DNA of 64,000 bases from an uncultured Bacillota bacterium (GTDB lineage: Bacteria > Bacillota > Clostridia > Christensenellales > UBA1242), in assembly GCA_949289785.1 (NCBI GenBank), contig CASEOW010000035.1, positions 13,851-77,850 on the forward strand, given 5' to 3'. The notes under the pieces are model-generated. The model searched no databases. It had not been told where the DNA came from and was given only the letters and a program-made list of their open reading frames with translations. Shown here in pieces: positions 1 to 64,000 of the stretch. Position 1 is the stretch's first letter, and each line of letters begins with the position of its first letter. A program made the position numbers and the translations under genes.

Positions 1-428
1 CAGAAAAAGATATTTTTATCTATATTAACAGTCCTGGTGGTAGTGTTTCAGCTGGATTGGCTATATATGATACTATGAAATACATTAAATGTGATGTGGC
101 TACAATATGTGTTGGTAGAGCTGCCTCAATGGGAGCATTCTTGCTTGCTGGTGGAACAAAAGGAAAAAGATTTGCTCTTCCTAATAGTGAAGTGATGATA
201 CATCAGCCACTTGGAGGAGCTCAAGGACAAGTAAGTGATATCCAGATTCAGGCAAAACATATACAATATATTAAAGAAAGAATGAATTTGATTTTAAGTG
301 AAAACACTGGAAAACCTTTAGAAATTGTAGAAAGAGATACTGATAGAGATAATTATATGACTGCACAAGAAGCAAAAGATTATGGAATAATAGATGAAAT
401 ATTTTTTTCTAGAAATAAAAAAGCATAA
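1..428 (+). CDS. clpP: ClpP, ATP-dependent Clp protease proteolytic subunit (5' end upstream of window)
   Basis: The frame is open from base 3; the ORF track starts only at an internal TTG at 57. Translation [29 protein letters not shown]...[11 protein letters not shown]...MIHQPLGG carries the ClpP catalytic Ser and His contexts. clpX follows 11 nt downstream. Confidence 0.95.
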
Positions 429-439
429 TTGGAGGCGAA

Positions 440-1702
440 ATGTCTGATAAAGAGTGTAAATGTAGTTTTTGTGGTAAAAATCAAAAAGACGCAAGAAAAA
501 TGATTGCAAGTCCGAATGGTGAAGCTTTTATTTGTGATGAATGTATAGAGATTTGCAAAGATATAGTTACTGAGTTTACACCAAAAAGTAAATTTGAAAA
601 AATTGATTTGCCTACTCCATGTGAAATAAAATCAAAACTTGATGAATATATTATTGGTCAAGATGATGTAAAAAAAGCTTTGGCAGTTGCCGTTTATAAT
701 CATTATAAAAGACTTAATTATAATTTAACTAAAATTGATGATGAAAAGAATGATGTTGAATTAGAAAAAAGTAATATTTTAATGATTGGTCCTACTGGGA
801 GTGGAAAAACTTTACTTGCTAAAACACTTGCTAAGATTTTGAAAGTACCTTTTGCTACAGCAGATGCTACGACATTAACAGAAGCTGGATATGTCGGAGA
901 TGATGTAGAAAATATACTTTTAAAACTAATTCAAAATGCAGATTATGATATTGAAAAGGCTCAAAGAGGTATTATTTACATTGATGAAATTGATAAAATT
1001 GCAAGAAAGACTCAAAATGTTTCAATTACCAGAGATGTTGCAGGGGAGGGTGTTCAACAAGCTTTATTAAAAATTTTGGAGAGCACGGTTGCTTCTGTTC
1101 CACCTCAGGGAGGGAGAAAACATCCTCATCAAGAAATGTTACAAATAGATACAACCAATATTTTGTTTATTTGTGGCGGTGCGTTTGTTGGGCTTGATAA
1201 AATTATTGAATCAAGAAAGACAGATTCTACATTAGGATTTAATGCAAATATAAAAACAAAAGAAGAAAAACAAAAAGTTAATATTGTAAAGGATATTCAA
1301 CCAGATGATTTAATTAAATTTGGTTTAATTCCTGAGTTTATTGGAAGATTACCTGTAATTGTAGGATTAGATGAACTTGACCAAGATTCATTAGTAAGAA
1401 TTTTGACTGAACCTAAAAACTCTATAATTAAACAATATGATTTGATGTTTAGAATTGATGGAATTAATATTGAATTTTCAAGAGAGGCAGTTTTTGCTAT
1501 TGCGAAAAAAGCAATGGAGCTTAAAACAGGTGCTAGGGGACTGCGAACTATAATAGAAGGTAAAATGACAAAGTTGATGTATGAAGCACCAAGTTATCAT
1601 GATATTGAAAAAATTATAGTAACAGATAAATTTATAGAACTTGAGAATTCACAACCAGAAATAATAAAAAAGAAAGTTGATGATGATAAAAAAGTCTGTT
1701 AA
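440..1702 (+). CDS. clpX: ClpX, ATP-dependent Clp protease ATP-binding subunit
   Basis: N-terminal zinc ribbon CSFCGK...CDEC, Walker A GPTGSGKT, Walker [10 protein letters not shown], and IGF-type loop region (LGF). RBS GGAGG lies upstream. Confidence 0.97.
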
Positions 1703-1731
1703 AAAAAACCTTTTAATTAAAAGGTTTTTTT
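1703..1731. terminator. Bidirectional intrinsic terminator between clpX and the convergent ferritin-like gene
   Basis: AAAACCTTTT-AATT-AAAAGGTTTT hairpin flanked by an A-run and a T-run. Confidence 0.8.
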
Positions 1732-1754
1732 ATTTACATATTAAAATTACTATT

Positions 1755-2039
1755 TTAATTTCTTTGTTCGTTTCTAAATTCGTTTAATCCTTTTTCAAAT
1801 TGTGTTTTTGTTTCTGGACTTAAATAAAATAGTAACCCAAATAATTGCCCAACATGCAACATTTCTTCCATTACTATATCATGTATAGTTTCTTGTGCAC
1901 TTTCATTATTAGTTTGTTCTAAGTGAGATTCATATTGAATAATTGCCTCTAATTCTCCAATAATATCAGCTCTGCAATTTTGTATAGTAGTAAAAGTATT
2001 ATTGTTTTGGTTGTTTAATATATTAAATAAATTTTTCAT
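1755..2039 (-). CDS. Small ferritin-like protein with encapsulated-ferritin (EncFtn)-type E..Y / EExxH half-ferroxidase motifs
   Basis: GELEAIIQYESH and VMEEMLHVGQ align by eye with the ELEAxxxY and EExxH motifs of EncFtn-type proteins. The likely start is the second ATG (2039), preceded by AAAGGAG at 5-nt spacing; the ORF-track start at 2054 has no RBS. Confidence 0.6.
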   Translation of the reverse strand: MKNLFNILNNQNNNTFTTIQNCRADIIGELEAIIQYESHLEQTNNESAQETIHDIVMEEMLHVGQLFGLLFYLSPETKTQFEKGLNEFRNEQRN

Positions 2040-2199
2040 GTTTACTCCTTTCATAATTTTATATGAATTGATTTATAAAAAGTTTACTACTTTATATAGT
2101 AACTATTATATACATAATAGATACTATATATATATTTAAAAAATAAAATATTATAAAAAGGTTGCGACAAATTAAATTAAAACAAATTTTAAAAAATAC

Positions 2200-2228
2200 T
2201 TGACAAATTTCATATAAAAAAATATAAT
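2200..2228 (+). promoter_or_regulatory. Consensus sigma-A-type promoter for tRNA-Leu
   Basis: TTGACA-17 nt-TATAAT, about 18 nt upstream of the mature tRNA 5' end. Confidence 0.75.
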
Positions 2229-2246
2229 GTATAGGTAAACAAAAAT

Positions 2247-2328
2247 GCGGGCGTGGCGGAATGGCAGACGCGCTTGTTTAAGGGGCAAGTTCGAAAGAGT
2301 GTGGGTTCGACTCCCACCGCCCGCACCA
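2247..2328 (+). tRNA. tRNA-Leu (type II, long variable arm), anticodon read as AAG, CCA encoded
   Basis: Hand-folded cloverleaf. Acceptor is GCGGGCG/CGCCCGC, and the D stem is 3 bp (GCG/CGC) with GG in the loop. Anticodon stem is CTTGT/GCAAG with loop TTAAGGG. The variable arm is TTCGAAAGAGT and the T arm is GTGGG-TTCGACT-CCCAC, followed by A-CCA. Confidence 0.9.
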
Positions 2329-2340
2329 ACAAATATATAA

Positions 2341-2371
2341 AAAAGGAAATTTAATTGATTTCCTTTTTTTT
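2341..2371 (+). terminator. Intrinsic terminator after tRNA-Leu
   Basis: AAGGAAAT-TTAATTG-ATTTCCTT hairpin followed by T8. Confidence 0.8.
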
Positions 2372-2447
2372 ATATATTATTTTATTTAATTTGTATTAAA
2401 ATATGTTATAATATAAATAAAAGAATATTTTTTATAGAGGGTAATTT

Positions 2448-3083
2448 ATGAAGACAATTAAAAGTATAGATTTGTGGACTGAACAATATCCAAACCATTA
2501 CGAATGTTTTAAAGGGGCATTTATTGATGGATTTAAAAATTCAGATTTACCTTATGATTATTATAAAGTTGTAAAAAATTGTAATTGCATTATAAAAAAC
2601 AATATCGAAATTCCAATAGAAAATAAGCATAACGCAATTATTTTTTATAAAAATAAGAAACCTGTCAGACTTTTAGTAGGCTGCTATGATTCTAAAGTTG
2701 ATGATTTACTAAGAAATTCATTAGATCAAAAAGTTGGAGATAAAACTTTATATAAAATCTTTCATGAATTAAATGTAAAATTTTCTGAAATAGATTTAAA
2801 TGAAAAACCAATTTTTAACAAATATAATTCCGTGCGTGAAATAGATGCTGGTTCTTGTAATAGATTTAGTTTATTAAAGACTATGTTAAGCGGAAATTAT
2901 ACTGAAGATAATACAAATTTGGGGCACTATGATAGTGATAGGTATATTTATTTAAAAAATTTGGAAGTAACCTATAATTTAAGAATAGAAAATGAGTGTT
3001 TTAATATTACTCATGAAGGAGGTTTTATAAATGATTTAAAAACTTCTGTTATTATCTTACAAAAGAAATTTAGAGGAAATTAA
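2448..3083 (+). CDS. Hypothetical cytosolic protein (211 aa), no recognisable motif
   Basis: Long ORF with RBS AGAGGG 7 nt upstream, its own weak terminator (~3177-3197) and no TM or signal sequence. I recognise no family. Confidence 0.6.
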   Translation: MKTIKSIDLWTEQYPNHYECFKGAFIDGFKNSDLPYDYYKVVKNCNCIIKNNIEIPIENKHNAIIFYKNKKPVRLLVGCYDSKVDDLLRNSLDQKVGDKTLYKIFHELNVKFSEIDLNEKPIFNKYNSVREIDAGSCNRFSLLKTMLSGNYTEDNTNLGHYDSDRYIYLKNLEVTYNLRIENECFNITHEGGFINDLKTSVIILQKKFRGN

Positions 3084-3346
3084 ATTTTATCTTGCATACC
3101 ATTTGTTGTGTTTTAATTATTTAATTTTCTTACAATAAGATTTAGATTAATTTGTTTTTTGAGCAATAAAAAATAGAAATCAAAAGATTGATTTTTTAAA
3201 AAGTTATCTTTTAAACAGTTATAGTATTATATAGTTTATTTTTGGATAAGATTTTTAATTAAAATTATATTAAATAAATTATAAGTTCATATTGAAATTA
3301 AAGTTGAAATATGATAAAATTTCATTGGATGGAGGTATAGAGTAAT

Positions 3347-4093
3347 ATGAATTTAAATTTAAGAAAATGTGGCAATCTATATGTAAAGTTTGATGATGAA
3401 AATAATCCTTTATATGCTTTTGAAGTAGTAGGTAAGACAATAAAAAAATTTCATCCTATGTGTGATGATTTGCCAGAAACAATAATATTACCAAAACTTA
3501 AAATAAACATTAGTGATTTTTCTACACAAATAGATAATTTTAAAATGCTATATTATAATAGAATATACCAAACAAATAATAATCCGAATTCAAATCAAAG
3601 TATTATAAATTATTACATGGAACTTTATGGGACTGGTGCTTATAAATTAGCTACTGAATGTTTTAAAGGAATAAAAAAGTCTAAAATTATAGTTCCAGTT
3701 GATTATTCTATTATGATTGACTGGAATTGTTTTGATGATGATGCTGAAATTGAATTAGTTTTACCAAACGATATGACATTAAAACAAGTTTATAGAACTT
3801 TTGATACTGGTTTTGACTATGAACATGAGAATTGGACTTTAATTTCTCATAAAGATTTTAATTTCAAATCAAAAAATACCGTAGGAATAAATGTGTTAGA
3901 TTATCAACCTGAATGTTCTTATTGTAAATTTAATATTTCCAACGAAAATTTTGATGAAAGTAAAAGTAGTGGAAATATAAAAAGCAAGAAAAATGATAAA
4001 AGATATTTGCGTCAGTTAATCAACCCTGAATTGATGAATTGTAAAGCGCACAACCAATATCAACTTGAACCAGAATTTGATAAAGACATTTAA
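3347..4093 (+). CDS. Hypothetical protein (248 aa) with C-terminal CxxC...CxxH pair
   Basis: RBS GGAGGT and a TTGAAA-17-TAAAAT promoter upstream. The C-terminal PECSYCKF...MNCKAH suggests a small zinc-binding module. There is weak LRR-like periodicity in the middle (unverified). Confidence 0.6.
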   Translation: MNLNLRKCGNLYVKFDDENNPLYAFEVVGKTIKKFHPMCDDLPETIILPKLKINISDFSTQIDNFKMLYYNRIYQTNNNPNSNQSIINYYMELYGTGAYKLATECFKGIKKSKIIVPVDYSIMIDWNCFDDDAEIELVLPNDMTLKQVYRTFDTGFDYEHENWTLISHKDFNFKSKNTVGINVLDYQPECSYCKFNISNENFDESKSSGNIKSKKNDKRYLRQLINPELMNCKAHNQYQLEPEFDKDI

Positions 4094-4369
4094 TTAAGGT
4101 TTAGATTCATTTTAAACATATATAAGGTTGTTTCTATGATATAAAAAATAAACATTAATAAATAAAATTAAATGTTTATAAAAAAGACATAAATAAAATT
4201 TTAAATTAAAAAAACTTTTTATATTTTTTATTATTTTTATTTAATCTTAAACTATTATGTTATCAAAAAATAACATTTTTAATAAAAAGTTAACCTAATT
4301 TGAGTTGACTTTTTATTTTTATTGTTTCATTTTTTAACAAAATTTAAAACAAAATAAAATAATAATTAT

Positions 4370-4399
4370 TTGACAAATTTCGTCATAATATTTTATCAT
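4370..4399 (+). promoter_or_regulatory. Promoter of the GLUG-like lipoprotein gene, placing the TSS only a few nt before the ATG
   Basis: TTGACA-18 nt-TATCAT. The -10 ends ~10 nt before the ATG at 4410 and no Shine-Dalgarno sequence is present. Confidence 0.5.
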
Positions 4400-4409
4400 T
4401 TATATAGTT

Positions 4410-5378
4410 ATGATTAATATAAAATTTTTTAAGATTTGTATATTTTGTTTTTTATTATGTATATCTTTTTGTTTATATGCTTGTGAATATCAAAAAGAAA
4501 TAACTGATTCTGGTGCATCTGAAGAAGTTCAAAATGATACTATTCAAATAGATTCGTATCAAAAGCTTTTAGAAATTCAAAATAATGATTTTGAAAATAT
4601 TTCTAATATTGAACTTGTATGTGATATCGATTGTCAGGGTGGATATTGGTATGGTTTAGGAAATGAAGAAAATCCATTTGATATAGAATTTGATGGTAAT
4701 GGTTTTTCTATTAAAAATTTAACTTTAGTTAGTCAGAGCCAAAATATTGGTTTTATAAACTATGCTAAAGGTGCATATATTCATGATTTAACTTTTTCAT
4801 TTATAAGTGGACAAATTAATGTTTCAAATTCAAATTCTGGAATATTTGCAATATTGATAGATAGTAAAATTGAAAATATTCTTATTAATGATTGTAATTT
4901 TACTGTCATTGGAAGTGGAAATAATGTCGGTATAATGTGTGGATATGCAAATTTGATAAGTAATAATATACAAAATATAAAAATGTTTGGTAATTCTATA
5001 TATACATATTCAGAAGACAATGTAAGCGTAAATAACCAAGGACTATTATTTGGGTGTCTCGAATTAAAAAATGATATAAGTTTAGTTAATGTTGATTGTT
5101 CTAAAACTAATAGTATAATCACAGATTGTTTTTCAGATATGCAAATTAATTGTGGACTTATAATAGGTTGTTTAAAAACTAACTCTTTTAACATTGTAAT
5201 ACAAAATTATAATGTGTGTCAAAATATGATTATGATTAACAGTTTTTATAATACAAATTTAAAGGTGTTAATTGGATATGCAAGTGATACAAAGAAGATT
5301 ATTTTTGAGAATGGATTAGTTTATGAAAATGATGTTTTTGATGTTTGTAATGGAATTTATATAACAGAGGAGTTTTGA
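4410..5378 (+). CDS. Putative lipoprotein with GLUG-like / beta-helix repeat region (322 aa)
   Basis: Hydrophobic signal peptide ending LYAC (lipobox-like, Cys25). FDGNGFSIKNLTL...GIFA...NVGIMCG parallels the C-terminal region of the 1012-aa protein at 54732-57770 (YDGKGYKITNLT...AGLFA...AGIIAG). Confidence 0.65.
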   Translation: MINIKFFKICIFCFLLCISFCLYACEYQKEITDSGASEEVQNDTIQIDSYQKLLEIQNNDFENISNIELVCDIDCQGGYWYGLGNEENPFDIEFDGNGFSIKNLTLVSQSQNIGFINYAKGAYIHDLTFSFISGQINVSNSNSGIFAILIDSKIENILINDCNFTVIGSGNNVGIMCGYANLISNNIQNIKMFGNSIYTYSEDNVSVNNQGLLFGCLELKNDISLVNVDCSKTNSIITDCFSDMQINCGLIIGCLKTNSFNIVIQNYNVCQNMIMINSFYNTNLKVLIGYASDTKKIIFENGLVYENDVFDVCNGIYITEEF

Positions 5379-5385
5379 AAAAGTA

Positions 5386-6279
5386 TTAGAGTATTTTTTT
5401 GCTAAGTTTTTGAAAATCTTCAGGATAATCAACTTCAAAATTCATTTCTTTGTTAAGATATGGATGATAAAAAGAAATTTTTTTGCATAATAATGCTGTA
5501 TGATTTATTAATTTACTTTCATTTCCATATAGTTTATCTCCAACAAGAGGGTGGTTTATTGAAGAAAGATGAACTCTAATTTGGTGTGTTCTTCCATAAA
5601 TCAAATTTATTTCTACTAATGTCATACTATTTCCTATTTTTAATGGGTGAACACAAGTTTTTGCTGATTTTCCTTCATCTGAAATTATCCTTTTATTGAC
5701 ATTTTTTCCATTTTCGATTAATGTTTTTATTGGTTTGTTTATTTCAACATCATCTTTAATTGTTCCTTGACATATTGCATGATAACTTTTTTGAAAATTT
5801 TTTAAATCTTTTTGTGATATAGTATCTTTTGCTATCAATATAAGTCCAGCTGTTTCTTTATCAAGTCGATTTATAATTCTCAAAGTAAAGTTTTTTATCT
5901 TATTTTCCATATAATAACATATTGCACCTGCAAGATTATTGTTATAATGAGATTGAGTTGGCATTGTAGATAGATTAGATGGTTTATTTACTAGAAGATA
6001 GTATTCATCTTCATATACTATATCTAGAAGTATTATGCACTGCATAATACTTGTTTTTGTATTTGGATTTGAGTTTATAGATAAAATATCTCCAATTTTT
6101 AGTTTAGATTTCGTGTTTGAATTTACATTATTTATTTTTATATATCCACTTCTTTTTCGTAAATTTGTTATATAATTTTCAGAAAATCCTTTTTCTTTTA
6201 GAAAAAAGTAAACATATTTATAATCTTTGTCTATTATATAATTTCGATATTCCATATTTGATATTATATTCTTTTTCAT
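5386..6279 (-). CDS. RluA/RluD-family 23S rRNA pseudouridine synthase with N-terminal S4-like domain
   Basis: Motifs INRLDKETAGL (catalytic Asp) and GRTHQIRVH. Confidence 0.88.
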   Translation of the reverse strand: MKKNIISNMEYRNYIIDKDYKYVYFFLKEKGFSENYITNLRKRSGYIKINNVNSNTKSKLKIGDILSINSNPNTKTSIMQCIILLDIVYEDEYYLLVNKPSNLSTMPTQSHYNNNLAGAICYYMENKIKNFTLRIINRLDKETAGLILIAKDTISQKDLKNFQKSYHAICQGTIKDDVEINKPIKTLIENGKNVNKRIISDEGKSAKTCVHPLKIGNSMTLVEINLIYGRTHQIRVHLSSINHPLVGDKLYGNESKLINHTALLCKKISFYHPYLNKEMNFEVDYPEDFQKLSKKIL

Positions 6280-6360
6280 TTTTTATAGCAAATAATATAA
6301 AAGTTTTTAAATTATTACTTTTAAATTTTTGTTTTATGTTTATAAAAATCGTTATTTTGA

Positions 6361-6390
6361 TTGACAATTATTTACTATATTTACTATAAT
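6361..6390 (+). promoter_or_regulatory. Promoter of the pheS leader
   Basis: TTGACA-18 nt-TATAAT. Confidence 0.7.
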
Positions 6391-6396
6391 AACAAG

Positions 6397-6655
6397 AGTA
6401 AAAACGATGATAGAAGAGTAGTAATTTTTTTGATTTATTACAGAGAACTTATTGCAGCTGAGAAATAAGTATAATAGAAAAAATGAATTCGCTTCTTAGT
6501 TGTGAATTCGAAATTAATTTTAATATTAAATTAAAAGTAGTTTTCATCGTGAATCTGCGTAAATGATTTACAATAAGGATTGATTATTCAATCGAAATTA
6601 GGTGGTACCACGAAGTTCTCTTTCGTCCTAATGGCAAAGAGAACTTTTTATTTTG
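6397..6655 (+). promoter_or_regulatory. T-box riboswitch leader (Phe specifier expected) with terminator
   Basis: Conserved T-box sequence AAATTAGGTGGTACCACG at ~6595-6612. An 11-bp terminator AAGTTCTCTTT/AAAGAGAACTT plus T-run lies at ~6613-6650. An AGAGA-like box (CAGAGAAC), a GA/K-turn-like GATGA and several TTC triplets (6488, 6493, 6507) sit in the stem I region. Confidence 0.85.
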
Positions 6656-6699
6656 GTTAAATTATTAAAAATTTGATATAAATTTAAAAGGAGATTATT

Positions 6700-7728
6700 G
6701 TGAAAGAAGAGTTACTAAGTTTAGAAAAAGAAGTATCACAAAAGGTAGATGCAGTTCAAGATTTGAAAGATTTAGCAGAAATAAAGGTTTATGTTTTTGG
6801 TAAAAATGGAGTAATTACGAATTTATCAAAGGGTATGCGTGATGTTGAACCTAACCAACGCAAAGAAGTTGGAATGTTGATTAACGATTTAAGAAACAAG
6901 TTGGAAAATAAAATTCAAGAAAAAGAAAAATTGTTAGAAGAAAAGCTTCTAAATGAAAAACTCGAATCTGAAAAAATCGACATAACTCAACCTGGTAAAG
7001 ATTGCAAGGTTGGAGCGCTTCATCCAACTAGTGATGTAATTGATAAATTAACTGATATTTGCGTAAATATGGGATTTTCTGTTGTTGAAGGTCCAGAAAT
7101 AGAAACAGATTATTACAATTTCGAAGCAATGAATATTCCTAAAAATCATCCTTCAAGAGATATGCAGGACACATTTTTTATAACTAACGAAATACTTTTA
7201 AGATCTCAAACTTCAGCTGTTCAGGCAAGAGAAATGGAAAAAAGAAAACCTCCATTTAAAATAGTTTGTCCTGGAAAAACTTATAGAAATGATAGTGATG
7301 CTACTCATAGTCCTGTTTTTCATCAATTAGAAGGTTTGGTTGTTGACGAAAATATATCTATGGCTGACCTTAAATCAATGCTTTTAACATTAATGAAAAG
7401 GTTGTATGGAGAAGATACTGTAATTAGATTTAGACCTTCATTCTTTCCTTTTACTGAACCTAGTATTGAAGTAGATTTAACTTGTCCTACTTGTCATGGC
7501 AAAGGGTGCTCTATTTGTAAAGGGACTGGAATGTTAGAATTGTTAGGTGCTGGAATTGTAAATCCTAAAGTTCTTGAAATGTCAGGTATTGATAGTAAAA
7601 AATATAGAGGTTTTGCATTTGGTTTTGGTTTGGATAGAGCTGGTATGCTTTTAAATAATATTTCTAATATTAAAAGCTTATTTAAAAATGATATTAGATT
7701 TTTGGAACAAATGAAAGGAGAAAGATAA
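6700..7728 (+). CDS. pheS: Phenylalanine-tRNA ligase alpha subunit
   Basis: GTG start after AAAGGAG. Motifs FRPSFFPFTEPS and GFGLDR are present, plus the Firmicute-type CPTCHGKGCSICKGTG insert. Confidence 0.97.
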   Translation: MKEELLSLEKEVSQKVDAVQDLKDLAEIKVYVFGKNGVITNLSKGMRDVEPNQRKEVGMLINDLRNKLENKIQEKEKLLEEKLLNEKLESEKIDITQPGKDCKVGALHPTSDVIDKLTDICVNMGFSVVEGPEIETDYYNFEAMNIPKNHPSRDMQDTFFITNEILLRSQTSAVQAREMEKRKPPFKIVCPGKTYRNDSDATHSPVFHQLEGLVVDENISMADLKSMLLTLMKRLYGEDTVIRFRPSFFPFTEPSIEVDLTCPTCHGKGCSICKGTGMLELLGAGIVNPKVLEMSGIDSKKYRGFAFGFGLDRAGMLLNNISNIKSLFKNDIRFLEQMKGER

Positions 7729-10128
7729 ATGAAAGTAACATATAATTGGCTTAAGGAATTTGTTAATATTTCTGCAACACCAGAAGATATTGCCCAAAAA
7801 TTAACATCTGCTGGATTTGAGGTTGAAGAAATAATTTATCAAAACAGATACTTACATGATGTTGTTGTTGGTAAAATTTTAAAAATTGAAAAACATCCAC
7901 AAGCAGATAGATTGGTTGTATGTCAGGTTGATATAGGAGATAAGATTGTCCAAATAATCACAGCAGCAACGAATGTTTTTGAAGGAGCTGTAATTCCTGT
8001 AAGTTTACCGGGTGCAAATTTAATTAATGGAATATCTATTTCTCCAACTAAAATGAGAGGAATAGAAAGTTTTGGTATGTTTTGCTCAGGTGAAGAATTA
8101 GGTATAGATGATAACTATTTTGAAGGTGCTGAGGTAAATGGAATCTTGATATTACCTAATGATATGAAAGTAGGTCAACCTATTGAAAAAGCATTAATGC
8201 TTGATGATGTAATATTTGATATTTCAGTAACACCTAACAGAGCTGATTGTTTAAGTGTTATAGGTATAGCAAGAGAAGTTTGTGCTTTATATGGTTTGGA
8301 GTGTAAAAAACTTAATTTAAGCTATGACATTAATGTTTATGATAAAGAAACAGTTCGTGATTATGTTAATGTAAGTGTAGAAACTTCTAATTGTCAAAGA
8401 TATATGGCTTGTGCTGTGAAAGATGTAAAAATTGAAAAATCTCCTTTATGGTTAAGAGCCAGATTGAATGCTGTAGGCATAAAACCTATATGCACTATGG
8501 TTGATATTACTAATTATGTTTTAATTGAACTTGGTCAACCAATGCATGCTTTTGACCAGGAAAATATCAAAGGTAAAAAGATTATTATAAGGCAAGCAAA
8601 TGAAGGCGAAAAGATCGATGCTTTAAATCATAATAGTTATAATTTAGATTCTGATGTTATGGTTATAGCAAACGAAAATGAACCTATGGTTATAGCTGGT
8701 ATTATTGGTGGAACTGATGCATCTATAAATTCTAATACAAAAATATCAATTTTTGAAAGTGCTGTCTTTGATGTTAAAAATATTAGACTAACTAGTAGAA
8801 AAATAGGTGTATCAACAGATTCTTCTGCTAGATACTCAAAAGGTGTTAATGTAGCTAATGCTGAATTAGGTATGCAAAGAGCACTACATTTGGTTAGTAA
8901 ATTAAAATGTGGGAAAATTGTAAGAGGTGTAATAGATATTTCCTCAGAAAAAAATGAATCTAGAATGATTACTGTTTCTATAAAACTCATAAATGATATT
9001 CTTGGAGTAGAAATACCTACAAAAGATATGGTTAAAATTTTAAATAGTTTAGGTATTGAAACTAAGCTAGTGGGAAATAGTTTAACTTGTAATGTTCCAC
9101 CATTTAGAACTGATATAGAAAATGATTATGATATAGCTGAGGAAATTATTAGACTTTATGGATATGATATTTATGACAAAATAAATTATAATTTATTTAA
9201 AAATTCTAAAGTTACTGAAGGACATCATCATCCTAGACTTTTGTTGGAAAGAAAATTTAGAAATTCTCTTGTTGAACATGGTTTTTATGAAAACATTTCT
9301 TATTCACTTGTAAGTCCTACTTCAGTTGATAAATTAATGTTAAATGATATTAGAAAGAATATAATAAAGATTGCTAATCCTATTACTGAAGATATTTCTG
9401 CAATGCGAACATCTTTAGCTCATTCTCTTTTTACAAATATTGCTTATAATTTAAGCGTAGGAAATAAAGAGATGCGTATTTTTGAATGTGGAAGAGTTTT
9501 CTTAACTGATACATTGCCTCTTACTAATCTCCCTTGTGAAAAAAATATGATTGGACTTGCTTGTAAAGAAAATGGTTTTGATTTTTATTCTTTAAAAGCT
9601 ATAGTTGAAAATTTACTTTCAAAAACTAGTATAAAATATAAATTGGAAAGATCTAAAGAACCTTTCTTGCATCCTGGAGTTTCAGCAGATATAATGGATG
9701 GAGATATAAAAGTGGGTAGTTTTGGGAAAATACATCCAAAGGTTGCTCAAAATTATGATATTCCTAACGATGTTTATTATGCTGAAATAGATGATGATTA
9801 TATTCTTAAATATGCTAATAAAAAAGTTGAAATGAAGCAAATTTCTAAATATCCTATAGTAGAAAGGGATCTTGCAGTTATTGTTAAAGAAGAAATTACT
9901 AATGATGAAATTATGCAAAGTATTAAGTCTTCATGTGGACAATTATATTTTAAGGCAGAATTATTTGATGTATATAGGAATGAATCAATTGGTAATGATA
10001 ATAAAAGTCTTGCTTATAATATAAAACTTTCAGATTTGAATAAAACTCTTACTGATGAAGAAGTAAGTAAAGTGATAAATAAAATTTTAAAAACTTTAAA
10101 CTATAAATTTGGAGCAGTGCTGAGATGA
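7729..10128 (+). CDS. pheT: Phenylalanine-tRNA ligase beta subunit
   Basis: N-terminal tRNA-binding domain (KHPQADRL), with B3/4, B5 and FDX-ACB regions. The ATG directly abuts the pheS stop. Confidence 0.97.
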   Translation: MKVTYNWLKEFVNISATPEDIAQKLTSAGFEVEEIIYQNRYLHDVVVGKILKIEKHPQADRLVVCQVDIGDKIVQIITAATNVFEGAVIPVSLPGANLINGISISPTKMRGIESFGMFCSGEELGIDDNYFEGAEVNGILILPNDMKVGQPIEKALMLDDVIFDISVTPNRADCLSVIGIAREVCALYGLECKKLNLSYDINVYDKETVRDYVNVSVETSNCQRYMACAVKDVKIEKSPLWLRARLNAVGIKPICTMVDITNYVLIELGQPMHAFDQENIKGKKIIIRQANEGEKIDALNHNSYNLDSDVMVIANENEPMVIAGIIGGTDASINSNTKISIFESAVFDVKNIRLTSRKIGVSTDSSARYSKGVNVANAELGMQRALHLVSKLKCGKIVRGVIDISSEKNESRMITVSIKLINDILGVEIPTKDMVKILNSLGIETKLVGNSLTCNVPPFRTDIENDYDIAEEIIRLYGYDIYDKINYNLFKNSKVTEGHHHPRLLLERKFRNSLVEHGFYENISYSLVSPTSVDKLMLNDIRKNIIKIANPITEDISAMRTSLAHSLFTNIAYNLSVGNKEMRIFECGRVFLTDTLPLTNLPCEKNMIGLACKENGFDFYSLKAIVENLLSKTSIKYKLERSKEPFLHPGVSADIMDGDIKVGSFGKIHPKVAQNYDIPNDVYYAEIDDDYILKYANKKVEMKQISKYPIVERDLAVIVKEEITNDEIMQSIKSSCGQLYFKAELFDVYRNESIGNDNKSLAYNIKLSDLNKTLTDEEVSKVINKILKTLNYKFGAVLR

Positions 10129-11243
10129 TTTATCTTGATAATGCAGCAACAACTGCAATGTTTGAAAGCAGTATAGATGTTTATAAAGAATATGCTTGTA
10201 ATAAATTTTATAACCCTTCAGCAAGTTATGAAATTGGATTAAAAGTATTGCATGAAATTGAAAATGCGAAGAATATATTATTAGAAAAATTAGGAGCTAA
10301 AAAGGGTAATATAATATTTACCAGTGGAGCTACAGAAAGCAATAATCTTGCAATTTTAGGTAGTAAGCGTAATGGAAAATGGGAATATGTTTTTTCTTTA
10401 GGTGAACATCCTAGTGTATATAATGTAGCTAAAGAGTTAGAGAAGCAAGGGTTTATTGTTCATTACGTAGGATTGTCTGCTAATGGGGAAGTTAATTATG
10501 AAGAATTGCAAAAAGTTTTAAATGAAAAAACTAGATTAATTTCTGTTATGCATGCTAGTAATGAAACAGGTGCTATTAATGATTTAAAGAAAATTGATAT
10601 GATAAGAAAGAAATATGCGCCTAATGCACTAATACATGCAGACGGAGTTCAAGCTTTTTGCAAACTAGAATATAATTTAGATGATTTAGGTGTTGATTTT
10701 TATACTATATCGGCACATAAATTCCATGGGCCTAAAGGTGTAGGCGCTTTATATGTGAAAAATATAAATTCTTTAAAAAGTATTTTTTTTGGTGGCGGTC
10801 AGGAAAATGGATTTAGATCTGGTACTGAAAATGTTGCTGGTATTATGTCCACCATTGATGCTATGGGAAAAATAGATGTAAAAGAGAAATTTATTGAAGT
10901 TCAAAAATTATATAACACAATGATTGATATATTAAGTAAAGATTGTAACGTTTCATTTATTAAAACAAATAATCCTTATGTTATTAGTGTGGGTTTTGAA
11001 GGTGTAAACGGGGAAACTTTAATGAGAGCTTTACAAAATTATGGAGTTATTGTTGGTATAGGTAGTGCGTGCTCTACTAAAAAAAGTGGTAATAGAATTT
11101 TAGAAAGTATTGGACTTAATAAAGAAGAAGTTAAAAGTCATATCAGAATTTCTTTTGATAGCAGTAATTCTATTGAAGAAATAAAAGAAGCTGGAGAAAT
11201 AATTTTAAAAGTTTACAGAGAAATTTGGGAGAAAGTGCGATGA
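10125..11243 (+). CDS. Class V cysteine desulfurase (NifS/NifZ/IscS-like)
   Basis: Motifs SGATESNN, the PLP-lysine motif SAHKFHGPKG and active-site GSACS. The start overlaps the pheT stop (ATGA). Confidence 0.9.
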   Translation: MIYLDNAATTAMFESSIDVYKEYACNKFYNPSASYEIGLKVLHEIENAKNILLEKLGAKKGNIIFTSGATESNNLAILGSKRNGKWEYVFSLGEHPSVYNVAKELEKQGFIVHYVGLSANGEVNYEELQKVLNEKTRLISVMHASNETGAINDLKKIDMIRKKYAPNALIHADGVQAFCKLEYNLDDLGVDFYTISAHKFHGPKGVGALYVKNINSLKSIFFGGGQENGFRSGTENVAGIMSTIDAMGKIDVKEKFIEVQKLYNTMIDILSKDCNVSFIKTNNPYVISVGFEGVNGETLMRALQNYGVIVGIGSACSTKKSGNRILESIGLNKEEVKSHIRISFDSSNSIEEIKEAGEIILKVYREIWEKVR

Positions 11244-12394
11244 AAAAAGTTTTACTTTTAAGATTTGGAGAGTTGTTTTTAAAGGGAAATAATAGAAATA
11301 TTTTTGAAAATTTGCTTATAAATAATATTAAGAATAAGTTAAATGGTCTTGAGTTTAAATTTGAAAAAACTTTTGGTAGATATGTTATTCATGATTATAA
11401 TATTAATTTAGAAGAAGAATTTGTAAATAGACTTACTAAAGTTTTTGGTTTATATAGTTTAAGTAGGGCATTCGAAGTTGATGCTACTATAGAAGACATA
11501 GAAAATAAAGTTCTTGATATTGATTGTTTTAATAAAACTTTTAAAGTTTGTGTTAAAAGAGCAGATAAAAAGTTTCCTGTTTCCTCTATGGAATTTGCTA
11601 AAATTTTAGGAGAAAAAGTATTAAATAAATATACTTCAGCAACGGTTGATTTGTATAAGCCTGATATAGAAATAAAAGTTGATATTCGTCTAAATGGTAA
11701 AGCTTATATTTACGATGAAATTGTAAAATGTCAAGGTGGATTGCCTCTTGGTAGTGCTGGAAATGGATTACTGCTTTTATCTGGAGGAATTGATAGTCCT
11801 GTTGCTGGCTATTTAATAGGTAAGCGTGGTTTAAAAATAGATGCTATTCATTTTCATAGTTATCCTTATACTTCTTTGGAGGCAAAAGAGAAAGTTATTA
11901 CACTTGCAAAAAAATTAACTGATTATGTAGGTAATATCAAACTTCATGTTATTTCTTTTACACAAGTTCAAGAAGAAATCCATAGATGTTGTAAAGAAGA
12001 ATATATGATTACTATAATGAGAAGAATAATGATGAGAGTTGCTAGTAAGATTTGTGATAAATACAATTTAGGTTGTATAGTAACTGGAGAAAGTTTGGGG
12101 CAGGTTGCAAGTCAAACAATGCAAAGTATGGCTGTCACAACAGCATGTTCAACTAAACCTATTTTTAGGCCTTGTATTGCTATGGACAAAGAAGATATTA
12201 TGAATATTGCCAAATCAATAGATACTTATCAAACATCAATTCTTCCTTATGAAGATTGTTGCACAGTCTTTTTGCCTAAAAATCCATTAATTAAACCTAA
12301 AGAAGATAGGGTTGAGAATGAAGAGAAAAATTTAAATATATCAGATTTAGTTAATAAATGTTTAGAAAATGAAGAAATAATAGAAATAGAATAA
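11240..12394 (+). CDS. thiI: tRNA 4-thiouridine(8) synthase ThiI
   Basis: THUMP-like N-terminus and PP-loop SGGIDSPVA. The preferred start is ATG 11240 (RBS GGGAGAAAG; overlaps the upstream stop as ATGA) rather than the ORF-track TTG at 11225. Confidence 0.9.
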   Translation: MKKVLLLRFGELFLKGNNRNIFENLLINNIKNKLNGLEFKFEKTFGRYVIHDYNINLEEEFVNRLTKVFGLYSLSRAFEVDATIEDIENKVLDIDCFNKTFKVCVKRADKKFPVSSMEFAKILGEKVLNKYTSATVDLYKPDIEIKVDIRLNGKAYIYDEIVKCQGGLPLGSAGNGLLLLSGGIDSPVAGYLIGKRGLKIDAIHFHSYPYTSLEAKEKVITLAKKLTDYVGNIKLHVISFTQVQEEIHRCCKEEYMITIMRRIMMRVASKICDKYNLGCIVTGESLGQVASQTMQSMAVTTACSTKPIFRPCIAMDKEDIMNIAKSIDTYQTSILPYEDCCTVFLPKNPLIKPKEDRVENEEKNLNISDLVNKCLENEEIIEIE

Positions 12395-12422
12395 TAGTAA
12401 AATGTTATTATTTTTAAAAAGG

Positions 12423-12449
12423 GTGGATAAAATATTATCCACTTTTTTT
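12423..12449 (+). terminator. Intrinsic terminator ending the pheS-pheT-desulfurase-thiI unit
   Basis: GTGGATAA-AATA-TTATCCAC followed by T7. Confidence 0.85.
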
Positions 12450-12585
12450 ATTGTATATAATTAGATTAATCAAATTGTTTGAAATTAAACTATAAAAGTT
12501 TTAAAAAGCATTATGCATGATAATTAATTTTTATAGATTTAAAATTTATATTCTTTCATATTATAAAATATATATAAAAATTTTA

Positions 12586-12677
12586 TGAATAATTATGCAT
12601 AAATCCCTTGCATAATTATAAAAAATGTTGTATAATAATCAAAAATTGATGAATATATATAAATTCATAAATATTCA
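12586..12677 (+). promoter_or_regulatory. argR promoter (TTGCAT-17-TATAAT) overlapped and flanked by ARG-box-like operators
   Basis: TGAATAATTATGCA (12586-12599) and TGCATAATTATA (12609-12620) overlap the -35. TGAAT-N8-ATTCA and TTCATAAATATTCA lie at 12650-12677. All resemble the TGAAT-W4-ATTCA ARG box. Confidence 0.55.
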
Positions 12678-12731
12678 CATAAGGCTAAATCCCTTTAAAA
12701 TAAAGGAAATTAGCGATTTAAGGAGAAAGTT

Positions 12732-13184
12732 ATGGCAAGAAGTGCAAGACAGTCAAAAATCTTAGAACTCATTTCAACTAAAGAAATCGAAACTCAAGAT
12801 GAACTTGCAAGAGAACTTAAAAATGCAAATTTTGATATTACTCAGGCTACAATATCTAGAGATATTAAAGAGCTTGGTCTTACCAAAATTTTATCTAGTT
12901 CTGGTAAATATAAATATTGTTTTGTAGGTTCTGATGAACAATTAATATCTAACAAATACATAACAATTTTTAAGGAAGCTGTTATATCTGTAAAGGTAGC
13001 AATGAATCTTGTTGTAATAAAAACAATGAAAGGGCTAGGTTCAAGTTTAGCTTCTTTTGTTGATAAACTGAATATAAATGAATTAATGGGTGCTGTTTGT
13101 GGAGATGATACAGTAATGCTTATTTTCCCTACTACTACTTACGCTAGTAGTGCAGTTGTTACTTTAAATGATATGTTAATTTAA
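12732..13184 (+). CDS. argR: Arginine repressor ArgR/AhrC
   Basis: N-terminal wHTH (RQSKILELI...QDELARELK...TQATISRDIKELGL) and C-terminal oligomerisation domain (GDDTVMLI). Confidence 0.92.
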   Translation: MARSARQSKILELISTKEIETQDELARELKNANFDITQATISRDIKELGLTKILSSSGKYKYCFVGSDEQLISNKYITIFKEAVISVKVAMNLVVIKTMKGLGSSLASFVDKLNINELMGAVCGDDTVMLIFPTTTYASSAVVTLNDMLI

Positions 13185-13194
13185 GGAGAATTGT

Positions 13195-14850
13195 ATGCTT
13201 CAATCATTAAATATAAAAAATGTTGCTTTAATATCTTCTTTAACAATAGATTTTGGAAAAGGGTTAAATATTTTAATTGGAGAAACTGGTGCTGGTAAAA
13301 GTATCATCTTTGATTCATTAAATTTTGTTTTGGGTTCTAAGCCTGATAAAACACTTATCAGAAGTGGTGAAAATGAGATGAAGGTTGAGGCTTTGTTTTC
13401 TAATATTAATAATCAAGCAAAAGAACTCTTAAATAACTTAGGTTTTGAAGATGAAGAAATTTTACTTTCTAGAATCTTGACTTTAGAAGGCAAATCTACA
13501 ATTCGAATAAATGGTTGTATCTCAACTTTAAGTATTTTAAAACAGGTTGGAGCTATTTTATTAGATAGTTATTCTCAACATGAAAGTATAGAACTTTTAA
13601 ATTCAAAAAATCATATCAATCTTTTAGATAAATATGCTGGTGAAAATATTTTAGAATTGAAAGAAGAAGTTAAAAATTTATATCTCAAAAATTTTGAAAT
13701 TTCTAAAAAAATTGATTCATTAGGTGGGGATAAATTTCTTCGTGATAATGAAATATCTTTATTGGAATATCAAATTAATGAAATAGAAAATGCTAATATT
13801 GTAGAAGGCGAAGAAGAAGATTTAAAAGAAAAAATAAATTTAATGAATAATAGTGAAAGAATAGTAAATGCCATAAATAATTGTGAACAACTTTTATCTG
13901 AACAAAATGATTCTTGCATTACTTGTTTACAATATTGTCAAAACTATTTATCTACTTTAAATTTTGAAAAAATTAATTCTTGTAGAGAGAGAATAGAAAG
14001 CGTTAAATATGAAATTGAAGATATTTATGAAACTTTATTAGATGTAAAGAATGATGTCGATTTTGATGAAAAAGAATTTCAACAAATAGATTTAAGATTA
14101 GATTTAATTAAATCTATTTATAAAAAATATGGTGGAACATATGAAAACGTTATAAACTTTTTGAAAAAATCTAAAGAGAGATTAAATGAACTTGTAGATG
14201 GAGAATATTTGCTTGAAAAATACCAAAATCAGCAATTAATTATAGTAAATGATTTAAATGAAAAAGCTTTAAAATTATCACAACTAAGGATAAAAGTAGC
14301 ACAAACAATAGAAGAAAAAGTTTTAAATCAACTAAAAAATTTAGGAATGAAATCAAGTCAATTTAAAATAAATTTTGAAAAGACAGAAATTTCATCAAAT
14401 GGTTTTGATAAAATAGAGTTTGTTTTTTCAGCGAATCGAGGTCAAGAAATCAAATCGTTATCTAAAACAGCTTCTGGTGGTGAACTAAGTAGATTTATGC
14501 TTGCTTTTAAAAATATTTTTTCTGAAAATGGAAGCGTATCGACATTAATATTTGATGAAATTGATGCTGGTATAGGCGGAGAAGTTGGTGTTGTTGTTGG
14601 TGAAAAATTATCTAATATAAAAAATAATATTCAAGTAATTTGTATAACTCATTTACCTCAAGTTGCATGTTTTGGAGATGACTTTTATTATGTTAGCAAA
14701 ACTGAGAATGAAGGTAAAACCTTAACTTCTGTTAAGCATTTACAAGAAGACGAAATTGTTTATAATCTAGCTAAAATGATAGGTGGTGATGTATCAGATA
14801 TTGCTATTTCACATGCTAAAGAAATGAGAAATAAGTATTATAAAAATTAA
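13195..14850 (+). CDS. recN: DNA repair protein RecN
   Basis: Walker A GETGAGKS, long coiled coil, signature ASGGELSR and Walker B LIFDEID. Confidence 0.95.
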   Translation: MLQSLNIKNVALISSLTIDFGKGLNILIGETGAGKSIIFDSLNFVLGSKPDKTLIRSGENEMKVEALFSNINNQAKELLNNLGFEDEEILLSRILTLEGKSTIRINGCISTLSILKQVGAILLDSYSQHESIELLNSKNHINLLDKYAGENILELKEEVKNLYLKNFEISKKIDSLGGDKFLRDNEISLLEYQINEIENANIVEGEEEDLKEKINLMNNSERIVNAINNCEQLLSEQNDSCITCLQYCQNYLSTLNFEKINSCRERIESVKYEIEDIYETLLDVKNDVDFDEKEFQQIDLRLDLIKSIYKKYGGTYENVINFLKKSKERLNELVDGEYLLEKYQNQQLIIVNDLNEKALKLSQLRIKVAQTIEEKVLNQLKNLGMKSSQFKINFEKTEISSNGFDKIEFVFSANRGQEIKSLSKTASGGELSRFMLAFKNIFSENGSVSTLIFDEIDAGIGGEVGVVVGEKLSNIKNNIQVICITHLPQVACFGDDFYYVSKTENEGKTLTSVKHLQEDEIVYNLAKMIGGDVSDIAISHAKEMRNKYYKN

Positions 14851-14909
14851 AATTCAAAATATTAAAATTATCATATTTATAATAAGAATAATTTTATTGA
14901 TATTGTATA

Positions 14910-14936
14910 GACTAACCTTTAGGGTTAGTTTTTTTT
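14910..14936 (+). terminator. Intrinsic terminator after recN, abutting the spoIVB start codon
   Basis: ACTAACC-TTTAG-GGTTAGT hairpin followed by a T8-9 run that leads straight into the ATG. Confidence 0.7.
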
Positions 14937-16190
14937 ATGAAGTATAAAGAAGTAAATAAAAATGATAGAACAAAATTCAACAAAAAAATTATAAAAATTT
15001 ATGCTTTAATTTTTATAGTTTTATTTTTTATATCTAATCTAAATATTTTTAATTTAGTTCAATTACCTACCGATATTTACACAAATTTTGAAGAAATAGA
15101 AAATGCTAATAAAGATAAATTGTTTAGTGATATAGTATCAATAGATTTTGATAAAAATAGTGTTAAAACAGGAAAGAATGGAGATTTTGAAAGTATAGTT
15201 ATTTTTAAATTATTTGGTTTTATTCCTATTAAAAAAGTTAATATAAAAATATTACCTGAAGAAGAAGTTTATGCGGGTGGTAATCCTATTGGACTGACTG
15301 TTTATACATATGGTGCTATGGTTATTAGTAATTCAGATATAGATTTAAAAAATAATGAAGTTTCTTCAAATCGTTATATTAAAAATGGAGATATTATTAA
15401 AAGTATTGATGGTCATGAAATTAATGATTTAAATCAAATATCTCAAATTTTAGAAGATAATAAAAATGAAAGCATAAATATAGAAGTTATAAGAAATGGT
15501 AAAATAAAAAATTTTGATATTCCTATTTTAAAAGATAATGAAGGAAAATCAAAACTTGGTATTTGGGTTAAAAATGATGTTTCTGGCATAGGGACATTAA
15601 CTTTTGTCGTTAAAAATAATAACGGCTTTGGAGCTTTAGGACATCCTGTTACAAACGGAAAATCTGATAATTGCATTGATATTAAAAATGGAAACATATA
15701 TAAATGTACTTTAGTCGGTATAGATAAAGGTAAAGACAATGATCCAGGTCAATTAAAATGTGTTTTTGTTCAAAAAAATGAAGAAGGTAATATTGAAAAA
15801 AATACAAAATTTGGTATTTTTGGTAAATTAAATTCTGAAAGCAACTTAATTGATCCTAATGTTTCATATAAGCTCGGTGGAAGATTAGGCGTAAGACCAG
15901 GTAAAGCCACTATTATATCAAGTATAAGTGGTATAAGAGAAGAATATGAAATTGAAATAATAAAAGCAAATTACCAAAAAAGTTCAGATGATAAAAGTAT
16001 AGTATTTAGAGTTAAAGATAAAAGACTTTTAGATTTAACTGGGGGGATAGTTCAAGGAATGAGTGGTAGTCCTATCGTCCAAAATGGTAAGATTATAGGA
16101 GCTGTTACACATGTATTTTTAAATGATTCAACTAAAGGTTATGGGGTATATACAGATTTTATGTTGGAAGAATTAAATAGTTTGAAATAA
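14937..16190 (+). CDS. spoIVB: SpoIVB stage IV sporulation signalling serine peptidase (S55) with PDZ domain
   Basis: N-terminal TM segment, a PDZ-like region (NGDIIKSIDGHEINDL) and catalytic context GMSGSPIVQNGKIIGAVTHVF. It follows recN as in Bacillus and Clostridium. Confidence 0.87.
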   Translation: MKYKEVNKNDRTKFNKKIIKIYALIFIVLFFISNLNIFNLVQLPTDIYTNFEEIENANKDKLFSDIVSIDFDKNSVKTGKNGDFESIVIFKLFGFIPIKKVNIKILPEEEVYAGGNPIGLTVYTYGAMVISNSDIDLKNNEVSSNRYIKNGDIIKSIDGHEINDLNQISQILEDNKNESINIEVIRNGKIKNFDIPILKDNEGKSKLGIWVKNDVSGIGTLTFVVKNNNGFGALGHPVTNGKSDNCIDIKNGNIYKCTLVGIDKGKDNDPGQLKCVFVQKNEEGNIEKNTKFGIFGKLNSESNLIDPNVSYKLGGRLGVRPGKATIISSISGIREEYEIEIIKANYQKSSDDKSIVFRVKDKRLLDLTGGIVQGMSGSPIVQNGKIIGAVTHVFLNDSTKGYGVYTDFMLEELNSLK

Positions 16191-16432
16191 TTTTTATATT
16201 TCAAATCTTACTTTTTAAAATTTATTTTCATTTATCTAAATTATTTGACTTTTAACTATTTAATGTTATATACTTTTTTTGATAGATATTTTATATAGAT
16301 AATAATTGTAATTAAAATGAATTAAAAAATTCATTAAATATATAAGTAAAATAAATATATTTTTATTTTTGATTTTTATAATTTTATTTGTATAAATTAA
16401 TATAATTTAATCTATCTAAAAAGGGGAAAAAT

Positions 16433-18022
16433 ATGAGCAGTTTAAGCATTTTATGCAATGCTGCTGTTACCGCCGGAGTTGTAAGCGGAGTGCTAGCTCT
16501 TATTGTTGGAGCAATTGTAGGAGCTATTGTTTACAAAATTATTGCAAATAATAAAATTGGCAGAAGTAAAACAAATGCTGTCAAAATAATTGAAGAGGCG
16601 TATGCAGAAGCTAAAAGCATAAAAAAAGAATCTATTTTAGAAGCTAAAGAAGAGGCACAAAAAATACGAGATGATGCTAATGAAGAAGCTAGAGAAAGAA
16701 GAGCAGAAATTCAAAAGCAAGAAGAAAGATTAGACCAAAGAGAAGAATATGTAACTAAAAAAGAAACAATTATAGATGCTAAAAGTGAACAACTTGAAAA
16801 TGATAAATTAGCTTTAGAAAATGAAAAGAATTTGTTAAATGAAAAGATTTCTCAACAAGAAGAAATTAAAGCTCAAATGCTTGAGAGATTGGAAAAAATT
16901 TCTGGTTTAACAAAAAAAGAAGCTAAAGATGTTTTAATAGAAAGTATTACAGAAGAAGCGAAAAAAGATGCTGGAAATATAGTTAAAAAAATTGAAGATG
17001 AAGCACGAGAAAATGGTGAAAAAATTGCAAAAGATATTGTAATGTCTGCTATTCAAAGATGTGCTACTGATTTATCTTCTGAAATGACTATAACAACAGT
17101 TGCACTGCCTAATGATGAAATGAAAGGTAGAATTATTGGTAGAGAAGGTAGAAATATTCGTTCTATTGAAAGCGCAACTGGTGTTGAGTTAATTGTTGAT
17201 GATACACCTGAATCAATTACTATTTCAAGTTTTGATCCTGTTCGTAGAGAAATTGCTAGATTAAGTCTTGAAAAGCTTATTGTTGATGGTAGAATTCACC
17301 CAGGTAGAATTGAAGAAATCGTAGATAAAGCTACCAAAGAAGTTGATAATGCTATTAAAGAAGCAGGTGAAAATGCTTGTAATGAAGTAGGTATTTACAA
17401 TCTTAGCCCTGAAATAATAAAAGTTCTTGGCAGATTGAAATATAGAACAAGTTATGGACAAAATTGTTTAAAACATAGTATAGAAACTTCTATCATAGCA
17501 GGACTTATTGCTACAGAATTAAATGTAAATGTTCAAGTTGCTAAAAGAGGTGGATTGTTACACGATTTAGGCAAAGCATTAGACCATGAGATTGAGGGAA
17601 CACATGTTTCAATAGGTGTTGATATTGCCAGAAAAAATAAAGAATCGGATGAAGTTATTCATTGTATTGAAGCTCATCATGGAGATGTTCCATTTAATAG
17701 CATTGAAGCTATTATTGTTCAAGTTGCAGATGCTATTTCTAGTTCAAGACCTGGCGCTAGAAGAGAAAGTTTTGAAACTTATATTAAGCGTCTTCAACAA
17801 CTTGAAAGTATTTGCAACGATTTTAAAGGTGTAGATAAATCTTATGCTATTCAAGCAGGAAGAGAGGTAAGAATAATTGTAAAGCCTGAACAAATCAATG
17901 ATACAGATGCAATGTATCTTTCTAAGGATATTGCTAAAAGAATTGAAGATGAAATGCAGTATCCTGGACAAATTAAGGTTGTTGTTGTTAGAGAAAACAG
18001 ATTTACTGAAACAGCTAAATAA
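16433..18022 (+). CDS. rny: Ribonuclease Y
   Basis: N-terminal TM helix, coiled coil, KH domain (GRIIGREGRNIRSIE) and HD domain (LLHDLGKA...HH). Confidence 0.96.
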   Translation: MSSLSILCNAAVTAGVVSGVLALIVGAIVGAIVYKIIANNKIGRSKTNAVKIIEEAYAEAKSIKKESILEAKEEAQKIRDDANEEARERRAEIQKQEERLDQREEYVTKKETIIDAKSEQLENDKLALENEKNLLNEKISQQEEIKAQMLERLEKISGLTKKEAKDVLIESITEEAKKDAGNIVKKIEDEARENGEKIAKDIVMSAIQRCATDLSSEMTITTVALPNDEMKGRIIGREGRNIRSIESATGVELIVDDTPESITISSFDPVRREIARLSLEKLIVDGRIHPGRIEEIVDKATKEVDNAIKEAGENACNEVGIYNLSPEIIKVLGRLKYRTSYGQNCLKHSIETSIIAGLIATELNVNVQVAKRGGLLHDLGKALDHEIEGTHVSIGVDIARKNKESDEVIHCIEAHHGDVPFNSIEAIIVQVADAISSSRPGARRESFETYIKRLQQLESICNDFKGVDKSYAIQAGREVRIIVKPEQINDTDAMYLSKDIAKRIEDEMQYPGQIKVVVVRENRFTETAK

Positions 18023-18040
18023 AATTAATTTTAATAATAA

Positions 18041-18070
18041 AAAAGCTAAATTTTAAATTTAGCTTTTTTA
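18041..18070 (+). terminator. Intrinsic terminator after rny
   Basis: AAAGCTAAATT-TTAA-AATTTAGCTTT followed by a T-run. Confidence 0.8.
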
Positions 18071-18123
18071 TTCTATTTTTTTATATAATTCATATATTTG
18101 ATTTTAAATGTATATTATATAAC

Positions 18124-18741
18124 ATGAACGAATTTTTAGATTATATAGCTCATCATTTTGAAAATTGTGTTTGGCTTGCCGTAATGATTATGGCAATGAT
18201 ACCAACTATAGAAAGTAAAATAGCAATTCCTTTTGGAATGAATACCGAGATATGGGGTAGTAATGCTTTAAACAGCTTTGAATCCTTTTTTTATTCTTTT
18301 TTAGGTTCTATAATTCCTTGTATACTAATAGTTTTGATTGTAAGAAAATTAAAGAGTAGAACTACAGGATTTTTAACAAATAAGTTTTTACAAAAATATA
18401 ATAAAAAAAGTCAATCTGTAAGTATGAAAACAAATAACTTTACAAAATATTTTATGCTTACTGCATTTGTTGCTATTCCTTTGCCTTTAACAGGTGTTTG
18501 GTCTGGAAGTTTAATATTAGGATTAAGTAATTTAGATATTAAAATGGGAATAATTTCTATTATTATAGGAGCTATAATTTCAGCTGGTATGATTTCATTA
18601 ATATGCAATATATTTTCAAATTCAATATCATATATTTTGATTATATCTTTTATAATAATATTAGTATTTTTATTTGTTGATTTGTTTATTTCTTTACTAA
18701 GAGAACATATTAAAAATAAAAAAGTTAAAAACGATAAATGA
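18124..18741 (+). CDS. Small multi-TM membrane protein, probably of the small multidrug export (COG2426-like) family
   Basis: Multiple TM helices; the N-terminal IPTIESKIAIPFG resembles the conserved ELRxAIPxG region of that family (from memory, unverified). Confidence 0.55.
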   Translation: MNEFLDYIAHHFENCVWLAVMIMAMIPTIESKIAIPFGMNTEIWGSNALNSFESFFYSFLGSIIPCILIVLIVRKLKSRTTGFLTNKFLQKYNKKSQSVSMKTNNFTKYFMLTAFVAIPLPLTGVWSGSLILGLSNLDIKMGIISIIIGAIISAGMISLICNIFSNSISYILIISFIIILVFLFVDLFISLLREHIKNKKVKNDK

Positions 18742-18770
18742 TTTTATTAATTAATTATATTGAAACTAAT

Positions 18771-18808
18771 AAAAAAAGGAACTTTCTATTTTTGAAGTTC
18801 CTTTTTTT
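18771..18808. terminator. Bidirectional terminator at the convergent strand-switch point
   Basis: A7-AGGAACTT-(10 nt)-AAGTTCCT-T7 between the last + strand gene and the first - strand gene. Confidence 0.8.
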
Positions 18809-18844
18809 AACTCTGCTAGTTTCAAAAGTTAATGATTTAATTTA

Positions 18845-20821
18845 CTATTTCCAGTATTTTATTAACATATATCTTTTTGTGTAATATCTTACAGGAAGAA
18901 TAATTAAAGATAAAATAATAGGAAGAATCAAAGTTGTAGAATATCTACTAAACGAAGTAGGTGATAGTCCAAATATAAAATTTAGACCTATTATAAGTCC
19001 ACAAATTCCAATAGTTAATAACCATAGTTGCCATTGTGGCATCATTTTAGATGGTAGCCAACTTTTATATCGATAAAAATTATAAAATTTAATTATTACA
19101 TCTACTATAAATAAAGAAGGAAGTAAAATAAACATAAAATTTGTATTAATGTTTAAAAGATTATTTTTTAACGATATAATGTAGAATATAACTGAGCATG
19201 TAACTGCTAAGACAAAGATAGCACAAGATAAACAAAGCATCAATTTATTTGTATTGTGTTCATTTTTTTCTGCAGGCTTTTTATAAATGTTAAAAGATAT
19301 ATTTTGATTATTATAAAAGCTTTTAAGATCATTATAATCATATAAAGCATCTTCTCTAATTTGTTCGTCTTGCGCAGTTTTAGATTTTGAATACAATTTA
19401 GTCAAAATATCCTTATGAGAAGGATCTATAGATTTATCTCTTTTAGGAGCTGGCATCTGATTAGTATTAATAGGGGATTGCTGAGCTATTTTTAATTTTG
19501 GTGGTTCAATTTTTTTAGCTTTTTCTAGTTGACTTATATCTACTCTATTAGTAATAAACTTACCATCATCCGGTTTATCTTGAACTAAATCATTATTATT
19601 TTTTTCAATATTAAATATATTATTTAAACTGTTGTATCGAATTGAATTATCTGTATTTTTTCTTTCAATAATTTGGTTATAATTTTCAAATTGATTATTG
19701 TTTTTGTTATGTAATATAGAATTTTTGAATTCTTCTATGTTGTTTTTTGTTTTTTCATTTGATTTATATAATGGGTCAGTAGCAGTCATTGAAATTTGGT
19801 CTTCTGCAAAACTTCGTTTTCTTTTATATTTATTAATGTCTTTAGAAATGTCATATAATCTTTTATTATAATTTTCTATATCTTTATTGGATAAAAATAC
19901 AGCATCATCTTTAATTTCTGAAGAATCTTCTTTTAATTCATTACTTTGAATGATGTTGTTTTCTTGGGTTTTGTTGGTTTCTTGTAAAACTGGATTATTT
20001 ATTTGATTAATATTTAAAGATTCTTGATTGAAATTATTTTCTTCTATTATTTGACTTATTGAATTATTTTTAAAAATTTCATTTATAGAATTAATTTCAT
20101 TTTCGTTTTTAGAATTCTCCTGATTAAAATTTATGTTTAAATCAGAATTAATTGTGTTTTTATCAACTTCTTCATTATCATTAGATTCTTCAATAGGGGA
20201 GTTTAAAGTTTCAACTTTAATATCTTCAATCTCTGAATTTGAATTTTCCAAGTTATTTGAGGTAGGTGTATTATTTGTTTTTTTATTGTCTATATCAGAA
20301 AAATCAAAATAATCTTCTTCATCCTCATTCTCTGGATTTACATTCATTTCTTTTAAATTATTATCAAAATTTTCCATTCTTTGAGAACTTACATTTTCAT
20401 TGTTTAATCTATTACTATCGGAAATTATTGATATTTGTGAATTAGAAAATAGATTATTTTCATCTTGTTCATATTTAATATTAATATTTTGTATGCTGTT
20501 ACTATCATCTTTAAATTCACGAAAAACATCAATGTTATTTCTATCAAAGTATTCTTTTAAGTCTTGATAAAATTGTCTACCTTTTTCAGTGATAGAGTAA
20601 TATTTTCTATTTGGTCCTAAATCACTACTTTTTAAATATGAAGATACATATCCTTGTTTTTCCATTCTAGTTAAATTTGAGTATACGCTTGGTTTTTTCA
20701 AGTTGATAAAGCCATTGCTTCTTTGATTAATCTCACTTATAAAATCTAAGCCATAAAAATCTCTTTCTAACAAACAATTTAAAATTAAATAAGAAAGTTG
20801 TCCTTTTGCATAAAGATCCAT
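18845..20821 (-). CDS. PadR-family winged-helix regulator fused to a long Asn/Glu-rich linker and a C-terminal 4-TM domain (658 aa)
   Basis: Residues 1-~95 (QLSYLILNCLLERDFYGLDFISEI...VYSNLTRMEKQGYV...RKYYSITEKGRQFY) match the PadR pattern. Residues ~100-530 are low-complexity N/E/K/S-rich. Four hydrophobic helices occupy the last ~130 aa. Confidence 0.7.
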   Translation of the reverse strand: MDLYAKGQLSYLILNCLLERDFYGLDFISEINQRSNGFINLKKPSVYSNLTRMEKQGYVSSYLKSSDLGPNRKYYSITEKGRQFYQDLKEYFDRNNIDVFREFKDDSNSIQNINIKYEQDENNLFSNSQISIISDSNRLNNENVSSQRMENFDNNLKEMNVNPENEDEEDYFDFSDIDNKKTNNTPTSNNLENSNSEIEDIKVETLNSPIEESNDNEEVDKNTINSDLNINFNQENSKNENEINSINEIFKNNSISQIIEENNFNQESLNINQINNPVLQETNKTQENNIIQSNELKEDSSEIKDDAVFLSNKDIENYNKRLYDISKDINKYKRKRSFAEDQISMTATDPLYKSNEKTKNNIEEFKNSILHNKNNNQFENYNQIIERKNTDNSIRYNSLNNIFNIEKNNNDLVQDKPDDGKFITNRVDISQLEKAKKIEPPKLKIAQQSPINTNQMPAPKRDKSIDPSHKDILTKLYSKSKTAQDEQIREDALYDYNDLKSFYNNQNISFNIYKKPAEKNEHNTNKLMLCLSCAIFVLAVTCSVIFYIISLKNNLLNINTNFMFILLPSLFIVDVIIKFYNFYRYKSWLPSKMMPQWQLWLLTIGICGLIIGLNFIFGLSPTSFSRYSTTLILPIILSLIILPVRYYTKRYMLIKYWK

Positions 20822-20841
20822 AATTTTATTCCTCTAGGTTG

Positions 20842-20870
20842 ATTATAAATCTATTTAATAATTTAGTCAA
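20842..20870 (-). promoter_or_regulatory. Consensus promoter of the PadR-TM gene
   Basis: On the - strand, TTGACT-17 nt-TATAAT, ~20 nt upstream of RBS AGAGGA. Confidence 0.7.
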
Positions 20871-21221
20871 CATTTTTTTGAGAATTTTGTCAAAACTATT
20901 ATGTCTTGCATACTAGTTAATTTTTATTAATATAAGGGGGAATTGGTTTTATTTTAGATAAAATCAAAATTTATAAGGGTAATTGAATATTAAATCTCAT
21001 TTATTAAAATTTATTAAAGTATTATAAACAAACAAAATTTATTAACAAAGTTAGTAAATTATATAAAAATAAAAAATAATTTTAAGTTTTTATAAATTTA
21101 ATTAATAATCAAAAGGGTTATGTTATAAAAATAAATGTTAAAATCAAAAAGCATTAAGGAATAATTTAAAAAGGGGTATTAAAAAAAATGATTGCTATTA
21201 TGCAAGATATAATATAAATAA

Positions 21222-21257
21222 AATCTATGCGTAAAACACAAGTTTTACGCATAGATT
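21222..21257 (-). terminator. Perfect 16-bp palindrome acting as an intrinsic terminator for the orphan gene / serS transcript
   Basis: AATCTATGCGTAAAAC-ACAA-GTTTTACGCATAGATT. On the - strand it is followed by TTTATTTAT. It contains the 14-mer TTTTACGCATAGAT that recurs at 24024-24037. Confidence 0.7.
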
Positions 21258-21376
21258 AACACATACTAGCTTTATTATTAAAACTATTTTGTTATTTTTT
21301 TATAATTTTATTTATAATCATTTTTTAATATTTATTAATGATTTTTGAACAAATAAAATAAGTTTTAATAATTTTA

Positions 21377-22357
21377 TTAAGATTTATTTGTAATTACAGA
21401 ATTTATCATTTTATAAAAACCTAAACCTGAATTTTGACAAACTTCATCTTTATATATTGATAAAGAATTATTGTTTATTGATTTTACATCTTTTAATTTA
21501 TTGATAGATAAGTAATTTATAATTTTTAAAAAAACCTTAAAAATATCTTCACCAATATAAAAATTATTTGGAATTGAACATAAAATACTTTCTAAAAAGA
21601 TTTGATTACACATAGACAAATTTACATTAAAATATAAGTAATTAAATATTTTCAACATCTTAATGTAATTTTCCCCCACTTCACTAATTTTCTTTTCAAT
21701 GTTAGCAATTCTATTTTCTAAATTTATTTCTACAAAGCCTTTTTTCTTATTAACATAATATTTATATATATTTCCATCATAAATCATCGGATATATAACT
21801 ATTTTTGTATTAGCACCGAAATCATCTTTACCAACAAGTTCTAGCCTATCTTCGAATAAATAAGTTAAACTAGTTTCAGATAGAAATAATATTATTTTAG
21901 ATTGAAAATCTTCTACCAAATTTGATAAATTATATTTTGTAACATCAATAGGTTTGTTTGTAAATTGTAAATTTTCATCTTTATTTTTTTTAAATTTTTT
22001 CTTTTTTCTTTTTCTTCTATTAAAGATAGATTTTCTATTTCTCCAAGCTATTATAAATTTTTCTTTAAAGTTTTTCCAAAGTGATTCACCTTTAATAGTA
22101 TTTAATTCAAGTTGAGGATTATTGATTCCTAAAATGTAAATAAATGCTGAATTGTCAATTATGGCTCCAGTTAAAAGTTCATTTACTGGTTGTAAAATTG
22201 TATTTTTTAATGAAATAAAAGAAATTTGTTGTTCCATTTTTTCAATAGTAGCACCAACAATATTATTTATAAACTTATTAATTTGTTTTATATATTTTTT
22301 ATTTTCTAAGTTTGCGATATTATTGATAAGTTCTTTATTAATTGATATTTTATTCAT
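21377..22357 (-). CDS. Orphan hypothetical protein (326 aa) with a polybasic insert; weak resemblance to a pol-beta-type nucleotidyltransferase scaffold
   Basis: The preferred start is ATG 22357 (RBS AAGGA 7 nt upstream); the ORF-track start at 22363 is TTG. Features are RNRKSIFNRRKRKKKKFKKNK and the C-terminal helix FLESILCSIPNNFY. No canonical GS...DxD motif is present. Confidence 0.6.
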   Translation of the reverse strand: MNKISINKELINNIANLENKKYIKQINKFINNIVGATIEKMEQQISFISLKNTILQPVNELLTGAIIDNSAFIYILGINNPQLELNTIKGESLWKNFKEKFIIAWRNRKSIFNRRKRKKKKFKKNKDENLQFTNKPIDVTKYNLSNLVEDFQSKIILFLSETSLTYLFEDRLELVGKDDFGANTKIVIYPMIYDGNIYKYYVNKKKGFVEINLENRIANIEKKISEVGENYIKMLKIFNYLYFNVNLSMCNQIFLESILCSIPNNFYIGEDIFKVFLKIINYLSINKLKDVKSINNNSLSIYKDEVCQNSGLGFYKMINSVITNKS

Positions 22358-22475
22358 GTACAATTCCTTATAAAATTTTAATATTAAAACATTGTGTAAA
22401 AATTTATTGTTTGTTAAATATAAAATATATATAAATAAATTAAATATTTAGAATAATAAAGTATTAGAAAAATAT

Positions 22476-23768
22476 TTATTTTTTGTTTTTAGGGTAAATT
22501 CTTTCTATTCCACCAAGGTATGGTTGTAATGCTTTAGGAATGTTAACACTTCCATCTTCATTCATGTTATTTTCCATAAATGCTATTAAAGCTCTTGTTG
22601 AAGCTAAAACAGTATTATTTAAAGTATGAACAAAATATGTTCCATTTTCTCCTTTAGCTCTAATACCTAATCTTCTTGCTTGTGCATCGCCTAAAGTTGA
22701 ACAAGAACCAACTTCAAAATATTTCTTTTGTCTTGGACTCCAAGCTTCTACATCACAACTTTTAACTTTTAAATCAGCAAGGTCGCCACTGCAACATTCT
22801 AAAGTTCTAACAGGAATATTTAAATTTCTAAATATTTCTACTGTATATGCCCACATTTTGTTATACCATTGCATGCTATCTTCAGGTTTACATATTACAA
22901 TCATTTCTTGTTTTTCGAATTGATGGACTCTGTAAATACCTCTTTCATCTAAACCATGTGCACCTATTTCTTTTCTAAAACAAGGGCTGTAAGAAGTCAT
23001 TGTTATTGGCAATTCGCTTTCCTTTAAAATTTGATTTTTAAATTTACCAATCATACTATGTTCGCTAGTACCAATTAAATATAAATCTTCTCCTTCTATT
23101 TTATACATCATTGCGTCCATTTCAGCAAAACTCATAACACCATTTACAACATCTCCACGAATCATAAAAGGTGGAATGCAATAAGTAAATCCTTGATTAA
23201 TCATATAATCTCTTGCGTAATTAATCATTGCAGAAACAATTCTAGCTGGTTCTCCTATTAAATAATAAAATCCTGTACCACTAGTTCTTCCAGCACTTTC
23301 TTTATCAAGTCCATTGAAACTTTCTAAAATATCGGCATTATAAGGAACTTCAAAATTAGGTATTGTTGGTTCTCCAAATTTTTCTATTTCAACATTTTCG
23401 CTATCATCTTTTCCTATTGGAACAGAAGAATCAATAATGTTAGGAATGGTCATCATAATAGATTTAATTTCTTCATTAATAACTAAGAGTTCTTTTTCAA
23501 TAGCTTCAATTTTTTCATTATTTTTTCGAACAATTTCTTTAAGTTCATTGGCTTTATCAATATTTTTTTCTTTCATTAAATTACCAATTTGAGAACTTAA
23601 TGTATTTCTACTTGCTCTTAATGAATCACTTTCTTGTTTTAAAACTCTTGATTTATTGTCTAACTCAATAACCTTATCAACATTTTTAATTTTTTCATCT
23701 TGAAATTTTTTTCTTATATTCTCTTTTACTAATTCAGGATTTGTTCTTATTAAATTTATATCAATCAT
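22476..23768 (-). CDS. serS: Serine-tRNA ligase
   Basis: N-terminal coiled-coil arm and class II motifs (FRKE...G, HQFEKQE, TLNNT..A..R). Confidence 0.97.
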   Translation of the reverse strand: MIDINLIRTNPELVKENIRKKFQDEKIKNVDKVIELDNKSRVLKQESDSLRASRNTLSSQIGNLMKEKNIDKANELKEIVRKNNEKIEAIEKELLVINEEIKSIMMTIPNIIDSSVPIGKDDSENVEIEKFGEPTIPNFEVPYNADILESFNGLDKESAGRTSGTGFYYLIGEPARIVSAMINYARDYMINQGFTYCIPPFMIRGDVVNGVMSFAEMDAMMYKIEGEDLYLIGTSEHSMIGKFKNQILKESELPITMTSYSPCFRKEIGAHGLDERGIYRVHQFEKQEMIVICKPEDSMQWYNKMWAYTVEIFRNLNIPVRTLECCSGDLADLKVKSCDVEAWSPRQKKYFEVGSCSTLGDAQARRLGIRAKGENGTYFVHTLNNTVLASTRALIAFMENNMNEDGSVNIPKALQPYLGGIERIYPKNKK

Positions 23769-23837
23769 ATTTTATATCTTCTCCTTTTATTTCTTTAATT
23801 TTCTTTGAATCAGGTAAAAAAAATTAAATATATTTTT

Positions 23838-23931
23838 AAACATTATTAAAAAAGTTTAATAATGTTTTTATTAAAGTTTTTAATTTATTTTCACTCAAAT
23901 ATAGTATACTTTTATTTTAATCGTAAGTCAA
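23838..23931 (-). promoter_or_regulatory. serS promoter (TTGACT-17-TATACT at 23903-23931) and 13-bp A/T hairpin in the ~150-nt leader (23838-23867)
   Basis: The - strand reads TTGACTtacgattaaaataaaagTATACT. The leader hairpin is AAACATTATTAAA-CTTT-TTTAATAATGTTT. No T-box core sequence is present. Confidence 0.55.
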
Positions 23932-24023
23932 TTATTATTTTAAAATATGCTTTAAATATAACAAGATTTGTAGGTTTTTAAAAATTCTTAAAAGAAGAAT
24001 TTAAAACTTTTTATAATTAAGTA

Positions 24024-24037
24024 TTTTACGCATAGAT
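24024..24037 (+). repeat. Second copy of the 14-mer TTTTACGCATAGAT, centred in an 11-11-11 imperfect inverted repeat ~50 nt upstream of the recombinase gene
   Basis: It matches 21243-21256 exactly. Flanking arms TAATTAAGTAT (24014-24024) and ATATTTAATGA (24036-24046) match 9/11 as inverted repeats. Confidence 0.6.
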
Positions 24038-24087
24038 ATTTAATGAAATTAGTTGATTTTAAAAAATTTATGTGATAAAATTTAAAA

Positions 24088-25125
24088 ATGGAAAAAGTAA
24101 GTTTTTATCAAAAAAGAGATTTAAATAATAGAATAAAAATGTCTAAATATTTGGAATTACTCCCCGATTATTGTTTAGATTATTTCATCGGAATTGAGAA
24201 TAATACTTCATCGTTAACAAGATATAATTATGCTATGGATTTGTATGTCTTTTTTAATTATATCTCTAATTATGTTTTTCATAAAAAGGAAAATTTAATT
24301 AATTTAACTGATTTAGATAACCTTAAATCTAAAAATATTGAACAATATTTATCTTATTTAACATACTATCAATTAGACAATAAATATTATAAGAATGATG
24401 AAAAAGGAAAAGCTAGAAAGCTTGCATCATTAAGAAGTTTTTTTAAATATCTTTTTAATCATGATTTAATTAAAGCAAATGTCGCAAGTAAAATTGATAC
24501 TCCTAAATTACATAATAAAGAAATAGTAAGATTAGAACAAGATGAAGTAACAAGGCTATTAAATGCTGTTGAGTCCCCTAGTGAATTTACTAACAGACAG
24601 AAAGAATATAATAAAAATACTTTTGAAAGAGATAATGCAATCATAACATTGTTTTTAGGAACTGGGATAAGAATTTCAGAACTTGTAGGATTGAATTTAG
24701 AAAGTTTTGATTTTACTCAAAATGCATTTTTAGTTACTAGAAAAGGTGGAAATCAAACCATGTTATATTTTTCTAATGAAGTTGCAATGGTTTTAAAAAC
24801 ATGGCTTGAAAAGAGAGCTACACTTCCACTAGATAAAAATGAAAATGCCATGTTTATATCTTTACAAAATAAAAGAATTTCAATTAGAGCAGTTGAAAAT
24901 TTGGTGAAAAAATTTGCACAAATTGCTAGTCCATTAAAAAAAATATCCCCACATAAATTAAGAAGTACATTTGGAACTAATCTTTATAAAGAAACACGAG
25001 ATATTTATATTGTTGCAGATGTTTTAGGTCATAAAGATGTTAATACAACAAGGAAACATTATGCTGCAATAAGTGAAGATATGAGAAAAAGTGTTGCAGA
25101 AAAAGTAAAATTAGGAAATAGCTAA
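24088..25125 (+). CDS. Tyrosine site-specific recombinase, XerS-like (Xer/phage-integrase family)
   Basis: N-terminal SAM-like core-binding domain. The catalytic region has R (GTGIRISE), TRKGG (as in XerS rather than the GKGxKER of XerC/D), HKLRST, GHKDVNTT and RKHY (Tyr). It is the only substantial + strand gene in the 18.8-64 kb block. Confidence 0.8.
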   Translation: MEKVSFYQKRDLNNRIKMSKYLELLPDYCLDYFIGIENNTSSLTRYNYAMDLYVFFNYISNYVFHKKENLINLTDLDNLKSKNIEQYLSYLTYYQLDNKYYKNDEKGKARKLASLRSFFKYLFNHDLIKANVASKIDTPKLHNKEIVRLEQDEVTRLLNAVESPSEFTNRQKEYNKNTFERDNAIITLFLGTGIRISELVGLNLESFDFTQNAFLVTRKGGNQTMLYFSNEVAMVLKTWLEKRATLPLDKNENAMFISLQNKRISIRAVENLVKKFAQIASPLKKISPHKLRSTFGTNLYKETRDIYIVADVLGHKDVNTTRKHYAAISEDMRKSVAEKVKLGNS

Positions 25126-25182
25126 TAATTAGCAATAATAATGTTGAAATTTGACAAACAATTTCAAACGATAACAAAAAAT

Positions 25183-25228
25183 GAAGTCAAACAACTTGAA
25201 TATTTCAAATACATTTGACTTCTTTTTT
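25183..25228 (+). terminator. Terminator after the recombinase gene
   Basis: GAAGTCAAA...TTTGACTTC with inner TTGAA-TAT-TTCAA, followed by T6. Confidence 0.7.
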
Positions 25229-25294
25229 ATGTGAAGCATATCTCCTTCACACTATTATATTATGCAGTTTTAACAAAATTATGCAAAATAATTT

Positions 25295-26452
<1,158 letters not shown>

Positions 26453-26486
26453 CTACATATTGTATTTAATATGTAAATAATACATA

Positions 26487-27566
26487 CTACATAATAAACA
26501 TTGCATCTCCAAAAGAAAAAAATCTATATCTTTCATTAACAGCTTCATGGTATATATACATTGTTTCTTTATATCCTGCAAAAGCTGAAACCAACATTAT
26601 TAATGTGCTTTCTGGTAAATGAAAGTTTGTAATAAGCGCGTCAACAACTTTAAATTTATAAGATGGATATATAAAAATATTTGTTTCTCTTTTTTGTGGT
26701 ATGATTTTCCCGTTTTGATCTGCACAACTTTCAAGTACTCTTACTGAAGTAGTTCCTACTGCAATTATTCTTCGTCCTTCTGATTTAGCTTTGTTTAGTT
26801 TTAATGCGTTTTCTTCACTCATTTCAATATATTCGCTATGCATTTTATGTTCTAGTATATTTTCTTCTTTTACTGGTCTGAAGGTTCCTAATCCTACATG
26901 AAGCAATACTTCTACAATTTCTATACCTTTTTCTTTTATATTATTTAATAATTCATTTGTAAAATGCAGTCCTGCTGTAGGTGCAGCTGAAGAACCTGAA
27001 ATTTTTGAATATACTGTCTGATATCTATTTTTATCTTTTAGTTTTTCATGAATGTATGGTGGTAATGGTATTTGGCCTACTTCACTTAATCTTTCTTCAA
27101 AAACACCTTCAAAATTAAATTTAATTTTACAAAGTCCATATTCAGATTTTTCAATAATTTCACAGGATAAATTTTGACTAAATTCTAGAATTGTTCCTAC
27201 TTTAATTCTTTTAAATGGTTTAGCAATAGCTTCCCAACTTTTCAAATCAATTCTTTTTTGCAATAAAACTTCAATTTTAGCACCTGTATTTTTAAAACCA
27301 AAAAGTCTTGCCGGTAATACTTTAGTGTTATTGATTACTAGAATATCCCCTGCTTTAAGATAATTAATAATATCTTTAAAAATTTTATGTTCTATTTGTT
27401 TATTTTTTCTATTATAAACTAAAAGTCTAGAATTATCTCTTGGTTCTATAGGTGTTTGTGCAATTAAAGATTCTGGTAGATCATAGTAATAGCTACTTTT
27501 TTTCATTAAATCTAATTGATTATTAATATTATCATTTGTAAGTTCTATTTCGTTATTTATGTTCAT
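26487..27566 (-). CDS. queA: S-adenosylmethionine:tRNA ribosyltransferase-isomerase
   Basis: YDLPESLIAQTPIEPRDNSRLLV, PPYI and AAPTAGLHFT. It has a ~20-aa N-terminal extension, but the first ATG has an AAGGA RBS. Confidence 0.95.
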   Translation of the reverse strand: MNINNEIELTNDNINNQLDLMKKSSYYYDLPESLIAQTPIEPRDNSRLLVYNRKNKQIEHKIFKDIINYLKAGDILVINNTKVLPARLFGFKNTGAKIEVLLQKRIDLKSWEAIAKPFKRIKVGTILEFSQNLSCEIIEKSEYGLCKIKFNFEGVFEERLSEVGQIPLPPYIHEKLKDKNRYQTVYSKISGSSAAPTAGLHFTNELLNNIKEKGIEIVEVLLHVGLGTFRPVKEENILEHKMHSEYIEMSEENALKLNKAKSEGRRIIAVGTTSVRVLESCADQNGKIIPQKRETNIFIYPSYKFKVVDALITNFHLPESTLIMLVSAFAGYKETMYIYHEAVNERYRFFSFGDAMFIM

Positions 27567-27614
27567 ATATTTTCCTTAATTAACGTTACTTAATTTATTT
27601 TTGTTATTAGCATT

Positions 27615-28622
27615 TTATTTATCTAAATAAGGTAAACCAAAATGTTTGTATGCAGGCTCTAATGCTACCCTACCTCTTGGAGTTCTAGATATAAAACCTA
27701 ATTGTAAAAGATAAGGCTCATAGACATCTTCAATAGTAGAAGAATCTTCACTTATTGTTGCGGCTAATGTTTCAAGTCCAACTGGACCACCTGCAAATTT
27801 GTTTATTATAGAAATCATAATTTTTCTGTCTATTGTATCTAGACCTAAATCGTCAATTTCCATTATTTTAAGTGTTTTATCTGTAATTGCTTTTGAAATT
27901 ATCCCTTCTCCTATAACCTGAGCATAATCTCTAACTCTTTTTAGCAATCTATTTGCTATTCTTGGAGTTCCTCTTGACCTTTTTGCAATTTCATTACAAG
28001 CATTTTCTTCAATTTCGATACCTAATATTTTAGCTGACCTTTTTATAATTATAGCCAATTCATCTTCACTATATAATTCTAGTCTGCAAATAACCCCAAA
28101 GCGATCTCTTAATGGATTTGTAAGCATTCCAGCTCTAGTTGTTGCACCAATTAATGTAAAAGGTTTTATTTTTAATCTCATATTTCTAGCACTAGGTCCT
28201 TTTCCTACAATGAAATCTAATGCAAAATCTTCCATAGCTGGATATAAAATTTCTTCAACATTTTTGTTTAATCTATGAATTTCATCTATAAATAAAACAT
28301 CGTTTTGATTTAAATTAGTAAGTATTGCTGCTAAATCTGCTGCGTGTTCTATTGCCGGTCCTGAAGTTACTTTAAATTGTGAACCTAGTTCATTAGCTAT
28401 AATATGACTTAAAGTAGTTTTACCAAGCCCTGGAGGTCCATACAATAAAACATGGTCTAGACTTTCTTTTCTAGATTTTGCCGCTTGTATATAAACTGAA
28501 AGTGCCTCTTTTACTTTGCTTTGTCCTATGTATTCATCAAAAGAATTTGGTCTTAAAGAATTTTCAATTTCAGCATCAGTCATATTTTTTGTGCTTGTAA
28601 CAAATCTATTTATATCTTCCAT
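27615..28622 (-). CDS. ruvB: Holliday junction branch migration ATPase RuvB
   Basis: Walker [10 protein letters not shown], Walker B LFIDEIHR and sensor [10 protein letters not shown]. Confidence 0.97.
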
Positions 28623-29209
28623 TAGCTTTTATACCCCCTTAGAGCTTTTGATATAATTTCTTCTGCTGTTGCATTTTCACTTGCATTAGCCCTTGCTAGC
28701 ATATATGCTTCATTTTTATTAATTCCTAAGCTTATTAAAGTATCAGTAGCCATGTTTACAGCATCTTCGTCAAAAGATTCAGCAAAAGAACTATCATTTT
28801 CAGAAGTTGGTGAAATTTTATCTTTTAACTCTAGGCATATTCTTTCTGCAGTCTTTTTACCTAAACCTTTTATTTTTGATAATAATTTTGTATCTTCTTT
28901 TATTATCGCAGTTGCAAGATCTGATATAGAAAGACCAGATAAAATTTGAATTGCCATTTTAGGACCAACTCCACTGACTGTTATCAATTTATAAAACAAA
29001 TCCCTTTCTTCGTTACAAGAAAAACCATATAAAGATATTCCATCTTCTCTTACACCCATATAAGTAAATACTTTTATTGTTTCACCTATTAAAGGCAATG
29101 TAGACAAAGAATTATTTGAAATTAGTAGTTCAAAACCTACTCCTCCTACATTGATAACAATTTGATTTTCTCTTTTTTCTTCTAAAATACCTACTAAAAA
29201 CGAAATCAT
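28622..29209 (-). CDS. ruvA: Holliday junction DNA-binding protein RuvA
   Basis: OB domain followed by HhH motifs ([21 protein letters not shown]). The stop overlaps the ruvB ATG (TAATG). Confidence 0.93.
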
Positions 29210-29250
29210 GATTTTTCCTTTTATATTGATTAATATTAAAAATATATAAA

Positions 29251-29739
29251 TTACAATCTGTTATTATTCAAAATGGAACTTGTCTGACTGTGGCAAATAG
29301 CTACTGCAAGCGCATCTGCTGCGTCATCAGGTTTTGGAATTTCATTAAGCCCTAAAATTGCCTTGACCATATATTGAATTTGAGCTTTTTCTGCCCTACC
29401 TTGTCCTGTCAATGCTTGTTTTATTTGAAGTGGTGTGTATTCAAAAATATTACCGCAATATTTTTGGCATGCAAGAACTATTACTCCTCTTGCTTGAGCT
29501 ACTTGTATGATGGTTTTTTGATTTTTAAAATAAAATAGTTCCTCAATTGCAACTACCTCTGGTTTGTACTTATCAAATAAAAACTTAAGGCTGGCGTCTA
29601 TTGTTTCCAATCTTATTGGAAGGCTATCTTCTTTAGGAGTATTGATAGCACCATAATCTACAACCATGTCAGCTTTTTCAGTGTCAATTATACCAAAACC
29701 TATTATCGCATATCCTGGGTCAATTCCTAATATTCTCAT
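29251..29739 (-). CDS. ruvC: Crossover junction endodeoxyribonuclease RuvC
   Basis: MRILGIDPG...AIEE...DAADALAVA acidic catalytic residues. Confidence 0.93.
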   Translation of the reverse strand: MRILGIDPGYAIIGFGIIDTEKADMVVDYGAINTPKEDSLPIRLETIDASLKFLFDKYKPEVVAIEELFYFKNQKTIIQVAQARGVIVLACQKYCGNIFEYTPLQIKQALTGQGRAEKAQIQYMVKAILGLNEIPKPDDAADALAVAICHSQTSSILNNNRL

Positions 29740-29852
29740 AAGTTAAATTTTACTATATAATTAGATTTAAGTCAATTGCTTTAAAAGTTTTATAATATAA
29801 ATTTGTAAAATTTATTTTATAAATATAATTTAAAATAATTAAAATCAAACAT

Positions 29853-29882
29853 AAAAAAAAGTTAAGTATTCAAACTTAAACT
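29853..29882 (-). terminator. Probable terminator after yebC
   Basis: Imperfect hairpin GTTTAAGT...ACTTAAC followed by T8 on the - strand. Confidence 0.5.
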
Positions 29883-29897
29883 TTTTCATAATAAGAT

Positions 29898-30632
29898 TTA
29901 TTCTTCTTCGTCTAAATTGACATTATGATAAACTTCTTGAACATCATCAAGGTCTTCTAATGCATCAATCATTTTGATAAATTTTTCTAATTTATCGTTC
30001 TCTAAAGTTACATAATTATCTGGAACTAAGGTTGTTTCACTATTCAACACATTGTAACCTTTATCTTTTAATTGATCTGCAAGTTTGTTATGTTCATTAG
30101 CAGGTGTTATTATTTCAAATGAATCTTCATAGTCATTTATATCAATAGCTCCCATATCCAAAACTTCCATCATGAATTCATCACTATCAATATTATTAGT
30201 TTTTTCAACTTCAACTATTCCTTTTCTTTGAAAAAGATAACTAACACAACCATTATTACCTAAACTTCCACCAAACTTATCAAAAGAATGTCTTACATCT
30301 CCAGCTGTTCTATTTTTGTTATCAGTTAAACATTCAACAATAACAGCGGAACCACCTTGACCATACCCTTCATAAGTACAACTTTCATAGTTAACGCCTG
30401 ATAATTCTCCTGCTGCTTTTTTGATACTTCTTTCAATTGTGTCGTTAGGCATATTGTTTTGTTTTGCCTTAGCAATTACATCTTTTAATTTTGGGTTAGA
30501 TACAGGATCTGAACCACCAGCTTTTACAACAACGGCAATTTCTCTACCTATTTTTGTAAATATTTTTCCTCTTGCTGCATCACTTTTTCCCTTTCTTGCT
30601 TGTATATTGTGCCATTTTGAATGTCCAGACAT
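29898..30632 (-). CDS. yebC: YebC/PmpR-family DNA-binding transcriptional regulator
   Basis: The N-terminus MSGHSKWHNIQARKG is diagnostic. Confidence 0.93.
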   Translation of the reverse strand: MSGHSKWHNIQARKGKSDAARGKIFTKIGREIAVVVKAGGSDPVSNPKLKDVIAKAKQNNMPNDTIERSIKKAAGELSGVNYESCTYEGYGQGGSAVIVECLTDNKNRTAGDVRHSFDKFGGSLGNNGCVSYLFQRKGIVEVEKTNNIDSDEFMMEVLDMGAIDINDYEDSFEIITPANEHNKLADQLKDKGYNVLNSETTLVPDNYVTLENDKLEKFIKMIDALEDLDDVQEVYHNVNLDEEE

Positions 30633-30799
30633 AACATCTCCTTTTATTTGTTATATATCAATGTTTAATAACCATTTTCAATAAACTTATTTTATATTTT
30701 TTAGAAAATTTTGTCAAATAAAATAAATTATAATTTTATACATATTATAAAAATAAATATAAAAAATAATAGTATTTATAAACCTTTTTTTTAAATTTA

Positions 30800-31525
30800 T
30801 TAAAATATGTTTTTGTTTATTTCATACATAATAATAGAACCACTGATAGCAACATTTAAACTTTCAACATCATTTTGCATAGGTATAGATATTGATTCTG
30901 AACATAAATTTCCTAATTCTTTAGAAACTCCATTTCCTTCGTTTCCAAGAATTAAACCTACCGCTTCATTAAAATTTTTTGTAAATATGTTTTTACCATC
31001 CATATCTGCTTTTATAAATTTAACATTTAATTTGTTAGAAATTTTAAGAAAGTCGTTTTTATTCATTGAATATATGTTGTTTTTAAATATTGTACCAGCA
31101 CTACTTCTAATTAATTTTGAATTATTAATTTTAACACTATCTATTAAAAATACATTATTAAATCCAGAAGCTGTAGCACTTCTTATTAAAGTTCCAACAT
31201 TTCCTGGGTCTTGTAAGTTATCTAAGATTAAAACATTACATTGAATATTAAAATCTATATTTTGTGTGTAATCTACTATACATACTACTCCTTGTGGTGT
31301 TTTACTATCTGATAATTGTTCTATAGTTTTATGTTCTACTAAATAATGAGGTATATTTTCATTCCAAATATATTTTTCTTCATTACTAACAAGAATTAAT
31401 TTTGGAGATATACCTTGCGATATTGCATCATTTATTATTTTTACATTATCCAAAAAAAGCAAAGAACAATTATCTCGTTTTTGCTTTTTTAAATCTTTAA
31501 TTAGATTATTAGATGCCTTAAGCAT
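30800..31525 (-). CDS. TrmH/SpoU-family RNA 2'-O-methyltransferase
   Basis: SpoU motifs NLQDPGNVGTLIRSA, LGNEGNGVS and IPM...ESLNVA. The start abuts the rplT stop. Confidence 0.8.
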   Translation of the reverse strand: MLKASNNLIKDLKKQKRDNCSLLFLDNVKIINDAISQGISPKLILVSNEEKYIWNENIPHYLVEHKTIEQLSDSKTPQGVVCIVDYTQNIDFNIQCNVLILDNLQDPGNVGTLIRSATASGFNNVFLIDSVKINNSKLIRSSAGTIFKNNIYSMNKNDFLKISNKLNVKFIKADMDGKNIFTKNFNEAVGLILGNEGNGVSKELGNLCSESISIPMQNDVESLNVAISGSIIMYEINKNIF

Positions 31526-31866
31526 TATTTTACTTGTCCTACTAAAGATGCAAATGCTTCAGGTTCTCTTACTGCCATATCAGCAAGAACTTTTCTGTTA
31601 AGTTCGATTCCTTTATTTTTTAAACCTGATATGAATTTAGAATAAGAGATTCCATTTTGTCTGCAAGCAGCATTAATTCTAGTAATCCAAAGAGCTCTGA
31701 AATTTCTTTTCTTAAGTTTTCTTCCAATATAAGCATATTGTCCACTGCGCATAACTTGTTGTTTAGCAGTTCTATAGAGTTTTGATTTAGCTCCTCTATA
31801 ACCTTTTGCACTTTTAAGTATTGAACGACGTTTTTTAACTGCGTTTACTGTTCTTTTAATTCTCAT
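31525..31866 (-). CDS. rplT: 50S ribosomal protein L20
   Basis: [19 protein letters not shown]...[19 protein letters not shown]. Confidence 0.97.
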
Positions 31867-31877
31867 AAGTCCCCCTT

Positions 31878-32072
31878 TTATTTAGCCAAAAGGGTCTTAA
31901 TGTTTTGTGTATTCTTTCCTGAAATATAAGATCCCTTTCTAAGTTTCTTTTTTACTGATTGTGATTTCTTTGTAAGGAAGTGTCCTTTTCCTGGTCTTGC
32001 AAATTTAACTTGTCCACTTGCTGTAAGTCTGAAGCGTTTTTTGCAACCACTATGTGTTTTTTGTTTTGGCAT
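31878..32072 (-). CDS. rpmI: 50S ribosomal protein L35
   Basis: [20 protein letters not shown]... Confidence 0.95.
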
Positions 32073-32085
32073 AATTATTCTCCTT

Positions 32086-32604
32086 TTATTTTGTCTTTTT
32101 TGGGCTTATAATAACAAAAATGTTTTTACCAAGAAGTTCAGGTTCTTTTTCAGTAGTTCCGTATTCTGAAAGTCTATTTGTAAATTCTTTTACTACTTCA
32201 ATTGCTTTTTTTACATAAGCTTGTTCTCTACCTTTCATTCGTAAAGATACTTTAACCTTATTACCTTCTTTTAAAAATTTTATAGCACTAGAAATTCTAT
32301 AAGCTATGTCATGTTCTTCTATTGTCATTGACAATCTTACTTCTTTTGTTTCTATTACTTTTTGAGATTTTTTCATCTCTTTTTCTTTTTTTAAAGCATC
32401 ATATTTATATTTTCCGTAGTTAAGAAGTTTGCAAGTTGGTGGATTTGCACCGCCTGACATTTGCACAAGATCTAAACCTCTTTCGTCAGCAATAGAAAGT
32501 GCTTCATTTATTGAAACAATGCCTAATTGTTCCCCGTTTTCTCCGATTAAACGAACTTGTGATGCTTGAATTTGTTCGTTTATTAATAGTTCCTTAAAAA
32601 TGAT
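32086..32604 (-). CDS. infC: Translation initiation factor IF-3, non-AUG (AUU/AUC/AUA) start
   Basis: The ORF track starts at an internal GTG (32466). The frame stays open upstream to a TAA at 32619-32617 and encodes the IF3 N-domain (IIFKELLINEQIQASQVRLIGENGEQLGIVSINEALSIADERGLDLV). Only ATT/ATA/ATC/ATT codons (32610-32599) follow the AAAGGGG RBS, so the exact start is uncertain within 32601-32610. Confidence 0.92.
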   Translation of the reverse strand: MIFKELLINEQIQASQVRLIGENGEQLGIVSINEALSIADERGLDLVQMSGGANPPTCKLLNYGKYKYDALKKEKEMKKSQKVIETKEVRLSMTIEEHDIAYRISSAIKFLKEGNKVKVSLRMKGREQAYVKKAIEVVKEFTNRLSEYGTTEKEPELLGKNIFVIISPKKTK

Positions 32605-32772
32605 TATAATCCCCTTTTAATAAAAAATTTGGTAGAAAGCATAAAATTCCACCAAAAAACCTTCATAAAATAATTAAGTTTTTTAACCAAATCAAACTTA
32701 TAGTCGATTGGTGAGAAGTGGAACTTCTTCTTTCACGCATATTAATATATCATAAATTAATTTGTTTGTCAA
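32605..32772 (-). promoter_or_regulatory. infC-rpmI-rplT promoter and L20-type attenuator leader
   Basis: On the - strand there is a TTGACA-17-TATATT promoter (32744-32772) and hairpin GTGAAAGAAG...CTTCTCAC (32711-32736). A terminator TTGGTGGAA-(9 nt)-TTCTACCAA plus T6 lies at 32621-32655. Upstream CACCAA (32708-32713) can pair with the terminator 5' arm, giving antiterminator logic as in the B. subtilis L20 leader. Confidence 0.6.
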
Positions 32773-32803
32773 CTATTTTATTTATATTTTAATTAAATAT
32801 TTT

Positions 32804-33364
32804 TTACAAAAAATTATCAATTAAATTTGCTATTTTTAAAATTATTTTGTTAGCATTCTTCAATGCTTTTTCTTTCATTATTGCTTTAAAAAAAATACTT
32901 ATTCCTGCTATTAAAGCTGAAACTGAAATTGATATTAAAAGAATTATGTTTTGATTATTCAAGTTACTTGTAAACGCAACCACAACACAAGCGCCACTAG
33001 CTCCACATAATGTACTACAAATATCTCCTACCACATCTGCACAAAATGAACACACTTTTTCTGAATGTTTACAAAGTTTAACTGCAGTATTAGCTCCCTT
33101 TACTTTATTTTTTTCTAGTTTTAAAAAATATTCTATTTCTGCAGATGCTGCTGCTATACCTATCATATCGAAAAATACAGATATAAAAATAAAAATTGTT
33201 ATACATATAGAGGCTATTATTATTCCCATTTTGTTTAATAATGTTTGGCTTATAAAACCAAAAAATAATGATAAACAAATTGTAATGATAAACATTCTTA
33301 TAGCCCAAATATATTTTTTTAATCCGTTATAATTTTGTATTGTAGCTTTATTGTATCTTTTCAC
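32804..33364 (-). CDS. Membrane protein (186 aa) with a Cys-rich segment; function unknown
   Basis: About 4 TM helices. The segment CKHSEKVCSFCADVVGDICSTLCGASGAC is Cys-rich. There is a vague resemblance to a DUF21/CNNM-type TM module (unverified). Confidence 0.6.
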   Translation of the reverse strand: MKRYNKATIQNYNGLKKYIWAIRMFIITICLSLFFGFISQTLLNKMGIIIASICITIFIFISVFFDMIGIAAASAEIEYFLKLEKNKVKGANTAVKLCKHSEKVCSFCADVVGDICSTLCGASGACVVVAFTSNLNNQNIILLISISVSALIAGISIFFKAIMKEKALKNANKIILKIANLIDNFL

Positions 33365-33418
33365 AAAATAATATATGTTTTTTTATTTTGCTATATTCTT
33401 TAAACTCAAAATGTAATG

Positions 33419-33631
33419 TTATTCTTCTTCTAATTTTCCTAAAGATTCTTTAATTTGAAAAAGTTTTCCTTTAGTTTTATCTAATGTTGTGTAACAAAAT
33501 TCAATAAGTTCTTTAGCTTCATTTATTAATAAGTTAACATCATCTAAAGTTACATTACCACTTTCTATTAGGTCAATGATTTCATATAATCTTTTGGTAG
33601 CAGACTCATATGTTTTATTTTTATTTTCCAT
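33419..33631 (-). CDS. xseB: Exodeoxyribonuclease VII small subunit
   Basis: 70-aa helical protein (YESATKRLYEIIDLIESGNVTLDD) immediately downstream of xseA. Confidence 0.85.
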   Translation of the reverse strand: MENKNKTYESATKRLYEIIDLIESGNVTLDDVNLLINEAKELIEFCYTTLDKTKGKLFQIKESLGKLEEE

Positions 33632-33632
33632 T

Positions 33633-34808
33633 TTATTCCCCTTTTATTTGTTTTGCAATAATTTTTCCATCTTTAAAAATAATTTCAAATTCTTTATTTT
33701 TTTCCAACATGTTTTTATTTATAATTGGTTTGCTATTTTGTTCTATTTTTGTAAAGCCCATGTTTAGTATTTTATTAGGGTCTATTTTATCTAATGTTGT
33801 CTCTATTAAACCTAAGTCATATTGTTTTGTGTTGATTATATTATCAAATGAAGTTAATATTTTATGTTTAATAAAAACAAAATTTTTTTCTTTTGATAAT
33901 ATGAAATTCTCATATAAAGATGTCAGTTTTAAACTTAAATTTTGTAATTGATTTTGATTTACTTGTAAAAATTTATTTATGCTTCTCTCAAAAACTTGTG
34001 ATATTCCATTAATTTCTGCTTTTCTATCTTCCATATTGAATGTTAACAGTTCAGCTGCAGCAGAAGGTGTAGGTGCTCTCATATCACTAACAAAATCTAT
34101 TATTGTAAAATCAGTTTCATGACCTACTGCAGAAATAATTGGCTTTTTGCAATTATAAGTGCTTCTAGCCACAATTTCAGTATTATACGCCCAAAGATCT
34201 TCTAAAGAACCTCCTCCTCTAGCAACTACAACAACATCTATATTTGGATATTCGCTAAACATATCTATAGCGTGTGCAATTTCATTTTCCGCACCATTTC
34301 CTTGAACTTTTGTATTATAAAGAACAATGTCAACAGTAGGGTTTCTTCTCCAAGCTATATTTTTAATATCTTGTATTACAGCTCCATCTTTTGAAGTAAT
34401 TACTCCAATTCTATTAATTTTTTTTGGAATTTCTTTTTTATGTTTTTCATCAAACAATCCTTCATTTTGCAATGTTTCTTTTAATTTTAAAAATTTTTCA
34501 AAAAGTTCTCCTTGTCCAACTTTTTCAATATTATAAACATTAAAATTTAACTTCCCACCTTTTACATAATAATTGGGAGTTCCAACAATAATAATCTTAT
34601 TTCCTTCGATTATTTGATTAATAAAATTAGGATAAAAGCATACACATGAAAGAGAAGCTGATTCATCTTTTAGTGAAAAATATATTACATTTCTTGAAAC
34701 GCTTACACCAAAAACTTCCCCTACTACTGAGATATTGTGTAATAAGGTTTCTGATTCAAATATTTGCTTAATATATGTATTTAATTTTGAAACTGTAATT
34801 GCTTCCAT
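33633..34808 (-). CDS. xseA: Exodeoxyribonuclease VII large subunit
   Basis: N-terminal OB fold (VSKLNTYIKQIFE...ISVVGEV), catalytic core (GVITSKDGAVIQDI...ARGGGSLEDLWAYN...ISAVGHETD) and C-terminal coiled coil. Confidence 0.93.
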   Translation of the reverse strand: MEAITVSKLNTYIKQIFESETLLHNISVVGEVFGVSVSRNVIYFSLKDESASLSCVCFYPNFINQIIEGNKIIIVGTPNYYVKGGKLNFNVYNIEKVGQGELFEKFLKLKETLQNEGLFDEKHKKEIPKKINRIGVITSKDGAVIQDIKNIAWRRNPTVDIVLYNTKVQGNGAENEIAHAIDMFSEYPNIDVVVVARGGGSLEDLWAYNTEIVARSTYNCKKPIISAVGHETDFTIIDFVSDMRAPTPSAAAELLTFNMEDRKAEINGISQVFERSINKFLQVNQNQLQNLSLKLTSLYENFILSKEKNFVFIKHKILTSFDNIINTKQYDLGLIETTLDKIDPNKILNMGFTKIEQNSKPIINKNMLEKNKEFEIIFKDGKIIAKQIKGE

Positions 34809-34820
34809 AAATTACTCGAT

Positions 34821-35213
34821 TTAATTTAATTTTAAATCTTTAACAATTGAGGAAAGAACTCCATTTATAAACTTTCCACTTTTTTCAGTTGAATATTTTT
34901 TAGCTAAATTTATTACTTCATTAATTATAATTTTGACAGGAGTTTTTAAATAAATTATTTCGCATATAGCTTCACTTATTAAAGCAAGGTCCACACGATA
35001 TACTCTATCAATTTCATATCCTATAAGATGTGATTTTATAATTTGTTCAATATCATCTTTATGTGCTAAATAATTATTTATAATTTCCATTGCGAAAGTT
35101 TTATCTTCTTCTTTTTTTAATGATACAAAAAACTCTTCGTCAATATCTTTGTTACTGACGAAAAGTTTTTCAAATATTACTTGAAATGCAAGTTCTCTAG
35201 CATAAGCTCTCAT
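34821..35213 (-). CDS. nusB: Transcription antitermination factor NusB
   Basis: RELAFQVIFE...INEVINLAKKYSTEKSGKFINGVL. Confidence 0.9.
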   Translation of the reverse strand: MRAYARELAFQVIFEKLFVSNKDIDEEFFVSLKKEEDKTFAMEIINNYLAHKDDIEQIIKSHLIGYEIDRVYRVDLALISEAICEIIYLKTPVKIIINEVINLAKKYSTEKSGKFINGVLSSIVKDLKLN

Positions 35214-35587
35214 TATTGCACCTGCTCATCACATTCCACATCAAGGACATGGACATTAATTTTTCCAGGTTTAATTCCTACCATAGAACTAAGCGAATTT
35301 TTAATGTTTTCTTGAACTCTGTAAGCAATATCTGGAACATTATAACCAATATATACTTTAATATAAACATCAACATTAAGAGTCCCATTAGTATCAAATT
35401 TTATACTTACACCCTCAGTTTTAGGTTTTACTATTTTTTTTAACAATGGTAAATAACTATTTGTTAAAGAATGAACTCCATTAATTTCTTTTGTAGCAAG
35501 GTTTATGATAGATAAAAGAATATCTCTGTCTATTTCCACCTTGCCAGTCTTTTGCAATGTCTTTTTTTGTTGCTGTGTCATTATCAA
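35213..35587 (-). CDS. Asp23/Gls24-family alkaline shock protein (YqhY-like)
   Basis: EIDRDILLSIINLATKEINGVHSL...VDVYIKV..GYNVPDIAYRVQENIK. It occupies the same position upstream of nusB as B. subtilis yqhY. Confidence 0.85.
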   Translation of the reverse strand: MIMTQQQKKTLQKTGKVEIDRDILLSIINLATKEINGVHSLTNSYLPLLKKIVKPKTEGVSIKFDTNGTLNVDVYIKVYIGYNVPDIAYRVQENIKNSLSSMVGIKPGKINVHVLDVECDEQVQ

Positions 35588-35630
35588 CTCCTACTTTCTT
35601 AGTATAACACAGATTTAACATAATTTGCAA

Positions 35631-36101
35631 TTATTCTACAGGAATAATTTTGATATTTTCAATTCCTATAGAAAATTGAGACTGAATAACTGATACAATT
35701 TGTGCTACTTGAGAATCTGTGAGCTGTGCAGCTTTTACTACAGCATTCACATTAGAATCTGACATTGTAACAACACAATCTTCAAATCCTTTAGATTTTA
35801 TAAGACCTTCAATAACAAGTTCTTGCTCCATTTGTTCTACAAGTGCAAGTTTTGCGCTTTCTGCATTTTTTATTGCTTCTTCAGTTGAAGATTCATTAGC
35901 GATTATAGCATCATAATAAAGCATTTCTTGATCTCTAGTAGATTCTCTATCTGAACGATAAGTTTGGAAATAACTTGATGTGGTAGTAGTATTATCATTT
36001 TGACTTGATACTGAATTATTTAGCATAACATTCAAAAATCCTGTTACTCCAAGAAGCAAAACCATAACTGTTATAATAATTATTTTTGTTCTTTTTTTCA
36101 T
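35631..36101 (-). CDS. spoIIIAH: Stage III sporulation protein AH
   Basis: N-terminal TM anchor and C-terminal LIKSKGFEDCVV...NAVVKA..L motif region. It is the last gene of the spoIIIA operon. Confidence 0.78.
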   Translation of the reverse strand: MKKRTKIIIITVMVLLLGVTGFLNVMLNNSVSSQNDNTTTTSSYFQTYRSDRESTRDQEMLYYDAIIANESSTEEAIKNAESAKLALVEQMEQELVIEGLIKSKGFEDCVVTMSDSNVNAVVKAAQLTDSQVAQIVSVIQSQFSIGIENIKIIPVE

Positions 36102-36113
36102 AAAAATCTCCTT

Positions 36114-36659
36114 TTATTTTCCACTTATAATATTTATCTTAGAGTTATCAATTTCTATCACAGTTTGAATTATAGAAAGAATATTCATTTTAACAAATGT
36201 ATCATCAGCACCACTTGCAATTACAACTATTCCTTTAATTATTGGATAGATTTCTTCTAATAGTAAAGGTTGTCCATCAACCATTACAATAGTCTGAGAT
36301 GTAATAGTTGAACCATTTGAAGTTGTTTTTATTTCTTCTTCTGTAGCGTAAATGTATTCAAACCCTTTTTCTAAAGTAATAGCAATTTCTACATCGCCCG
36401 CACCTTTAACTTTTGTTATTACATTTTCAAGTTTATTCTCAAGAAAAGCAACATATTCCATTGAGTTTGAGTATTCTTGAGATATATTGTCGTCATTTGT
36501 AGAAGAACTTGCACCTGTGTTTTTATTTGAAGAAATTAATGAAAAATATATAATACCTACAACCAAAGCTAGTCCAACTGCTAAATATATTTCAAAGTGC
36601 TTTATCTTTTTGATTTTGTCTAAGAACATTTTAAATTTAGTTTTAAAATTATCCATCAT
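36114..36659 (-). CDS. spoIIIAG: Stage III sporulation protein AG
   Basis: Single N-terminal TM, a low-complexity linker and a C-terminal ring-forming-type domain. Assigned by operon position. Confidence 0.75.
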   Translation of the reverse strand: MMDNFKTKFKMFLDKIKKIKHFEIYLAVGLALVVGIIYFSLISSNKNTGASSSTNDDNISQEYSNSMEYVAFLENKLENVITKVKGAGDVEIAITLEKGFEYIYATEEEIKTTSNGSTITSQTIVMVDGQPLLLEEIYPIIKGIVVIASGADDTFVKMNILSIIQTVIEIDNSKINIISGK

Positions 36660-37146
36660 ATAAGATTGCCTCCTCGTCTATATCTACAACAGTCATAATT
36701 ATATTAGATATATCTTTCTTTATCTTCGTTATATTGTTATGCTCTGCATTTTCAGATATTACTAAATCAGATAAATCGACATAAATAGACTTAAATTGCA
36801 TTGCATTATCAAAAATATCACAATTTAAATATACTGAAACATTTTTATATCCCCTTTCTTCTACTTTATTTTCTATTGTTTCTTTTATACCATTCATTTT
36901 GTCAATGTTGACTTGATAAAGATAATCACTATCTATTTCATATATTTCATTATTAAATATATTAGAGAAATCAAAATCCTTATTTAATAATTTTGGAATA
37001 GGCATAATTACTATTAAAATAACTAAAAAAGAAAGAACACCTTTTATATATCTATTCATTTGTCCGTTAGGTAATAAAAGTTCTATTATTACAGAGATAC
37101 ATATAATTCCTGCAATAGATAAAATCCAACCTGAAATTTGCTCCAT
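36649..37146 (-). CDS. spoIIIAF: Stage III sporulation protein AF
   Basis: Two N-terminal TM helices plus a soluble domain. Assigned by operon position; it overlaps AG by 11 nt. Confidence 0.72.
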   Translation of the reverse strand: MEQISGWILSIAGIICISVIIELLLPNGQMNRYIKGVLSFLVILIVIMPIPKLLNKDFDFSNIFNNEIYEIDSDYLYQVNIDKMNGIKETIENKVEERGYKNVSVYLNCDIFDNAMQFKSIYVDLSDLVISENAEHNNITKIKKDISNIIMTVVDIDEEAILYDG

Positions 37147-37155
37147 ATACGCTCC

Positions 37156-38385
37156 TTAGAATATATTGGCACTGCACATTACAAGTCCAATTATGATAAA
37201 ATATACAAATGCTACACCAATAATTAAAGCTATTAAAAGTTGCATATTTTTTGAAATAGAAGATATAAAATTTGCTATTTGTTTACTTCCTAGTGGTTCA
37301 ACTATAGCAGACACTAATTTAAGTGCTAACATGAAAATTATAAGTTGTAAAAGCGGAGTTATAATACTGGCTAATATTAAAAATAAACCACTTGCACCTA
37401 CAGCGTTTTTAATTAAATTTGATGAAGCTAATATTACACTCATTCCATCACTAATATAAGAACCTAAAATAGGAACATAGGACTTTATAGCATATTTAGC
37501 AGTTTTAATTGAAATACCGTCTATTGAACCAGCAGTAATTCCTTGAATAGATAGAAAAGCCGTAAATATTGTAAATATTAACCCTGTTATCCATTTAAAA
37601 AAACTATTAAAAAATGATGTAAATTTATCTAGTTTTATTGTATTTGATAAATTAGACACTACACTAAAGACTACTGAAAATATGAAAATTGGAAGAAGAA
37701 TATAAGTGAAAATATTAATAATAATACTGGATAAAAGTGCCATTGCTGGTTGATAAACACCTACTGAAACGGTTCCGCCTATAGCAGTTAATAATGTCAA
37801 TAATAACGGAAATATTGCATCCATTTGGTTTTTAAGATTAAAAAGAGTATTGGTTGTTGTTGTAATCATTTTTATTGTCATAGATAAAACTAATACAACT
37901 ATAACTCCATAAGTTACGAAATGTATCAAATTCGATATACTTTTTTCGTTGTTTGAAGGTTTTAATCCTTGCATTAAATTTGCTAGCAATGAAACTGCTA
38001 TTATAATTGAGATAAAAGGTAATATATTTAGAATATTATCAAAAAGAATTTCAATAATGTTAAGCCAAAGATTTTCTGAAGAACCTAAATTACCACTCAA
38101 CAAATCTTTAACTTTTTCAATAAAACTTTCATTTCCAAATAAATCCAATTCCCCACTTGTTAATGCATTTAGTAAATCTTCTAATGAAGAAAAATCAAGA
38201 TAATCTAATTGGTGGTCTATTTCATCGGAAATTTCTTGCTGAATTTCATCATTGTTTTTTATTTCTTCAGCTTTAGCAATATTTTGAAAACTAGGATAAA
38301 ATATTGTTATGAAAAACATACAAATTACAACTATAAAAAAATGTTTATTTTTAATTTTTTTTGAATATGATTTATAATTTTTCAT
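37156..38385 (-). CDS. spoIIIAE: Stage III sporulation protein AE
   Basis: ~400-aa polytopic membrane protein with a signal peptide. Assigned by operon position. Confidence 0.85.
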   Translation of the reverse strand: MKNYKSYSKKIKNKHFFIVVICMFFITIFYPSFQNIAKAEEIKNNDEIQQEISDEIDHQLDYLDFSSLEDLLNALTSGELDLFGNESFIEKVKDLLSGNLGSSENLWLNIIEILFDNILNILPFISIIIAVSLLANLMQGLKPSNNEKSISNLIHFVTYGVIVVLVLSMTIKMITTTTNTLFNLKNQMDAIFPLLLTLLTAIGGTVSVGVYQPAMALLSSIIINIFTYILLPIFIFSVVFSVVSNLSNTIKLDKFTSFFNSFFKWITGLIFTIFTAFLSIQGITAGSIDGISIKTAKYAIKSYVPILGSYISDGMSVILASSNLIKNAVGASGLFLILASIITPLLQLIIFMLALKLVSAIVEPLGSKQIANFISSISKNMQLLIALIIGVAFVYFIIIGLVMCSANIF

Positions 38386-38771
38386 GGCAACAACTCCATG
38401 ATTATATTAAGAATACTGGTTATTATTGGCAAAGCCATAACCATTATAACAATTTTTCCTCCTAGTAAAACTTTATCCCCTAAACTTGAATTTCCAGTAT
38501 CAGAACATATACTTGCTGTGAATTCTACTAAGTAACCTATACCGATTATTTTTAATAAGATAGTATATAAACTAGAATTAATTCCACTGATACCTATTAT
38601 ATTTTTTATTACATTGAAAACATCGGTAAGGTAATTAATGATTAAAAAAACAATTATTAACCCACCGACAATTCCAATTATAATAGCAAAATCTGCTTTT
38701 ATAGGTTTAATTATTAAAGTTGCAAAACAACTTATAAGCCCTATAGCAATAATTTTAAAAATGATATCCAT
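38382..38771 (-). CDS. spoIIIAD: Stage III sporulation protein AD
   Basis: 129-aa 4-TM protein whose N-terminus MDIIFKIIAIGLI is paralogous to AC. Confidence 0.8.
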   Translation of the reverse strand: MDIIFKIIAIGLISCFATLIIKPIKADFAIIIGIVGGLIIVFLIINYLTDVFNVIKNIIGISGINSSLYTILLKIIGIGYLVEFTASICSDTGNSSLGDKVLLGGKIVIMVMALPIITSILNIIMELLP

Positions 38772-38782
38772 TATACCTCATA

Positions 38783-38977
38783 CTAAAAATTAAACAATGT
38801 TTTCAAACTGCTAAATAAATCTCCTATTAAATTTAATACCATTAAAAGTACAATTATTAATCCTGCCAAAGTAGCAAGTGTAGAGATTTCATCTTTTCCT
38901 GTTTGTTTAAGGACTTGTCCAATTATTGCAGTAAGAATGCCTATAGCTGCAATTTTGAAAATGATATCTACATCCAT
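38783..38977 (-). CDS. spoIIIAC: Stage III sporulation protein AC
   Basis: 64-aa 2-TM protein, MDVDIIFKIAAIGILTAI... Confidence 0.8.
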   Translation of the reverse strand: MDVDIIFKIAAIGILTAIIGQVLKQTGKDEISTLATLAGLIIVLLMVLNLIGDLFSSLKTLFNF

Positions 38978-38992
38978 AATACCTCTCTTTTT

Positions 38993-39487
38993 TTATATAA
39001 ACAAAACCACTAACATCAGCCCCGAAATAATTCCTAATTTGATTGATAGTGAACCATATTTTTTTTGTTCTAATGATGAAGTTTGTGAAAAACTTTCAAA
39101 TCTTGTTTGAAAATTTTTTATTTCTTTAGATTGACTTTCAACATCACTTCTGCCTAAAGTCCTAAAAAAATTATAAATCAAATCTTTTTCATCATCTTTT
39201 ATAAAATTAATGTTTTTAAATAAAGATTCTTTATCTAATGGTGTCTCTTTATCTAAAAAAGATATGAAATTTTTATCAATTCCTTTTAAATCTCTTTTGT
39301 AATTTTCATCTATAGCTTCAAAAATAGATTTCATTTTTTGTCTGGAATAATTAATTTCAATATCAAATTTTTGACAAAGATATATTAATGCTTTAAAAAA
39401 ATTATCTCTTATTTTATATTTTCTAGAAAATAAATATCCTATATAAATACAAACACATAGTAATAAAATTAATAAAAAATATTTCAT
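38993..39487 (-). CDS. spoIIIAB: Stage III sporulation protein AB
   Basis: 164 aa with N- and C-terminal TM helices flanking a helical cytoplasmic domain. Assigned by operon position. Confidence 0.72.
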   Translation of the reverse strand: MKYFLLILLLCVCIYIGYLFSRKYKIRDNFFKALIYLCQKFDIEINYSRQKMKSIFEAIDENYKRDLKGIDKNFISFLDKETPLDKESLFKNINFIKDDEKDLIYNFFRTLGRSDVESQSKEIKNFQTRFESFSQTSSLEQKKYGSLSIKLGIISGLMLVVLFI

Positions 39488-39498
39488 AAAATCTCCTT

Positions 39499-40404
39499 TT
39501 AAGAAAGAACTCTAGAAAAGTGTTCGTTATAAATTCCTTCTATTGTTCCGGGACCATTTCTCATTGATAAAAGAACATATCTTTGAAATACTTTGTCTAA
39601 AATTAAAGGTTTAAAAAACGGCTTTTTATTGAGATTTTCTATACTATCACTATGAATAGAAGCTAAGATTTTTACACCACTATTGACAGCATATAAAACT
39701 GCGTCTATGTCTTCTTTTTGACCAAGTTCGTCAGTAACAATAATGTTTGGACTTAAAGCGCGTATTCCATTTTCAAATCCTACAGATTTTTTTGCAAAAG
39801 ATATTTTATCACTAAAATTTCCTAAACAACCATCTTCTCCAATATCTAACTCCCCCCTTTCGTCAAGAACTAAAATATTATAAGCATAGTTTCTTTCAGA
39901 TAGTTGATAAATAAAATCTCGCAAAAAAGTTGTTTTTCCTGCTCCTGGTGGAGAAACAACTAAAGTGTTATAGATGCTATTAGTATTCACTATAAAATCA
40001 AAAGCTGATAAAGAACAGTTTTTAATTTCATGTGGTAATCTAATATTAACGCTTGAATAATTAGTCATAGTCTTTATTAAGCCATTTTCTTCAATCAAAT
40101 CACCTCCTAGTCCAAGCCTTATACCACCCTCAGTAATTATAAAACCTTTTTTTATTTGTTCATTTACAGAATATAAAGAACATTCACTTGCTCTAAAAAT
40201 AATATCTTCTATCATGATTTTGCTAGAAATTAATGCATCTTTTAGATTTGCAGTAATTCCATTATTTCCAAGAAAAATTCTTCTACTTCCTATTTGCAAA
40301 ACAATAGGTTTGTTTGCTCGAAGTCTAATTTCATTAATTGAGTTAAAATTAACTTTATATTTAAGTATATTATAAATATCATTTGGCAAAATTTTTTCTA
40401 ACAT
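39499..40404 (-). CDS. spoIIIAA: Stage III sporulation protein AA (secretion-type ATPase)
   Basis: Walker A SPPGAGKTT and Walker B LVLDERGE...VTDE. It is the first gene of the operon. Confidence 0.9.
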   Translation of the reverse strand: MLEKILPNDIYNILKYKVNFNSINEIRLRANKPIVLQIGSRRIFLGNNGITANLKDALISSKIMIEDIIFRASECSLYSVNEQIKKGFIITEGGIRLGLGGDLIEENGLIKTMTNYSSVNIRLPHEIKNCSLSAFDFIVNTNSIYNTLVVSPPGAGKTTFLRDFIYQLSERNYAYNILVLDERGELDIGEDGCLGNFSDKISFAKKSVGFENGIRALSPNIIVTDELGQKEDIDAVLYAVNSGVKILASIHSDSIENLNKKPFFKPLILDKVFQRYVLLSMRNGPGTIEGIYNEHFSRVLS

Positions 40405-40491
40405 AAATTTATCCTTTGCAATAATCTATGTGTTTCAATTTTTATAATTTCAGATTTGACAACATAAGCTAAAAAATGACTTTTTATTTAT

Positions 40492-40518
40492 AAAAAAACA
40501 CTCGCATTTTGAGTGTTT
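40492..40518 (-). terminator. Intrinsic terminator after efp
   Basis: On the - strand, AAACACTC-AAAATGC-GAGTGTTT followed by T7. Confidence 0.8.
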
Positions 40519-40582
40519 ATAACTATATCAAATTTAAAAATAAGTTTAAATATAAAAAATAAAATAAAATAAAAAAGAGTGA

Positions 40583-41143
40583 TTATTTCACTCTTTCCAT
40601 ATAACTTCCATCTCTAGTATCAATTCTGATTTTATCACCTACATTGATAAATAATGGAACATTCAAAACATATCCTGTTTCAACTTTAGCAGGTTTATTT
40701 GAAGATTTAGCTGTATCACCTTGAACTCCTGGTTCGCAATCTACAACTTCAAGTTCAACAAAAGTTGGAGGATAAACTGAGAATGGATTTCCTTTGTAGA
40801 AATACATTGTGCAATTTTCATTTTCCTTTACAAAATTCAAAGCGTCTTCAACACTATCTCTATTTAATGGAATTTGATCATAAGTTTCAGTATCCATAAA
40901 ATAGTAAATTTCTCCATCATTGTAAAGATAAGTCATTTCTTTCTTTTCAATTATTGCAATTGGGAATTTATCAGATGGATTAAAAGTTGTTTCTTTTACT
41001 TGACCAGTCATAACATTTTTTAATTTAGCTCTTACAAAAGGAGAGCCTTTTCCTGGTTTAACATGTAAAAAATCAACTACTGAATAAACTGCACCATCCA
41101 TTTCAAAAGTAGTTCCTTTTCTAAAATCTCCTGCAAATACCAT
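40583..41143 (-). CDS. efp: Elongation factor P
   Basis: [37 protein letters not shown]. Confidence 0.97.
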
Positions 41144-41327
41144 AACTTTCTCCTTATAATTGTTTATTTTTTGTAGTTTTATGTAAACATTATTAAATTT
41201 AACTTTTGAAATATTTGATTTATAAATTATAATAACAATTAAAATAATTTTTTTAAAAATAGATATAAGTTAAAAAGAATTTATTAATTACATAAATACT
41301 AAAATCTATAATATTTTAACATACATA

Positions 41328-42191
41328 TTAGTTTTTGTCTAGTATTTTTTTATAGATTTTTTTCATTATTAAAGCATCATGAGGCATTTTCGTTGCAGAC
41401 TCACAAATAATTCTAGGTGATAAATTATAGTCAATTAATACTTCGGCAAGATTATCAAATTCGGGTCCAAAAATAGTATCATCATAATTTAAATGTTTAA
41501 TTTCTCCTTTTGGTCCAAATTGTATTTTGGAAAAATGAATATGACAATTGTTAGTCTTATCAAACCCTAAATTTTCAATTGAATAATCAAATATTTTTTT
41601 AAAATCATCTTTTGATTTTAAATTTCCTTGTAATAAAGAATTAATATGACCAAAATCAAAAGTAGGAACTAAAATTTTACTTGTCTTACATAAATCAATA
41701 ACTTCTTGATATGTTCCTATTTGCATAGTTTTGCCCATAGTTTCTGGACATAAATATTGATTATCCTTTAAAAGATTTTCATTTTCTATACTTGAAAAGA
41801 AATCTAAAAATCTGTCTTTAGTAAGTTTTAACGCTTCATCTCTTGTTAATTTACCACAAGATGCTGAATGAAAAACTAAGTGATCAGCTTCAAAAGCATT
41901 TAAAAATTTTATACCAGTATAAATGTATCCTTTTGTTTTATTATACATTTCTTCGTCAGGATTAGCAAAATTGATATAAAATGGTGCATGTAGTGATACT
42001 TTTATATTTGCTTCTTTAAATAATTGACCGGCAGTTTTAGCAGTTTCACTACTCATTTGATATCCATGCCCAAAAGAATATTCATAAGCATCAAGACCTT
42101 TGTTTTTTATCCAATTAGGAACTTCTAATATAGATTTATGTCCTTCTTGATAAAATTCATCACTACAACCCGATGGACCAAATAAAACCAT
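41328..42191 (-). CDS. Xylose-isomerase-like TIM-barrel protein, AP endonuclease family 2 (Nfo-like)
   Basis: VSLHAPFYINFANPD, LVFHSAS, CPETMGK, FDFGHIN, HIHFS and ICES resemble the metal-ligand pattern of endonuclease IV-type proteins. The exact activity is uncertain. Confidence 0.6.
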   Translation of the reverse strand: MVLFGPSGCSDEFYQEGHKSILEVPNWIKNKGLDAYEYSFGHGYQMSSETAKTAGQLFKEANIKVSLHAPFYINFANPDEEMYNKTKGYIYTGIKFLNAFEADHLVFHSASCGKLTRDEALKLTKDRFLDFFSSIENENLLKDNQYLCPETMGKTMQIGTYQEVIDLCKTSKILVPTFDFGHINSLLQGNLKSKDDFKKIFDYSIENLGFDKTNNCHIHFSKIQFGPKGEIKHLNYDDTIFGPEFDNLAEVLIDYNLSPRIICESATKMPHDALIMKKIYKKILDKN

Positions 42192-42243
42192 AATTCTCCT
42201 TAATAAAATAGTTTAATTAATTTAGAAACTAAATTTTTTTAAA

Positions 42244-43089
42244 TTAAATTAATCTTAAAGATAATTTTAAATATCCATTTTCAATTATCCCTATGCCTAA
42301 AAATTGATTTAAACTATTATATATTCTATATTTATTTTCGCTTTTTTCGACTTTTATTTTTTGCCCATTTAATAATTTATCATCTTCATTTATATTTAAT
42401 TTGTCGTAATTAAATAAATTATCTAAAGAGATAATTTTAAAATTTCCATTTTTTACATCTTGAATAGAAAAACTATCTTTTAAATCGAAATCTCCACATC
42501 TTGTGCGTAATATATCTTGCATAATACCATAAGTTCCTAAAGCATTTGCAATATCTCTACATAAAGACCTAATGTATGTTCCACTTGAACAATGAACTTT
42601 TAATAAAAAAGCGTTACTTTCAATTTGTTCAAGAACTTCAATATCAAAAATCTCTATTAGTTTTGGTTTTAATATTACATCTTCTCCGTTTCTGGCAAGT
42701 TCATAAGCTTTTTTTCCTTTAATTTTTTTAGCAGAATAAATAGGTGGAAGTTGTTCCATTTTTCCTATAAATTTTTTACATACTTCAATTAAATCTTTTT
42801 TAGATACTTGAACATCGTTATAGTTTGTAATTACACCTTCTCTATCTAATGTGTCAGATGTAACACCAAATTTAAAAGTAGTTAAGTATATTTTATCTTT
42901 GTTTAGAAAATAATCAAAAAGTTTAGTTCCTTTACCTAATGTAATAGGTAAAAGTCCTCTACCTAAAACATCTAGTGTTCCTAAATGACCCGCTTTGCTT
43001 GCTCCTAAAACATGTTTAACTTTATTAACGACTGAGTTTGAAGATATTCCACTTTCTTTATTAATTAATATAATACCATTGATTTCCAT
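42244..43089 (-). CDS. truB: tRNA pseudouridine(55) synthase TruB
   Basis: GILLINKESGISS...AGHLGTLDVLGRGLLPI (catalytic Asp). Confidence 0.93.
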   Translation of the reverse strand: MEINGIILINKESGISSNSVVNKVKHVLGASKAGHLGTLDVLGRGLLPITLGKGTKLFDYFLNKDKIYLTTFKFGVTSDTLDREGVITNYNDVQVSKKDLIEVCKKFIGKMEQLPPIYSAKKIKGKKAYELARNGEDVILKPKLIEIFDIEVLEQIESNAFLLKVHCSSGTYIRSLCRDIANALGTYGIMQDILRTRCGDFDLKDSFSIQDVKNGNFKIISLDNLFNYDKLNINEDDKLLNGQKIKVEKSENKYRIYNSLNQFLGIGIIENGYLKLSLRLI

Positions 43090-43092
43090 ATT

Positions 43093-44058
43093 CTATCTAT
43101 TATCCTTAATAGCTTTTAACACCATTTCTTTTACATTATCAATATCATTATTAAATATTTTAGCTCCTGAAGCACAAATGTGTCCACCACCGCCTAAAGT
43201 ATTTGCAATTTTTCTAACATCATGCCCTGCTTTTGAACGAAAAGATATTTCAAAATATCCTTCTTTGCTTTCCACAATAGAAAAGCTTATATTGATATTT
43301 TCAAAAGATATTAACTCACTGCTAAAACCACTACAATCGTTTTTATCACCATTTAATATTTCTAATTGTTGTTTATTGATAAGACAGTAAGCTATATCAT
43401 CTTCTTCCTTATAATTAGATAATAAATACTTTTTAAATGCAATTCCTTTTCTTGTTTTAGTTCTATAAAGCTTTTCATTAATATAAGATAAGTTTGCCCC
43501 ATATTCACTTAAATTTTGAGCTACATAAAAAGAAAATGAATTTGTATTTGTATTTACAAAAGAATTAGTATCTGAAGAAAGCCCAGTATATAAAAATGAA
43601 GCGATTTCTTTAGTTATTTTAAAATTACAATATTTTAAAATAATAAAAATCATTTCACAAGATGAACTAAAATCAGTATTTATAAAATTAAAGCTACCTT
43701 TTAAATCAATGTTTTGATGATGGTCTATTATTATCTTATTTTCTTCATTAAAGTTTTTGACAAAATCACCAAAATCACCTAACCTATTTATTGAAGGTGT
43801 ATCTGTCGTGATAACTAAATCAAAATTTAGATTACTTATTGTTTCTTTGCAAATTTCTTTTTCATCAAAAAGTAACTTTTGCTTATACGTTAATTCATCA
43901 GTTACAAATAGTTGAACTTTTTTACCTTGATTTCTTAATGCATAAAGCAAAGCGTAAGTTGAACCTAAAGCATCAAAATCAGGATTTAAATGTGTAAATA
44001 AAGCTACATTATTAGATTTTTTAATTTTATTTTTTATTTGTTTAAATAATTTATTCAT
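43093..44058 (-). CDS. DHH/DHHA1-family phosphoesterase (NrnA-like nanoRNase/pAp phosphatase)
   Basis: HLNPDFDALGS, IIIDHHQN and GGGGHICASGA motifs. It sits between rbfA and truB as in many Clostridia. Confidence 0.85.
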   Translation of the reverse strand: MNKLFKQIKNKIKKSNNVALFTHLNPDFDALGSTYALLYALRNQGKKVQLFVTDELTYKQKLLFDEKEICKETISNLNFDLVITTDTPSINRLGDFGDFVKNFNEENKIIIDHHQNIDLKGSFNFINTDFSSSCEMIFIILKYCNFKITKEIASFLYTGLSSDTNSFVNTNTNSFSFYVAQNLSEYGANLSYINEKLYRTKTRKGIAFKKYLLSNYKEEDDIAYCLINKQQLEILNGDKNDCSGFSSELISFENINISFSIVESKEGYFEISFRSKAGHDVRKIANTLGGGGHICASGAKIFNNDIDNVKEMVLKAIKDNR

Positions 44059-44419
44059 CTATATCCTCATCTTTTGGAATATTTAAATTTTTCAATATTT
44101 CATTAATTCTAACAGTTGCATTAGTTCCTTTATCTATTTCAAAATGCAATTTAGGAACACTAGGCATCTTTACTAATATTGCAAGTTCGCGTTTAATAAA
44201 TCCCTCAGCATCTTGTAAAATTTTTATATTTTTTTCTAATTCTTCTGAATTTTCACTATCTAATGCTATTTTAATTTTACAATGTTTAAAATCCTTTGTA
44301 ATATTAACTTCACTCACGTAAAGCAAAGGATTTAAATGAGGATTGTTCATTTTAGTTTGTATTATAAGTGATAAACATCTTTGAATTTCACTATTTGCTC
44401 TTTCAAATCTTAATGACAT
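44051..44419 (-). CDS. rbfA: Ribosome-binding factor A
   Basis: RFERANSEIQRCLSLII...VSEVNITKDFKHCKI. Confidence 0.9.
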   Translation of the reverse strand: MSLRFERANSEIQRCLSLIIQTKMNNPHLNPLLYVSEVNITKDFKHCKIKIALDSENSEELEKNIKILQDAEGFIKRELAILVKMPSVPKLHFEIDKGTNATVRINEILKNLNIPKDEDIDE

Positions 44420-44482
44420 AATAAATTTCTCCTTTTATAATACTTATAATTTACGATAATAAAATTTATATAATAATTAAAT

Positions 44483-44506
44483 AAAGGAAAGTTAATACTT
44501 TCCTTT
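44483..44506 (-). terminator. Hairpin between infB and rbfA (possible partial terminator or processing site)
   Basis: AAAGGAAAGT-TAAT-ACTTTCCTTT. The downstream sequence is only moderately T-rich on the - strand. Confidence 0.45.
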
Positions 44507-44543
44507 ATATTATACAATATTTGAATTTTAAATCAAAATAAAT

Positions 44544-47024
44544 TTATCTTTTAACAACTTCTTTTGAATAGAATTCTATTGTATCTCCTTCTTTAAAATC
44601 AATATTATCTCTAAGTTTAATACCGCATTCAAAACCTTTTACAACTTCAGATTTTTCATCTTTTACTATTTTTAAAGATTCAATGCTACTCTGTCCTATT
44701 TCTTCACCATTGCGTTTTACATATGCTATAGCATTTCTAGTAGCTTTACCTTCTTTTATATAACATCCAGCAACTTTTCCGGCACTAGACAATTTAAATA
44801 CCATTCTAATTTCTGCATAACCAATATAAACTTCTTCATATTTAATGCTTAACATTCCATTAATAGCATTTGTGATATCATCTACAACTTCATAAATAAT
44901 TTTATATTCTTTAATTTCTACTTTTGTCTTTTCAGCTAATATTTTGGCTTTAGCTACAGGTTTTTGATTAAAACAAATTATAATAGAATCTGTTGTTTTA
45001 GCAAGGTCTACATCACTTTCAGTAACAGCACCTGCTCCACTATGAACGATATTTACTTTAGCCTCTTCATTTTTAATGCCAATAAGAACATTTTTTAATG
45101 CTTCAACAGAACCCATTGTGTCAGCTTTGATTATAATATTTAAGTTTTTAAGTGAACCTTCTTGTACCCTATTCATAAATGTATCTAAAGTTACACCAGA
45201 AGATTGAGTTGCTCTTTGTTTCTTAATATTAGTTATTCTTTCTTGAATTACTTGTTTTGAAAGTGATTCAGCAACAGCATAAACTTGGTCTCCTGCACTT
45301 GGTACATCATTTAAACCTAAAATTTCAACAGGAGTAGATGGAGGAGCGAATTTGACAGGTTTTCCTTTATCGTTAAACATTGCTCTTACTTTTCCATAAG
45401 TCAAGCCTGACATGATAGAATCGCCAACATGTAAAGTGCCATTTTGCACTATTATAGAAGCGACAGCTCCACGATTTTTATCAAGTTCAGCTTCAATAAC
45501 AACTCCAGTAGCCATTTTATCATTATTTGCTTTTAAATCAAGCATTTCGCTAACTAATAATATAGCTTGTTTCAAATCGTCTAATCCTGTTCCTTTTTTT
45601 GCAGATATAGGAACGCATATAGCATCTCCACCCCATTCTTCAGGTAATACATTATGTTCTGCTAATTGTTGCTTAATTCTATCTGGATTAGCTTCTGGTT
45701 TATCCATTTTGTTTATAGCTACAATAATAGGAACATTTGCAGCTTTAATATGGTTTATCGCTTCAATAGTTTGTGGCATTACACCATCATCTGCAGCAAC
45801 AATTAAAATTGCTATATCAGTAGCTTTAGCTCCTCTAGCTCTCATTTGTGTAAATGCTGCATGTCCAGGAGTATCAATAAATGTTATTTTTTCACCATTA
45901 AATTCTATTTGATAAGCACCTATGCTTTGAGTGATACCACCTGCTTCTCCAGCAACAACATTAGTTTTTCTAAATGCATCAAGAAGAGAAGTTTTACCAT
46001 GGTCTACATGTCCCATAACAGCAACTATAGGAGGTCTTTTTGTAAGTTTACTTGCATCATCTTCTTCATTAGCAGATTCAAGTAATTTTTCTTCAAATGA
46101 TTTATCTAATTTTAATTCAAGAGTAATACCAAAGTCACTTGCAACAAGTTCTGCAGTTTCAAAATCTATATTTGAATTTATTGTAGCCATAATTCCAAGA
46201 AGCATTAGTTTTTTAACAATTTCTGTAACTGGTTTTCCAATCTTTTCACTAAAATCTTTGACAGTAATTTCTTTTGCAGTAATTGTTGCATGAGTTATAG
46301 TTATAATATTTTTTTCAACTACTTCTTTTTTCTTTTTTACACTTTTTTTGGATCCAAAAGAAATTTCTTCATATCCATTTTCATCTTCTATGAATATATT
46401 ATTTTTTCTTTGTTCATCTCTTTTTTTACCTTGAGATTTTCTTTCATCATTATTATTAGAATGTTTTTGAGCAAACTTAGCTTTATTGGCAAAACTTTTT
46501 TCAGACTTAAAATCTATTTCAGGCAAATCGTTTGAAACAAATGATTTAAAACTATTAGCTTTTGAAGATATAAAATTAGTTCCTGGCTTTTTATTAAATT
46601 GATTGTTATTTTTATTTTGATTAAATTTATTAAAATCTTTTTTATCCTTATTGAAACCAGTACGATTTTTATCAAAAGGTTTATTAAAATTATTCTGTCT
46701 GTTATAACCGTTTCCTGAAGTATTTTTTTGATTATAAATATTTCCGGCAGATTGTTTGTCGTTAAAAGTTTTCTTATTATCAAAACTTTCATTTTTTTTA
46801 ATTTCAACAGTTTTTGGATTTTCGTTTTTTATAATATTTTCAGGTTCTTTAACTGTTGTTTCTATCTTTTTATTTTGTAACTCTTTTTTCTGTTGTATAA
46901 TTTGATTAGAAAAAACATCAACTTTTGATTTTGAAATTTTGATTTCTTTTAAAAGTTGTGATATTTCACCTAATTTTTGTAAATCATGTATCTTTTTTAA
47001 ATTCTGTAAAGTTTGATTTGCCAA
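44544..47024 (-). CDS. infB: Translation initiation factor IF-2
   Basis: Asn/Lys-rich N-terminal region followed by a GTPase domain (GHVDHGKTSLLD, DTPGH, NKMD) and C-terminal domains. Confidence 0.97.
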   Translation of the reverse strand: MANQTLQNLKKIHDLQKLGEISQLLKEIKISKSKVDVFSNQIIQQKKELQNKKIETTVKEPENIIKNENPKTVEIKKNESFDNKKTFNDKQSAGNIYNQKNTSGNGYNRQNNFNKPFDKNRTGFNKDKKDFNKFNQNKNNNQFNKKPGTNFISSKANSFKSFVSNDLPEIDFKSEKSFANKAKFAQKHSNNNDERKSQGKKRDEQRKNNIFIEDENGYEEISFGSKKSVKKKKEVVEKNIITITHATITAKEITVKDFSEKIGKPVTEIVKKLMLLGIMATINSNIDFETAELVASDFGITLELKLDKSFEEKLLESANEEDDASKLTKRPPIVAVMGHVDHGKTSLLDAFRKTNVVAGEAGGITQSIGAYQIEFNGEKITFIDTPGHAAFTQMRARGAKATDIAILIVAADDGVMPQTIEAINHIKAANVPIIVAINKMDKPEANPDRIKQQLAEHNVLPEEWGGDAICVPISAKKGTGLDDLKQAILLVSEMLDLKANNDKMATGVVIEAELDKNRGAVASIIVQNGTLHVGDSIMSGLTYGKVRAMFNDKGKPVKFAPPSTPVEILGLNDVPSAGDQVYAVAESLSKQVIQERITNIKKQRATQSSGVTLDTFMNRVQEGSLKNLNIIIKADTMGSVEALKNVLIGIKNEEAKVNIVHSGAGAVTESDVDLAKTTDSIIICFNQKPVAKAKILAEKTKVEIKEYKIIYEVVDDITNAINGMLSIKYEEVYIGYAEIRMVFKLSSAGKVAGCYIKEGKATRNAIAYVKRNGEEIGQSSIESLKIVKDEKSEVVKGFECGIKLRDNIDFKEGDTIEFYSKEVVKR

Positions 47025-47036
47025 GTTTTGCTCCTT

Positions 47037-47333
47037 TTATTCTACTATTATATTATATATAATATCACTTAAATTCTTATTTTTCAAGGCTATTATTTTA
47101 CAATTATTTATTTTTATATATTCATTTAAATTTTTTAATTCAAGTGTTCTAATATTATTGTTTACTAGATTGTTAATTATTTTACAAGTATTTTTTTTTA
47201 TGTCATCATCATATAAAACAAGATAAATTTTACGATTATGTTGTAAAGCTTTTGAAATATTTTCGCCCCCTACAATTACATAACCTGCTTTTATAGCTAT
47301 GTTTAAATAGCCTAAAAGTTTATTTTTGTCCAA
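47037..47333 (-). CDS. L7Ae-family RNA-binding protein YlxQ-like
   Basis: LLGYLNIAIKAGYVIVGGENISKAL, positioned between ylxR and infB. Confidence 0.75.
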   Translation of the reverse strand: MDKNKLLGYLNIAIKAGYVIVGGENISKALQHNRKIYLVLYDDDIKKNTCKIINNLVNNNIRTLELKNLNEYIKINNCKIIALKNKNLSDIIYNIIVE

Positions 47334-47577
47334 GAATATTCTCCTTTATTTCTTCGTATATTTTTTCATCGATTTGTGTCTTAAAAGTTTTGTTTAAAAT
47401 TTTATTTTTACAGAGTTTATTTAGACACTCTTCATTAGAACAAATATAAGCTCCTCTTCCATTTTTTTTACCTGTTTTGTCATAAAAAATGTTTCCATCT
47501 TTATCCTTAACTATACGATTAAGTTGTTTTTTATCATACATATTTCTACAAATAATACACATTCTTAATCTTTCCAT
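47320..47577 (-). CDS. YlxR-family (DUF448) RNA-binding protein
   Basis: RMCIICRNMYDKKQLNRIV...GRGAYIC. Confidence 0.85.
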   Translation of the reverse strand: MERLRMCIICRNMYDKKQLNRIVKDKDGNIFYDKTGKKNGRGAYICSNEECLNKLCKNKILNKTFKTQIDEKIYEEIKENILGQK

Positions 47578-47595
47578 ATAAATCCTTTTATTTAA

Positions 47596-48750
47596 TTAAT
47601 TTTCTTCGTCATCTATAGGTGTTATATCTTCTAAATCGTTGAAACCTGCGAAAGCATCTTCATCGTTAAGTTCAGTAAGCTCATATTCAGTTTGATTAGA
47701 ATCGCTATTTTGAATAGAACTAGCAGGTTTAACTTCTATTTTCCAACCAGTAAGTCTAGCAGCAAGACGAACATTTTGACCATTTTTACCAATAGCAAGA
47801 GATAATTTATCATCAGGTACTATAACTCTAGAAGAGTGTAAACTTTCGTTTGTTTCTACACTTATAACAGTTGCAGGACTGAGAGATTTAGCTATATATT
47901 CAAGAGGATCATCACTATATTCAATTAAATCTATTTTTTCTCCATTTAATTCTGAAGTTATAGTATCAATTCTTTGACCATGGAAGCCAACACATGTTCC
48001 AATTGGATCAATATTTGCTTTTTCTGTATAAACAGCAACTTTTGTTCTATTGCCTGGGTCACGAGAAATATTTTTTATTTTAATATCTCCTGAAGTTATT
48101 TCTGGAATTTCCAATTCAAATAATTTTCTCACAAAACCAATGTTACTTCTTGTAACTTGAACTTGAGTTCCTTTAAATGAATCTTTTATTTTTTTGACAT
48201 AAACCTTAACTCTGTCTCCAATATTATATTTTTCGCCTGGAATTTGATCTGAAGGAAGCATAACTCCTTCAGTATGAGTATTTGAAAGTTGTAAATATAT
48301 TGTGCCGTTGTCTATTCTTTTAACGATAGTAGTTAAGATTTCATCCTCTTTTTCAGATAATTCATTAAGAGCCATTTGTCTTTCCATTTCTTTGAGTTTT
48401 TGCATAACTACTTGTTTAGCAGTTTGAGCAGCAATTCTACCAAAATCTTTAGTAGACTCTTCAGTTTGGACAATATCACCAATATCGTAAGATTTTTTTA
48501 TTAATCTTGCTTCTGAAAGTGAAATTTCTTTATCTGGATCTTGCACTTGATCTACAACTGTTTTGTAAGAAAAAATTCTAATAGTTGCTTTTTCTGGATT
48601 TAATTTAACCATTGCACTCTTAGCTTCTCCATACATTTTTTTATAAGCTGAAGTTAATGCAGTTTCTAAAGTAGCTATAAAAGTTTCTTTATTAATTTTC
48701 TTTTCATTTTCTAAATCTTCAAGTGCTTGAAAAAAATCTTTATTTATCAT
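47596..48750 (-). CDS. nusA: Transcription termination/antitermination factor NusA
   Basis: N-terminal domain, S1 domain and two KH domains (GRIAAQTAKQV, GTCVGFHGQRI, AIGKNGQNVRLAARLTGWKI), with an acidic tail. Confidence 0.97.
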   Translation of the reverse strand: MINKDFFQALEDLENEKKINKETFIATLETALTSAYKKMYGEAKSAMVKLNPEKATIRIFSYKTVVDQVQDPDKEISLSEARLIKKSYDIGDIVQTEESTKDFGRIAAQTAKQVVMQKLKEMERQMALNELSEKEDEILTTIVKRIDNGTIYLQLSNTHTEGVMLPSDQIPGEKYNIGDRVKVYVKKIKDSFKGTQVQVTRSNIGFVRKLFELEIPEITSGDIKIKNISRDPGNRTKVAVYTEKANIDPIGTCVGFHGQRIDTITSELNGEKIDLIEYSDDPLEYIAKSLSPATVISVETNESLHSSRVIVPDDKLSLAIGKNGQNVRLAARLTGWKIEVKPASSIQNSDSNQTEYELTELNDEDAFAGFNDLEDITPIDDEEN

Positions 48751-48762
48751 TTTAAAATCTCC

Positions 48763-49224
48763 TTAAAATTTAATAATTGGCACAATATGTGCTATTTTAT
48801 CTTTTTCAATAATTAAAGGTTCCCCTTTATATATAATAGTAACTGTTTTTTCATCAAAATTTTCTAAAACGCCTTCAAATTTTTTAATTCCATTTATTTT
48901 TGAAAACAATGTTATAGAAATTTCTTTTCCCAGATTTCTATTATAATCCCTGATAGTTTTTAAAGGTCTATCTATACCAGGTGAACTTATACTCAAGATA
49001 TAAGGTTGATCATCTGTAGGATTTAATTGTTCTATCAATTCATCTATTTCTTTTGATACTTTTTCACAATCCTCAATTTGAATTCCTTGATCATTGTCTA
49101 TATAAAAAACCAAATTCATACCATCTGATTTTTTACTGTATTCAATATCAACAACATCATATCCCATTTGTTCAATAATAGGAACTACTTTTTCTTGGCA
49201 TAAAGTTTTTACTTTTCCAGCCAT
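48763..49224 (-). CDS. rimP: Ribosome maturation factor RimP
   Basis: LSISSPGIDRPLK motif, immediately upstream of nusA. Confidence 0.9.
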   Translation of the reverse strand: MAGKVKTLCQEKVVPIIEQMGYDVVDIEYSKKSDGMNLVFYIDNDQGIQIEDCEKVSKEIDELIEQLNPTDDQPYILSISSPGIDRPLKTIRDYNRNLGKEISITLFSKINGIKKFEGVLENFDEKTVTIIYKGEPLIIEKDKIAHIVPIIKF

Positions 49225-49247
49225 TAATTTCCCCCTTTTACGAAGTA

Positions 49248-49273
49248 GGGAGCGAACAATTTCTGCTCGCTCC
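49248..49273 (-). promoter_or_regulatory. GC-rich hairpin in the rimP-nusA leader (rimP-leader-like element)
   Basis: On the - strand, GGGAGCGA-(10 nt)-TCGCTCCC lies between a TATAAT-like box and the RBS AAAGGGGG. It is the most GC-rich stem in the window. Confidence 0.5.
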
Positions 49274-49406
49274 CACTCTAAGTCATATTTATTATAACAA
49301 ATGTTATAAATTAAATCAAGTATTTTAAAAAAAATGTTAAAAATAATTGAAATTTTTATAAATAAAATTAAGTTTGATTTAAATATTTTATTAAAAATAT
49401 AGAAAG

Positions 49407-50951
49407 TTAATTGGTTTTTATTTTGTGTAATTCAAGTAGAACTTTGGCAGTAGCTTCAGCATCATTGTATGCCCTATGTGCATCTAAAAGATTTATTCCA
49501 AGAGCTTTAGTTACTGTAATTAATTTAAAATTTTTAACTCTCAAATTTGATTGTCTAACAACAATCATAGTATCTATTATTTCGTTTTCAAACTTTATGC
49601 CTATTTTAGAAGCAACTTTATTTAAAAATTTCATATCAAATCCAATTATATTATAACCACTTATAATACAATCTTGAGACCAATTATAAAAATCGACTAT
49701 AACATCTTCAATTTTAGGAGCAAATTCAACCATTTCATTTGTTATATTGTTTATTTTTTGAACATCTATTGGAATAGGATATTTAGGTTTAGAAAATGAA
49801 GAAAAGCGTTCAATTATTTTACCATTTTCAATTTTTACTGCACCTATTTCTATAATCTCACTATTTTCAAAATCAAGCCCGGTTGTTTCAAGGTCAAAAA
49901 CTACAAATTTATTATTCATAATAAATTCATCATATTGATTTTTAATCTCAAATAAATTTGATTGAGAATTTTGACTAATCTTTTCCGGAAAAACTATTTG
50001 TTTATGTGATTTTAAAAAATCATCATCTTTAGATAAATTTTCATTTAAAGTTATAGGACTGGCAAGTGTTATCTTTTTTACATAATAAGTAAGTTTATTG
50101 TTAAGCCCTATATTTATATCTCCTAACATCAGTAAATAATTTTCATTTTCAAGTGATTCCATTGCTTTTTCATGAGTTTTAGGACAAAAATAGACACATT
50201 CAATAACTCCAGTAACATCTTTTAAATTAAAAGTATATAAACTCTTTTCTTTTCCAGCATTTTTACCTTTTTTAATAATAAATTTCTTTTGGTTTATATT
50301 ATCAATAAATCCTGATAAGATGACTGAAAGTTTAGGTTTCTTATTGTTTTTTATAAATTCTGGTTTAGGAATTATATTATCTCCTATTAATTTTTTTTCT
50401 ACAATAACATCATATCTTTGTGTTTTAGTTTTTGTTGTAATTATATCTTCAGCAACTATTTCTTGTGGTAATTTTTCTTCATTTTCAATTAAGTTAATAT
50501 TAAAAATTGCAATGTACAGTTTTTGAAGATATTCTTTAAGACTCGTAATTAAATCTTTTTCATCTAAAAGAGATAAAACATCTTGATTTAATTTAATTTC
50601 GATATCAACATTTTGATCATGATAAGTCGAAGAAATATTATCTTCATTTAAATAAGGTAAAAGTGCCTTTTTATTTTCTAAAAAATATCTAATAATGTCA
50701 TTTTTAATTAATTTTTCATCAAGAAAACTTTTTTTATATTTTATTTTTAATTCTGCATTTAAAGAAAAAAACTTTTGAATAAATTGTTGAATTTCTAATC
50801 TATCGCTTTGATTCATTTCTTCTATTTGATAAGGATATAAAAAAGTAATTTGACAAAGCATTATATTTTTATCATAAACAATTTCCAAAAGTTTTAAATA
50901 TTCATATTTATTATTAAAGTTTTTATTTAATTTTTCTATCAATGATTCCAT
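49407..50951 (-). CDS. PolC-like N-terminal domain + OB fold + DEDDh 3'-5' exonuclease, lacking PHP and polymerase domains (514 aa)
   Basis: Exo I FVVFDLETTGL, Exo II GYNIIGFDMKFL and Exo III HRAYNDAEATAKVL. A preceding OB-like segment reads SLYTFNLKDVTGVIECVYF...LLMLGDINI. The N-terminal ~190 aa resemble the PolC N-domain. The gene sits exactly where polC lies in Firmicute synteny (between rseP and rimP). Confidence 0.75.
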   Translation of the reverse strand: MESLIEKLNKNFNNKYEYLKLLEIVYDKNIMLCQITFLYPYQIEEMNQSDRLEIQQFIQKFFSLNAELKIKYKKSFLDEKLIKNDIIRYFLENKKALLPYLNEDNISSTYHDQNVDIEIKLNQDVLSLLDEKDLITSLKEYLQKLYIAIFNINLIENEEKLPQEIVAEDIITTKTKTQRYDVIVEKKLIGDNIIPKPEFIKNNKKPKLSVILSGFIDNINQKKFIIKKGKNAGKEKSLYTFNLKDVTGVIECVYFCPKTHEKAMESLENENYLLMLGDINIGLNNKLTYYVKKITLASPITLNENLSKDDDFLKSHKQIVFPEKISQNSQSNLFEIKNQYDEFIMNNKFVVFDLETTGLDFENSEIIEIGAVKIENGKIIERFSSFSKPKYPIPIDVQKINNITNEMVEFAPKIEDVIVDFYNWSQDCIISGYNIIGFDMKFLNKVASKIGIKFENEIIDTMIVVRQSNLRVKNFKLITVTKALGINLLDAHRAYNDAEATAKVLLELHKIKTN

Positions 50952-50960
50952 AAAGTTATT

Positions 50961-52145
50961 TTATAATAGAAAATGTAAAATGTCAATCAGAATTACGGCT
51001 CCAAATAAAACAATCAAACCTATTGTATGAATCATATTTTCAGTTTCTCTTTTTATAGGTTTTTTTCTTATAGCTTCGATTGATGTAAACAAAACATGTG
51101 CTCCATCTAAAGCTGGAATTGGCAAAATATTGAAAACAGCTAAATTGGCACTTATTAAAGGTATTAGAAGTAATAAATTAGATAAACTAGCTTGAGTGAA
51201 AGAAGCTATAGTTGCAATTGTGGTAACAGGTCCACCTATAGAAGAAATTGGAAGTTGAAAAGTAATTAATAAAAATAAACTCTTTAAAACAATCCAAGCA
51301 AGACCAAAAGAAAATGGTACAGCTCTTTCGAGAGCTTCACCGAAAGTATGAACATAAGCTTTAACATTCACATCCCAAAAATATTGATATTCAGTAATGA
51401 TTTCACCTTCATTATTATAAACAGGTTCTCCGTTTTCGTATTTTTCAACTAATACTTGTGCAAAACCTAATTGAACTTCCTTATATTCGCCATCTCTTCT
51501 CACAATTGCAGAAATTGTTGGATAATTTAAAAAAGCTTCTTTTTCGTCAATAGAAGAGTCTTTTTTTATCTCGTCAATATATGCTTTAAATTCATCTGCA
51601 TTTTGATTAACTATGTCATTATAATTTGCTCCATAAGCAAAATCAATTTTTTGTCCATCAATTGAGATAATAACATCACCAGATTGAAGTTTATCATCAT
51701 TACTTACATTTGTAAGATAACTTCCTTCTACAATGTGTTCTACATTTTGTGAATTTAGTTGAGTATATTCTACAAATTGTGGTATATCATAACCTATAGT
51801 ACAAAGTAATACAAGTGAAGTAACTACTGCAAAAGCAAAATTAAAAGATACGCCAGCAAGAAAAACTAAAATTCTTTTCCAAGGTTTTTGATTTACAAAA
51901 GAATCTTTATCTTTTTCATCACCATCTTCTCCAGCAAAGGCACAATATCCTCCTAAAGGAAATATTCTTAATGAAATTAATTCTCCCCTTTTATTTTTAC
52001 GAGAAAAAAGAGCTTTACCAAAGCCTACAGAAAATTCTGTAATTTTAAAATTTAACATTCTTCCAACAATATAATGTCCAAATTCGTGAACAAGAACCAT
52101 TAAAAGCAATACAACAATAGCTAAAATTATATAAAGAACAATCAT
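50961..52145 (-). CDS. rseP: RIP metalloprotease RseP/RasP (site-2 protease, M50) with PDZ domain
   Basis: HEFGH, a PDZ-like insert and NILPIPALDG. Confidence 0.9.
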   Translation of the reverse strand: MIVLYIILAIVVLLLMVLVHEFGHYIVGRMLNFKITEFSVGFGKALFSRKNKRGELISLRIFPLGGYCAFAGEDGDEKDKDSFVNQKPWKRILVFLAGVSFNFAFAVVTSLVLLCTIGYDIPQFVEYTQLNSQNVEHIVEGSYLTNVSNDDKLQSGDVIISIDGQKIDFAYGANYNDIVNQNADEFKAYIDEIKKDSSIDEKEAFLNYPTISAIVRRDGEYKEVQLGFAQVLVEKYENGEPVYNNEGEIITEYQYFWDVNVKAYVHTFGEALERAVPFSFGLAWIVLKSLFLLITFQLPISSIGGPVTTIATIASFTQASLSNLLLLIPLISANLAVFNILPIPALDGAHVLFTSIEAIRKKPIKRETENMIHTIGLIVLFGAVILIDILHFLL

Positions 52146-52283
52146 TAATTCTCCTATTTTTATTATATTTTATATTAAATATTTTATAACTATCATTAAC
52201 AATATTATTTAAATAATAAAAAAATCAATAAAAACGGAAAAATTTTGATTTAAAATAATTTTTCCGTTCGTTAATATTTTTCG

Positions 52284-53255
52284 TTAAATTATTGTAAAAA
52301 GTATACTAAATGCTATAAATAAGTATGGTGCCAAGAAAATGTATGAATCAAATCTATCTAACATACCACCATGTCCAGGAAAAATAGCCCCTGAATCTTT
52401 GATTTTCGCACTTCTTTTAAGATAACTTTCAAATAAATCTCCTAATTGAGATATTACACTTCCAATTGCAGATATTACTATTATTCTCCAAATATTTATT
52501 CCTGAGATTGAAAGTTGTGAAGCCATAGCTGGTATTGAATTAAAAATACAAATCACTACAACAGAAAGCAATACACACCATAATAGCCCACCAACAGCTC
52601 CAGCAATTGTTTTGTTAGGACTTATTTTAGGAGCAAGTTTTTTGCCACCTATTAGACCACCCATTAAATAAGCAAAAGTATCAGTAAATATTGGTATCAA
52701 AAATGCGAATAATAGTACAACTAAAGAAATTAAACCATTTCCTTGAGATATTTTGCTAAAAGATGTTGTCATGTCTTCAAAATGATTAATTAAAACTAAA
52801 AATGAAAGCAAAAATGCAGGATATATAAATACTAATGTATTGTTTAAAGATTTCAAAAATGAAAATTTAAAAATACCAACATGCTTGTCCATATTTATAG
52901 TTTTAGACTCAATTTTTGTATTTTTTCTATTAACTAAAGTTATTAAAAATGTAATTAAAAAGAAAAGAATAATGCTTGCTACCATCATAACAATAGTATA
53001 AATAATTCCTATTTGACTATCAAAATTTATACAAATCAACAATATTAACATTAAGAATGCTGGAAATATTACAGAAAGTAACTTATTATTATATTTTCCA
53101 GTTTTTCCAAATATTTTAGAAGCTTCATAACTTGAAATACAGGTAATTAAAAGTATTAAAGCATCAAAAAAATAATTGCTTACATAAAATTTTAATATAA
53201 AAGCTAATATCAACACTAAAACTATGCCTATAGAAGTAAAAAATCTCGTTTTCAC
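52284..53255 (-). CDS. cdsA: Phosphatidate cytidylyltransferase
   Basis: The signature SYLKRSAKIKDSGAIFPGHGGMLDRFDS is present. The N-terminal region is longer than usual. Confidence 0.87.
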   Translation of the reverse strand: MKTRFFTSIGIVLVLILAFILKFYVSNYFFDALILLITCISSYEASKIFGKTGKYNNKLLSVIFPAFLMLILLICINFDSQIGIIYTIVMMVASIILFFLITFLITLVNRKNTKIESKTINMDKHVGIFKFSFLKSLNNTLVFIYPAFLLSFLVLINHFEDMTTSFSKISQGNGLISLVVLLFAFLIPIFTDTFAYLMGGLIGGKKLAPKISPNKTIAGAVGGLLWCVLLSVVVICIFNSIPAMASQLSISGINIWRIIVISAIGSVISQLGDLFESYLKRSAKIKDSGAIFPGHGGMLDRFDSYIFLAPYLFIAFSILFTII

Positions 53256-53950
53256 TTTAATCCTCCATATCTTCTATTTCTTTTTTCATATTCTTTTAAA
53301 CATTTTATTAAATCTTTTTCTTTAAAATCAGGCCAAAAAAGTTTTGGAAAATATAATTCACTATATGCCATTTGATAAAGCATGAAATTTGATATTCTCA
53401 TTTCTCCACTTGTTCGAATAATAAAATCTGGTTGAGGTATTTGTTTAGTATCTAAAGCATTTAAAAGCATTTTTTCATCAATTCTTTTAATACCTTTTTC
53501 TATTAAAGAATTTACTGCCCTAACAATATCATCTCTTCCACCATAATTTAAAGCAAAAATAACTGTTAGTCCATCAAAATTTTTTGTTTTATCTTTTAAA
53601 TCATAAAGAGCCTTTTGTAAATCTTTAGGAAAAGGATCTAAAACTCCAATAGAATCAATTTTAATTTTATTTTTAATAAAAACATTATCTTCTTTATTCA
53701 AATAATCACGAAGTAAATCAAAAATACCATTAATTTCTTCATCACTTCTTTTCCAGTTTTCTGTAGAAAAAGCAAAAAATGAGCAAAATTTAATTTTGTA
53801 TTTTTGACAAGCAAGAACTGTGCGTTCAATAGCTTTAATTCCCTCTTTATGACCTAAATTTCTTTGTAAACCTCTTAAAGTTGCCCAACGACCATTTCCG
53901 TCCATAATTATTCCAATATGATTTGGTAATTTTTTAAAAATTTTCTGCAT
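53252..53950 (-). CDS. uppS: Isoprenyl transferase (undecaprenyl diphosphate synthase)
   Basis: HIGIIMDGNGRWA and IRTSGEMRISNF. Confidence 0.95.
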   Translation of the reverse strand: MQKIFKKLPNHIGIIMDGNGRWATLRGLQRNLGHKEGIKAIERTVLACQKYKIKFCSFFAFSTENWKRSDEEINGIFDLLRDYLNKEDNVFIKNKIKIDSIGVLDPFPKDLQKALYDLKDKTKNFDGLTVIFALNYGGRDDIVRAVNSLIEKGIKRIDEKMLLNALDTKQIPQPDFIIRTSGEMRISNFMLYQMAYSELYFPKLFWPDFKEKDLIKCLKEYEKRNRRYGGLK

Positions 53951-54013
53951 AACAATCCTCTATTTTATCAAAACCTATAGAAATAATTATGATTATAATT
54001 TAGATTTTGACAA

Positions 54014-54580
54014 TTATACTTCCATAATTTCTTTTTCTTTAGTTTTATAATTGTCTTCTATCTTATCACAAGCATTATCAATTGCTTTTTGTATATCTTC
54101 ACTATATCCGTTTTTTTCATCTTCAGAAATTTCGCTGTTTTTTTCTAAGTCTTTTATCATTTCCATAGCATCTCTTCTTGCATTTCTAACTGCAATTTTG
54201 CTATCTTCAGCAATTTTTTTAATTGACTTAACAATTTCAAGACGCCTTTGTTCAGTTAACATAGGAAAGATTAATCTAATTACTTTTCCATCTTCATTAG
54301 GTGTAACACCTAAGTCAGCTTGACTAATAGCTTTAGAAATATTTTTTACTTGACTTTGATCCCAAACTGAAATAGCAAGAATTCTAGCTTCTGGAACAGT
54401 TATACTAGCCATGTTTTTTATAGGCGTAGGAACTCCATAATAATCTACATATACTTTGTCAAGAATATGAGGATTAGCACGACCTGCTCTTATAACTAAA
54501 TATTCATTTAATTGATGATTTATAGCCTTTTCAATTTCATTGTCAAGTTCTAACATTATATCTTCAATCATTTCACTCAT
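54014..54580 (-). CDS. frr: Ribosome recycling factor
   Basis: LVIRAGRANPHILDKVYVDYYG...ITVPEARIL...NARRDA. Confidence 0.97.
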   Translation of the reverse strand: MSEMIEDIMLELDNEIEKAINHQLNEYLVIRAGRANPHILDKVYVDYYGVPTPIKNMASITVPEARILAISVWDQSQVKNISKAISQADLGVTPNEDGKVIRLIFPMLTEQRRLEIVKSIKKIAEDSKIAVRNARRDAMEMIKDLEKNSEISEDEKNGYSEDIQKAIDNACDKIEDNYKTKEKEIMEV

Positions 54581-54600
54581 AAAAATCTCCTCTAGATTGT

Positions 54601-54629
54601 ATTTTACAATAATCTAAAAAAAAATGCAA
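54601..54629 (-). promoter_or_regulatory. Dedicated promoter for frr-uppS-cdsA
   Basis: On the - strand, TTGCAT-17 nt-TAAAAT upstream of RBS GAGGAG. Confidence 0.6.
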
Positions 54630-54662
54630 ATGATTTATATAAATATTAAATTATAAAGATAT

Positions 54663-54700
54663 AAAAAAAAGAAGAAATAAATATAAATTATTTCTTCTTT
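54663..54700 (-). terminator. Intrinsic terminator of the surface-protein gene
   Basis: On the - strand, AAGAAGAAATAA-(loop)-TTATTTCTTCTT followed by T8. Confidence 0.8.
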
Positions 54701-54731
54701 TGAAAAGTTGACTTAAATTAAAAGTAGTTAT

Positions 54732-57700
54732 TTAATTTTTATTTGATAACCATTTTTCTAAAGTACCGCTATTTAATTCTTCATAAGGATACCAAGCAAT
54801 AGCTATAGGAATTGGATAAGATAAATTTTCAATATAACACCAACCAGAATAATCATTAAAATTGATTTTTCCTTTTTCACCTGTATTTAATTGATATAAG
54901 CAATTCTTAATGGTTTCTGAATTTCCTATTACACTTGTATTAACATTTATTGCAAGACAATTATTAATTTGCCCACCATTTCCTACAATACTTCCTTTAG
55001 TTGTTCCATTTACCGTTCCAGAAACAATACAATTTTCTATTATTGAAGTTGAATTTGCATTACCAGCAATTATTCCTGCTGTTTCACCATTTATAGTTGC
55101 ATTTTCAATTATTAAATTTTTTATTGTTCCTCCACTTATATTAGCAAATAAGCCAGCATAATTATTTATATAATTAGAATATTCATTTAATTCATCACTA
55201 GTAGTGAGATTTGTTATTTTATAACCTTTACCGTCATAATTGCCTGTGAAAGTATAGTTATTTCCCATTGGTAACCATATTACTCCACTCAAATCTATAT
55301 CATTAGTTTGAATAAAAGAATATGTATTTCCAATATCCTGTTTTTCTAATGTTACAGCTAATTTTAATAAATCATGTGCATTTGAAATTTCATAAGTTCC
55401 AGCTTGATTAAAAGATTCTATGCCATCCTCTATTGCTTCACTGGTTGCAGTAGCTTGCCACTGTGCTGTTAAGGTAACTGTTACTTTATCAGTTGATGTT
55501 AAATTTATGAAATAGTTTGATGTAATTTTTTTAGAAGTATCATTCCATTGATAATTTAAAGAAGAAGATGCTTTGCCATACTTTGCAGTGTTTGTATTTA
55601 ATCCACTTGCCGTCCAACCTAAAAATAAGTAACCTGTTTTGGTTGGATTATCAATTAATATTACTTGATCATAAATTGCACTTGAAGGGGTATTATTACC
55701 ATTCGTTCCACCATTTAGATTATAAGATATATTATAAGTAATTGCAGTCCATTGAGCGTAAAGTGTTATGGTTGAAGAACCATCAGCATTTGGATTTGAA
55801 ATTAAATTTTTTACATTTTGTCCTGCTAAGTATTTTGTTCCAGTTCCATTAGCATTTGTGTTCCAACTGTCAAATATATAACCTGTTTTTATGAAACCAT
55901 TATTACTTAAATTTTGAGAAACATTATAAGTAAAAGTTTGACTTGAAGTTGCACCTGCTGTATTTCCATTTCCATTGTAAATAACTTTATAACTAATAGG
56001 TTCATAAATTGCATATAAATTTAACGTATAATCATTATCATTTATGTATGTATTAAAACTATTTGTAGAAGTTATAACATCACCATTTTGAGTTAATGAC
56101 CATCCTTTAAAAATATATCCAGTTTTATTAGACATACTCTTTAAAACAATACTACTTATGTTATCATATTCATATGTGCTTGATGCATATGTTTCATCTA
56201 AATATTCATTTGTTTCAGTATTTTTATCATAATAATTTAATCTTAAAACATTGTACCTTGTAGTAATACAAATTACATTATCCCAACTTCCAGAAGGATT
56301 AAAAATATCACTAGTAGTATAACTACATGACCATATGACACCACTATTTGATTTAGTTAAAGTTCCTTTTCCGGTTGTAGTAGTTAAGTATATGTTTGTA
56401 ATTTGTGTACCTGTACTTCCTTTTATATTTGTAAGTGTCCATGTTTGGTTTTGATTTAAGTATGGATTGTCTGGTTTATTTGATAAAGAATTACCATTTG
56501 AAATAGTGTATTCTTCATCTGTTGTAGATATGTTGAAAGTCCCACCATTTTGTGTTGATCCATCAGGTTTGTAAAAATTAATATCTATTTTATAATAATT
56601 TTTCATTTTTATTGTTATAACATGTTTACTAGTACCGGTGCATTTAAAAATATAATTATTTCCACTTTTAGTCATAGTCAAACCACTACCGCAAGTAACA
56701 CTTTCAACTTTCATTCCTGATGCTGGAGTGATATTTGATATAGTCCAACTTTTATCAAATGAAATCTTAGCATCAGAACCACTTGGTTCATTATACAAAC
56801 CATTTAAAACTGTTCCTTCATCAGTAGTTAATGTAAATGTTCCATTTTCATCAGTTTGATAATCTTCAACACCATCTTGCCCTAAAATATTTATATTTAC
56901 ACTATATTCATTAGGTATATAATTTGCATAAAGATTTGAATTTGGAGTGTAAAAAAAACCACAATCTGGATCTGGATCGATATTACCTTCATCATCTACA
57001 TCAAAAACTTTTGTTCCTGTGCCATTTTTTCCTGTGTAAAACCCTTCAAGTGTGTATCCTGTTCTTTTAAAATTACTATAATTATAGCCACTATATTCTT
57101 GCTCAATTAATGTTGAATATCCTGTATAAAATTCATATGATTCAGAATTATAATTTATTAAATTATATTTGTAAAATGCAGTTATGTAAATGTATAAATT
57201 AGTGTTGCTTTCTGTTGCACTTCCAGTATCAAATTTAGTAGAAAATTCTAAAGAAGTTTTGTAATTTGATATTGAGAAACTTTGTAAAGTAATTTCTTTA
57301 ACATAAGTAGATCCTCTATAATATGTAACATATACTGAACCTATATAACATCCGCTTCTTGAAGATGTAATTTCAAAATTTAAAGTTCTACTTTTTTGAA
57401 TGAATGCTAACCATTTTTCATATGTACCAGTTTTTGTATTATATATACCACCATATAAACCATTACCACTACCATCTAGAGCAGAATAAGAATACTGTGC
57501 TGTTAAGTTTCCAGATACTATAGTATGTTCTCCATCATAAAGTAATGAATAAGAAAGAGAAAAAGGTGAATAATTTGTTGAAGTTTCTTTACTATTATAA
57601 CCCATTGAATATATTTGAACTGTAGCTGTTGTAGATGACGCTTTTGTTGTATTTTTATCGTTATCTTTATTTATTAATAAAAATAATATACCAACACTAA

Positions 57701-57770
57701 AAAGCATTAATATTATAAAAAATATAGTTGTAATCTTAATAAATTCTTTATTTTTATTAATCTTAAACAT
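54732..57770 (-). CDS. Large N-terminally anchored surface protein with Listeria/Bacteroides-type repeats and a C-terminal GLUG-like beta-helix region (1012 aa)
   Basis: An N-terminal TM/signal anchor is present and there is no LPXTG. Repeated KTGYxFxGW...LYAxW modules resemble the Flg_new-type repeat. The C-terminal YDGKGYKITNLT...AGLFANISGGTIKNLII...AGIIAGN...GSIVGNGG is GLUG-like. Confidence 0.8.
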   Translation of the reverse strand: MFKINKNKEFIKITTIFFIILMLFSVGILFLLINKDNDKNTTKASSTTATVQIYSMGYNSKETSTNYSPFSLSYSLLYDGEHTIVSGNLTAQYSYSALDGSGNGLYGGIYNTKTGTYEKWLAFIQKSRTLNFEITSSRSGCYIGSVYVTYYRGSTYVKEITLQSFSISNYKTSLEFSTKFDTGSATESNTNLYIYITAFYKYNLINYNSESYEFYTGYSTLIEQEYSGYNYSNFKRTGYTLEGFYTGKNGTGTKVFDVDDEGNIDPDPDCGFFYTPNSNLYANYIPNEYSVNINILGQDGVEDYQTDENGTFTLTTDEGTVLNGLYNEPSGSDAKISFDKSWTISNITPASGMKVESVTCGSGLTMTKSGNNYIFKCTGTSKHVITIKMKNYYKIDINFYKPDGSTQNGGTFNISTTDEEYTISNGNSLSNKPDNPYLNQNQTWTLTNIKGSTGTQITNIYLTTTTGKGTLTKSNSGVIWSCSYTTSDIFNPSGSWDNVICITTRYNVLRLNYYDKNTETNEYLDETYASSTYEYDNISSIVLKSMSNKTGYIFKGWSLTQNGDVITSTNSFNTYINDNDYTLNLYAIYEPISYKVIYNGNGNTAGATSSQTFTYNVSQNLSNNGFIKTGYIFDSWNTNANGTGTKYLAGQNVKNLISNPNADGSSTITLYAQWTAITYNISYNLNGGTNGNNTPSSAIYDQVILIDNPTKTGYLFLGWTASGLNTNTAKYGKASSSLNYQWNDTSKKITSNYFINLTSTDKVTVTLTAQWQATATSEAIEDGIESFNQAGTYEISNAHDLLKLAVTLEKQDIGNTYSFIQTNDIDLSGVIWLPMGNNYTFTGNYDGKGYKITNLTTSDELNEYSNYINNYAGLFANISGGTIKNLIIENATINGETAGIIAGNANSTSIIENCIVSGTVNGTTKGSIVGNGGQINNCLAINVNTSVIGNSETIKNCLYQLNTGEKGKINFNDYSGWCYIENLSYPIPIAIAWYPYEELNSGTLEKWLSNKN

Positions 57771-57836
57771 TTTTCTCCTTAATATTAAAAATGGAATCTA
57801 TAATATTATGTGTAAAAATAAAATTACTATATTTAT

Positions 57837-57866
57837 ATGATAATATTTTTTTTTAAATTAAGTCAA
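57837..57866 (-). promoter_or_regulatory. Promoter of the surface-protein gene
   Basis: On the - strand, TTGACT-18 nt-TATCAT, then RBS AAGGAG. Confidence 0.6.
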
Positions 57867-57883
57867 ATCTTACAATATTTTTT

Positions 57884-57920
57884 TAAAAAAAACTTATAGT
57901 TGAACTATAAGTTTTTTTTA
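57884..57920. terminator. Bidirectional intrinsic terminator directly after tsf
   Basis: A8-ACTTATAGT-TGA-ACTATAAGT-T8. Confidence 0.85.
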
Positions 57921-57923
57921 AAA

Positions 57924-58577
57924 TTATTTATTATTTATTTGCTTATTTACTTCGTCTGCAAGATTATCATTTCTTTTTTCAAGTCCTTCTCCCATTTCAA
58001 ATCTTGCAAATCTTCTTATAGATATTTTCTCACCTATTTGAAGAGTCTTTTCATTTATATAAGCTTGAATAGTAAGATTAGGATCTTTTACAAAAGTTTG
58101 TTCAAGAAGACAAACATCTTGATAGAATTTTTTTACTCTACCTTCAACCATTTTGTCTATAATTTGAGCAGGTTTTCCTTCATTTAATGCTTGATTTCTT
58201 AGAATTTCTTTTTCTTTTTCAAGTTCCTCAACTGGAACATCTTCTATTCTTACATATTTAGGTGCTGCTGCAGCAATTTGAAGAGCAACATCATGTCCGA
58301 TTTCTTGAAAAGCTTCTGTTTTAGCTACAAAATCTGTTTCACAATTAATTTCTACAAGCACACCAATTTTTCCACCCATATGAATGTATGATGTAACAAT
58401 ACCTTCAGATGCAATTCTTGATTGTTTTTTAGCAGCAGCTGCAATACCTTTTTCTCTAAGCCAAACTATAGCTTTTTCAAAATCTCCATCACATTCTACA
58501 AGAGCTTTTTTACAATCCATCATTCCTGCATTTGTTTTTGCTCTAAGTTCTGCAACATCTTTTGCTGTAAAATTCAT
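57924..58577 (-). CDS. tsf: Elongation factor Ts (short form, 217 aa)
   Basis: The UBA-like N-terminus [19 protein letters not shown] is followed by [17 protein letters not shown]. Confidence 0.95.
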
Positions 58578-58579
58578 AA

Positions 58580-59488
58580 TTATTCTCCTTCTTCTTCAGA
58601 TTTTGTTTCATTAGAAACTTTTTCTTCTTTTGTTACTTCAGACTTATTTTCTTTCTTTTCAGTTTTTTTCTTTGAAGGTTTTTTTCTAGTATTTTTCTTT
58701 AAATTTTCTTCGCCTGCTTCTGCTATTTCAAGATTAGGTTTAGTTTCTGCAAGAACTTTTTCGATATCAATATCTTCATCTTGTTCTTCATCTTTTTTCA
58801 TAGAAACACCTTCTCTTGCTTCAATAACTGCATCAGCTAAAGCTGCAATAACAAGTTTTACACTTCTAATAGCATCATCGTTTCCAGGAATAACATATCC
58901 AATACCATCAGGGTTTCCATTAGTATCACAAAGACCAACCATTGGAATACCAAGAATTTTACATTCATTAACGCAAATGTGTTCTACATTTGGGTCAACA
59001 AGAATTACTGCACCTGGAAGTTCTCTCATTTCCTTAATTCCGCCTAAACTTTTTTCAAGTTTATCTCTTTCAGTCTTAAGTAATGTAACTTCTTTTTTAG
59101 GTAAAAGATCAAATTCACCAACTTTTTCCATTTGATTAAGTTTATTTAATCTTTCAATTCTTGATTTTATAGTTTTAAAGTTAGTTAAAAGTCCGCCGAG
59201 CCAATGCGAATTAATATAATACATTCCACATCTTTCAGCTTCCTCTTTTACAGCATCTTGTGCTTGTTTTTTTGTTCCTACGAAAAGAACGCTTTTTCCA
59301 CTAGCAACAACATCACGAATAAATATATAAGCTTTGTCTACTAGTTCTGAAGTTTGTTCTAGATTAATGATATGGATATCATTTCTTGCAGTAAAAATGT
59401 ATTTTTTCATTTTTGGATTCCATTTTCTTGTTTGATGTCCAAAATGAACGCCTGCTTCTAGAAGTTGTTTCATTGAAATAACTGACAT
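58580..59488 (-). CDS. rpsB: 30S ribosomal protein S2 with ~60-aa charged C-terminal tail
   Basis: [22 protein letters not shown] is present. The tail is K/E-rich ([27 protein letters not shown]...). Confidence 0.97.
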
Positions 59489-59690
59489 TTTTCAAATTCC
59501 TCCTTTTTGTTTTTTGTCCTTCCCTATAGTTTTCAATCTCCTATTTACGACCCCAGATTTTATTAATCTTACAAATTGTGATATATAGTTTTGTTCACAA
59601 AATGGTTTTGGCAACTGTAAAAGAATATTCTATAGGTGCATATTTGTCCAATGACTAAATGATTATAGCATAAAAAATAAAAATATGCAA
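59489..59690 (-). promoter_or_regulatory. rpsB promoter (TTGCAT-17-TGcTATAAT) and ~170-nt structured leader
   Basis: On the - strand the -35 is at 59685-59690 and the extended -10 at 59662-59670. The leader contains hairpin TTGTGA-(13 nt)-TCACAA and a long-range CCTATAG/CTATAGG pairing near the RBS. Confidence 0.55.
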
Positions 59691-59765
59691 GAATTTATTT
59701 GAAATATTAAAAACAAAATAAAAATTTATAAATAAAAAATCTCTAATATATTAGAGATTTAAATT

Positions 59766-60812
59766 TTATATTAATTTCTTTTTATTGTTAGTTTTATATA
59801 TCGTAGCAACTATTGATGGTAGAACAAAAGATGAATTATATAATGTTACTATTAAACTTATAAGTATACCTAATGCTACATATCTAACACCTGGCACAGA
59901 TATAGCTATAAAAATTATAAAAAATAAAATTAACCAAATGTATATTATGGATTTTTTTATAAATATTTCTTTAGAAGTAGAATTAACTATATCTTTAAGA
60001 TTAGTATGTGAATACTTGTCAGTTTTTATATTATATTTGAGTTTACTATACAAATAGAAAATATTAAATAGACTTAGACACAAAGTTGTTAATAATACAA
60101 CACCAATGTTTAAAGAAACAACAATTCTACAGATAAGAATTAAAGATAAAACAGTTAATAAATCTAAAAAAACTATCATCAACATAGGAATAAAAGCTAA
60201 TTTGTTATATCTTAATGAAATATAAAGCATAGATGCTACTAAAGCAAAAACAATTCCGGCAAGTAATGCAATAACATAATCGAATGTTTGTATTGGCTGT
60301 ATATAATCTATATCAGAAACTGCTTGTGTATAATCATTATAACCAAAAGCAACTAATAAACTATCTTTTAATGTTTGATTTTGTTCATTAATTTTATCTT
60401 TTCCTAAAGTATTTGCAAAATCTACTTGAACTGCTTGACCATTAATTACTAAATAATCATCAATATTCATAGTTGCAGTTCTATAAGATGATATTTTAAT
60501 TCCTTGATTTGATAAAGTATCTTCAATTAAATTTTTTACTTTTTCATAATCTTTAGTATTGTTTAAGTCGTAACTAGCTATATTTTCACCAAAATTATTT
60601 TCATTGTTCACATAAATGGTAAATGTGCTATAACCAGTAAGTTGATTACTTAAGTTAAATCCTACAGTGCTAATTAAAATAATTCCTACTAGCATTAATA
60701 TTAATGGTGCAATAATAAAATATAAAAAGTTTTTGCAAATATCAAGTTTTGAATTTAAAAATTTTTCTTGTAATTTTACATCAATAGGTTTTTTCATAAC
60801 TTTCTTTTTCAT
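59766..60812 (-). CDS. secF: Protein translocase subunit SecF
   Basis: Polytopic membrane protein with a periplasmic-type loop and a C-terminal 5-TM bundle. It directly follows secD (overlapping stop/start). Confidence 0.88.
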   Translation of the reverse strand: MKKKVMKKPIDVKLQEKFLNSKLDICKNFLYFIIAPLILMLVGIILISTVGFNLSNQLTGYSTFTIYVNNENNFGENIASYDLNNTKDYEKVKNLIEDTLSNQGIKISSYRTATMNIDDYLVINGQAVQVDFANTLGKDKINEQNQTLKDSLLVAFGYNDYTQAVSDIDYIQPIQTFDYVIALLAGIVFALVASMLYISLRYNKLAFIPMLMIVFLDLLTVLSLILICRIVVSLNIGVVLLTTLCLSLFNIFYLYSKLKYNIKTDKYSHTNLKDIVNSTSKEIFIKKSIIYIWLILFFIIFIAISVPGVRYVALGILISLIVTLYNSSFVLPSIVATIYKTNNKKKLI

Positions 60813-62239
60813 TAATTATCACCCCCTTCATTAAAATGGGCAATATCAAGGTCTTGTGTTAAATTTAAGTTTTCTTCATCTTTATTTACAATCTTTTCTT
60901 CTTTAATTTCTTTAACTTTGCTATCTCTATAAAGATGCATTTTGTATGCTTTTGTGCTATTAATAGGCAAATATAATTTAATAAACCATCTTAATAATGC
61001 TAAAGAAATAAATAATGAAACTATAGAACCAAAGAAAATTGTAATAGCAAAGCATTTCATTGAATATGGTGCAAAGATCCAAACAAAAATTGAAGCAAGC
61101 ATAATCATTACATGACTATCAAATATAGGCCACAATGCTTTTTTTTGACCACCTTTACAAGAAAGATGTATTTTTTTACCTAAAGCATACTCTTCTTTAA
61201 TTTTTTCAAATACTATCGCAATAGCAATTAAAGAAATAAAGTAAGCAATAAGACAGCCAAAAACACCTGCAAGGTTAAGTGTTATAAAAGGAATTGATTG
61301 CATTAAAAATAAGAAAATGATTATAAAATAAAGATTTGCTAGGATGCCTAAGAGACCAAGAGAACCATATCTTATAAACATAAATATTAACGATAAAACA
61401 ACAATAATTAATGTTGCAATACCTATAAATAATAATATATTTTTTCCTAAGATAGCACTAATTGGACTAGTTTGAATAAGACTTATATCTTCAGATATAC
61501 TTCCACTTATTATTGAATAAGCCATCTCTGTTAATGTTGAAGTGTTAGAAGTAGAACCTGAATAAGCTCCTTCGCTGCTAGCATTAATATAAACTCCGTT
61601 TTTTAAATCATCTAGGCTAACTTCTGCCCAAAAACTATCTGAAGAAAGTTCTCCTAAATAAAAGTGAGCTGTTGTTTTTTTAGTTAAAGACGCATCATCT
61701 TTCATTTTAGCAATTGAATCTTTACCAAATTGGTTAAAAAATAATTTAATAGCGTAAGCAGAAGTGTCATAATTATAAGTTGGTTCTGCTTTTGCAATAT
61801 CCTCTCCAGTGATATAAGTAGTGGCATCAGTTACAGTGTCAGACAATTTTTCTAGTGTTACATACAATTTTTTTCCATTTGCAAAATTTACAAAACTAGC
61901 ATCTGTTTCGTTAGCATTTGAAGCTAAAATCCTAATTTTATCTTCACCTTGTCTTTCTACTACAATTTCTGAATACCCTGTAATAGAAAATATATCTTCA
62001 ATCTTGGTTATATTTTGATCTATTGTGGTAGATATTGATTGACCATTTGAACCACTTTCCACTTGATAAATAGCGCTCACTCCACCTTTTAAATCTAATC
62101 CTTTATCAATTGCAAAAATAAATCCATTATAATTATTAGTGGAAGCAGGAACTGCAAAAGGACATACACAAAGAAGTATGCCCAAAATAGCAATTATGAA
62201 TAACAATACAAAAGATACAATAGAATTTTTCTTTAACAT
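60812..62239 (-). CDS. secD: Protein translocase subunit SecD
   Basis: An N-terminal TM is followed by a large extracytoplasmic domain (GLDLKGGVS) and a C-terminal TM bundle. Confidence 0.9.
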   Translation of the reverse strand: MLKKNSIVSFVLLFIIAILGILLCVCPFAVPASTNNYNGFIFAIDKGLDLKGGVSAIYQVESGSNGQSISTTIDQNITKIEDIFSITGYSEIVVERQGEDKIRILASNANETDASFVNFANGKKLYVTLEKLSDTVTDATTYITGEDIAKAEPTYNYDTSAYAIKLFFNQFGKDSIAKMKDDASLTKKTTAHFYLGELSSDSFWAEVSLDDLKNGVYINASSEGAYSGSTSNTSTLTEMAYSIISGSISEDISLIQTSPISAILGKNILLFIGIATLIIVVLSLIFMFIRYGSLGLLGILANLYFIIIFLFLMQSIPFITLNLAGVFGCLIAYFISLIAIAIVFEKIKEEYALGKKIHLSCKGGQKKALWPIFDSHVMIMLASIFVWIFAPYSMKCFAITIFFGSIVSLFISLALLRWFIKLYLPINSTKAYKMHLYRDSKVKEIKEEKIVNKDEENLNLTQDLDIAHFNEGGDN

Positions 62240-62352
62240 TTAACAAAAATCCTTTTAAGATAAATAAAATTTAGAATTTATGTTTTTATTAAAAACAATT
62301 TACTCTCATAATTATATAGAATTAAAAGGACTATGTCAAATATTTTAATGTT

Positions 62353-62772
62353 TTAATTTGTACTTTTTTTAATATTTACACAAATTATTCCACAGATAGC
62401 GCCTATAACTGCACCAAATACTATATCAGTTAATAAAGTTACATCTAAACTAAAACTTGCACTTAATATTGAAAAAATTAGAAAAGCAAGAATAGTATAA
62501 ATAAAACCTATAAGCAATCCGCTAACTAGTCCTAATTCTTTAGAATTTTTAAGACCAATAAATACTCCTAAAAAAATACTTACACCTTTGATAACTTGGT
62601 TTACTGGTAAAATTATGCTATCAGAAATATTAGTAAACTTTAACAAAAATGCAAATACAAGCACAAGTATTAAAGAAATACAAAGTGCTATTAAACTGCC
62701 TTTAAAAACATATTTCATAATTGGAGAAGTTGTTCTAGTCTTAACAGCATTTTTATTTGCTTTCACTTTCAT
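62353..62772 (-). CDS. Small 4-TM membrane protein (YrzE/TIGR04086-like, unverified)
   Basis: 139 aa with four hydrophobic helices, located between yajC and secD. The family name is from memory only. Confidence 0.5.
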   Translation of the reverse strand: MKVKANKNAVKTRTTSPIMKYVFKGSLIALCISLILVLVFAFLLKFTNISDSIILPVNQVIKGVSIFLGVFIGLKNSKELGLVSGLLIGFIYTILAFLIFSILSASFSLDVTLLTDIVFGAVIGAICGIICVNIKKSTN

Positions 62773-62895
62773 AATTGACTCCTTTTTATATTTTTATACA
62801 TTTTGTTTAAAAATGATTTCATGATAAAATATGCTAAAAATTTATGAAAAATAACCTTTATAAAATTATTTTAATTAAATAAAAAATAATATAAA

Positions 62896-62926
62896 TAAAA
62901 AAACAAGGCAACGCCTTGTTTTTTTA
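62896..62926. terminator. Bidirectional terminator after yajC
   Basis: A-run-AACAAGGC-AAC-GCCTTGTT-T-run. Confidence 0.8.
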
Positions 62927-62940
62927 TTGTTAATAATAAT

Positions 62941-63477
62941 TTATTTATCTTCTGAAGTTTTCTTTTTTCTTCCTTTTTTAGAACTTTTATTTTCGTCCAA
63001 ATTTTCTTTTAATTTATCTTCTGTGTTTGCATTATTTAATTCTTCTTTATCGTTATTATTTTCAATTATATTACCAGTTTGATTATTTTCATTTAAATTT
63101 TCTTCTTTTTTTTCTGTTTCTTGTTGTTTATTTGTTTCATTAGAGTTTGAATTATTAGAAACAGAATCTTCTACTTTTTCTAATTCTTGTTCATCTCTAA
63201 AAATTGTATAAATTGCATATGCATCAACAGAAATATAACCTTTCTTTTTATCAACACCAGTTTCTATTGTAACTATAGTTTTTTCTCCTTCTTTATGAAG
63301 ATCGACAATAGTACCGTAAACTCCACTAGTTGTTAATACTTTATCACCTCTTTTTAGTGAATTAGTTTGTTCTTGCATTCTTTGATTTTCCTTTTTATTT
63401 CTTGAGGAAATTAAAATAGGATAAATAATAATTAAAAGAACAATAAAGACAATTAAAATAATTTGTGTTGCGTCCAT
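62941..63477 (-). CDS. yajC: Preprotein translocase subunit YajC with ~85-aa N/E/K-rich C-terminal extension
   Basis: An N-terminal TM is followed by the core RGDKVLTTSGVYGTIVDL. The low-complexity tail is not typical of YajC, which is usually ~90-110 aa. Confidence 0.85.
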   Translation of the reverse strand: MDATQIILIVFIVLLIIIYPILISSRNKKENQRMQEQTNSLKRGDKVLTTSGVYGTIVDLHKEGEKTIVTIETGVDKKKGYISVDAYAIYTIFRDEQELEKVEDSVSNNSNSNETNKQQETEKKEENLNENNQTGNIIENNNDKEELNNANTEDKLKENLDENKSSKKGRKKKTSEDK

Positions 63478-63540
63478 TTTTCCTCCTATAAATTATAACT
63501 AATCTTAACATAATTATATCATTTTTCAAAACATTTTAGA

Positions 63541-64000
63541 CTATATTTTTTTAGATTTTATTTCATTTTGCAATCTTATGATAAAATCTGACAAATTTAG
63601 TCCTGATTTATTTTCAAATCCTCTTCCCCTAATTGAAATAGTTTTATTTTGTTCTTCTTCATCACCTACAATAATAAGATAAGGTATTTTCATATTTAAA
63701 GCTTCTCTAATTTTATAACCAATTTTTTCATTTCTTAAATCAGTTTCTACTCTAATTCCTTCATCTTTAAGTTGTTGTGCAATAAGTTTTGCATAATCAT
63801 TATTTCTTTCTGTAAGTGATAAAACTTTTACTTGTTCAGGGCTAAGCCATAAAGGGAATGCTCCAGCGTATTTTTCAATTAAATAAGCAAGAGTTCTTTC
63901 ATAACAACCAATAGAAGTTCTATGAATTATATAAGGGTTTTTCTTAGAACCATCTTTATCTGTATATTCCATTCCAAATTTTTCAGCCAACATTTGATCT
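63541..64000 (-). CDS. thrS: Threonine-tRNA ligase, C-terminal part (5' end beyond window)
   Basis: The frame is open to the window edge. It contains the end of the class II core (IHRTSIGCYERTLAYLIE) and the anticodon-binding domain (PLWLSPEQVKVL...IGYKIREA...PYLIIVGDEE). Confidence 0.93.
   Translation of the reverse strand, partial: DQMLAEKFGMEYTDKDGSKKNPYIIHRTSIGCYERTLAYLIEKYAGAFPLWLSPEQVKVLSLTERNNDYAKLIAQQLKDEGIRVETDLRNEKIGYKIREALNMKIPYLIIVGDEEEQNKTISIRGRGFENKSGLNLSDFIIRLQNEIKSKKI

Follow-up and report, generated by a model that had tools for sequence, protein, structure and literature searches.

An adhesin-like surface-protein gene in the pyrH-less tsf-frr junction of one species of uncultured low-GC Clostridia

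The genes tsf, pyrH and frr form a common cluster (PMC2837039). The window analysed here, by which we mean the whole 64-kb stretch of DNA, shares with the canonical rpsB-tsf-pyrH-frr-uppS-cdsA cluster the rpsB-tsf order and the frr-uppS-cdsA-rseP-...-rimP-nusA-infB order, but it differs, together with its near clade, in lacking pyrH there. Intervals between core genes have also been described as hot spots, many of which contain no mobile elements and show recombination at the core genes on either side (PMC5635113). The tsf-frr junction resembles these hot spots (Oliveira et al. 2017, PMC5635113) in holding varied accessory genes or none, in having no mobile-element genes and in its conserved flanks. 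It differs in being the former site of an essential gene inside a top-conserved bacterial cluster, and the likeness is one of gap contents between species of an uncultured clade, whereas the published hot spots were defined statistically and among strains.

Between tsf and frr the window carries an ORF of 1012 aa, as an earlier note on this DNA had stated; it lies on the minus strand, and we named it BIG. By Pfam assignment its neighbours are rpsB, tsf, frr, uppS, cdsA and rseP; rpsB and tsf are directly adjacent with a 2-nt gap (Ribosomal_S2 and EF_TS), and the downstream frr-uppS-cdsA order is intact (RRF, Prenyltransf and CTP_transf_1). The EF-Ts of the window belongs to a 90%-identity cluster of 134 members. 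BIG is the sole ORF in the tsf-frr gap, and Rfam and tRNA scans of this gap found nothing. Set against the gene order of B. subtilis, dxr and proS are likewise missing here, and at the polC position there is only a protein of 514 aa that has OB and exonuclease domains. The features of the junction, from tsf to frr, are:

57924-58577, minus strand: tsf, gene for the 217-aa, short-type EF-Ts (Pfam EF_TS, E = 1.7e-43)
57881-57922, minus strand: intrinsic terminator after tsf, consisting of A-tract, hairpin and U-tract (-17.9 kcal/mol, z = -8.2)
57837-57866, minus strand: promoter-like site TTGACT-18-TATCAT (10 of 12 positions match)
57775-57780, minus strand: Shine-Dalgarno sequence AAGGAG, 4 nt 5' of the ATG (read from the sequence)
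54732-57770, minus strand: BIG, coding sequence of the predicted 1012-aa surface protein (ORF, Pfam and AF2)
54659-54701, minus strand: BIG's own intrinsic terminator, hairpin at 54667-54701, with a 14-bp stem followed by U8 (-13.0 kcal/mol, z = -5.2)
54601-54641, minus strand: frr promoter AAATCATTTGCA-T9...-TAAAAT (motif and spacing conserved in L020, L019, L010, L102 and L105)
54014-54580, minus strand: frr, ribosome recycling factor (Pfam RRF, E = 6.6e-60)

A tblastn search with E. coli PyrH detected no pyrH in the 64-kb window, yielding only a chance match in clpP, and no pyrH remnant in the tsf-frr gap. Run on 69 other, more distant genomes, this query found pyrH behind tsf in 58, which shows that the search works and that the loss is confined to certain clades; the absence of pyrH from the window, claimed earlier, can thus be upheld. 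It is very unlikely that the near clade has no pyrH at all.

Several of the transcription and translation signals described earlier were recovered. The hairpin after tsf is a strong terminator with tracts on both sides and, judging by its sequence, could work in both directions, with the A-tract on one side and the U-tract on the other. BIG ends in a separate terminator, a hairpin with a T-run, and starts behind the AAGGAG ribosome-binding site. Both hairpins were missed by the consensus scanner because their stems contain fewer than three G-C pairs. The promoter proposed for BIG is a mixed case: the TTGACT-18-TATCAT sequence is present, but its hexamers are indistinguishable from background. 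Promoter-like sites are not enriched in the region (27 found versus 35.6 expected from shuffles), so the site by itself does not argue for a promoter. BIG would be transcribed independently. The promoter claimed for frr, given as TTTGCA-18-TAAAAT in the scanner listing, has far stronger support, as five sister species have kept its motif; the form AAATCATTTGCA-N17/18-TA(G/T)TAAAAT-SD precedes frr in relatives including L020, where the gap is empty.

For a comparison of the gap we used eight related species and the window species, all uncultured low-GC Clostridia with the same flanking synteny; the related loci were collected via Frr and EF-Ts look-ups. The EF-Ts of the nearest relatives is 64-93% identical to that of the window. 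The gap is empty in L020 (EF-Ts 93%; 241 bp) and in L042 (EF-Ts 64%; 266 bp), while three species (L010-14, L019 and L102-104) have, on the opposite strand, a pair made up of a HipA_C-like gene (356-363 aa) and a gene of 107-126 aa. One species (L105-107) contains a GT4 glycosyltransferase and an acyltransferase, and L021 an unknown 238-aa gene. Counting the empty gap, this makes five gap states across nine species including the window species. Whether the gap is empty or filled, none of the nearest relatives has pyrH between tsf and frr. In the eight related species the gap never contains BIG, in agreement with its earlier description as an accessory, self-contained, adhesin-like gene, here species-specific at this position. 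Using tblastn, no BIG remnant was detected in the gaps of the relatives, and remnants of the sister species' cargo genes were found nowhere in the window. An equivalent of the tsf terminator (hairpin and T-run) is present in 7 of 7 related species. Of these seven, the five nearest, L020 among them, also carry the motif of the frr promoter.

These data bear directly on the earlier proposal that BIG entered an rpsB-tsf-pyrH-frr operon that was still intact, pushed out pyrH and thereby made separate transcription units. Such an event would be consistent with the lack of pyrH in both gap and window, with the terminators flanking BIG and with the promoter in front of frr. However, sister species with empty gaps or unrelated gap contents are also without pyrH; every one of them has the tsf terminator and most have the frr promoter motif, and the gap in the window retains no trace of pyrH. 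The exit of pyrH and the split of the unit thus predate BIG, and displacement of pyrH or splitting of the operon by BIG is highly improbable. Judged by the refuting condition that the earlier note had set, the outcome is mixed: the absence of pyrH, shared by the relatives, speaks for an old arrangement, whereas BIG, which they do not share, speaks for an accessory gene.

We consider it probable that pyrH was lost and the unit split first in the clade, and that BIG came later through turnover in the tsf-frr spacer. In this very low-GC Clostridia clade pyrH would already have gone from the rpsB-tsf-pyrH-frr cluster, and two transcription units would have existed, rpsB-tsf up to its terminator and frr-uppS-cdsA from its own promoter. 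The short leftover spacer acts like a gene-turnover hot spot whose contents differ by species, with BIG in one only. BIG would derive from a family of mosaic surface proteins at home in related low-GC gut Clostridia and most likely came as a promoter-gene-terminator cassette via recombination, after which it would have been fixed in the species; no recognisable mobile-element machinery accompanies it. What looks like the disruption of a conserved cluster would accordingly have come about in two steps: long ago pyrH moved away from this position or was lost, and accessory genes then turned over in the remaining spacer in the ordinary way. The tsf-frr gap would also be a reliable variable locus with very conserved flanks that can separate species or strains of this uncultured gut Clostridia clade.

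The reverse direction would have BIG as ancestral in the near clade; later it would have been lost by deletion in L020 and, in other sister species, exchanged for the HipA-like pair or for the glycosyltransferase and acyltransferase. The relatives are roughly equidistant (tsf nucleotide identity 83-86%), a star-like picture, so that gain here is not formally separable from loss or replacement elsewhere; the native composition of BIG and the evident replacement in the gap are likewise compatible with an ancestral gene. Against this, the tally compiled for this alternative gives BIG in one of eight related species, tblastn found nothing left of it in the other gaps, the more distant L042 and L021 are also without it, and in other genomes members of the family are found elsewhere. 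Ancestry of BIG in the near clade is therefore unlikely, and the distribution points to a gain in the window species by spacer turnover.

Within this species BIG is fixed. Independent contigs from 9 samples match the locus with 99.5-100% identity and span one or both junctions: L004 and L005 span both, L015-L017 the left and L002, L006 and L007 the right, and they come from different samples. This identity across the junctions excludes misassembly. A chimeric contig from assembly or binning is thus a negligible explanation of the arrangement, although the sequences are metagenome assemblies and L006 does carry an unrelated GC-rich end of 516 bp. A 303-aa variant of BIG in L006 was rejected, as the contig is chimeric at that end, and a 991-aa "variant" in L004 was rejected because its DNA is 99.7% identical and merely has another start call. 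A foreign origin is not apparent from composition: the GC, GC3 (0.109 versus 0.08-0.15 in neighbouring genes) and codon usage of BIG match its neighbours, with a codon-usage distance inside their range. BIG would match its host in this way because its family is native to such hosts.

Two arms of a 16-nt inverted repeat bracket the gene:

57851-57866, minus strand: left arm, TTGACTTAATTTAAAA, overlapping the -35 hexamer (exact-copy search)
54708-54723, plus strand: right arm, TTGACTTAAATTAAAA on the plus strand, 8 nt after the stop codon (exact-copy search)

The 64-kb window contains no exact copies besides these two, which are inverted and placed at the -35 hexamer and just past the stop codon. 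On this basis BIG could travel as cargo in a small cassette, non-autonomous mobile or site-specifically recombining, whose ends are 16-nt inverted repeats (TTGACTTAAWTTAAAA); one BIG homologue, moreover, adjoins a Y1 (IS200/IS605-type) transposase. However, a repeat of equal or greater length arose in 38 of 1000 shuffles of the flanks (p ~0.04, marginal), the gap contains no transposase or integrase, and the outer edges of the repeat show no target-site duplication. Comparable repeats were not found around five homologous genes, and no further copy turned up in the window or among the loci fetched from other species. Being marginal against shuffles and absent at homologous loci, the inverted repeat was not adopted as a mechanism, and a cassette of this kind is improbable. 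Simple recombination, which we favour for the arrival of BIG, leaves the bracketing repeat unaccounted for, and this counts against our preferred history.

Homologues of BIG are single genes at other housekeeping junctions, namely feoB-X-hrcA, recA-X, tuf-X-sepF and rplA-X, where X is the homologue. Their promoters contain G6, G9 or G10 between -35 and -10 at 5 of 5 homologous loci, and the tract lengths differ at orthologous loci. Bordetella fim and Mycoplasma hyorhinis vlp are phase-variable surface genes with homopolymeric promoter tracts. Published work further covers homopolymeric tracts of Bordetella pertussis (PMC1891110), a poly-A promoter tract of N. meningitidis nspA (PMC6389960) and repeats in the promoter and coding region of H. 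pylori sabA (PMC2715451). With poly-G in the -35/-10 spacer the BIG homologues resemble such genes, and BIG has an A9 tract there (57846-57854), one of three homopolymers of at least 9 nt in 64 kb. BIG differs in that its tract shows no length variation, measuring 9 nt in 6 of 6 same-species contigs (consensus assemblies), and is an A/T tract within DNA of 75% A+T. Searched for across metagenomes, the poly-G promoter motif gave 0 matches. A possible, though doubtful, extension is that BIG may be a member of an undescribed mosaic surface-protein family of uncultured gut Clostridia, with switching by promoter-tract slippage (G6/G9/G10 at the five homologous loci, A9 here) and cassette exchange between species via housekeeping homology arms (tsf, tuf, rplA, recA and the dnaK region), the pyrH-less tsf-frr junction being one landing pad. 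Large mosaic proteins of this family, whose genes have homopolymer tracts in their promoters, may serve attachment to host or particles and antigenic variation in these organisms.

Proteins with Listeria-Bacteroides repeats have been counted as adhesion factors in gut-associated microbes (PMC7883539). The domains of BIG, from the N- to the C-terminus, are:

57672-57734, minus strand: residues 13-33, N-terminal signal-anchor or membrane helix (mean Kyte-Doolittle hydropathy 3.0; AF2 helix 11-35)
57123-57638, minus strand: residues 45-216, N-terminal β-sandwich domain (AF2 strands, pLDDT ~65-85)
56901-57065, minus strand: residues 236-290, first Listeria-Bacteroides-type repeat, GYTLEGF ... LYANY (motif scan and alignment)
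56226-56900, minus strand: residues 291-515, two Ig-like all-β modules in a low-confidence model (AF2)
55455-56225, minus strand: residues 516-772, three Flg_new / TIGR02543 repeats (Pfam PF09479, TIGR02543 and PDB profile matches to the InlB B-repeat)
54735-55454, minus strand: residues 773-1012, C-terminal right-handed β-helix module of the GLUG / M26 N-terminal region type (AF2 and PDB match)

The helix at residues 13-33 is the only hydrophobic segment of BIG and agrees with the N-terminal membrane anchor put forward earlier. The adjoining β-sandwich has no Pfam match; it is common only to the closest family members and conserved in P0002 and P0003. Listeria/Bacteroides-type repeats, also predicted earlier, are evident from scores above the cut-offs for both PF09479 (47.9 bits versus 27) and TIGR02543 (30 bits versus 20.95, three stretches matched), and BIG contains four GYxFxGW motifs. 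With these repeats and its large, modular, all-β build BIG resembles Flg_new/TIGR02543 surface proteins (e.g. those with the InlB B-repeat), but it has neither an LRR internalin domain nor an LPXTG or GW anchor. The C-terminus is hydrophilic, and an anchor scan found no LPXTG ([LIV]Px[TSA][GANS]), SLH or other wall-binding module.

The AF2 model of the C-terminal domain is a parallel β-helix (pLDDT 82.8, pTM 0.84), and its best PDB match is 3n6z (probability 1.0, TM 0.51), a putative IgA1 protease. Of the GLUG-like β-helix described earlier, the β-helix was borne out by the model, but GLUG was not called by Pfam; Peptidase_M26_N reached 23.9 bits, below the cut-off of 27.7. The last 240 aa are like the N-terminal region of M26 IgA1 metalloproteases and GLUG modules in their fold and best PDB matches (3n6z, 6xja), but BIG differs from these in having no catalytic domain and Pfam scores under the curated cut-offs. 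An identity as M26 IgA1 protease was rejected, as BIG contains no HExxH motif and no Pfam match to the M26 C-terminal, catalytic domain. The β-helix module is common to 6284 representative proteins; combined with the N-terminal β-sandwich it sets apart a small family that has about a dozen representatives at 50% identity. Exact-protein look-ups of BIG and P0001 gave no match. The full-length AF2 model is of low confidence (pLDDT 63), and Foldseek returned generic pilus-adhesin matches (SpaC, PitA) with TM ~0.1. We rejected a relationship to SpaC and PitA, as such a value reflects only a chain of Ig-like domains.

BIG would be exported by Sec, with the single N-terminal hydrophobic helix either retaining the protein or being cleaved off behind it. 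The β-sandwich, the Ig-like modules and the four Listeria-Bacteroides repeats may form a stalk that holds the C-terminal β-helix off the cell. Presumably displayed on the surface in this way, BIG is most likely an adhesin binding a host, dietary or microbial surface ligand; this putative binding function is assigned from fold and domain analogy. A second gene in the window shares part of this architecture. The 322-aa ORF at 4410-5378, previously reported as a paralogue, has the β-helix domain in common with BIG (hhalign probability 93%, E = 2.7e-7) and carries TTGACA-18-TATCAT upstream.

The region has a G+C content of about 25%, and its genes translate cleanly under the standard bacterial code. 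The minus-strand gene order is thrS' - yajC - DUF3792 - secD - secF - rpsB - tsf - 1012-aa ORF - frr - uppS - cdsA - rseP - 514-aa protein (OB and exonuclease domains) - rimP - nusA - ... - infB, with the 1012-aa ORF located exactly in the normal place of pyrH.

Genes around the 1012-aa ORF.
58580-59488, minus strand, rpsB
57924-58577, minus strand, tsf
54732-57770, minus strand, 1012-aa ORF
54014-54580, minus strand, frr

Using E. coli PyrH as a tblastn query over the whole window, we obtained no match other than a chance one in clpP. With this query pyrH was recovered immediately behind tsf in 58 of 69 other genomes, at 41-56% identity, so the negative result is meaningful and the earlier note was right that the window holds no pyrH. 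Compared with the B. subtilis gene order, dxr and proS are also absent from the cluster; pyrH is thus not the sole departure. Contigs from nine samples that encode identical Frr or EF-Ts match the window with 99.5-100% identity over one ORF junction or both. The arrangement is thus no misassembly, and the gene is fixed in the species. Two apparent variants of the gene on contigs of the same species were rejected. The 303-aa form on L006 belongs to a chimeric scaffold with a GC-rich unrelated end (bp 1-516), and the 991-aa form on L004 results from another start call on 99.7% identical DNA.

Eight related species were obtained from an EF-Ts scan (one genome per species) and by looking up members of the EF-Ts cluster at 90% identity, which has 134 members. 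These species are all uncultured Clostridia represented solely by MAGs, with a G+C content of 26-34% in seven and 43% in the species represented by locus L021. The flanking synteny is the same wherever sufficient flanking sequence was obtained, which means about 5-10 kb to either side in all relatives except L021; L042 was compared from rpsB to nusA. In none of the eight does the tsf-frr gap contain pyrH or the 1012-aa gene; it holds other genes or none.

Content of the tsf-frr gap in related species.
L020: empty, 241 bp; EF-Ts 93% identical
L042: empty, 266 bp; EF-Ts 64% identical
L010-14, L019 and L102-104 (three species): opposite strand, homologous pair encoding a 356-363-aa protein (weak HipA_C match) and a 107-126-aa protein, at L010:8736-10135, L019:5180-6563 and L102:5822-7363
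L105-107: same strand, GT4 glycosyltransferase and acyltransferase
L021: opposite strand, 238-aa gene of no assigned family; EF-Ts 71% identical

In more distant Clostridia (Christensenellaceae, Eubacteriaceae) and in other phyla, tsf-pyrH-frr is the usual order. As the relatives all lack pyrH in the gap, its removal from this position is an older feature shared by the clade. The earlier note had proposed that the 1012-aa gene displaced pyrH; this does not hold, because relatives with an empty gap or with other cargo lack pyrH there as well. The gene content of the spacer left by pyrH is turned over from species to species. The HipA_C-like pair is only 41-47% identical between the three species, compared with about 90% for the adjoining EF-Ts, consistent with either rapid evolution or repeated exchange, and a toxin-antitoxin or defence function is conceivable.

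The same comparison bears on the claim that the 1012-aa gene split the operon. A hairpin followed by a T-run lies after tsf in all of these relatives. Upstream of frr, the five nearest share the motif AAATCATTTGCA-N17/18-TA(G/T)TAAAAT, followed by a Shine-Dalgarno sequence and ATG, and one of these five is L020 with its empty site; in L021 and L042 the motif is not clearly recognizable. Since both elements occur even at the empty site of L020, the division into rpsB-tsf and frr-uppS-cdsA predates the insertion, and the 1012-aa gene did not cause it. For the frr promoter, conservation across relatives is much better evidence than the hexamers alone. Its spacer contains T9 in L019 and A8 in L010, both sister species, and no such tract in L020.

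Within the window, folding supports both terminators that had been proposed to flank the gene. The hairpin after tsf has a free energy of -17.9 kcal/mol (z = -8.2 relative to dinucleotide-shuffled sequence), with an A-tract on one side and a U-tract on the other. The hairpin 3' of the ORF reaches -13.0 kcal/mol (z = -5.2) and is followed by U8. Both were overlooked by a consensus scanner because their stems are A+T-rich. The proposed ribosome-binding site AAGGAG lies 4 nt upstream of the ATG. The proposed promoter TTGACT-18-TATCAT is present at 57866-57837; since hexamer pairs of promoter type are not enriched in the region (27 seen against 35.6 expected in shuffled sequence), it is plausible and not demonstrated. 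Its -35/-10 spacer includes an A9 tract (57846-57854). Only three homopolymers of at least 9 nt occur in the 64 kb (54616-54624, 57846-57854 and 47191-47199), and two of them lie in -35/-10 spacers, namely this A9 and the T9 of the frr promoter.

The 1012-aa protein has a single hydrophobic segment, residues 13-33, after a lysine-rich start; motif and Pfam searches found no lipobox, LPXTG or wall-binding module. An AF2 model based on a 14-sequence alignment predicts a helix (11-35), a beta-sandwich (45-216), all-beta modules in the middle at low confidence and, confidently, a C-terminal domain. The Flg_new and TIGR02543 repeats exceed their score thresholds and are marked by four GYxFxGW motifs, and a PDB profile search returned only the InlB B-repeat. 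Modeled separately, the C-terminal 243 aa form a parallel beta-helix (pLDDT 82.8, pTM 0.84). Its best solved match is 3n6z, annotated as a putative IgA1 protease of Bacteroides ovatus (probability 1.0, TM 0.51), and other top matches are the IgA1 protease of S. pneumoniae and helices of the pectate-lyase type. The Pfam match of this domain to Peptidase_M26_N is below threshold. Protease identity was ruled out, as the protein contains no HExxH.

The beta-helix module is found in 6284 representative proteins (E <= 1e-3), many of them giant and with up to 18 copies. Only about a dozen representatives resemble the 1012-aa protein in being 930-1140 aa long and ending in this module. The beta-helix module is also carried by the 322-aa ORF at 4410-5378 (hhalign probability 93%), in agreement with the domain-level paralogue that had been noted there. 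Upstream of this ORF (window 4370-5378, plus strand), TTGACA-18-TATCAT ends only 10 nt before the ATG and there is no Shine-Dalgarno sequence, suggesting either a leaderless mRNA or a real start farther downstream. Taken from its architecture, the 1012-aa protein is most likely a Sec-exported surface protein, N-terminally anchored or released, whose repeat stalk would present the beta-helix as a binding module in an adhesin-like manner. The earlier note was right in describing a self-contained, adhesin-like accessory gene. Overall, the observation is confirmed and its interpretation was half right.

The composition of the gene, with a GC3 of 0.109 (neighbours 0.08-0.15) and a codon usage within the neighbours' range, gives no sign of foreign origin. 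The gap contains no transposase, no integrase and no remnant of the relatives' cargo genes. A 16-nt inverted repeat, TTGACTTAAWTTAAAA, flanks the gene, with one arm at the -35 hexamer (57851-57866, minus) and the other 8 nt beyond the stop codon (54708-54723, plus), and these arms are the only exact copies in the window. It was set aside as a basis for the gene's origin: repeats of this length or longer arose in 38 of 1000 flank shuffles (p ~0.04), a target duplication is lacking, and nothing like it occurs at the loci of homologues. A class of hot spots without mobile elements has been described, in which turnover is thought to proceed via recombination in flanking core genes (PMC5635113). 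The locus fits this pattern, being a core-gene interval of varying content without mobile-element genes. The 1012-aa gene is thus probably the present occupant, in one species, of a gene-turnover hot spot that formed later than the departure of pyrH from this position in the clade. Both hot-spot insertion and Flg_new surface proteins are known kinds.

A protein search with the 1012-aa product gave 163 matches in total, most sharing repeats only. The closest homologues, from other low-GC metagenomic contigs, are 31-61% identical over part or full length. Five have readable context, and each is a single gene (X) in another housekeeping junction: feoB, X, hrcA-grpE-dnaK; recA, X; tuf, X, sepF (twice); and rplK-rplA, X. 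Directly downstream of the last of these, P0023, lies a Y1 (IS200/IS605-type) transposase gene (L111:6720-7175). Between the two tuf-sepF loci, L101 and L108, the flanks are 91-94% identical. The two genes have the promoter and their 3' third in common, but their 5' two-thirds cannot be aligned. The family is mosaic and swaps modules, and this pair indicates modular replacement within a surface-protein gene.

At all five loci the promoter spacer, flanked by a TTGAC(A) -35 and an extended -10 (TGGTATAAT or TGGTATTAT), contains a poly-G tract, and no other G or C run of at least 8 nt occurs there.

Poly-G tracts in the promoters of the homologues.
L099:5870-5925, G9
L100:1815-1870, G10
L101:5885-5945, G9
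L108:3895-3935, G6
L111:3940-3985, G9

L101 and L108 differ in tract length in otherwise near-identical promoters. Such an arrangement is classical for slipped-strand phase variation and suggests that the homologues' promoters are phase-variable. The window gene has A9 where the homologues have poly-G, and the length of this A9 is constant in all six available consensus contigs of the species; phase variation of the 1012-aa gene itself is thus hypothetical. The surface-protein family with poly-G promoters is the part of the finding most worth pursuit.

Further along the cluster, rseP follows directly after cdsA and an exonuclease gene directly after rseP (50961-53255, minus strand). The latter encodes the 514-aa protein (49407-50951, minus strand; OB fold and DEDD exonuclease), which sits between rseP and rimP, in polC's place in the canonical cluster. 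It resembles PolC residues ~412-585, is without PHP or polymerase domains, and may represent either a split PolC or a proofreading subunit that acts on its own. In L010-14, L020 and L042 its position is taken by proteins of 509-523 aa. Elsewhere, the window carries a tRNA-Leu(AAG) gene at 2247-2328 and a 110-bit T-box leader at 6398-6633 (plus strand), upstream of ORFs 6700-7728 and 7729-10128.
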